Positions 1 through 10,646 of a stretch of DNA of 10,646 bases are shown here, piece by piece. The translations under genes were made by a program, and so were the position numbers. This stretch comes from a virus, in IMG/VR virus record IMGVR_UViG_3300018015_000341; one strand, given 5' to 3'. Each line of letters opens with the position of its first letter. Position 1 is the stretch's first letter. Under the pieces are notes generated by a model. It saw only the letters and a list, made by a program, of their open reading frames with translations, did no database searches and had not been told where the DNA came from.

Positions 1-2010
1 CAGGCTTGTTGCAATAGTATCGTCTGTAATTCTAACACTAAGCACTTCCACATCGTAGATATGCATTCCGTTCTCTTTGAACAAATGTCCAGGTCTTTCA
101 GTTGTCCCATTGGAAATACCTAGTACGGTGTCCCTTATTATATCGGTTGAGCTGTCATAGAATTCTTCAATTCCCTTCTTCTTGATAGCATTGTTGATAA
201 CTGACCTCAAATGCTGAGTTAGCAATTTAACATAATTCTCGACATCGAACCACTTTTCAGGATCGCCAACAAAGTTGACAAGGTACGATAGTCGTATCTC
301 AACCTTGACAAGATCTCTGGTTTCCACAGTAGTTATGTCTGACACTTTGTTGTTTGTTACTCTCAGATATGCAGTCTTAATTAATCTATCGTCACTCTTA
401 GGTTTGCCAGTTGACAACTCCATTATACCAAGAGACTCGTCATACTCAAGAAGTACAGTTTTCGGACCAACGACCACACGGCGGTTTCCTCCCTTGCCTA
501 TTATTAATATTGCATATCCTGTCCAGATGTCAATACTTACCGCCCCAGAATATTTGGTATCGAGAGTTATCATTCTGGGAGGAGTGAACGTTGTTTTTCT
601 GTCTATAGCGTCCCCTGCAAATTTTTCTTGAGAAATTCCCAATCCAAATGTTGTAATATTGTAACCTGGGATGGTACTTCCTGATAAAGATCTGGCATTT
701 CTCATTGCATCGTGTTCTGTAACAAATTCATCGGCTCTCTTGCTACGTGTGACTGACATCATCATTTTGTTATATTCCAATGCCTCATCATTTCCTGGGA
801 ACCATATCGAAGCAATCTTAGGATCTAAGACTCTTCTTACAATTACTTCCTTTCTTGGATCAGGTAGTAGCATTGTCGGCCCTCTCTTCAGTACTATTTC
901 TCCGCTTATACGATTTAATACATAGCGCGCCTCGCCAGCAGGAATCGCTACTGAATGATGTTTCTCCTGGCCATCATATTTAATAATAGCATGCTCAGGT
1001 CTCGGGTAATAAATCATACGATCCTTACCAGTTATAAATAATTCTTCTCCAACTTTATGGTCTTTTTCATCTTCATCTTTGTAATCCGCTATGATCTTGA
1101 TATATAACCCAGATATCTCGTTCAGTTCTATAGCACGAAATTTTTTGGAGTTGTTCTCTGTAATAAATGTTTCAGTTGGCTTAGGGAATACCACTGCAGG
1201 ACCTCTTACATATCTTTTGTTCCCATCTTCATCGAGGAGAATACAATATTCAAGCCTCTATAGAGTTACCGCTTTTCGCACAAAGCTATCGTTGAGGTTT
1301 TTGATATCATCTCTTTCTGGCAATACTTCAATACCAGTTGGGGGAATATAGAAAGATACTTCCGTACCCTTTATTGTTAACTGTTTTCCTGTGGTAAGAT
1401 CTGGTTTAGGTATCTCTTTTTCTTTTATACTTTTATTCTCTTTGTCTTCTTCTGACGTATTTATATCTTTATTTTCAACCTTGATTTCTATATCTTCCTT
1501 ATTAATAGTAACATTTGAAGGTTTGATAACCGCTTCATTCCAATTTTTTGTTGCTTCTTCTTCATTGTAAACGCGAACAAGCAAATATTCGTTGGATTTT
1601 AGATCATGCCCTGGAATAACTTTTGCAATCTGTCCTGCCCAGAGAGGAAATGTGATTGGTCCTCTTATATTAACTTTACGGCCATAGTCAAGTTCTTCCA
1701 TTCCGCTAGATCCTTGTTTAGGATGTTTGTCTTCTCTTGCAGGATTTTCCAGTACTAAATACGAACCATCTTTTGCAACTGGGAATTGTTTAATGGCAAC
1801 CTGAATATCGCATTCTACAAATTCTCTTTTTTCGTCATCATATCTTACAGGCTGATCAGTACCAGCCAATGATGTCTTAAATGGCCCTACGCAAACACCG
1901 ATAATCCCTTTTGTCTTGTCCAATACAAAGGCGAATTGGTTCTGAGCTATAATAAGATCTCTATCTCTCGCCAATCCGCTTCTTAATCTATCTCTTTCAA
2001 ATTCATCCAT
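1..2010 (-). CDS. Major vault protein (MVP)-like protein. The N-terminal part is the 250-aa ORF 1258..2010. The same reading frame continues without further stops through 1..1257 and leaves the window, so the protein is more than 669 aa. The two parts are separated only by a single in-frame TAG at 1258..1260. The gene is either interrupted (pseudogene or sequencing error) or translated by read-through or suppression.
   Basis: I hand-translated the minus strand of 1..1257 in the frame of the 250-aa ORF and found no other stop. The sequence reads ...FVRKAVTL*RLEYCILLDEDGNKRYVRGPAVVFPKPTETFITE.... There are several ~55-aa repeats of the vault pattern (G-x-x-W/L-x-V/I-x-G-P-x-x-Y/F-x-P-x-x-E-V), for example GKQLTIKGTEVSFYIPPTGIEVLPE, EYCILLDEDGNKRYVRGPAVVFPKP and GEIVLKEGPTMLLPDPRKEVIV. 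These match the repeat domains of eukaryotic MVP (compare [38 protein letters not shown]). A SPFH/band-7-like 'shoulder' segment follows (SDITTVETRDLVKVEIRLSYLVNFVGDPEKWFDV...LRSVINNAIKK). The TAG aligns with a position inside a conserved repeat, so a sense codon is expected there. The start has a Shine-Dalgarno: caGGAGAaatacaacATG (ATG = revcomp of 2008..2010). It is not in the ORF track because the C-terminal part has no stop inside the window. Confidence 0.7.
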
Positions 2011-2091
2011 GTTGTATTTCTCCTGAACAATTATTTCATTATTAACTATTATTTACTCCTATTCGTCATATTTCTCCTGACCGATGACTTC

Positions 2092-2883
2092 TTATTCGCC
2101 TGTATCCCCATTGGCAACCTTTTCTCTAGTTCTATTTAGGGATATATCGTAGTAATCCTCTAGTTCTTGATTCGTGCCTCTCAACCCTTCCATGACCTTT
2201 TCTGTCCAGTCTAGATACTCAATAAATCTTTCTTTTGTCCAATCTGGACTAGAGTTTATATTGCTAATTTTGTCAGCAATTTTTATGAGCTTTGCACCAA
2301 CTGACCTACTGGGAGCATCTTCGATTTGTAACCGTTTTCTTTCTGCTTTTGGCAAACTCTTATCATCAGTAACTTCCATAACGAGATCTAATACTTCCTG
2401 ACCAAAGAGTGAAAAAATTTCCTCAGGTTTGGTGTCAGTATCTTCAATAATATCATGTAATATTTCAGCAACCAGTACTGGAATATATCTGACTTTTCCA
2501 ATTATCCAAAGTATACTCAAAGCTTCTAACGGATGGTTTATATATGGCAACTTATCCTTATCCTTTCTTCTCTGGTTGCGATGTTTGATGGCAGAAAATT
2601 CTACAGCCCTGATTATCTTGTCTAGATCATCATCGCTAAACGTTGTTACAATAGTTTTGTGTGTCATGCACGATTCTTGTTCTCTTCCAAGATTCTTGAA
2701 AACTTTGACTTCATCATTTCTCACAAAAATATGATTTTCTGTTATCTTGAACTCTTCTCCACACTCTGGACATTCTTCTATATTTCCTAAATCTTCATAT
2801 GCTTGTCTTAATCCGTCGTATACCTTGATTGTCTGTCCTTCACATTCCCATGACAAGCATATTAGCTCGAACTTATGACTCAT
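2092..2883 (-). CDS. MESH1/HDDC3-type small alarmone hydrolase ((p)ppGpp 3'-pyrophosphohydrolase of the RelA/SpoT HD-domain family). It carries an N-terminal ~80-aa Cys4 zinc-ribbon extension.
   Basis: The HD hydrolase motifs are near-identical to metazoan MESH1 and bacterial SAH: AIKHRNQRRKDKDKLPYINHPLEALSIL (His-Asp metal site), ILHDIIEDTDTKPEEIFSLFGQEVLDLVMEVTDDKSLPKAERKRLQIEDAPSRSVGAKLIKIADKISNI (ED/DTD motif plus the KLADRLhN-like helix). N-terminus: C-x3-C (CLSWEC) ... C-x2-C (CPEC). Stop is TAA (2092..2094). A GGAAG-like Shine-Dalgarno lies upstream of the ATG at 2881..2883. Confidence 0.88.
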   Translation of the reverse strand: MSHKFELICLSWECEGQTIKVYDGLRQAYEDLGNIEECPECGEEFKITENHIFVRNDEVKVFKNLGREQESCMTHKTIVTTFSDDDLDKIIRAVEFSAIKHRNQRRKDKDKLPYINHPLEALSILWIIGKVRYIPVLVAEILHDIIEDTDTKPEEIFSLFGQEVLDLVMEVTDDKSLPKAERKRLQIEDAPSRSVGAKLIKIADKISNINSSPDWTKERFIEYLDWTEKVMEGLRGTNQELEDYYDISLNRTREKVANGDTGE

Positions 2884-2928
2884 TTTGTATATCTTCCTAT
2901 CTTTTCAAGTTTTATTTTGACATCGTTT

Positions 2929-3702
2929 TTATCCTGAAATGGCTACTATTTCAATTTCTGGATCTGTCTGTTGTGTGTTTTGAGACAATTCCAGGGGGGT
3001 TTGGTTTTGTACAGCCATCTGATCACTTCTCTCTCCGGTAACTGTTTCAACTGTTTTTTCGATGGATTTAGCTGTTTCTTCATGTTCTTCTGCAGGTTTT
3101 GCCTTTTGTAAACCTTGCTCTTGATCTGCCTTTTGTAAACCTTGATCTTGTTCTGCCTTTTGTAAACATTGCTCTTGCTCTGCCCTTTGTTTGCACATAC
3201 GCAGATATTTTTCAGTGAATTCCATGCCTCTTAGTTCGTACCCTTTGAATATCCCTTTGTTTATTGTTGGATAATCTTTGCACTTTAGACATATGAACTT
3301 TATCGCAGGTCTTGGAGTACTGTTCTTATTATTGTCAGCAATTCTATCTATCTTTGTGACAACACTATATGTTTTGCATTTGTCACAAGGTAAAAGATGT
3401 CCTCTTCTATATTTCGTATGCTTTCCGTCTACCATACATTTGTTCTTGTGCTTCAGCGTACAACCGACAATAATGTCATGTCTGGAACAACTATCGCAAT
3501 CGTTTTTTATATCGTCATTTCTTAGATAATGTTCATTTTTTGGAAAATTTTCGTTTGGTAATAATTTCTTTTTTTCGTCTGTTACTATTTGGTCTATTAA
3601 AGACATTATAGCCTTTTCGAACGTTTCCACTCTACTTTTTTCGCCGTGACCAAACTCTATACATATATTATGCAATATTTCGGAATAAGACTTTTTTTCC
3701 AT
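2929..3702 (-). CDS. Hypothetical Cys-rich protein (257 aa). It has multiple C-x2-C zinc-ribbon-like pairs, then three in-frame 9-aa Q/E-rich repeats, then an acidic tail. Function unknown.
   Basis: Complete ORF with a strong Shine-Dalgarno: aaAAGGAGAGtaaaaaATG (ATG = revcomp 3700..3702). Stop is TAA. Cys pairs: CDSCS...GC...C, PCDKC, ICLKC. The repeat LQKAEQ(E/D)QG is encoded by 27-bp DNA repeats. Confidence 0.6.
   Translation of the reverse strand: MEKKSYSEILHNICIEFGHGEKSRVETFEKAIMSLIDQIVTDEKKKLLPNENFPKNEHYLRNDDIKNDCDSCSRHDIIVGCTLKHKNKCMVDGKHTKYRRGHLLPCDKCKTYSVVTKIDRIADNNKNSTPRPAIKFICLKCKDYPTINKGIFKGYELRGMEFTEKYLRMCKQRAEQEQCLQKAEQDQGLQKADQEQGLQKAKPAEEHEETAKSIEKTVETVTGERSDQMAVQNQTPLELSQNTQQTDPEIEIVAISG
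3101..3190. repeat. In-frame 27-bp tandem repeat, 3 full copies (3101-3127, 3128-3154, 3155-3181) plus a partial fourth, inside the 257-aa CDS.
   Basis: gccttttgtaaaccttgctcttgatct / gccttttgtaaaccttgatcttgttct / gccttttgtaaacattgctcttgctct, with 3-4 mismatches between copies. 27 bp is 9 codons, giving the peptide repeat ...QKAEQEQCLQKAEQDQGLQKADQEQGLQKA.... Confidence 0.85.
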
Positions 3703-3714
3703 TTTTTACTCTCC

Positions 3715-3740
3715 TTTTTTGTTATTCTTTTTTGTTATTC
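3715..3740. promoter_or_regulatory. Perfect 13-bp tandem direct repeat (ttttttgttattc x2; minus-strand GAATAACAAAAAA x2). It sits immediately upstream of the Shine-Dalgarno of the 257-aa gene and is a candidate operator or promoter element.
   Basis: Copies at 3715-3727 and 3728-3740. They share the core AATAACAAA with the repeat pair upstream of the ATPase gene (6477-6518). Confidence 0.4.
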
Positions 3741-3776
3741 TTTTCTGCAGATCAGTTTCGTATAAGTTCCATTATT

Positions 3777-3935
3777 CTATGTTTTTGTATAAACTCTTTT
3801 TGTAGGACGTCTGCTCCTTATACCAATTCTCATTGTCTTCGAATACTCATTTTTTGAGTTACGTCTTCTTCTCGCACCGATCCATTTTGTCTTATGACAT
3901 TCGTTTTTTGAGTTGCGTCTTCTTCTTGCATACAT
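3777..3935 (-). CDS. Candidate small ORF encoding a 52-aa, extremely Arg/Lys-rich peptide with an internal duplication: MYARRRRNSKNECHKTKWIGARRRRNSKNEYSKTMRIGIRSRRPTKRVYTKT.
   Basis: The ATG (revcomp 3933..3935) is preceded by ttAGGTGcggacaATG. The Shine-Dalgarno overlaps the TAG stop of the upstream ATPase gene, an arrangement typical of translational coupling. The frame stays open for 53 codons in AT-rich DNA. The ARRRRNSKNE duplication is encoded by two ~29-bp direct repeats (about 3849-3877 and 3903-3931). It is below the 60-aa cutoff of the ORF track. It could instead be non-coding repeat DNA. Confidence 0.3.
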   Translation of the reverse strand: MYARRRRNSKNECHKTKWIGARRRRNSKNEYSKTMRIGIRSRRPTKRVYTKT

Positions 3936-3944
3936 TGTCCGCAC

Positions 3945-6437
3945 CTAACTAAATAATATATTTTCAAATGCTTTTAAATATGGCATACCATTTATGTCTT
4001 CTGCAAACAATGGCATATATATCCTATTGATATCTGGATACATTTTATCAACCATATTTATGTATCTATTTTGGTGATTTCTTCTTGCTTTACAAAATGC
4101 ACAGTCAAGGTTTGACTGAATGTTATTTATCACCATGTTATTGACTTTTACTCCAGCACTATATAGACTTATGACCAGTCTTTTAGTTTCTTCTATTGCC
4201 ATTAAATCAGGAATAGTTACTATCAAGAATTCTGTTTTGTCTTTATCTGTAATCAGCGTGTGTGCCCTATATATGCTTGCACCCAAATTTTTTATAAATG
4301 TATCTATGTCACCAGTTCTTGCTCCCATCAGTTTCATTATACCTTTATATCTATTATGTAATCCTGAAAAGAACATCAGCCAACTATTTACAACATTTGG
4401 CGCTCCCAATAGTCTTAAAGTATGCCCAGTAGGGGCTGTATCAACACATATAGTTCTATATGAGTTGTTATCTATAAACTCTGATAATTTTACCAGGGAC
4501 ATAAATTCGTCTATTCCTGGTATTGTCAGGTCCATTGCATGATCTGCCTCTTTTTCATTTAAGTTGGCTGTCTTTGTAAGCAACTCTCTGATTGCTCCTT
4601 GATTTGCACCCTTGAATTCTCCCATAAGTTGGTCAGCGTCTATCTCAATTGCGTCCAGCGTGTTTGTTATTCTAGTTGGAGTATCTCCAATTTTTATATT
4701 GAACGAGTCACTTATAGAGTGAGCAGGATCTGTTGAAAACAACAATATCTTTCCTCTCTGTCCTGTTTGGACCAATCTTTCTGATAGATGTAAAGCTATC
4801 GTAGATGAAGTCGTAGTATTATGATTAATAATCGAATTCCCTATATATGAGTGGACATCGTCTATTGCCACATCGTACACTCTGATATTTTCATCCTTGA
4901 TCTCTGTTACATTGTCAGTTATGAACTGATCTGCTATCGTTTCCAAATATTCATACTCAGGCAAATACGATACAGGCTTCATTACTGAAAGTATGTGTCT
5001 TAGGGCATATACTGATGGCTGTCCTTTTGTTATATACCAATATATTAATTGTTGGTCATTTTTTAGATATGTTCTGCAACTGACGGATTTCTTCCTGTTC
5101 AATTTGAACATTTTTTCTCCTATAACAAAATCCTCTTGCCATTCTTGCACTATCTTTCCATTTTGACCTAGTATCTTTAATTCCTCATATAACTTATTTA
5201 AAATTTTTCCGATGTTACGATATGTAACATCTGACCATCTGTCTCTGTTTTCTAATATCTTGACACACTCGTTTAGAATTTCTTTTTTTCTTGAAAGACC
5301 GAAGTTTATTATTTCCGAGAATTTAAGTACTTCTCCTCCTAATATAATTAGTCTATAACTTTCTTCGTACTCTCTGATCTCTTCTCTATACTCAAGTTTT
5401 TTGGTACCTTTTTTGCTGGATAACCTTCCAACTATCCCAAAGTTTAATAGCATTATTTGTAATTGTCTACATAGCTCATACGATGAACTATTATATTCTA
5501 CATACTGGTGACTATCGTCACCATTTCCTACTGTTCCGTCACCATCGAATAATGCTCTTATAAAAGATATTTGGGAATCTCTGTCCGCTTGGAGGATGGA
5601 CCATGGGACCTCTTTGTTTTGCGCCAATTTTCTATATCCCAGATAGTACACAAACTCCTTAAAAGCCACAGAGTTTATGTCAACACCGACAAGTTTTTTA
5701 TCAACATATTTTTCACAAGCGTCTATATTGATTGATTTACATGTGGCTAATGATCTATCGATCATCTCTTTATCGTGGCTAGTTATAATAACACTGGTTG
5801 AATCGTCATTTGCTTCTGCAATTATATATCCCAACAATTCTGCTATATCAGGATTCATATAGCTTACATTTTTCAGCGTTTGATTTTCGCAGTTACTTTC
5901 CTTTTTTCTTTTATGGAAGAAGTTCAACTTCAATCTTTCATTAAAAACATTCATATTATATGATATGATTACTTGATCCGACGTAGAAATGTCTTGTAAT
6001 TTTTTAAATCTTAGTTTCCCATTTCCATCTATTATTATTATCCTATGCTCAGGCGTTCCTGATATTTCCAACCCAAGTCTTGTCTTTATGCTTATAACAT
6101 CGCTTTCTCCCATATCATATCTATCTATTATTTTATATTTGCTATAACTCAACTTTGGAGAAATCGATATTATATTATCGACATTCTTTATGTTATCGTC
6201 TTCTTCTTTTAGCATTTCATTAATGTCATCATCGTTTCTATCGTAGATACTGTCATATAGATTTGTCTGTCCACGATCTATATTTCTATTACTGAAATCT
6301 ATTTTCTTGTGAACAATGTCTTCAATCTTTATTATACCTCTATCGGTCAATATTAGAGTATTCCCACGCACACATTTACCAACCCCTCCCTTCCCTCCGA
6401 CAAATACCAATCTTTTATTTTCTAATGTTAATACCAT
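3945..6437 (-). CDS. Get3/ArsA-family (SIMIBI-class) ATPase precursor of 830 aa. The mature extein is about 311 aa. It is a single ArsA-type domain with a CXXC motif, like archaeal and eukaryotic Get3/TRC40. It is interrupted by a 519-aa intein inserted in the P-loop.
   Basis: N-extein: MVLTLENKRLVFVGGKGGVGK (deviant Walker A GKGGVGK). C-extein resumes with TTTSSTIALHLSERLVQTGQRGKILLFSTDPAHSISDSF (ArsA/Get3 STDPAHSLSD motif). It also has ...ICVDTAPTGHTLRLLGAP (the DTAPTGHT signature) and ...NLDCAFCKARRNH (CXXC). The Shine-Dalgarno is ctAGGAGActgaaattaaatATG. Stop is TAG (3945..3947). Confidence 0.88.
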   Translation of the reverse strand: MVLTLENKRLVFVGGKGGVGKCVRGNTLILTDRGIIKIEDIVHKKIDFSNRNIDRGQTNLYDSIYDRNDDDINEMLKEEDDNIKNVDNIISISPKLSYSKYKIIDRYDMGESDVISIKTRLGLEISGTPEHRIIIIDGNGKLRFKKLQDISTSDQVIISYNMNVFNERLKLNFFHKRKKESNCENQTLKNVSYMNPDIAELLGYIIAEANDDSTSVIITSHDKEMIDRSLATCKSINIDACEKYVDKKLVGVDINSVAFKEFVYYLGYRKLAQNKEVPWSILQADRDSQISFIRALFDGDGTVGNGDDSHQYVEYNSSSYELCRQLQIMLLNFGIVGRLSSKKGTKKLEYREEIREYEESYRLIILGGEVLKFSEIINFGLSRKKEILNECVKILENRDRWSDVTYRNIGKILNKLYEELKILGQNGKIVQEWQEDFVIGEKMFKLNRKKSVSCRTYLKNDQQLIYWYITKGQPSVYALRHILSVMKPVSYLPEYEYLETIADQFITDNVTEIKDENIRVYDVAIDDVHSYIGNSIINHNTTTSSTIALHLSERLVQTGQRGKILLFSTDPAHSISDSFNIKIGDTPTRITNTLDAIEIDADQLMGEFKGANQGAIRELLTKTANLNEKEADHAMDLTIPGIDEFMSLVKLSEFIDNNSYRTICVDTAPTGHTLRLLGAPNVVNSWLMFFSGLHNRYKGIMKLMGARTGDIDTFIKNLGASIYRAHTLITDKDKTEFLIVTIPDLMAIEETKRLVISLYSAGVKVNNMVINNIQSNLDCAFCKARRNHQNRYINMVDKMYPDINRIYMPLFAEDINGMPYLKAFENILFS
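4818..6374 (-). mobile_element. Intein (519 aa, residues C22-N540 of the precursor) carrying a LAGLIDADG-family homing-endonuclease domain. It is inserted between GKGGVGK and TTT of the ATPase P-loop.
   Basis: It has the canonical splicing blocks. Block A is Cys1 (CVRGNTLILTDRGIIKIEDI), with the Cys codon at 6372..6374. Block B is TxxH (GTPEHRI). Blocks F/G are VYDVAIDDVHSYIGNSIINHN, ending in HN with +1 Thr at 4815..4817. Two LAGLIDADG motifs are present: ELLGYIIAEAN (about 5808..5837) and FIRALFDGDGTV (about 5529..5564). Removing it restores a contiguous Walker A motif, GKGGVGKTTT. Confidence 0.85.
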
Positions 6438-6476
6438 ATTTAATTTCAGTCTCCTAGTTGTCGTAATTGAAATAGT

Positions 6477-6518
6477 ATCTATTTGTTATTATGATAAAAA
6501 TATCATCTATTTGTTATT
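6477..6518. promoter_or_regulatory. Pair of perfect 14-bp direct repeats (atctatttgttatt; minus-strand AATAACAAATAGAT) spaced 28 bp apart in the 100-bp gap upstream of the ATPase gene. Candidate operator or promoter element.
   Basis: Copies at 6477-6490 and 6505-6518, with TATTTT and TATCAT -10-like hexamers between and around them. The core AATAACAAA is shared with the 3715-3740 repeat. Confidence 0.4.
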
Positions 6519-6540
6519 TTAGCAATATCGCATAATAATA

Positions 6541-6888
6541 TTATGGATCTTTTGCAATTTCTATATCTTGACAGTCGTCCCCACTGGTCAATATGTCTTG
6601 TGGCAGCTTCGCCAGTCTCTCTACAGATTTCATGAATTCCTTATGAAATTCTGTAGAAGTTTTTAACATTCTGCATAATATAAGACTGAGCAACAAAAAT
6701 CTGGATTCGTGTGGGATATCCCTCTTTTCTATCTCTTCTACAAGTATATTTTTGCACACATTTGAGATATCAGATATCTCCTCTGTAGATATTCCGGCAG
6801 TATTGAGAATCTTCATCGCGGCGTATATGCTAACACCGATCTCTTTTGCAAACGCTTGCTCTATAATCATAGACTCTTTTTTTATCAT
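6541..6888 (-). CDS. Hypothetical protein of 115 aa. It is translationally coupled to the upstream PRAI-like gene. Function unknown; it may have a helix-turn-helix-like N-terminus.
   Basis: ATG at 6886..6888 lies 4 nt after the TGA of the upstream gene (gaaGGAaaaTGAtacaATG). Stop is TAA. It has no diagnostic motifs. Confidence 0.5.
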   Translation of the reverse strand: MIKKESMIIEQAFAKEIGVSIYAAMKILNTAGISTEEISDISNVCKNILVEEIEKRDIPHESRFLLLSLILCRMLKTSTEFHKEFMKSVERLAKLPQDILTSGDDCQDIEIAKDP

Positions 6889-6892
6889 TGTA

Positions 6893-7705
6893 TCATTTTC
6901 CTTCTATGAATAGTCTCAAAGAATCGTCACTTTCCGTTTCACAACTTTTCACTTCTTGTTTGAATCCTTTTATAGTTTTCGCAGCTCGTACATAAGACCT
7001 TATCTTTTCGTGGTCGAGCGTGTCATCATTGTTCATCAACTTTCCTTCCGCATCTACACCTGCACAGAAGTCTTCTACCAGAGATATGAACTTGTATAGA
7101 CTAGTTCCGTCTAGCCCTCCGGCAAACGTTAAAGTCTTTAGATTTTTCAAAGGTTTGGCAAACTCAAATGTATCTAATATTTTTAGCTCTACTCCTGCAC
7201 CCTGAGATGCGTCTATTAATATATAATCTATATATGGGATATATGGAGCCATCTTTAATGATACCTTTTTGTGTGCATTTCCCTTCATTGAGTTTTTCCC
7301 TAGTTGAAATATTATTTTTAGATCGTTATTTTCATTTTTTATTTTTATCACCTGGTCAAGTGGAGGATACTCAATGTTCAATTGTATACAATTACAAAGA
7401 CAATCTGTAAGTTGGACAATTTCCTTGACGTCTTTGCTGAGATAGTCAGCATGTTCCGAGTTGTAATGTACTGCTCTAAGAGCATTTTCTGGCATTACCC
7501 TAAATATATCTTTAAGAGAACTGATGCTTGGATATCTGCCTCTGTGAGGTTTTCCATTTTTCAAGGTGTTGCGAGATACCAACACCCCATACATTCCATA
7601 TGAGTCTCCGAGAGCTTTTTTTATGACTTCTACATCATCTGTACATGTTATTCCCGTAATTCCTATGTAAGGTTTGTTATTTTCATTTACCATGTTCACC
7701 TTCAA
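6893..7705 (-). CDS. Phosphoribosylanthranilate isomerase (TrpF/PRAI)-fold TIM-barrel protein. The true start is probably the ATG at 7691..7693 (MVNENN...), not the TTG at 7705.
   Basis: It matches TrpF along its whole length. N-terminal: YIGITGITCTDDVEVIKKALGDSYGMYGVL (compare KICGIT..eDa..a...GADaiGfvF). Middle: CIQLNIEYPP (compare vQLhGeE). C-terminal: YILIDASQGAGVELKILDTFEF...LTFAGGLDGTSLYKFISLVEDFCAGVDAEGKLMNNDDTLDHEKIRSYVRAAK (compare ILLDt..gGsGktfDW.l.....llLaGGLnpeNV..ai....p.gVDvSSGVE..pG.KD..ki..Fi). At 270 aa it is longer than canonical TrpF (about 200 aa). Shine-Dalgarno is GAAGGTGaacATG. Stop is TGA. Confidence 0.7.
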   Translation of the reverse strand: MKVNMVNENNKPYIGITGITCTDDVEVIKKALGDSYGMYGVLVSRNTLKNGKPHRGRYPSISSLKDIFRVMPENALRAVHYNSEHADYLSKDVKEIVQLTDCLCNCIQLNIEYPPLDQVIKIKNENNDLKIIFQLGKNSMKGNAHKKVSLKMAPYIPYIDYILIDASQGAGVELKILDTFEFAKPLKNLKTLTFAGGLDGTSLYKFISLVEDFCAGVDAEGKLMNNDDTLDHEKIRSYVRAAKTIKGFKQEVKSCETESDDSLRLFIEGK

Positions 7706-7907
7706 GTTTTTCTAGTGCATCTTATACTATCTTAGCTTATCTCCGGCATCTTCTATATCTACATTATGGAAAATAATACCTGTATAAAAACTGATATCGT
7801 TTCTCAGTTTCTATGCAGCGTTTTTAAATCTTTCATAGAGTTTCTACCATCAAGTAATTTTAATAACATCCTTACTATTTCACCCTTTGTCGTTTTTAAC
7901 TTGCCTA

Positions 7908-8264
7908 CTATTCCTCGCCTTCCAAGGTCCATTTAAATAAAAAGTCGAAATATTTCCAAGCTTGACACAACGAGCACTCTTCGCAGTAGTCAAGGCATCT
8001 TTCTCCCCAATTTTTTATCATCCACTCTTTCATTCTGTCATATGTATACCCACTACAAGTTTCACACTCCCAATATTCATCATTGTCTGACCCAAGAGAT
8101 TTTCCAAGATTTCTTGAAAAAAAGAACTGAATTGGGACAGTACCCCCTTTTCCTAATTTTACATCGAATTTTTCTCCACAGACTGTACATACTCTATCTT
8201 TAAGAATGTTTCCCTCGTGATGTTCTACTCCTTCGATTTTTCTATTTACCATATTATTCTCCAT
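7908..8264 (-). CDS. Hypothetical Cys-rich zinc-binding protein (118 aa; C-x2-C, C-x2-C, C-x3-C-x2-C-x2-C). The likely true start is the second ATG at 8250..8252 (MVNRK...), because that one has a Shine-Dalgarno: atGGAGaataatATG.
   Basis: Complete ORF with TAG stop (7908..7910). Cys pairs: CTVCGEKF, WECETCSGY, CLDYCEECSLCQAW. A -10-like TTATTATAG lies just upstream. Confidence 0.5.
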   Translation of the reverse strand: MENNMVNRKIEGVEHHEGNILKDRVCTVCGEKFDVKLGKGGTVPIQFFFSRNLGKSLGSDNDEYWECETCSGYTYDRMKEWMIKNWGERCLDYCEECSLCQAWKYFDFLFKWTLEGEE

Positions 8265-8448
8265 GACCTATAATAACGTGTGCAGGCTGTATCAACTTTG
8301 TCCAACGTGTTATGTTCTATCTGTCCTACAGCCTCCGAGGAACATCTTCACTATGTTAGATGTACTACGACGCATAAATATATAAACTTTTCTTAGCAGA
8401 CACGCTCCGATGTAAAAAAGATGTATTATGGTGTGATGCGATAGAACA

Positions 8449-8486
8449 AAAACGCAAACGGGCAATGTCTTATCACTTGGCGTTTT
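8449..8486 (-). terminator. Weak candidate intrinsic terminator downstream of the 104-aa gene. It has a 7-bp AT-rich stem (AAAACGC/GCGTTTT) and a 24-nt loop, followed on the minus strand by TTTTTGTT.
   Basis: Seen directly in the sequence, 25-60 nt past the TAG at 8513. The stem is GC-poor and the loop is long, so stability is doubtful. Confidence 0.2.
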
Positions 8487-8512
8487 CTACAATCGGTTTA
8501 CGTACTTTTCGT

Positions 8513-8827
8513 CTATCTGACAACCAGGCTTTCCCTCAGAAACTCTACTATTATGTCTGTTACTCTATTGTCCATGACAATATCTGGATCAGCAACAACT
8601 TCTTTAAATTTTTCTATTACACACTTTTTACCATCATCAGATGAGAGATATACATCGATAATATCAGTAACTCTCCTGTGTATGAGATCTTTCAACCTTT
8701 CATCATCTAGCGCACTGTCGATTATATCTTCTACATATATATAATCTTCTATTTTTGACTCTATTCTTTCCTCGATCAATTTTTTTATATCCATTTTTTT
8801 GACAATGCTGTCTATATCTATGTCCAT
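8513..8827 (-). CDS. Hypothetical small acidic protein (104 aa, about 27% Asp+Glu, net charge about -11). It has an internal duplication (RVTDIIDVYL / RVTDIIVEFL).
   Basis: Complete ORF. Shine-Dalgarno is tGGAGAcactaaaatATG. Stop is TAG. Composition and duplication were read from the translation. Confidence 0.5.
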   Translation of the reverse strand: MDIDIDSIVKKMDIKKLIEERIESKIEDYIYVEDIIDSALDDERLKDLIHRRVTDIIDVYLSSDDGKKCVIEKFKEVVADPDIVMDNRVTDIIVEFLRESLVVR

Positions 8828-8893
8828 ATTTTAGTGTCTCCATGCATTCATTTCTCGTATTTCGTTATCTTCATTTTTCGTATTTATGTATAT

Positions 8894-9406
8894 CTACTCA
8901 TCACAAATTATTAACACTTTTTTGTGCTCGTCGTATGGATAATCTTCTATTTTGAATTTTCCCATTTTTAGCAAGTTAAAGATTTTATCGTGATCCTTTA
9001 TGGCCTCTTCCTTAGTCTCATATCTATGAACAATATCGCATTTAAGCCATTCCACTTCTTCATCTCCAAACCCTCCAGCAAAGACCATTGTCTCGAACCA
9101 TACATCTTTCCCCTCTCCATATCCATGATTGAGTTCTAAGAATGCTGTACTTACCAAAATAGTGACATATCCTCTGTCAGTCTTTATGTCTATAGTATCA
9201 TGTATTCTCAACGTATCCAAGAAAAACCTATATCCACAGTCACAAACAGGTCCGTGTTCATTTTGTTGATCTGTGTCACTTTCTACCATTTTGGCAGCAG
9301 TCAATCTTAGAAAGTCTTCAAGTGTGTATTCCTTTCCGCAGTTTCCACATTTCCATTTTGGTAGACATCTCGTTTTTTCCAAATTATGCTCATTCGTCAT
9401 TTTCAC
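8894..9406 (-). CDS. Hypothetical protein of 170 aa with an N-terminal zinc ribbon (C-x5-C-x2-C ... C-x-C). The true start is probably the ATG at 9398..9400 (MTNEHN...) rather than the GTG at 9406.
   Basis: ORF with TAG stop. Cys motifs: CLPKWKCGNCGKEY...CDCGY. Only 15 nt separate it from the upstream gene, which suggests one operon. Confidence 0.5.
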   Translation of the reverse strand: MKMTNEHNLEKTRCLPKWKCGNCGKEYTLEDFLRLTAAKMVESDTDQQNEHGPVCDCGYRFFLDTLRIHDTIDIKTDRGYVTILVSTAFLELNHGYGEGKDVWFETMVFAGGFGDEEVEWLKCDIVHRYETKEEAIKDHDKIFNLLKMGKFKIEDYPYDEHKKVLIICDE

Positions 9407-9421
9407 TCTCTATCTCAGTTA

Positions 9422-10024
9422 TCAATCCTTTCTAGAAAACTCTCCATATTCTGTTTCTAGATCTGTTACAAACTTTTCCAAATCTTTTCTTGTAACTATC
9501 AGGTGTAGAGAAATTCCCTCTCCTGAGTATACATCACATTCACTAAAACTATATTTGTCAATAAATGTTATAATCGTAAACAGTTCATATTTGCTTGTGT
9601 TCTGCGCATCATCTTCTGGATGTTCTTCAGACTTTGTTTGGTGTTCGTCTGCTTGTATTATCTCCTCTCCAGTTTCTTCAACTGGAACCCAATTATCCTT
9701 TAGGAATGGGAAATATCTTTCATGGTATATGGCAATTTTGGCGTCTGGTTCTATTGGTTCCCAATATTCAGACCCGTTAGTAACCAAACTCTTTTTCAAT
9801 GTTTCTATCAAATAGTCTTTTCTATAATCATCTGCCAAAAATGTGCCATATTTTCTTCTATCCCACCATCTATTCTTTTTAAGAACCTCATCATTTATAA
9901 TTGGGTCGTTTTTCCATAGGAATCTGATTTCATATGCAACCCAGTCTTCTTCGAACCTATCGAATTTAATCTCAAGGGTCAGATTGTCCGATTGTAATTT
10001 TGCCATAGTTGTGTGCCTGTCCAA
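9422..10024 (-). CDS. Hypothetical protein of 200 aa, Trp/Glu/Asp-rich, with no recognisable motifs. The start is uncertain (TTG at 10024 or ATG at 10004..10006).
   Basis: Long open minus-strand frame with TGA stop (9422..9424). Upstream there is a TATATA element (gtgaaagTATATAcaactc), usable as a bacterial -10 or an archaeal TATA box. Confidence 0.5.
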   Translation of the reverse strand: MDRHTTMAKLQSDNLTLEIKFDRFEEDWVAYEIRFLWKNDPIINDEVLKKNRWWDRRKYGTFLADDYRKDYLIETLKKSLVTNGSEYWEPIEPDAKIAIYHERYFPFLKDNWVPVEETGEEIIQADEHQTKSEEHPEDDAQNTSKYELFTIITFIDKYSFSECDVYSGEGISLHLIVTRKDLEKFVTDLETEYGEFSRKD

Positions 10025-10121
10025 TTACTCAAATGTTTTCCTAGTTCTATAGTTCCCAATTCTGAGTTGTATATACTTTCACTGGCGCCTAAATTTTCAC
10101 GAAGAAAACAATACTTAAACC

Positions 10122-10535
10122 TTAAAATTTTAACCTTGTTATCAATTCGGTAACTGTCATATTTGGTCCAGTTGATTTTTCTATAGAGTTCTCGTCAGTT
10201 TCGAACAGATCATAATGTTCACCAATTTCTACACTTAGTAAGCTAATTTTTTGATATGCTCCTATAATTTCTTCTTTTTTCCATACACCTTGAGAATCGT
10301 AATACTTGTCACCAATTCTCAACATCACATGATGTACCACTTTCTTGTCTAAATCTCCAACAACTGCTACAAGTTTGCCAATGTTAAATATTTCCTTTAA
10401 CAAGATCGCGAATATTCCACAATTGGTAGTTGTCAATTGTAACTCGTCTTTATTTTTTATACTATCTATAAACTCACGAATCTTATCTTGTTCCATACTA
10501 TACATTTTTCTTACCATCCTTATATTTCGATACAA
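10122..10535 (-). CDS. Hypothetical protein of 137 aa as called. The start is uncertain: a TTG is called at 10535, and in-frame ATGs at codons 7, 11 and 14 have AAGGA/GGATGG Shine-Dalgarno-like sequences.
   Basis: Open frame with TAA stop (10122..10124). No motif recognised. It lies immediately downstream of the 17-bp tandem array. Confidence 0.45.
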   Translation of the reverse strand: MYRNIRMVRKMYSMEQDKIREFIDSIKNKDELQLTTTNCGIFAILLKEIFNIGKLVAVVGDLDKKVVHHVMLRIGDKYYDSQGVWKKEEIIGAYQKISLLSVEIGEHYDLFETDENSIEKSTGPNMTVTELITRLKF

Positions 10536-10543
10536 AATTTTTC

Positions 10544-10646
10544 ATATTTCTTCATTCTTGATATTTCTTCATTCTTGATATTTCTTCATTCTTGATATTT
10601 CTTCATTCTTGATATTTCTTCATTCTTGATATTTCTTCATTCTTGA
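10544..10646. repeat. Perfect 17-bp tandem repeat (atatttcttcattcttg), six complete copies from 10544 to 10645. The array continues past the window edge, so the copy number is at least 6. It is iteron-like.
   Basis: The copies are identical: 10544-10560, 10561-10577, 10578-10594, 10595-10611, 10612-10628, 10629-10645. A unit length of 17 is not a multiple of 3, and every frame hits TGA on the minus strand, so it is non-coding. Confidence 0.95.

Follow-up and report, generated by a model that had tools for sequence, protein, structure and literature searches.

Major vault protein (MVP) homologues have been published for bacteria (bioRxiv 10.1101/872010), and also for phages and Asgard archaea. 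The closest described relatives of the gene analysed here are encoded by Borgs. Banfield and co-workers reported an MVP homologue in Borgs that is not found in the host Methanoperedens (bioRxiv 10.1101/2024.11.05.622173, PMC12660748). In some Borgs, e.g. Ruby, the MVP gene is immediately followed by genes for a histone and for the ubiquitous, single-copy 3'-exonuclease, and multimer predictions for the Borg protein gave portions of barrel-like structures (bioRxiv 10.1101/2024.11.05.622173). The underlying biology is known: Borgs carry a vault-shell protein beside a histone and an exonuclease, with a possible link to packaging or protection of nucleic acid. Borgs are characterized by a GC content of 30-35%, coding on one strand per replichore, at least three perfect tandem repeats and best matches to Methanoperedens (PMC9605863). 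Their GC content is about 10% below that of the host; endonuclease III, NAD kinase and 3'-5' exonuclease have been reported as Borg core genes, and new Borgs have been found in the SPRUCE peatland.

The stretch of DNA analysed here (the window, 10,646 nucleotides, a complete JGI contig) carries the 5' part of an MVP gene whose reading frame is interrupted by a single amber codon. The following features of this gene are referred to below.

1..2010, minus strand: MVP homologue, 5' 670 codons (translation, Pfam, phmmer, Foldseek)
2019..2024, minus strand: Shine-Dalgarno-like AGGAGA, 8 nt before the ATG (direct sequence reading)
1396..1573, minus strand: Lys/Glu-rich variable linker of the MVP homologue, about aa 146-205 (SNP list, alignment, AlphaFold)
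1258..1260, minus strand: in-frame TAG (codon 251), with the variant base at 1260 (coding strand T, plus strand A)

The frame starts with the ATG (2010-2008), extends to window position 1 and is open at the contig edge, which cuts the gene just 3' of the shoulder domain; the complete orthologue has 876 amino acids. A preliminary description, made from the sequence alone, had proposed an MVP homologue with vault repeats and an SPFH-like shoulder, preceded by a Shine-Dalgarno sequence, and had asked for a profile search of the joined translation. The AGGAGA was found, and the search confirmed that the gene is an MVP homologue. The MVP_shoulder family (PF11978, SPFH-like) matched residues 553-663 with E = 1.2e-26 and 93.5 bits (cutoff 25), the alignment covering profile positions 2-118 of 118. 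Vault_3 matched residues 509-547 (6.3e-10), and Band_7/SPFH matched with 3.2e-05. The shoulder was thus borne out, and one vault repeat (Vault_3) had profile support, the first ~500 residues giving no profile match. With Glu at codon 251, the joined translation was 100% identical to residues 1-670 of three database proteins of 876 amino acids (P0122, P0123 and P0124); a contig placement of P0124 was looked for and not found. The preliminary description was silent on the strand of the gene. The 250-residue N-terminal product of the window gene is itself present in the database, as protein P0126.

Structural comparisons agreed with this identification. A phmmer search of the PDB sequences matched rat, human and rabbit MVP (~1e-13) over residues 509-815, i.e. 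the last repeat, the shoulder and the cap-helix. The cap-helix falls past the end of the window and was read from the full-length, near-identical orthologue P0001, where it spans residues 664-788 with pLDDT mostly 72-89 and aligns to the cap-helix of rat MVP. The AlphaFold model of the full-length orthologue, built on a 37-sequence alignment, was confident only at the shoulder and the cap-helix; pLDDT was mostly below 50 in the first ~500 residues and ~30 in the Lys/Glu-rich linker, which has no consensus in the alignment and differs in sequence from one close homologue to another. When this model was compared with the PDB by Foldseek, the top 12 matches, with E 1e-15 to 1e-12, were all MVP vault shells; SPFH proteins came next. 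The MVP alignments extended over more than 900 columns at E 1e-15 but with a TM score of ~0.15, the N-terminal part of the model being of low confidence. The vault repeats of the N-terminal part are therefore a low-confidence prediction of this model, even though the best PDB matches are all MVP.

Compared with eukaryotic MVP (rat, human, rabbit; PDB 4V60, 7PKZ, 9BW5), the protein shares the shoulder, the last vault repeat, the long cap-helix and a similar length (861 aa versus 876 aa here). In contrast, identity in the structural alignments is 15-19%, the N-terminal repeats are missed by sequence profiles and there is a Lys/Glu-rich insert at about aa 165-205; assembly into a cage is putative here. 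Among bacterial and huge-phage MVPs, those of Saprospira grandis, Riflebacteria, Eremiobacterota, Anaerolineae and the phages LR756500-LR756503 are full-length and collinear, have 43-59% identity and share the invariant LERLEYCILLDEDG block, but they are found in other genomic hosts and other neighbourhoods; members of the Borg clade group closely together and apart from them, at 71-99% identity. The view, taken in the preliminary description, that MVP is reported only sporadically from prokaryotes is outdated. The protein search gave more than 6,500 homologues at E<=0.001, many of them labelled 'major vault protein' by JGI; a GTDB scan detected homologues in many bacterial phyla, from Saprospira to Riflebacteria, tblastn detected them in the huge phages LR756500-LR756503, and Asgard archaea and Borgs have them as well. 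The gene belongs to a group that has been described before, and its stop codon is not a biological mechanism.

The source of the DNA was assigned by its composition, coding pattern, repeats and gene order. GC content was 35.0% in the window, 34.9% in the related contig L036 and 35.5% in L026, at the upper edge of the published Borg range. All credible genes of the window lie on the minus strand, and in related loci of 15-20 kb 25/26 and 22/24 of the non-overlapping ORFs, as well as all called genes, were on one strand. Directly 3' of the MVP gene L026 contains a perfect 30-nt tandem repeat (6.3 copies, 100%), in addition to 15-nt and 20-nt arrays. In the related contigs the MVP gene is followed by a gene for a 97-aa archaeal histone (NCBIfam archaea_histone, 5.9e-26), then by one for a 181-aa RNase_T exonuclease; endonuclease III, NAD kinase, DUF356 and TatA genes are located further 3', and a TnpB gene lies upstream. 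In L026 and L033 endonuclease III, NAD kinase and the 3'-exonuclease are all within 8 kb of the MVP gene. Among the best-scoring matches of the histone (E 3e-28 to 6e-25), all those with an organism name belonged to Ca. Methanoperedens or Methanoperedenaceae, with 72-83% identity. Borg-encoded putative MVPs have the same MVP-histone-3'-exonuclease order as the related contigs, and the elements have in common the ~35% GC, the single coding strand, the perfect tandem repeats and the nearby endonuclease III and NAD kinase genes. What differs is the private amber codon of the window copy. Because of the ~35% GC, the one coding strand, the perfect tandem repeats, the Methanoperedens-like histone and the MVP-histone-exonuclease order, assignment to a Borg, or to a Borg-like or mini-Borg extrachromosomal element of Methanoperedens, is strongly supported, short of proof. 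The MVP homologue does have a bacterial-type ribosome-binding site, as the preliminary description had it, but its 'prokaryote-style operon' is not a typical cellular one and most probably forms part of a Borg extrachromosomal element.

Other sources were considered. A megablast of the whole window against a phage collection gave no match, and tblastn detected only the distant huge-phage MVP homologues. No match was obtained by tblastn against the plasmids of PLSDB. The scan of GTDB species representatives gave only bacterial MVPs of at most 51% identity, and a cellular genome is further disfavoured by the one-strand coding, the perfect tandem repeats and the Methanoperedens-like histone, which point to a Borg-type element.

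The TAG at codon 251 (plus strand 'cta' at 1258-1260) is, as had been noted, the only in-frame stop in the 670 codons. It is followed by 419 codons (1257 nt) of unbroken frame with no further stop and no frameshift, in agreement with the ~1.25 kb of intact sequence first described. Comparison of orthologous loci, which had been suggested as a check, showed a sense codon at this site throughout. Contig L034 (Ga0427919_0003828), from a second JGI sample, is identical to the window across 10,646 bases save position 1260; there its coding strand carries G and the codon reads GAG (Glu). L037 (Ga0187878_1002882), from a third sample, is identical across 10,525 bases save the same position, again with G. 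L001 and L035, which are also assemblies of this strain, differ from the window at 9 and about 9 positions, respectively, and both have GAG at codon 251, as do all four same-strain assemblies. The eight SNPs that separate the window from L001 besides 1260 include four synonymous changes and three amino acid changes in the variable linker; 7/9 of the differences between the two contigs fall in this linker. One sister assembly has a private 2-bp deletion in a neighbouring gene.

At greater distances the result was the same. GAG or GAA was present at codon 251 in 33/33 related loci, down to 43% protein identity; among the loci checked are eight contigs of ~89% identity, 19 loci from bacterial genomes and 5 from IMG/VR. 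The stop had been described as lying in conserved sequence, and E251 proved to be invariant in the 37-sequence alignment, which reaches bacterial homologues ~50% identical to P0001, inside the invariant block L250-E251-R252-L253-E254-Y255-C256. All close relatives read ...AVTLERLEYC..., with Glu at the position of the stop. The best protein match has 99% identity and 876 aa, and all homologues of sufficient length are full length (819-897 aa). When one metagenome collection was scanned with a degenerate 24-mer (G/T at the variant base), only one contig was found; it came from an unrelated sample and carried the G allele, which says little about the frequency of either allele. Among the assemblies compared, the TAG is a GAG-to-TAG transversion private to this contig. 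The presence of GAG or Glu in the relatives, the routine use of TAG as terminator and the results of the tRNA and RNA structure searches (see below) firmly show that the change is a single, unprogrammed G-to-T substitution in the invariant Glu-251 codon.

Three options had been left for the stop: a recent nonsense mutation, a sequence error, or a codon that is translated. The first two stand, and it is very probable that one or the other of these ordinary readings is right. On the third, TAG would be decoded as pyrrolysine, by an amber suppressor tRNA of the host or the Borg, or by programmed read-through, giving full-length MVP. The frame 3' of the stop is intact, the presumed host family belongs to Methanosarcinales, some members of which decode UAG as pyrrolysine (PMC12180501), and Borgs carry 5-23 tRNAs (PMC11208441), the sequence examined covering the smaller part of this element. 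However, DNA that is otherwise identical has GAG here and every homologue has Glu, which means that TAG is not conserved at the site, and the undamaged downstream frame is fully explained by the recency of the change, since the contig has no other difference from the intact alleles. TAG is also a normal terminator of this element. It ends the four window genes that the preliminary description had listed (at 3945, 7908, 8513 and 8894), all four confident and all verified, and in related 20-kb stretches it ends 9/26 and 9/24 of the non-overlapping ORFs (35-38%). TAG thus terminates about a third of the genes of the element; its published share among stops is less than 5% where pyrrolysine is used and about 17-18% where it is not (PMC12180501). 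This upholds the earlier argument against genome-wide reassignment; standard code 11 has been used for Borg gene calls. The search for a tRNA with a CUA anticodon, also proposed at the outset, was negative: ARAGORN detected no tRNA gene in the window, and none in the nine related loci searched, which are at most 19.4 kb each. No Rfam family matched in the 65 kb scanned, and no stable RNA structure was found in the 120 nt after the stop (MFE -19.1 versus a shuffle mean of -20.4 kcal/mol, z = +0.41). The likeness to pyrrolysine decoding in Methanosarcinales or to stop-codon-recoded phages is therefore only superficial, consisting of an in-frame TAG in an intact frame; unlike in those systems, TAG is here unconserved at the site and undepleted as terminator, and neither a tRNA-CUA (window and nine related loci) nor a stimulatory structure (120 nt) was found. 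Recoding is not supported, and translation of the TAG is largely refuted. That this element or its host decodes amber by a tRNA-CUA or as pyrrolysine, and makes a full-length MVP with a residue other than Glu at the invariant position, is very unlikely, and the same holds for a translated TAG in general. One candidate recoding event is thereby removed.

The choice is then between a real allele and an artefact. We give about an even chance that the stop is real and that this sample's DNA contains a very young nonsense allele. The G-to-T change turns GAG 251 into TAG in this one contig; if it is real, translation would end at codon 251 and yield a 250-residue N-terminal fragment. Because it would be devoid of the later repeats, the shoulder and the cap-helix, the parts for vault-shell assembly, the fragment is presumably non-functional, and the allele would then be null. 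It may persist for a while, as intact Borg copies in the same host cell could complement it; Borg copy number relative to the host is 2:1 to 8:1 (PMC9605863). Genuine SNP diversity at the locus (the eight other SNPs relative to L001) and the 2-bp deletion of the sister assembly speak for a real allele; T at 1260 in no other assembly compared speaks against it. It is somewhat less probable, although a serious candidate, that the true sequence is GAG and that the T reached the consensus because coverage was low, through PCR duplicates or through oxidative G-to-T damage in library preparation. Base 1260 is the sole difference from L034 and L037 across the whole comparison, and it strikes an invariant position in a protein that is strongly conserved, where a nonsense change arises more readily from unselected errors than from surviving mutations. 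The type of change fits as well, G-to-T being the classic artefact of oxidative (8-oxoG) damage. Moreover, the sister contigs are 20-40 kb long; this one is short and fragmented by comparison, which is compatible with low depth. On the other hand, short-read assemblers normally require several supporting reads per base, and Illumina assemblers seldom fix a base from a single erroneous read, which favours a physically present variant; real strain variation exists at the locus, and a tandem repeat can account for the contig break at one end, with co-existing haplotypes as a possible cause at the other. On balance a real allele appears slightly more likely than an error of reads or consensus. An established pseudogene, with the vault gene being lost in the lineage and the amber codon as the first visible step of decay, is the least probable of the readings. 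The premature stop does delete 70% of the protein, but the gene shows neither additional stops or frameshifts nor an excess of substitutions, and the rest of the contig is base-identical to intact alleles. Relatives at 71-86% identity all have full-length genes, indicating purifying selection in the clade; decay of the downstream part in relatives, which had been named as a refuting sign, was thus absent. Together with the lack of any other difference from the intact alleles, these full-length genes exclude long-term decay. If reads confirmed the null allele, it would be small evidence that an element can lose its vault gene and not disappear at once itself. A weaker reading would be that of a genuine vault-null Borg lineage, which, if true, would show the vault gene to be dispensable for persistence of the Borg.

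The remainder of the window contains the following features.

2092..2883, minus strand: protein with an HD domain (RelA/SpoT-hydrolase-like) and a Cys-rich segment at its N-terminus (Pfam HD_4, 3.8e-11)
3100..3190, minus strand: in-frame 27-nt tandem repeat, 3.4 copies (TRF, translation)
3714..3744, no strand: perfect 13-nt intergenic tandem repeat, 2.4 copies (TRF)
3945..6437, minus strand: ArsA/Get3-family ATPase with a LAGLIDADG intein (Pfam, NCBIfam)
10544..10646, no strand: 17-nt tandem direct repeat, perfect (100%) and intergenic, 6.1 copies (TRF)

Seven of the ten window proteins had no Pfam family. The HD-domain gene is the upstream neighbour of MVP and adjoins it in all related contigs; its match to NCBIfam spoT_relA was below the cutoff and confined to the N-terminal region. 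The contig stops inside the 17-nt array, which is a feature of Borg type; in L036 this array comprises 7.9 copies. The 27-nt repeat lies within a hypothetical gene for 257 amino acids (2929-3702) and encodes QEQGLQKAE-like repeated peptides. In the ATPase gene the intein (aa 22-540, about nt 4818-6374) splits the P-loop. Pfam matches were to ArsA_ATPase (9.9e-66), LAGLIDADG_3 and Intein_splicing, and NCBIfam recognized both the N- and the C-terminal regions of the intein. Beyond close relatives, the matches of the ArsA/Get3 protein were taxonomically mixed and had at most 39% identity. In the ~89%-identical relatives the ArsA gene is free of the intein and encodes 327 amino acids.

Comparison of the ATPase gene with its counterparts revealed a difference in intein content.

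3945-6437, minus strand: ArsA/Get3-family ATPase gene with an intein at about 4818-6374

The intein is of the LAGLIDADG type and interrupts the P-loop of the ATPase (GKGGVGK|C...HN|T). In the approximately 89%-identical relatives (L026-L033) the ArsA/Get3-family gene encodes 327 amino acids and has no intein. Since these relatives are intein-free, the intein is a presence/absence polymorphism between closely related elements. A GTG-initiated ORF of 55 codons (3777-3944, minus strand) begins at the codon right after the TAG of the ArsA gene, in the same frame. Gene callers place a 33-amino-acid gene in a different frame there instead (8080-8181 in L001, a same-strain contig from another assembly), indicating that the 55-codon ORF is probably coincidental.

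Variation was also detected between the sister assemblies. Seven of the nine differences between the window and L001 fall within 94 nt (1480-1573, minus strand), in the Lys/Glu-rich linker of the MVP; four are synonymous and three change an amino acid. On sequence grounds this cluster looks like a small recombination event or a hypervariable patch between co-existing haplotypes. Another same-strain contig, L035 (NCBI GCA_017886315.1, JAFMOA010002940.1), carries a private 2-bp deletion and five clustered SNPs at the equivalent of window positions 8708-8771, which cut a hypothetical gene of 104 amino acids down to 40, showing that gene-disrupting private differences occur beyond this window too.

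The window contig stops at codon 670 of the MVP gene (position 1), and there is no repeat at the break. The MVP fragment of the same-strain contig L037 is likewise 670 amino acids long, but its end is the end of the fetched locus. Two full-length orthologues, P0122 and P0001, differ from each other downstream of the break. The break could be an assembly-graph branch arising from co-existing downstream haplotypes.

Three perfect tandem direct repeats were found in the window:

10544-10646: perfect direct repeat at the end of the contig, 17 nt x6.1
3714-3744: perfect direct repeat, 13 nt x2.4, intergenic
3100-3190: in-frame repeat, 27 nt x3.4, within a hypothetical protein gene, encoding QEQGLQKAE-like repeats

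Tandem repeats of this kind are characteristic of Borgs. Assemblies differ in the number of copies in the 17-mer array (x6.1 in the window versus x7.9 in the related locus L036). In the approximately 89%-identical relatives the MVP-histone spacer is occupied by a perfect 30-nt x6.3 tandem repeat (L026 9414-9602); in the strain of the window (L001 and L034) this spacer is 78 nt long and does not contain the repeat.

The gene directly upstream of the MVP gene was the same in all related contigs.

2092-2883, minus strand: HD-domain protein with RelA/SpoT-hydrolase similarity and a CxxC-rich N-terminal segment

A functional link between this HD-domain protein and the vault protein is possible. Full-length MVP homologues (45% identity, query coverage 95-96%) are also encoded by unannotated huge-phage genomes of 462-735 kb:

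LR756500.1, 20940-23378: MVP homologue
LR756501.1 and LR756503.1, 17209-19590: MVP homologue

What the first reader, a model, noticed from the sequence alone, without database searches (positions are those of the whole stretch)
1..6437. Co-directional cluster of three eukaryote/archaea-flavoured proteins (MVP, MESH1-type hydrolase, CXXC-Get3) with bacterial-style translation signals
Three adjacent genes encode proteins whose closest textbook relatives are eukaryotic or archaeal. The HD hydrolase is almost motif-for-motif human MESH1/HDDC3. The ATPase has the Get3/TRC40 CXXC zinc motif. MVP is the vault protein. All three use AGGAG Shine-Dalgarno sequences in about 30% GC DNA. This combination suggests either an archaeal lineage rich in eukaryotic signature proteins (Asgard-like), an AT-rich archaeon, or a virus or mobile island that has captured these genes. 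None of the three is an expected neighbour of the others.
Basis: inference. Interest (0 to 1): 0.55.

Follow-up and report, generated by a model that had tools for sequence, protein, structure and literature searches.

The report
Borg-type archaeal element fragment with vault gene
The three "eukaryote-like" genes are real, but they sit on a fragment of a Borg-family giant extrachromosomal element of peat archaea, a known kind of element already reported to carry vault-protein genes, so this is a new example with some new details and not a new kind of system.

Summary
The genes exist and all lie on the minus strand: MVP (1-2010), a MESH1-like HD hydrolase (2092-2883) and a CXXC Get3/ArsA ATPase (3945-6437) split by a 519-aa intein.

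Four corrections to the observation:
- A conserved 257-aa zinc-finger gene lies between HD and Get3.
- GC is 35%, not 30%.
- MVP is cut by the contig end and carries an in-frame TAG that is GAG in six near-identical assemblies.
- HD has AGGAAG, not AGGAG.

The window is a whole JGI contig, 99.9% identical to part of a 40-kb contig. That contig continues MVP -> archaeal histone -> ERI1-like exonuclease, the order published for Borgs. Other Borg traits are present: about 35% GC, every gene on one strand in all relatives, perfect tandem repeats, mostly orphan genes, and no close relatives in GTDB genomes. A related MVP (76% identical) occurs in SRR7028199, the peat run in which Borgs were reported. 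A related Get3 lies beside rpL11, TerC/TerD and an exonuclease/NAD-kinase/DUF356 backbone.

Outside this clade, MVP (about 50%) and HD (about 60%) are closest to bacterial proteins. Get3 drops to 40% or less.

Verdict: new member of a known kind. The new details are the zinc-ribbon-MESH1 fusion, the Get3 intein and a Get3-p257-MVP micro-synteny.

The parts
1..2010 (-). Major vault protein (MVP) homologue. It covers codons 1-669 of an 876-aa protein, and the 3' end is lost at the contig end.
   Evidence: Pfam MVP_shoulder E=3.8e-27, Vault_3 E=2.3e-10 and Band_7. The full-length gene is on L001:10874-13504. A profile search of the PDB hits only MVP chains, E=4e-24. The top 12 Foldseek hits are all MVP. 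dN/dS is 0.12 against the sister element.
1258..1260 (-). In-frame TAG inside MVP (codon 251).
   Evidence: Sequence read directly. The codon is GAG in L001, L002, L003, L004, L007 and L008. JGI called a 250-aa product on this 10,646-bp contig (P0126).
2092..2883 (-). 263-aa MESH1-type HD hydrolase with an N-terminal 4-Cys zinc ribbon. The ribbon is aa 1-57 (nt 2713-2883), a disordered linker is aa 58-80, and the HD domain is aa 84-257 (nt 2113-2634).
   Evidence: Pfam HD_4. Matches 3nr1 at E=1.4e-43. The AF2 model has pLDDT 84.5. Foldseek gives TM 0.91 and rmsd 1.4 A to human MESH1. H117, H143, D144, E147, D148 and D204 align with MESH1 H35, H61, D62, E65, D66 and D122, and the CLSWxC...CPEC extension occurs only in the roughly 12-member clade.
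2929..3702 (-). p257: an orphan protein with eight conserved Cys (a putative double zinc finger) and a repeat-generated, variable C-terminal tail. It lies between Get3 and MVP in four lineages.
   Evidence: No Pfam, NCBIfam, PHROG or PADLOC hit. It is 85% identical in L011 and 43-46% in L045/L046, at the same position. dN/dS is 0.15. Only 2 cluster representatives reach E<1e-30 among 1.84 billion.
3100..3190 (.). In-frame 27-nt tandem repeat (3.4 copies, 90% matches) that encodes the QKAEQDQGL-type repeats of p257.
   Evidence: TRF result. The sister element differs by exactly one unit, a 9-aa indel.
3714..3744 (.). Perfect 13-nt intergenic tandem repeat (2.4 copies) just upstream of the p257 ribosome-binding site.
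3945..6437 (-). Get3/TRC40/ArsA-family ATPase precursor of 830 aa. The extein is 311 aa.
   Evidence: ArsA_ATPase E=1e-65. TIGR00345 at 214 bits against a cut-off of 135. PDB Get3/ARSA1 chains match at E=1e-44 to 2e-64, and the CxxC and the TRC40-insert region align. dN/dS is 0.10.
4818..6374 (-). 519-aa intein with a LAGLIDADG homing-endonuclease domain, inserted in the P-loop (GGKGGVGK|C...HN|TTT).
   Evidence: Intein_splicing, LAGLIDADG_3, TIGR01445 and TIGR01443. The intein-free allele GGKGGVGKTT in L011 has 92% extein identity. An intein at the same site in L039 is 74% identical.
6541..6888 (-). p115: an orphan gene conserved immediately upstream of Get3.
   Evidence: 72% identical in L011 and 52% in L046. 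dN/dS is 0.23.
6893..7693 (-). p266: an orphan gene.
   Evidence: 90% identical in L011 and 67% in L045. dN/dS is 0.19. No family hit.
7908..8252 (-). p114: a Cys-rich orphan gene.
   Evidence: 99% identical in L011. dN/dS is 0.02.
8513..8827 (-). p104: an acidic orphan gene. Its homologues occupy the slot directly upstream of MVP in L045 and L046.
8894..9400 (-). p168: an orphan gene.
   Evidence: Homologues at 40-47% identity lie next to the exonuclease in L043, L038 and L039.
9422..10006 (-). p194: an orphan gene.
   Evidence: 60% identical to a gene on L043, the contig that bears rpL11 and TerD.
10122..10505 (-). p127: a weak YunG-like protein.
   Evidence: Precomputed Pfam hit PF24591, marked weak. 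The identical protein occurs in Logan run SRR7028477.
10544..10646 (.). Perfect 17-nt intergenic tandem repeat, 6.1 copies, cut by the contig end.
   Evidence: TRF reports 100% matches. Contigs that span the repeat have 7 copies.

Best explanation
The window is a complete 10.6-kb metagenome contig from a Borg-family (Borg or mini-Borg) extrachromosomal element of peat archaea. It is one stretch of that element's single-strand gene array: p266 - p115 - Get3 (with intein) - p257 - HD - MVP. Just beyond the window follow an archaeal histone and an ERI1/3'hExo-like exonuclease.

Shown by tools:
- The identity of each protein family.
- The precise intein insertion site.
- Purifying selection on every gene.
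- The synteny with related contigs.
- The composition, strand and tandem-repeat traits.

Inferred functions:
- Each gene is translated from its own SD-led start.
- The Get3 precursor self-splices to restore the GKGGVGKTT P-loop. It then acts as a zinc-clamped dimeric ATPase that shields hydrophobic segments, either targeting tail-anchored proteins or acting as a holdase. Relatives sit beside HSP20 genes.
- The HD enzyme is a Mn-dependent 3'-(pyro)phosphohydrolase of MESH1 specificity, acting on ppGpp, NADPH or CoA-type substrates. Its clade-specific zinc ribbon probably tethers or regulates it.
- MVP assembles into a vault-like shell, as proposed for Borg MVPs.

The co-location mainly reflects the conserved Borg gene backbone plus lineage-specific insertion of HD. 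It is not a dedicated three-gene operon. MVP and HD were probably acquired from bacteria, whereas Get3 forms its own deep clade within these elements.
For: 1. On the 99.9%-identical 40-kb contig, MVP is followed by a 97-aa histone and a 181-aa RNase_T exonuclease. The histone matches HMfA/B and 1KU5 at E about 1e-20, and the exonuclease matches ERI1 1w0h/1zbh at E about 1e-18. This is the order, and these are the PDB matches, described for Borgs in PMC12660748 and its preprint.

2. Borg traits as listed in PMC9605863 and 10.64898/2026.05.22.727314:
- GC is 0.31-0.355 in the window and eight related loci.
- Every called gene is on one strand in L001, L007, L011, L017, L038, L039, L041, L043, L045 and L046.
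- Perfect tandem repeats occur at 0.4-2.5 per 10 kb against none in shuffles. They are intergenic or in frame, their copy number varies, and one breaks the assembly.
- Most genes have no Pfam hit.

3. An MVP of the same clade (76% identical) is on a contig from SRR7028199. That is the peat run in which Maroon, Mauve and Liserian Borgs were found (PMC11208441 section 31). p127 of the window occurs in SRR7028477.

4. A Get3 of the same clade (73% identical) lies on L043 together with:
- rpL11, TerD and TerC;
- type III CRISPR genes and a cytochrome-like protein;
- the exonuclease, and homologues of window p194 and p168.
L045 carries a multihaem cytochrome.

5. The Borg 'blue' core cluster (Cap18-like exonuclease, endonuclease III, NAD kinase) matches RNase_T ... 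HhH-GPD ... NAD kinase-DUF356 in L011, L017, L039, L041 and L045. L043 shows the same order without a called endonuclease III.

6. No close MVP relative is present in GTDB species genomes.

7. dN/dS is 0.02-0.23 for seven genes.

8. Get3 - p257-like - small ORF - MVP is retained in L011, L045 and L046. HD is present only in the window and L011 sublineage.
Against: - No curated Borg genome was available, so there is no direct alignment to a named Borg. The assignment rests on matching published descriptions, shared samples and shared gene families.
- The 24 kb seen of the window's own contig carries none of the classical markers (rpL11, TROVE, DNA polymerase B, inverted terminal repeats).
- Borg and mini-Borg cannot be separated from a fragment.
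- The host is unknown. The Borg authors saw no clear Methanoperedens in the peat sample.
- The biochemical roles are inferred from homology only.
- The AF2 model of the MVP N-terminal repeat region is poor (pLDDT below 50).
Confidence: 0.8

Rival explanations
1. The four genes Get3 - p257 - HD - MVP form a dedicated functional module. In it a vault-like shell is built or loaded with help from a Get3 chaperone and a zinc-finger partner, and a MESH1-type enzyme controls a nucleotide cofactor. This would parallel the NAD-using PARP4/TEP1 accessories of eukaryotic vaults.
For: - Get3 - p257-like - small ORF - MVP is retained in four lineages despite 43-79% protein divergence.
- In L039, Get3 lies 3 kb from MVP.
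- The genes are tightly spaced and co-directional.
- A conserved NAD kinase lies nearby in relatives.
- MESH1 is an NADPH phosphatase (10.1101/325266).
Against: - HD is confined to one sublineage of about 12 sequences. Elsewhere its slot is taken by an unrelated 105-aa ORF.
- L017 and L038 have MVP without Get3 within 10 kb. L041 and L043 have Get3 without MVP.
- None of the 19 bacterial MVP loci has any of these neighbours.
- Borg genomes are broadly syntenic anyway (PMC11208441), so conserved order is weak evidence of function.
Confidence: 0.12
2. The contig is part of the chromosome of an uncultivated AT-rich archaeon, either DPANN-like or an Asgard-like lineage rich in eukaryotic signature proteins.
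For: - Archaeal-type genes occur nearby: a histone, Thg1, DUF356, DUF5788 and a thermosome in L038.
- Asgard MVP homologues have been reported (PMC12962969).
Against: - No close MVP relative exists in any GTDB species genome.
- About 200 kb of related loci hold no ribosomal-protein operons, aminoacyl-tRNA synthetases or RNA polymerase genes. There is only a lone rpL11.
- More than 20 consecutive genes lie on one strand in every locus.
- Perfect tandem repeats are pervasive.
- The nearest MVP relatives outside the clade are bacterial, not Asgard or eukaryotic.
Confidence: 0.05
3. The contig is a fragment of a conventional virus, either a huge phage or a tailed archaeal virus, that captured cellular genes.
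For: - Full-length MVP homologues at 45% identity occur in 462-735-kb uncultured phage genomes.
- Thg1 and NUDIX match PHROG families.
- An intein with a homing endonuclease is common in viruses (general knowledge).
Against: - No capsid, portal, terminase or tail PHROG hit among the 20 proteins scanned from the window's contig.
- The phage MVPs are more distant (45%) than the bacterial ones (50%).
- The histone-exonuclease-EndoIII-NAD kinase backbone matches Borgs.
- Borgs themselves are argued to be virus-like, so this rival partly overlaps the main explanation.
Confidence: 0.03

Closest known systems
Borg vault - histone - 3'hExo-like exonuclease (subfam0908) cluster, e.g. Ruby Borg (Nat Commun 2025, PMC12660748)
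   Same: The gene order is the same: MVP -> histone -> DEDDh exonuclease that has only the nuclease domain. The PDB matches are the same (1KU5 and 1zbh). The element also shares low GC, one-strand coding and perfect tandem repeats.
   Different: No direct sequence comparison with Ruby or any named Borg was possible. The published description does not mention the upstream Get3 (with intein), p257 or the MESH1-like HD gene; text and supplement searches found no ArsA, MESH1 or relevant Get3 mention.
Human/Drosophila MESH1 (HDDC3; PDB 3nr1, 5vxa, 3nqw)
   Same: 46-51% identity, TM 0.91 and rmsd 1.4 A. All metal-binding and catalytic residues are conserved.
   Different: It carries an extra N-terminal 4-Cys zinc ribbon plus a linker (about 83 aa) found only in this roughly 12-member clade. 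It also has a 5-residue loop deletion. Its closest relatives are 184-aa bacterial proteins at about 60% identity. The substrate is untested.
Get3/TRC40 of archaea and eukaryotes (PDB 3ug6, 3zq6, 2woj, 7spz; PMC6593721)
   Same: A single ATPase domain, the GKGGVGKT P-loop, DTAPTGHT switch II, the CxxC dimer-zinc motif and a TRC40-insert-length segment that contains Met residues.
   Different: It is interrupted by a P-loop intein. It shares 40% identity or less with any named cellular homologue and forms its own clade of about 57 sequences. No Get1/2-type receptor is known. Some relatives neighbour HSP20 or ParB_N genes.
Eukaryotic major vault protein (rat 4V60/4HL8) and bacterial MVP homologues
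   Same: An MVP shoulder, a 128-residue cap helix and a Vault_3 repeat. The overall length (876 aa) is like that of rat MVP (861 aa).
   Different: Sequence similarity to rat MVP is limited to residues 479-815 (E=4e-24 with a profile). The protein is about 50% identical along its full length to bacterial MVP-like proteins. The number of repeats could not be resolved. Assembly is untested.

Membership tests
Borg-family extrachromosomal elements (Borgs/mini-Borgs) | GC of about 30-35%, roughly 10% below the host | tested here: met
   GC is 0.350 in the window and 0.31-0.355 in related loci. Host GC is not available.
Borg-family extrachromosomal elements (Borgs/mini-Borgs) | [quoted passage not shown] | tested here: met
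   All supported genes of the window are on the minus strand. All called genes are co-directional in ten related loci of 13-23 kb. GC skew is monotonic.
Borg-family extrachromosomal elements (Borgs/mini-Borgs) | Genome-wide perfect tandem direct repeats, either intergenic or in frame, that evolve fast | tested here: met
   The window has a 17-nt repeat (6-7 copies), a perfect 13-nt repeat (2.4 copies) and an in-frame 27-nt repeat (90% matches). Related loci have 0.4-2.5 perfect repeats per 10 kb against none in shuffles. Copy number differs between strains.
Borg-family extrachromosomal elements (Borgs/mini-Borgs) | Conserved marker genes and a syntenic backbone (e.g. exonuclease, endonuclease III, NAD kinase, rpL11, TROVE, PolB) | tested here: inconclusive
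   The exonuclease, EndoIII and NAD kinase occur in the right order on related loci (EndoIII not called on L043), and rpL11 and Ter genes are on L043.
Borg-family extrachromosomal elements (Borgs/mini-Borgs) | Linear genome with long inverted terminal repeats, 49 kb to 1.1 Mb in size | not testable with these tools
   Only fragments were available. The largest contigs of the clade are 63-176 kb.
Borg-family extrachromosomal elements (Borgs/mini-Borgs) | Association with Methanoperedens hosts | not tested
   No host data were obtained. The Borg authors found no clear Methanoperedens in the peat run SRR7028199.
Major vault protein | Shoulder (SPFH-like) domain followed by a long cap helix | tested here: met
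   MVP_shoulder E=3.8e-27. The AF2 model has a confident shoulder at 555-663 and a helix at 664-791. Only MVP chains are hit in the PDB.
Major vault protein | N-terminal array of about nine MVP repeat domains | tested here: inconclusive
   One Vault_3 match, E=2.3e-10. The 550-aa N-terminal region has the right length, but the model has pLDDT below 50 there.
Major vault protein | Assembly into 39-mer half-vault shells | not testable with these tools
   This needs expression and EM. Borg MVP multimer models are reported in PMC12660748.
MESH1 / small alarmone hydrolase (RelA-SpoT HD domain) | HD fold with His/Asp metal ligands and the ED catalytic pair | tested here: met
   H117, H143, D144, E147, D148 and D204 align with MESH1 H35, H61, D62, E65, D66 and D122. 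TM is 0.91 to 3nr1.
MESH1 / small alarmone hydrolase (RelA-SpoT HD domain) | Stand-alone protein of about 180 aa without a synthetase domain | tested here: not met
   There is no synthetase domain, but the protein carries an extra N-terminal zinc-ribbon domain (263 aa in total). This is a variant architecture.
MESH1 / small alarmone hydrolase (RelA-SpoT HD domain) | Hydrolysis of ppGpp, NADPH or CoA 3'-phosphate | not testable with these tools
   An enzymatic assay is needed. The known activities of MESH1 are cited.
Get3/TRC40 | Deviant Walker A GKGGVGKT plus switch I/II of the ArsA/Get3 fold, in a single domain | tested here: met
   The P-loop is restored after in-silico splicing, and DPAH and DTAPTGHT are present. 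TIGR00345 scores 214 bits against a cut-off of 135.
Get3/TRC40 | CxxC zinc motif at the dimer interface | tested here: met
   CAFCKARRNHQNRYI aligns with the Giardia Get3 segment CSMCRSRARMQNKYI.
Get3/TRC40 | TRC40-insert / hydrophobic client groove | tested here: inconclusive
   The insert region aligns with 7spz with only a 4-residue gap and contains Met residues. No structure or client binding was tested.
Intein (HINT + LAGLIDADG) | N-terminal Cys, C-terminal HN followed by a nucleophile (Thr/Ser/Cys), and insertion in a conserved motif of the host protein | tested here: met
   GVGK|C...HN|T is present, with Pfam and TIGR intein domains. An intein-free allele defines the junction exactly.

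The most novel reading that the evidence does not exclude
Borg-family elements may encode a prokaryotic vault system with its own accessory set. That set would be a Get3-type chaperone ATPase, a clade-restricted zinc-finger partner (p257) and, in one peat lineage, a zinc-ribbon-tethered MESH1-type NADPH/ppGpp/CoA phosphatase. Together with the adjacent histone and ERI1-like exonuclease, these would build or load a vault-like shell. This would be a functional analogue of the NAD-linked accessories (PARP4, TEP1) of eukaryotic vaults, possibly used to package or protect the element.
Probability: 0.1. Interest if true: 0.65.

Novelty: new member of a known kind. Interest (0 to 1): 0.35.

Why it matters
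The result explains an odd-looking set of 'eukaryotic' genes without invoking a new lineage. The genes are cargo of a Borg-type element, a class already known to carry vault, histone and exonuclease genes.

What this window adds is modest but concrete:
- A Borg-clade Get3/ArsA family of about 57 members, sometimes carrying a mobile P-loop intein.
- A Get3 - zinc-finger - MVP micro-synteny.
- A MESH1-type hydrolase fused to a zinc ribbon.

All three are cheap to express and test, and they could help clarify what Borg vault proteins do. The searches also show that full-length MVP homologues are far more widespread in bacteria and in huge phages than the literature's 'a few bacteria' suggests. 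That bears on debates about the origin of vaults.

Tried and rejected
- **Pyrrolysine or stop-codon recoding as the cause of the in-frame TAG.** Rejected as the primary reading. Six near-identical assemblies have GAG at that codon, and TAG also ends four normal ORFs in the window. Read-through cannot be excluded.
- **DPANN or Asgard chromosome.** Rejected; see the rival explanations.
MVP and HD do have bacterial nearest neighbours, but there is no shared neighbourhood.
- **Anti-phage defence system.** No PADLOC hit except a generic DEDDh match for the exonuclease.
- **Viral hallmark genes.** No capsid, portal or terminase PHROG hit. One NUDIX protein hit a 'portal' PHROG through its NUDIX domain only.
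- **Vault RNA, Y RNA or another Rfam RNA near MVP.** Nothing but tRNAs in 135 kb of related loci. The first Rfam call failed on the size limit.
- **AF2 model of MVP.** The N-terminal 550 aa were not confidently folded, so the repeat count is unresolved.
- **Identifying the NCBI assemblies** (GCA_017973895.1, GCA_041643215.1, GCA_040960975.1) or the JGI sample ids in the literature. Only SRR7028199 was found.
- **NCBI taxonomy look-up for 'Borg'.** Uninformative.
- **Walking the 40-kb contig beyond position 23,980.** Not possible under the look-up rules.
Full report
**What is in the window.**
All supported genes lie on the minus strand. GC is 0.350 overall and 0.317-0.405 in 1-kb windows. GC skew is uniform, so there is no strand switch. 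Reading the minus strand from the high-coordinate end:
- a perfect 17-nt tandem repeat (10544-10646) at which the contig ends;
- p127 (10122-10505);
- the orphans p194, p168, p104, p114, p266 and p115;
- an 830-aa Get3/ArsA precursor (3945-6437);
- p257 (2929-3702);
- a 263-aa HD protein (2092-2883);
- an MVP homologue (2010 down to 1) that runs off the contig.

The window is an entire JGI contig. A 250-aa MVP fragment called on a contig of exactly 10,646 bp belongs to the same 90% cluster as the full-length protein (P0126).

**Check of the observation.**
- MVP: MVP_shoulder E=3.8e-27, Vault_3 E=2.3e-10.
- HD: HD_4 E=3.8e-11.
- ATPase: ArsA_ATPase E=1e-65, plus Intein_splicing and LAGLIDADG_3. 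TIGR00345 GET3_arsA_TRC40 scores 214 bits against a cut-off of 135.
- The HD domain matches human MESH1 (3nr1) at E=1.4e-43 with 50.6% identity over 156 residues. The AF2 model (pLDDT 84.5) superposes on 3nr1/5vxa with TM 0.91 and rmsd 1.4 A. Solved bacterial small alarmone hydrolases are only 22% identical.
- H117, H143, D144, E147, D148 and D204 align with MESH1 H35, H61, D62, E65, D66 and D122.
- In the spliced Get3, CAFCKARRNHQNRYI aligns with the Get3 CxxC segment, and the TRC40-insert region aligns with only a 4-residue gap.
- AGGAG precedes MVP, p257 and Get3. HD has AGGAAG. Across the element, GGAG/GAGG occurs at -20..-5 of 11/29 and 17/28 genes, against a 10% background.

Corrections to the observation:
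- A conserved gene, p257, separates HD from Get3.
- GC is 35%, not 30%.
- MVP lacks its last 207 codons.
- MVP has an in-frame TAG at 1258-1260.

**The TAG.**
Six other assemblies of the same population (L001-L004, L007, L008) read GAG (Glu) at that codon. The window differs from the 40-kb contig at only nine positions, seven of them clustered at 1480-1573 inside MVP. The TAG is therefore a single G-to-T variant. It is either a real nonsense allele or a consensus error. It is not a recoding signal.

**What the contig belongs to.**
- The window is 99.9% identical to ENA ERZ27250059 k141_135451 (40,147 bp). On that contig the full 876-aa MVP is followed by a 97-aa histone-fold protein, a 181-aa RNase_T-family exonuclease and small orphans.
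- The histone matches archaeal HMfA/HMfB and P. horikoshii 1KU5 at E=1e-19 to 1e-20. The exonuclease matches ERI1/3'hExo (1w0h, 1zbh) at E about 1e-18.
- The Borg literature describes exactly this. Putative major vault proteins are absent from Methanoperedens. [quoted passage not shown] All are met here:
  - Ten related loci of 13-23 kb are fully co-directional.
  - Their GC is 0.31-0.355.
  - Perfect repeats occur at 0.4-2.5 per 10 kb against none in shuffles.
  - The 17-nt repeat has 7 copies in contigs that span it, and it breaks this contig.
  - The 27-nt in-frame repeat in p257 differs by exactly one unit (9 aa) from the sister element.

**Links through samples and shared genes.**
- An MVP 76% identical to the window's is on a contig from Logan run SRR7028199. 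That is the Minnesota peat run in which Schoelmerich et al. detected the Maroon, Mauve and Liserian Borgs (PMC11208441 sections 15 and 31). The window's p127 is also found in SRR7028477.
- A Get3 73% identical to the window's lies on a 51.7-kb JGI contig (L043). That contig also carries:
  - rpL11, TerD/TerD/TerC and PspA;
  - type III CRISPR genes and a cytochrome-like protein;
  - the same exonuclease (72%);
  - homologues of window p194 (60%) and p168 (40%);
  - NAD kinase - DUF356 - MscS.
  rpL11 and tellurium-resistance genes are named Borg features.
- The Borg 'blue' core cluster of a Cap18-like 3'-5' exonuclease, endonuclease III and NAD kinase corresponds to RNase_T ... HhH-GPD ... NAD kinase-DUF356 in L011, L017, L039, L041 and L045. 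L043 has the exonuclease and NAD kinase-DUF356 but no called endonuclease III.
- A scan of one genome per GTDB species found no close MVP relative. The 19 hits are bacterial at 43-52%. This fits an element whose bins fail genome-quality filters.
- No capsid, portal or terminase PHROG and no PADLOC system was hit.

I could not align the contig to a named Borg genome, and Borg cannot be separated from mini-Borg on a fragment. I therefore put the Borg-family assignment at about 0.8-0.85.

**Where the three proteins come from.**
- **MVP.** A tight clade of about 58 sequences at 68-95% identity, on contigs up to 79 kb, is followed by a jump to about 50% identity over 95% of the length. Those more distant proteins come from Ozemobacteraceae, Eremiobacterota/Xenobiia, Riflebacteria, Chloroflexota, Desulfobacterota, Bacteroidota (including Saprospira grandis) and even a Paceibacterota MAG. 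Rat and human MVP match only over the shoulder and cap helix: E=5e-14 with the single sequence, 4e-24 with a profile. Huge uncultured phages of 462-735 kb encode 45%-identical full-length homologues.
- **HD.** About 12 sequences (66-81% identical) share the N-terminal CLSWxC...CPEC zinc ribbon. After them come thousands of 184-192-aa bacterial proteins at about 60% identity over the HD domain, from Nitrospirota, Acidobacteriota and Chloroflexota.
- **Get3.** About 57 intein-free relatives lie at 62-93% identity. There is then a drop to 40% or less, with hits in Bacteroidales, Nitrospirota and one Methanosarcinales partial sequence.

The 'eukaryotic flavour' is thus a textbook effect. Two of the three genes are nearest to bacterial genes, and the third is a deep clade specific to these elements.

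**The intein.**
Residues 22-540 (window 4818-6374) begin with Cys and end with His-Asn, followed by Thr. They split GGKGGVGK|TT. The sister element L011 carries the uninterrupted allele (GGKGGVGKTT, 92% extein identity). The more distant L039 has a 518-aa intein at the same site, with 74% intein identity against 69% extein identity. This presence/absence pattern fits a mobile homing intein. The ATPase can be active only after splicing, because the P-loop is otherwise disrupted.

**Is the cluster a functional unit?**
- All seven genes compared with L011 are under purifying selection, with dN/dS of 0.02-0.23.
- Get3 -> p257-like -> small ORF -> MVP is retained in L011, L045 (GCA_041643215.1) and L046 (GCA_040960975.1). 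In L046 two histones and the exonuclease lie upstream.
- p257 has eight conserved cysteines and a lineage-specific, repeat-made tail. Only two cluster representatives reach E<1e-30 among 1.84 billion.
- HD occurs only in the window and L011 sublineage. In L045 and L046 its slot holds a p104-like ORF.
- L017 and L038 have MVP without Get3 nearby. L041 and L043 have Get3 without MVP. In L039 and L041 Get3 sits beside HSP20, and in L041 it is followed by a ParB_N protein.
- None of the 19 bacterial MVP loci contains an HD, Get3, histone or exonuclease homologue.

I conclude that the arrangement mainly reflects the conserved Borg backbone plus lineage-specific insertion. A dedicated vault module remains possible, at about 0.1.

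**Mechanism (inferred).**
- MVP forms a vault-like shell. The shoulder and a 128-residue cap helix are confidently modelled, and the Borg authors report barrel-like multimer models.
- Get3, once spliced, is a zinc-bridged dimeric ATPase with a Get3-type client groove. It would act in tail-anchored-protein handling or as a holdase (PMC6593721).
- The HD enzyme is a Mn-dependent phosphohydrolase with a MESH1 active site. MESH1 hydrolyses ppGpp, NADPH and CoA 3'-phosphate. The nearby conserved NAD kinase makes an NADP(H)-directed role attractive, but this is speculation.

**Novelty.**
Borgs, their MVPs and the vault-histone-exonuclease neighbourhood are all published. I found no mention in the Borg papers and the one supplement I searched of three things:
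- the Borg-clade Get3 with a P-loop intein;
- the Get3-p257-MVP micro-synteny;
- the zinc-ribbon-MESH1 fusion.

This is therefore a new member of a known kind, and interest is moderate to low.

Noticed in passing
window 1258-1260 and 1480-1573: The window's MVP allele carries a nonsense TAG where six other assemblies have GAG. It also has seven clustered SNVs in the acidic insert of MVP, relative to the 40-kb contig. This could be a strain variant, a pseudogene allele or a consensus error.
   Followed up: partly
window 10544-10646: The contig ends inside a perfect 17-nt tandem repeat. Assemblies that span the repeat have 7 copies. This is a typical repeat-induced assembly break.
   Followed up: yes
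window 3100-3190 (p257) and L045/L046 homologues: The p257 family has a conserved 8-Cys N-terminal domain and completely different repeat-built C-terminal tails in each lineage. One 27-nt unit is gained or lost between sister elements.
   Followed up: yes
window 4818-6374; L011:3814-4797; L039:8564-11056: The Get3 P-loop intein shows presence/absence polymorphism. It is absent in the closest relative and in most of the roughly 57 clade members, but present at the same site in a 69%-identical homologue.
   Followed up: yes
L007:9048-9818 (183 bp beyond the window's high-coordinate end): A Thg1-family tRNA-His guanylyltransferase (PHROG 4717, E=6e-78) lies directly upstream of the 17-nt repeat. 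A NUDIX hydrolase, an HNH_repeat protein and a DUF5788 protein lie further upstream.
   Followed up: partly
L017:4821-4985: An Rfam tRNA match spans 165 nt and was not called by ARAGORN. It may be an intron-containing, archaeal-type tRNA on a related element.
   Followed up: no
phage records LR756500.1 (20940-23378), LR756501.1 and LR756503.1 (17209-19590): Huge uncultured phage genomes of 462-735 kb encode full-length MVP homologues 45% identical to the window's. MVP therefore recurs in very large mobile elements of both bacteria and archaea.
   Followed up: no
(L019-L037): Full-length MVP homologues are very widespread in bacteria. 6,672 proteins reached E<=0.001 among the 8,000 candidates scored, and 19 GTDB species from at least eight phyla, including a Paceibacterota MAG, carry one. 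The literature speaks of 'a few bacteria'.
   Followed up: partly
L041:10001-12265; L039:7475-11056: In related elements the Get3 gene sits directly after an HSP20 (alpha-crystallin) gene. In L041 it is followed by a 410-aa ParB_N-domain protein. This hints at a chaperone role or possibly a partition-like role.
   Followed up: no
alignment A2, P0134, P0140 and P0141: Some members of the zinc-ribbon-HD clade have Lys in place of the catalytic Glu (MESH1 E65), and one has Gly in place of the metal-binding Asp. They may be inactive variants. The window's copy is intact.
   Followed up: no
L011:180-1655; L039:836-2500; L045:14387-15724: TnpB/Cas12f-like genes are inserted at different places near the MVP region in different lineages. 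In L011 one replaces the window's p104-p127 segment.
   Followed up: no

Follow-up and report, generated by a model that had tools for sequence, protein, structure and literature searches.

A class-1 LAGLIDADG intein between the Walker A lysine and threonine of a Get3/ArsA-type ATPase in a Borg-like element, with relatives in other P-loop genes

Why does the gene for a Get3/ArsA-type ATPase carry 519 additional codons in the middle of its nucleotide-binding motif, and is the inserted element still mobile? The gene lies in IMG/VR virus record IMGVR_UViG_3300018015_000341, a stretch of 10,646 nucleotides that is referred to as the window throughout and that looks like part of a Borg-like element. 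Borgs are giant extrachromosomal elements of Methanoperedens archaea. The reading favored here, to which we give a probability of about 90%, is that a class-1 intein with a LAGLIDADG homing endonuclease resides between Lys21 and the following threonine of the deviant Walker A motif of the ATPase in a Borg-like element of Methanoperedens-type archaea, that it splices and homes, and that it has moved between P-loop genes. It builds on what the sequences show: the anatomy of the insert, an empty site that matches exactly, alleles with and without the intein, purifying selection, and related inteins in the P-loops of other proteins.

The precursor is encoded by a single ORF, in which the Get3/ArsA-type ATPase is interrupted by the intein (Table 1). 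It starts with MVLTLENKRLVFVGGKGGVGK, directly followed by CVRGNT, and much later passes from SIINHN into TTTSSTIALH. The insert spans 519 residues: Cys22, which adjoins Lys21, begins at position 6374, and Asn540 closes at position 4818, so that the boundaries given in the preliminary description (4818-6374) are exact to the base. Its placement of the insertion between the Walker A lysine and threonine is borne out by the two junctions, Lys21-Cys22 and Asn540-Thr541. Rfam and tRNA scans of the whole window gave no matches.

Table 1. Coordinates of the precursor gene and its parts in the window
Feature	Coordinates	Strand	Basis
Precursor ORF, 830 aa	3945..6437	-	ORF list, sequence, Pfam and NCBIfam matches
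AGGAG, 13 nt upstream of the precursor ATG	6451-6455	-	sequence
N-extein, aa 1-21: strand beta-1 and start of the deviant Walker A (GGKGGVGK)	6375..6437	-	sequence; precursor model, with strand 10-14 directly before the insert
Intein, aa 22-540, class 1: Cys1 ... His-Asn, then Thr+1	4818..6374	-	profiles, AF2 model, Foldseek
Hint domain segment 1, block A (CVRGNTLILTDRG)	6303..6374	-	TIGR01445; 40-sequence alignment
Insertion within the N-terminal half of the Hint domain (intein residues 25-84), acidic and mostly disordered	6123..6302	-	pLDDT <50 at residues 33-59; dN/dS 0.14-0.20
Hint domain, second N-terminal segment, block B; TPEH at 6045-6056	5955..6122	-	alignment; beta strands in model
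Two-motif LAGLIDADG homing-endonuclease domain	5250..5897	-	Pfam LAGLIDADG_3; structure matches; dN/dS 0.08-0.13
Motif 1 LLGYIIAEA, acid E187 of the intein	5811-5837	-	sequence
Motif 2 IRALFDGDG, acid D279 of the intein	5535-5561	-	sequence
Accessory domain after the endonuclease, intein residues ~376-480: helix, beta-hairpin, helices	4935..5249	-	confident secondary structure in model; dN/dS 0.06-0.07
C-terminal Hint segment, blocks F and G (...RVYDVAIDDVHSYIGNSIINHN)	4818..4934	-	TIGR01443; 40-sequence alignment
C-extein, aa 541-830, and stop codon	3945..4817	-	Pfam ArsA_ATPase 541-828; alignments to Get3 structures; Foldseek
Thr541, +1 nucleophile, completes Walker A GKGGVGK-TT	4815-4817	-	sequence
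Switch II DTAPTGHT, C-extein	4419-4442	-	sequence
CxxC (CAFC), C-extein	4092-4103	-	sequence

As a class-1 intein, the insert combines its splicing domain with a LAGLIDADG endonuclease of the two-motif type and with an accessory domain. Precursor residues 71-540 match Pfam Intein_splicing (5e-15) and residues 289-377 match LAGLIDADG_3 (4e-17). The profiles for the intein termini score above their cutoffs, with 38 bits against 24.5 for TIGR01445 (intein_Nterm) and 21.2 bits against 15.6 for TIGR01443 (intein_Cterm). All intein blocks named in the preliminary description (Cys1, TxxH, two LAGLIDADG motifs, HN, and +1 Thr) are present, and Cys1, TxxH, HN, and Thr+1 are invariant or nearly so in an alignment of 40 homologues, the N-terminal cysteine being kept in 38 of them. 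In the intein numbering of this alignment, C1, T10, G13, and K16 are invariant or nearly so toward the N terminus. The TPEH of block B (precursor residues 128-131) contributes the invariant H110 and the nearly invariant T107. Toward the C terminus, Y500, S509-I511, N513, N517, and H518 are invariant, and D501, H508, and N519 nearly so. The two LAGLIDADG acids, E187 and D279, are nearly invariant as well. Motif 1 carries an alanine at position 9 instead of the canonical glycine, and its acid is a glutamate. Most homologues begin with two cysteines (CCKGNT), and the copy in the window begins with CV.

By sequence, the intein matches PDB chains only weakly (VMA-b inteins, E 7e-8), so a fold search was needed to place it. 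The AF2 model of the intein has a pLDDT of 85.9, and its best Foldseek match is the TliVMA intein 7qss (E 4e-20), besides PI-PfuI, PI-TkoII, and PI-SceI. The Hint fold is matched by the mini-inteins of Mtu RecA and Ssp DnaB as well as by full inteins. The endonuclease finds structural matches in I-DmoI, I-Tsp061I, PI-PfuI, and WhiA and shows the duplicated alpha-beta-beta-alpha-beta-beta-alpha arrangement. The closest structures are thus the VMA-b inteins of Thermococcus litoralis and Pyrococcus horikoshii (7qss and 7qst; TM 0.72 on target), which share with the intein of the window the P-loop site and the architecture of Hint, LAGLIDADG, and accessory domain (PMC8966425). They differ by a sequence identity of only 18-19% and a length of 376-432 aa compared with 519 aa; the accessory domain in the intein of the window is of another kind, and this intein carries an acidic insertion that is disordered. 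By likeness to the accessory domains of VMA-b inteins, this domain probably binds DNA (PMC8966425). Curated models of RFC, VMA, DnaB, and GyrA inteins show weak similarity to the intein, with 23-50 bits.

The flanking sequences together form a Get3/ArsA ATPase, as had been proposed. In the unspliced precursor, Pfam ArsA_ATPase matches residues 541-828 (1e-65; profile positions 15-303 of 305). Upon conceptual removal of the insert, a 311-aa protein with GKGGVGKTT and DTAPTGHT is obtained, and the score of TIGR00345 (GET3_arsA_TRC40, cutoff 135) rises from 214 to 245.9 bits, with a contiguous match along profile positions 1-297 of 299. The top structural matches of the precursor model are Get3 proteins, namely Methanothermobacter thermautotrophicus TRC40 (3zq6) and the Get3 of yeast, Methanocaldococcus jannaschii, and Giardia (TM 0.69-0.79 on target, and 0.65-0.79 across Get3 chains). 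With scores of ~153-221 bits against Get3/ARSA1 chains and 109 bits against Escherichia coli ArsA, and with its CAFC aligned to the CSMC of Giardia Get3, the extein appears to be a single-domain Get3 rather than a two-domain ArsA, in agreement with the earlier assignment. Like the Get3/TRC40 ATPases of solved structure (3zq6; M. jannaschii 3ug6; yeast 2woj; Chlamydomonas ARSA1 5zme), it combines a deviant Walker A, switch II, an aligned CxxC, and one domain of ~310 aa; it differs from them in being only ~25-32% identical. The extein belongs to a separate clade, whose members are at least 65% identical; beyond this clade, identity falls to ~40% for every named organism.

Intein-free orthologues define the empty site. 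P0067 (93% identical) and P0071 have exactly the 311 aa of the spliced product and an uninterrupted Walker A, GKGGVGK[T/S]T, so that the restoration of GKGGVGKTT claimed in the preliminary description agrees with natural alleles, and its interpretation of the insert as an intein instead of a family-typical domain is upheld by the same orthologues and by the TIGR01445 and TIGR01443 scores. At the DNA level, GKGGVGK is followed directly by TT or ST, and the empty sites include AAA^ACTACGATT (L009-type) and AAG^TCGACATCC (L008-type). The closest pair of alleles consists of the intein-carrying P0004 (locus L010) and the intein-free P0071 (locus L008), whose exteins are 98% identical. The two loci are syntenic with 88-98% nucleotide identity, and their alignment stops at the N-terminal junction and restarts ~10 nt past the C-terminal junction. 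Of the 47 extein differences between them, eight lie in the 18 nt that immediately follow the site on its 3' side, and the 36 nt on its 5' side contain none. By our own arithmetic, ~0.9 differences would be expected by chance in these 18 nt (Poisson P ~5e-6); hence, the cluster marks a recombination event at this position.

The exteins of intein-carrying alleles have dN/dS values of 0.06-0.16. The host gene is therefore still functional, and we infer from these values that the intein splices autocatalytically out of the precursor. In full-length comparisons, dN/dS is 0.06-0.20 in each measurable region of the intein, endonuclease included, the C-terminal Hint block being scorable in one comparison only. 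The dS between intein copies (~0.8-1.8) is as large as that between their exteins, so no very recent homing of the copy in the window is visible. A recent foreign origin of the intein was considered and rejected, since its GC and GC3 are the same as those of its host and dS between copies is high.

The preliminary description took the extein as a clue to the host lineage, and composition, repeats, and the synteny of homologous loci with a published gene table sharpen this clue to what looks like a Borg element of Methanoperedens archaea. All credible ORFs of the window lie on the minus strand, and the coding strand contains 39.5% A, 25.5% T, 21.2% G, and 13.8% C, compared with 38.4/28.8/20.3/12.5 (A/T/G/C, %) described for Borgs (PMC9879509). 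Genes on one strand, a GC content (0.35) at the upper end of 25-35%, and the order A>T>G>C are thus shared with the published elements. The window also contains perfect tandem repeats of 17 nt x 6.1 and 13 nt x 2.4, both with 100% matches, and a 27-nt x 3.4 tandem repeat inside an ORF. It is syntenic with L008 and L010. For the homologous locus L012, gene sizes and order are those of Black Borg genes 663-672 in the published gene table, and L001 is syntenic further along. Black Borg gene 663 is the Get3/ArsA of that element, with 312 aa and no intein (PMC11208441, PMC9879509). A phage, as the one-strand gene layout could hint at, was also considered; in a megablast search with the full window, none of 50,697 phage records matched.

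The intein belongs to a tight family. In an exhaustive search, its members score >370 bits, followed by generic inteins at <250 bits, and close relatives are found in Borg-like contigs only. All 38 of the 38 extein-flanked full-length relatives sit directly after the Walker A lysine and before Thr/Ser. Their hosts are Get3, RFC-S, RFC-L, SF2 helicases, AAA_28, and two unnamed ATPases, and two further family members occur in a Helicase_C_2 protein. Relatives in RFC genes reach 68-83% identity, with 68-73% between RFC copies and the intein of the window; Get3 and RFC copies are 66-83% identical to each other over ~520 residues, and relatives in other, non-RFC ATPases are 41-54% identical. A Get3 intein (P0008) and an RFC intein (P0009) are present in the same two assemblies. 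In a bootstrapped neighbor-joining tree from p-distances, whose internal support is weak (19-64%), only 2% of bootstraps group the Get3 inteins as a clade of their own. With at least seven or eight host genes, the family requires past moves driven by the endonuclease or by recombination. When GTDB genome contigs were scanned with patterns from the acidic insert of the intein-containing alignment, 349 pattern matches resulted, none of which was confirmed; this contig collection evidently holds no Borg-like contigs.

The insertion point itself has precedents. The Lys-Thr site in Walker A was already named the "classic P-loop intein insertion" (PMC5050341), and the inteins of archaeal RFC-S (site a), MCM (site a), DnaB (site b), RadA, and mycobacteriophage TerL1-a share the insertion between GK and T, class-1 chemistry, and Thr/Ser at +1 with the intein described here, which differs by residing in Get3/ArsA. 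TerL inteins also resemble it in having alleles both with and without the intein (PMC4760082, PMC5050341). Hence, the suggestion of a possibly new insertion site holds for the protein and not for the type of site. Of the P-loop examples cited there, yeast VMA1 does not apply, as its site VMA-a lies ~20 residues away from the P-loop; the VMA site within the P-loop is the archaeal VMA-b (PMC8966425). The literature search, which covered the Novikova 2016 intein survey without its supplementary tables (COG0003 being ArsA), found no paper on an intein in Get3/ArsA/TRC40. Among published Borg inteins, those in RFC (subfam1492), AAA_28 (subfam1168), and a DNA methylase are tabulated (PMC11208441, PMC9879509). 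They come from the same elements, and the RFC and AAA_28 inteins share domain architectures with the relatives found here; the papers give domain annotations only, and a common P-loop position and kinship are not discussed there. A single lineage in the Walker A motifs of unrelated ATPases is also seen in the Anaeramoeba "cluster 1" inteins (PMC10710043). Those are class-3 and eukaryotic, and the signal stems from a tree of 115 aligned sites, compared with class-1 inteins with a large endonuclease, archaeal Borg-like elements, and the cross-host identity over nearly the full length reported above. With Lys-Thr P-loop inteins and spread from P-loop to P-loop already described, only the host protein appears to be new.

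Taken as a mechanism, the favored reading would proceed as follows. The whole precursor would be translated with its ATP site split. An N-S acyl shift at Cys22, aided by the threonine and histidine of block B, would form a thioester, which Thr541 would attack; cyclization of Asn540, aided by the penultimate histidine, would then free the intein, and an O-N shift would leave an intact GKGGVGKTT P-loop in the 311-aa ATPase. The endonuclease (E187 and D279), together with the accessory domain, would cut the Walker A-coding DNA of intein-free alleles, and recombinational repair would copy the intein into the cut allele. Such site-specific cleavage and homing are suggested by the polymorphism, the clustered substitutions, and a dN/dS of ~0.1. 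The site DNA (GGnGTTGGnAAR^ACT...) is similar to the corresponding DNA of other P-loop genes, so that the lineage would also have moved between non-orthologous ATPases, its closest relatives residing at the Lys-Thr site of the Borg RFC small and large subunits.

Different readings of the same insert have to be weighed against this one. That it has no intein function, and is a non-splicing insertion domain of a subfamily, part of a disrupted pseudogene, or an assembly chimera, is hardly credible. The intein-free orthologues show that it is not typical of the family, and conservation extends to every splicing block. Strong purifying selection (dN/dS 0.06) acts on the extein where the intein is present, and independent contigs from JGI, ENA, Logan, and NCBI share this architecture. 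These observations contradict all three variants. A domesticated conditional switch is improbable, though conditional splicing is documented for the P-loop inteins of Pyrococcus RadA and mycobacterial DnaB (PMC4513877, PMC5790916, PMC6195587). Regulated splicing, for example by redox at Cys1 and nearby cysteines or by temperature, would herein exert post-translational control of Get3 and other P-loop enzymes. The Cys-Cys start of most homologues and purifying selection across the whole intein would fit such a role. However, no sequence feature points specifically to regulation, the copy in the window lacks the second cysteine, and closely related Borg alleles have no intein, which is thus not required for Get3 function.

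More weight, while still being doubtful, is due to an intein that splices and is no longer mobile: an old vertical resident of the Borg Get3, whose endonuclease is kept as a scaffold for the Hint domain and whose intein-free alleles arose by precise loss. The similar dS of intein and extein (0.97 and 0.87 between the window and L010) and a fully ameliorated composition (GC of 0.326 in the intein and 0.35 in the window; GC3 of 0.31 and 0.28) speak for it, and a mutualism of Hint domain and endonuclease has already been published as an idea (PMC8966425). Endonucleases have moreover decayed in some relatives, with FDSGGT in P0007 and most of the accessory domain (~80 residues) deleted in P0008, so that mobility may already have ended in parts of the lineage. 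Against a loss of mobility, dN/dS in the endonuclease (0.08-0.13) and accessory domain (0.06-0.07) is as low as in the extein, and both catalytic acids are kept. Presence and absence depart from the extein tree, as in the 98% identical P0004 and P0071, substitutions are clustered beside the site, and the family has reached its many host genes. An intein that splices, homes, and has moved between P-loop genes remains the favored reading.

A further-reaching proposal, made tentatively and with the odds against it, is that an actively homing intein lineage of their own is present in Borgs. The endonuclease of this lineage would target the generic Walker A-coding sequence (GGnGTTGGnAAR^ACN) instead of one gene, which would allow the lineage to colonize Get3, RFC-S, RFC-L, SF2 helicases, AAA_28, and further P-loop genes, both within a Borg and between Borgs that reside together. 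If true, this would be a natural motif-targeting homing endonuclease and a possible marker for recombination between Borgs that share one host cell.

For annotation, a caution follows: Borg genes called "830-aa arsenite-transporting ATPase" encode a 311-aa protein plus an intein. With Get3/ArsA, a type of ATPase for membrane-protein targeting is added to the known intein hosts, beyond the usual replication and repair set. One well-conserved lineage at the same Walker A position in at least seven or eight ATPases provides a clean data set on how inteins change host genes, and the near-isogenic alleles with and without the intein are part of this natural data set. Should the endonuclease be active, the range of P-loop contexts that it tolerates would be directly measurable. 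Recombination among Borgs could be followed through the presence or absence of the intein.

The window holds a single long minus-strand ORF, the product of which reads MVLTLENKRLVFVGGKGGVGK^CVRGNTLILT…YIGNSIINHN^TTTSSTIALH, with carets marking the borders of an insert whose coordinates and 519-aa length had been given exactly in the preliminary description. The Pfam profile ArsA_ATPase matches downstream of the insert, and its first 14 positions remain for the 21 residues upstream. Both the N-terminal and the C-terminal intein models of NCBIfam score above their cutoffs. Upon conceptual removal of the 519 residues, the NCBIfam model GET3_arsA_TRC40 scores 246 instead of 214 bits, with an unbroken match along profile positions 1–297 of 299. 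The profile matches and this higher, contiguous match confirm the earlier observation of an intein within the ATPase.

Features of the window, of the precursor and its intein, and of genes at related loci
Feature	Location	Details
Major-vault-protein homologue	window 1–2010, minus strand	from 2010 past window edge; MVP_shoulder 95 bits, Vault_3 41 bits
In-frame TAG of vault-protein gene	window 1258–1260	single
HD protein, 263 aa	window 2092–2883, minus strand	HD_4 / SpoT-MESH1-type HD hydrolase domain, E 4e-11
Tandem repeat, 27 nt x 3.4	window 3100–3190	perfect; inside ORF 2929–3702; codes AEQ(E/D)QxLQK units
Tandem repeat, 13 nt x 2.4	window 3714–3744	perfect; intergenic
Precursor ORF, 830 aa	window 3945..6437, minus strand	
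Insert, 519 aa	window 4818–6374	Cys22 starts at 6374; Asn540 ends at 4818
ORF, 137 aa	window 10122–10535, minus strand	borderline Phage_YunG-like, 26.7 bits vs cutoff 27
Tandem repeat, 17 nt x 6.1	window 10544–10646	perfect; runs off window end
Intein_splicing (Pfam)	precursor residues 71–540	
LAGLIDADG_3 (Pfam)	precursor residues 289–377	
ArsA_ATPase (Pfam)	precursor residues 541–828	E 1e-65; profile positions 15–303 of 305
Hint segment 1	intein N-terminus	block A
Acidic disordered insertion	intein residues 25–84	pLDDT <50 for 33–59
Hint segment 2		block B, T107-P-E-H110
Two-motif LAGLIDADG domain		LLGYIIAEA (acid E187) and IRALFDGDG (acid D279)
Accessory domain, structured	intein residues about 376–480	
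C-terminal Hint strands		blocks F and G; end H518-N519
HSP20 / ArsA_HSP20-type gene	L001 7475–7936; L012 4860–5330	
TnpB/Cas12f-like gene (OrfB_IS605)	L001 836–2500; L003 4192–5964; L013 1–107	

An AlphaFold model of the intein was built on 40 homologues (pLDDT 85.9, pTM 0.86). In the PDB, it most resembles inteins that contain an endonuclease, with TliVMA at the top (7qss; E 4e-20, TM 0.72 on target) and PI-PfuI, PI-TkoII, and PI-SceI as further full-intein matches; parts of the model match the free LAGLIDADG enzymes I-DmoI and I-Tsp061I and the mini-inteins Mtu RecA and Ssp DnaB. Among the 40 aligned sequences, H110, Y500, and H518 are invariant, and C1, T107, E187, D279, D501, H508, and N519 are conserved to at least 90%. 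Because Cys1 and TxxH are present, the intein belongs to class 1, and Thr541 would serve as the +1 nucleophile of the predicted splicing. For an intein of this architecture, we estimate a probability above 0.9.

The top-scoring PDB sequence for the spliced protein is Chlamydomonas ARSA1 (221 bits), followed by Giardia, fungal, and archaeal Get3 at about 153–162 bits and E. coli ArsA at 109 bits. In the alignments, the Walker A stretch GGKGGVGKTTTSS is the same in Giardia Get3, and the CAFC motif of the extein is aligned with CSMC of Get3. The model of the full precursor (pLDDT 77) has structural matches to the TliVMA intein as well as to the Get3 structures of M. thermautotrophicus (TRC40), M. 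jannaschii, yeast, Giardia, and human, the latter with TM scores of 0.65–0.79 on target; herein, the intein leaves the extein between strand β1 and the P-loop helix. The flanks hence rebuild a Get3 fold, as the preliminary description had it. Extein identity is at least 65% within its own clade and then falls to about 40% to ArsA-family proteins of mixed taxonomy, which is why "Get3-like" describes fold and motifs and the function is putative. Just upstream of Get3, loci of the Black-Borg type, such as that of the intein-carrying protein P0006, contain a small heat-shock gene that is absent from the window; its presence there is a hint that the Borg Get3 may work in a chaperone setting.

The insert is not a domain typical of the family, since intein-free orthologues with an uninterrupted site exist. 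A search with the spliced sequence returned a tight orthologue family of about 304–341 aa without the insert; the closest members measure 311 aa, with identities of 93% (P0067), 91% (P0068), and 90% (P0071). In their DNA, the GGKGGVGK codons run straight into TT or ST. The exteins of P0004, which carries the intein, and of intein-free P0071 are 98% identical, and their loci (L010 and L008, respectively) are syntenic with 88–98% nucleotide identity. The alignment of the two loci stops at the N-terminal junction and restarts about 10 nt past the C-terminal junction. Over the 936 nt of extein, 47 nucleotides differ; eight of these lie within the 18 nt directly 3' of the insertion point, whereas the 36 nt on its 5' side contain none. 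For an 18-nt stretch, about 0.9 differences are expected by chance (Poisson probability near 5e-6 by our own arithmetic). A recombination event at the insertion point would be expected to leave such a cluster, which could stem from co-conversion in homing, from precise loss, or from selection for a cleavage-resistant site. An assembly artefact is excluded because the intein-plus architecture recurs on eight more contigs, which come from JGI, ENA, Logan, and NCBI.

Searching with the precursor also recovered proteins that match the whole 519-aa intein at 41–81% identity. In all extein-flanked relatives, the intein sits after the Walker A lysine and before Thr or Ser: in Get3 (GKGGVGK^TT), the RFC small subunit (GP[PA]G[VA]GK^TA; GAPGTGK^TA in P0014), an RFC-large-like protein (GRAGIGK^TT), SF2 helicases (PTG[SG]GK^T, with variants TAAGK^S and TASGK^S), an AAA_28 protein (GSQSTGK^TT), two unnamed ATPases (GPTGTGK^T and GKSGSGK^T), and a Helicase_C_2 protein (CGSGK^S). 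When 1.84 billion representatives were scanned exhaustively with HMMER, eight matched end to end, six of them at 373–462 bits and two, the more distant members from Helicase_C_2 proteins, at 249 and 225 bits; the next matches are generic LAGLIDADG inteins, mostly at about 25–35% identity. The family is thus small and sharply bounded. Two free-standing ORFs, P0026 (516 aa) and P0030 (542 aa), are homologous to the entire intein (47–49% identity) and lack exteins and Cys1; they start with MGISGNT and MSVGDT, and P0030 ends with HD instead of HN. These may be domesticated or free-living intein-derived endonucleases or gene-call artefacts. The SF2 helicase P0015 has, in addition to the P-loop intein, a second one that differs from it and lies close to the C terminus (…GGGFVNHN^SPITF), and the SF2 helicase P0187 has another large insert; some SF2 helicases have therefore been multiply invaded.

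The nearest relatives of the Get3 inteins are RFC inteins (66–83% identity). The intein of the Get3 protein P0008 is 83% identical to that of the RFC protein P0011 and only 73% to that of the window, and P0008 occurs in the same two NCBI assemblies as the RFC protein P0009. In a neighbour-joining bootstrap, with weak internal supports, 2% of replicates group the Get3 inteins as one clade, and the RFC intein P0013 branches first (90%), which suggests that RFC may be the older host and that more than one Get3–RFC exchange occurred. These exchanges would not be recent because dS is about 1 between Get3 and RFC copies. The site DNA is alike, GGG GTT GGT AAA^ACT ACG AC in the window and GGA GTT GGT AAG^ACT GCA AC in RFC, and offers a plausible basis for off-target homing.

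Nei–Gojobori dN/dS was calculated from codon alignments of the window with three other intein-carrying alleles. It amounts to 0.06–0.16 for the extein, 0.09–0.13 for the whole intein, 0.08–0.13 for the endonuclease domain, 0.06–0.07 for the accessory domain, and 0.04–0.13 for the Hint segments; with dS of 0.8–1.8, near saturation, these ratios are rough yet far below 1. The ATPase of intein-carrying alleles is still under selection, and its P-loop is split; therefore, the intein must splice, and that of the window very probably does. The selection acting on the endonuclease speaks for ongoing mobility, and it is also possible that the domain is kept as a scaffold for the Hint domain; we put the chance that the predicted endonuclease of the window is still active at about even. 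Decay is seen in the relatives P0007, where motif 2 reads FDSGGT, and P0008, where about 80 accessory-domain residues are missing, whereas the copy in the window is intact. Recent import from a different type of genome is ruled out because the composition of the intein matches that of its host (GC 0.326 versus 0.35; GC3 0.31 versus 0.28).

The case for a Borg-like element as host is strong but indirect. All credible genes of the window lie on one strand, its GC content is 0.35, and its coding strand contains 39.5% A, 25.5% T, 21.2% G, and 13.8% C; Borg genomes are reported to have 38.4/28.8/20.3/12.5, one-strand coding, and 25–35% GC (PMC9879509). The window has perfect tandem direct repeats, a Borg hallmark, of a type agreeing with those described for Borgs. 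Gene 663 of Black Borg is an ArsA ATPase of 312 aa, followed by ParB (410 aa), HhH-GPD (231 aa), and proteins of 29, 157, 123, 65, 35, 191, and 216 aa (PMC11208441, supplementary gene table). Exactly this series is found on L012, a 176-kb contig with the intein-free orthologue P0086, and the locus of P0006 (L001) follows Black Borg further along, with MscS, NAD kinase, DUF356, UDG, thioredoxin, and a cation-efflux protein. Borg RFC genes whose ATPase domain is split into two halves by an intein also appear in tables of the same paper, as does a 759-aa AAA_28 plus intein protein with a NEENE repeat (PMC11208441); P0036, a homologue of the latter, shares a contig with P0086.

Among the neighbours of Get3, the vault-protein gene is also found at L001, L002, and L008; a homologue of 888 aa is present in Orange Borg. 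At the position of the window's TAG, the L008 and L001 orthologues encode Glu (GAG) as part of the conserved AVTLERLEYCILL; a nonsense mutation, recoding, or a sequencing error could account for this stop codon. The HD protein has a Cys-rich, zinc-ribbon-like N-terminal segment (CxxC…CPxC) before its HD domain, and a weak Phage_YunG-like match also occurs in the syntenic L010. TnpB/Cas12f-like genes lie a few kilobases from Get3 or AAA_28 intein genes at three related loci.

The "classic" insertion of inteins into P-loops falls between the invariant Lys and the nucleophilic Thr (PMC5050341), with examples at RFC-S site a, MCM site a, and DnaB site b (PMC4760082). The VMA-b intein, the best structural match, resembles that of the window in its P-loop site and in its Hint/endonuclease/accessory-domain design (PMC8966425), and P-loop spread between non-homologous proteins was described in 2023 for class-3 inteins of Anaeramoeba (PMC10710043). 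A full-text literature search found no paper linking inteins to Get3, ArsA, TRC40, or ASNA1; Borg papers mention inteins as annotations only, and proteins of this type are already in public metagenome databases as "arsenite-transporting ATPase." The preliminary description was hence right in its overall reading, a real intein in a Get3/ArsA P-loop, and its proposal of a new insertion site stands for the host protein but not for the site. What is new is the host, a Get3/ArsA-type ATPase; both the type of element and the type of site are known. Interest is added by two features, the well-documented presence/absence polymorphism and the membership of the window's intein in a Borg-associated lineage with a history of moves between several P-loop ATPases.

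Follow-up and report, generated by a model that had tools for sequence, protein, structure and literature searches.

A perfect 17-nt tandem array between Thg1-like and YunG-like genes is probably a young, copy-number-variable intergenic repeat of a Borg-like archaeal element

A stretch of DNA of 10,646 nt (IMG/VR record IMGVR_UViG_3300018015_000341, hereafter the window) ends in six identical, directly abutting copies of a 17-nt unit. The question raised by this locus is whether such an array is a set of sites kept uniform for a binding protein or the product of a recent expansion. A first-pass annotation, made from the sequence alone, had described the array as perfect, AT-rich and non-coding, had placed it upstream of the first gene of a minus-strand block and had proposed that it functions as replication iterons, as a parS-like partition site or as a regulator binding array. 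The locus consists of the following elements.

10544..10646, minus strand: array of 6 perfect tandem copies of the unit CAAGAATGAAGAAATAT, as read on the coding strand, and 1 further base, ending at the window edge.
10506..10543, minus strand: 38-nt spacer GAAAAATTTTGTATCGAAATATAAGGATGGTAAGAAAA between the array and the start codon.
10122..10505, minus strand: YunG-like gene (127 aa) downstream of the array, with a borderline match to PF24591 (26.9 bits, the cut-off being 27).

Tandem Repeats Finder reported for positions 10544-10646 a period of 17, 6.1 copies, 100% matches, no indels and a score of 206, and inspection of the raw sequence revealed six identical units followed by one extra base, with which the window ends. 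The exact first position of the array is 10544, since position 10543 is occupied by C where the repeat needs G and the register is thus broken. The GC content of the unit is 23.5%, compared to ca. 35% in the window. As read from the sequence, there is one TGA per unit on either strand, and because 17 is coprime to 3, a stop is found in every frame within 51 nt. A perfect array of at least six 17-bp copies that reaches the window edge, is AT-rich and does not code for protein was therefore described correctly by the first-pass annotation. When the window was searched for the 17-mer with up to 3 mismatches allowed, only the six copies of the array were retrieved (chance expectation 0.26; none of 200 shuffled sequences reached six). 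The window edge cuts the array off after six copies, and the copy number seen in the window is a lower bound.

A tiny open reading frame present in each unit (MKKYQE followed by a stop codon) was dismissed as a by-product of the repeat. Genetic code 4 was also considered, all stops in the array being TGA, and was rejected, since the Thg1-like gene located on the other side of the array stops at TGA and the gene calls made with translation table 11 are compact and match the domains of their families. A megablast search with the whole window retrieved no match among phage records. The exact pattern of the array/flank junction was absent from the viral_contigs and genome_contigs collections, and an exact 34-mer comprising two units was absent from metagenome_contigs; apparently, these collections do not include the contigs described below.

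Metagenome contigs 99.9-100% identical to the window were recovered by exact look-up of the window proteins. In the direction of the genes, the complete spacer consists of the stop codon of the Thg1-like gene, ca. 10 nt of unique sequence, a seed copy CGAGAATGAGGAAATGT, N perfect copies of the unit, the 38-nt spacer and the ATG of the YunG-like gene. The seed copy is identical to the unit at 14 of 17 positions, and all three differences are G/A. The 38-nt spacer starts with a degenerate partial repeat (GAAAAAT versus CAAGAAT of the unit) and contains a T4 tract, a TATA-like sequence AAATATAA and a Shine-Dalgarno-like AGGATGG; judging by these motifs, it houses a putative promoter and a putative ribosome binding site. 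It is conserved in the sister lineage described below. The gene beyond the array codes for a Thg1-like tRNA-His guanylyltransferase (PF04446, 107 bits; stop codon TGA). In the longer contigs, the run of genes on the same strand continues past the array with the Thg1-like gene next in line; the array is thus an internal spacer of a long same-strand gene run and not, as the first-pass annotation had it, the head of a gene block.

The number of perfect copies in contigs 99.9-100% identical to the window was 2 (L001 and L005), 7 (L003, L004, L006 and L007) or 8 (L008 and L010); these three assembled classes are taken from short-read assemblies, and the counts per population are provisional. In full-length contigs, 7-8 perfect copies correspond to 119-136 nt. 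The upstream flanks of 2-copy contig L005 and 7-copy contig L004 are both identical to that of L003 (4.1 and 7.8 kb compared, respectively). In the downstream 10.5 kb, each of L005, L004, L006 and L007 deviates from the window at just one position, a single-nucleotide polymorphism (SNP) that is private to the window. Over ca. 14.6 kb, then, the number of units is the sole difference between 2-copy and 7-copy contigs. The window itself matches the 8-copy contigs perfectly over 7.3 kb, and its private SNP is the only difference from the 7-copy contigs. Extension of the contig, which had been suggested as the way to obtain the full copy number, therefore yields one degenerate copy together with 7 or 8 perfect copies in some contigs and with 2 perfect copies in others, and the suggested comparison of strains reveals that the copy number is variable (2, 7 or 8) among otherwise identical contigs.

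The private SNP of the window falls into a gene whose product recurs below.

1-2010: 5′ part of a gene for major vault protein (876 aa), the first of the genes located at L003 16818-20315.

It is a G-to-T change (coding strand) at window position 1260, which turns codon 251 (1258-1260, minus strand) from GAA into TAA and cuts the 876-aa major vault protein to 250 residues. Contigs L003, L004, L005, L006 and L007 have G at the equivalent position and an intact vault open reading frame. The TAA codon of the window may reflect true nonsense variation, a minority allele or an error in the sequence.

We compared the locus with those of less closely related elements. A sister lineage, represented by 11 contigs (L011 and L041-L050), has neither the Thg1 gene nor the array; in all 11 contigs, one invariant 16-nt proto-unit, CGAGAAGAAAAGATAT, precedes the 38-nt spacer. 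No array is present in distant syntenic relatives, whose YunG-like proteins are 61-83% identical to that of the window. The gene order DUF5788, HTH-like, 137-140-aa gene, Thg1, YunG-like is largely kept in these relatives (L035 is devoid of the last two genes before the YunG-like gene in this order). A homologue of the seed, CTTGAAAACGAAGAAAAGGTG and its variants, is found once per distant relative, at the 3′ end of the Thg1 gene, where it is partly coding. Since the array is absent from sister and distant relatives, and the number of its units is variable, it follows that the array is young, lineage-specific and variable in copy number. It thus arose de novo in a single lineage, starting from a seed at the locus.

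The first-pass annotation had offered two explanations for the perfect identity of the copies, a recent expansion or strong selection for uniform binding sites. The former agrees with the data; the latter does not, for the array is unconserved between relatives. A selected array of binding sites should persist in related elements, and this one does not, which leaves the binding-site reading unsupported. The same annotation had named absence from closely related genomes with no functional consequence as an observation that would refute its reading, and the array is missing from both the sister lineage and the distant syntenic relatives. We therefore consider the copies to be identical because they are recent, not because a protein needs uniform sites.

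One contig of the sister lineage, L011, is a mosaic (L011 1-550 compared to L003 and L041). Upstream of its YunG-like gene there is a sister-type spacer with a single proto-unit and no Thg1, which is 84% identical to L003 there. From the last repeat-unit position onward, L011 shares 99.3% identity with the array-bearing lineage; the identity of L041 to L003 in this part is only ca. 90%. Either co-existing elements have recombined, the junction lying at the repeat locus, or L011 is a chimeric short-k (Logan) contig. The presence or absence of the Thg1-like gene is polymorphic as well (L001 801-1580 compared to L041 9936-10000). In the array-bearing lineage, this gene is bracketed by two similar short sequences, AAAGATCTAGA at its start and AATATCTCGAGA just past its end, and the sister lineage contains a single AAAGATATCGAGA instead, which suggests insertion or deletion of the gene between short direct repeats.

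The way in which the array may have arisen can be outlined as follows. One 17-nt stretch, located at the 3′ end of the Thg1-like gene, would have acted as the seed; it survives as the degenerate copy CGAGAATGAGGAAATGT. A variant of this seed with A for G at three positions (G/A transitions, for which the outgroups indicate mixed polarity) would then have been duplicated head to tail, and from that point on the copy number (2, 7, 8) would have been changing much faster than point mutations accumulate. The mechanism is most likely slipped-strand mispairing during replication or repair: the single copy is stable and two or more copies vary, which is the behavior expected of this process. Slippage driven by hairpins was considered as well. 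As single-stranded DNA, the array folds in the same way as its shuffled versions (z = 0.07), i.e., no better than they do, and plain out-of-register mispairing is thus sufficient.

What replicon carries the array? The identifiers of the JGI samples look like those of the SPRUCE peat project, and the contigs apparently come from wetland/peat metagenomes; searching the literature with the sample and run identifiers retrieved no paper. The GC content is ca. 35%, and the base composition of the coding strand is 39.5% A, 25.5% T, 21.2% G and 13.8% C (A>T>G>C). Up to 20 kb per locus were covered, and all genes called there share one strand; in the window, it is the minus strand that bears all plausible genes, and the GC skew has one sign throughout the window and throughout 20 kb spanning the array. 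GGAG-like motifs precede most start codons. At L003 16818-20315, genes for major vault protein, archaeal histone (model NF043032, 90.6 bits) and an RNase_T-type exonuclease are adjacent to each other, the exonuclease gene adjoining that of the histone. The window and its close relatives also encode an HD phosphohydrolase, a NUDIX protein, DUF5788 and Thg1, and the distant relatives code for multihaem cytochromes, archaeal-type AdoMet synthase, PAS sensor kinases, a type III-A Csm cluster, tRNA-Ile and DUF5788. In L035 (5199-11745), the type III-A Csm CRISPR-Cas effector cluster lies directly downstream of the YunG-like gene; in L032 (3325-3400, 6123-7265), a tRNA-Ile(GAT) gene lies directly upstream of it, and a multihaem cytochrome gene is present as well. 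When the vault protein was compared to GTDB genomes, only bacterial homologues were found (43-52% identity; Riflebacteria, Anaerolineae and Saprospiraceae), and these being the closest GTDB homologues suggests that the vault gene was acquired from bacteria.

Borgs have a GC content of 32-35%, an A/T/G/C composition of 38.4/28.8/20.3/12.5 and one coding strand per replichore, and they replicate from their termini (Schoelmerich et al. 2023, PLoS Biol, PMC9879509). Their histone genes co-occur with genes for predicted vault proteins, the latter being absent from the host, and a gene for a 3′hExo-type exonuclease is present in all Borgs (PMC12660748). The replicon studied here is like Borgs in its low GC content, its A>T>G>C order, its unidirectional genes and its adjacent vault, histone and 3′ exonuclease genes. 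Borgs are linear, 0.6-1.1 Mb in size and bounded by long terminal inverted repeats, and they share 40 syntenic marker proteins (PMC11208441); no termini were seen in our longest related contigs (40-63 kb). New Borgs have been obtained from SPRUCE peat metagenomes, and published peat Borgs are without a clear Methanoperedens signal (PMC11208441). Among the relatives studied here, the genes for multihaem cytochrome, archaeal histone and archaeal-type AdoMet synthase are hints of a Methanoperedens host. Mini-Borgs, which share the repeat style and coding pattern of Borgs, are 52-145 kb long (bioRxiv 10.1101/2023.08.02.551345); the longest related contig in our set is 63 kb. From the composition, gene content and repeat style of contigs of no more than 40-63 kb, the replicon looks like a Borg or a mini-Borg; besides a Borg proper, a mini-Borg or some other related element of archaea is possible. 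It is unlikely to be a eukaryotic giant virus, because of the Shine-Dalgarno-like motifs and the match to the archaeal histone model, and because relatives carry archaeal-type AdoMet synthase, DUF5788 and type III CRISPR-Cas.

The array has the properties described for the tandem repeats of Borgs. Published Borg repeats are perfect and comprise at least 3 units and at least 50 nt (PMC9879509); the array is perfect, arranged head to tail and, within the window alone, 6.1 copies and 103 nt long. The A content of Borg repeats on the coding strand is 48.4%, compared to 38.4% genome-wide (PMC9879509), and that of our unit is 58.8%, compared to 39.5% for the whole coding strand. Borg repeats frequently have flanking partial repeats that are regarded as seeds, and their sequence is essentially unique to each locus (PMC9879509). 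Here, the seed CGAGAATGAGGAAATGT flanks the array on the 5′ side and the partial repeat GAAAAAT (CAAGAAT in the unit) on the 3′ side; with up to 3 mismatches allowed, the window contains no further copy, and the units of the other repeats in related loci are unrelated. The number of units in Borg repeats varies within populations and between the closest Borgs, and the homologous regions of other Borgs are without the repeat (PMC9879509); our array evolves fast in the same sense, N being 2, 7 or 8 in the short-read assemblies and the array being absent from related elements. Finally, the unit length of intergenic Borg repeats is mostly not divisible by three (PMC9879509), as is the case with our intergenic 17-nt unit.

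Additional repeats are present in the window and in related contigs.

3714..3744, minus strand: perfect intergenic repeat AATAACAAAAAAG (coding strand), 13 nt × 2.4, 69% A, just upstream of the ribosome binding site of a gene for a 257-aa protein.
3100..3190, minus strand: in-frame repeat inside the 257-aa open reading frame, 27 nt × 3.4, 90% identical.

The latter repeat codes for 9-aa units (QKAEQEQCL / QKAEQDQGL / QKADQEQGL) and is a genic counterpart of the repeat class. Contig L033 contains an intergenic repeat of 18 nt × 4.1. L038 (7378-7416) contains a perfect A-rich intergenic repeat, TAGAACTAAAAAG, of 13 nt × 3; in L039, which otherwise matches L038, the following gene begins 26 nt earlier, which equals two units, and no array was reported by a repeat scan. 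Judged from this pair of sequences, it is a second case of unit-number variation in the element family. At the end of contig L041 (12000-12141) there is a perfect A-rich repeat, AAAAGAAAATAGATT, of 15 nt × at least 9.5 (67% A). It lies downstream of a gene that is homologous to the 104-aa gene of the window and is truncated, and the window lineage has no array at that place. At L003 19448-19527, two spaced direct copies of CAGAATAAGAATAGA were found (78-nt spacer before the histone gene); these are dispersed and not tandem.

With the published criteria, the element family has 3 perfect repeats per 86 kb of non-redundant sequence, i.e., 3.5 per 100 kb in what is a small sample; all of them are intergenic, and their A content is 59-67%. 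The density of repeats in Borgs is about 2-7 regions per 100 kb (PMC11208441), which greatly exceeds that of cellular genomes. Loci of bacterial homologues of the vault gene (309 kb), which were used as a control, contain 0.32 repeats per 100 kb.

No tested feature distinguishes the array from the perfect repeats of Borgs (PMC9879509; Al-Shayeb et al. 2022, PMC9605863), the membership of our replicon among published Borgs being deduced from fragments. The spacer between the Thg1 and YunG-like genes is not singled out in these papers. Perfect repeats that are pervasive, both genic and intergenic, and variable in unit number within populations are also a point of likeness with mini-Borgs (10.1101/2023.08.02.551345) and Nucleocytoviricota (PMC12660748). 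We conclude that the array is very probably a young intergenic variable-number tandem repeat (VNTR) of the kind found in Borgs and mini-Borgs of Methanoperedens-type archaea. That it is a Borg-type repeat generated by slippage and has no required binding function is, in our estimate, probable. The repeat class as such has already been published, and this array is one more member of it, possibly one contained in deposited peat Borg genomes.

A young VNTR may nevertheless affect its neighbors or may be neutral. Since the array lies between the stop codon of Thg1 and the presumed core promoter and ribosome binding site of the YunG-like gene, any effect is most likely to be exerted in cis. The number of units would set the distance from the upstream gene to the presumed promoter and, if the array is transcribed, the length of an RNA tail or leader; conceivable routes are altered spacing upstream of the promoter and a longer, A/G-rich, unstructured 3′ UTR or read-through RNA. 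A stronger version of this idea is that the 17-mers recruit a transcription factor or TBP/TFB and thereby tune the YunG-like gene, or serve as an A/G-rich scaffold RNA, the copy number acting as a rheostat. Each copy contains a TATA-like AAATAT, and the array stops 38 nt before the start codon, immediately 5′ of the TATA-like and Shine-Dalgarno-like motifs. A small HTH-like protein of 114 aa, for which HTH matches were sub-threshold only, is encoded two genes upstream of Thg1. The authors of the Borg studies propose regulatory or architectural RNA roles for intergenic repeats (PMC9879509). However, there is no array in the sister lineage or in any of the distant syntenic relatives, where the flanking and HTH-like genes largely persist. 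The distance between the intergenic repeats of the family and the following start codon is variable (about 13, 38, 60 and 116 nt), and the array as RNA is less structured than shuffled controls, folding worse than 200 out of 200 shuffles (z = +3.3). An Rfam search with the array returned no match at E-values up to 1, and together with the folding this led us to reject a structured noncoding RNA. Recruitment of a factor or scaffolding by the repeat RNA is thus unlikely to be what the array is for.

Like the VNTRs of bacterial contingency loci, the array is a slippage-prone tract upstream of a gene start whose unit number differs between otherwise identical genomes. In bacterial contingency loci, the units of promoter VNTRs are usually 1-7 nt long, and on/off effects on expression have been demonstrated. 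Unlike them, our array has a 17-nt unit and belongs to an archaeal element, and an effect of it on expression is only putative. Slippage between 2 and 8 copies might conceivably act as a rheostat for expression of both the Thg1-like and YunG-like genes, via binding of TBP/TFB or another factor or via a scaffold of repeat RNA, which we likewise regard as unlikely. If true, such a rheostat would be a heritable and rapidly reversible expression switch in a genome almost devoid of transcription regulators.

Under the reading of the first-pass annotation, the array would be a set of replication-origin iterons, or else a parS-like centromere, to which Rep or ParB binds. In the iterons of plasmids R6K, P1 and F, as well as in sopC and parC, units of ca. 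17-22 bp are directly reiterated in an AT-rich setting. The array resembles plasmid and phage iterons and centromere repeats in its 17-bp unit length, its head-to-tail reiteration and its AT-richness, and a gene for a P-loop ATPase is found ca. 4 kb downstream in the gene direction.

3945-6437, minus strand: gene for a GET3/ArsA-family ATPase (TIGR00345, 214 bits), split by an intein.

The intein (ca. 520 aa, with a LAGLIDADG homing-endonuclease domain) is inserted right after the P-loop sequence GKGGVGKC. This nearest ATPase scores 214 bits with TIGR00345, but only 15.7 with the ParA model, the cut-off of which is 180; it is separated from the array by six genes, and distant relative L038 keeps the intein-bearing GET3/ArsA gene without the 17-nt array. 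The gene beyond the array, which had been expected to code for Rep, ParB or a regulator, is Thg1-like instead, and no Rep, ParB or initiator family was found in 20 kb of context. Neither did the GC skew, which had been recommended as a check, show an inflection: it stays positive, and the cumulative skew climbs steadily over 20 kb spanning the array. Replication of published Borgs begins at the termini (PMC9879509). The window contains no dispersed copies of the 17-mer, the copy number ranges from 2 to 8, and close relatives have no array. Since the units abut at a 17-bp period (1.6 helical turns), successive sites would not be on one face of the helix. Thus, in contrast to iterons and centromere repeats, the array is without an adjacent rep or par gene, a skew inflection or conservation, and its copy number is unstable. 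The proposal of iterons, a parS-like site or a regulator array finds no support in these data; a bound origin or centromere is highly improbable, and we conclude that the array does not serve as an origin, as a set of iterons or as a centromere.

Equally improbable is that a short repeat was expanded by the assembler at the end of a contig: the array of the window does touch the window edge, L002 begins 30 nt inside the array, the offset expected from a k = 31 graph (this k being assumed), L007 begins inside the seed copy, and automatic short-read assemblies can collapse or miscount such repeat units, as the authors of the Borg study point out (PMC9879509), but eight contigs from different samples (L001, L003, L004, L005, L006, L008, L010 and, with a partial seed, L007; some are ENA records with names beginning with k141_ and some are from JGI/IMG) contain the array together with both unique flanks. 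Since it is flanked on both sides by unique sequence in independent contigs of different samples, the array is real and not the assembly artefact against which the first-pass annotation had cautioned. Its existence is certain; the exact copy number per population is uncertain, and the 2-copy alleles could be collapsed assemblies.

The array thus reveals no new origin, centromere or regulatory system. As a young VNTR, it marks the window as belonging to a Borg-like extrachromosomal element of archaea. It also presents, in otherwise identical DNA, a clean allelic series consisting of the single proto-unit, the seed plus 2 copies, the seed plus 7 copies and the seed plus 8 copies. This series could help to test how Borg repeats are seeded and expanded and what effect the number of units has on neighboring genes.
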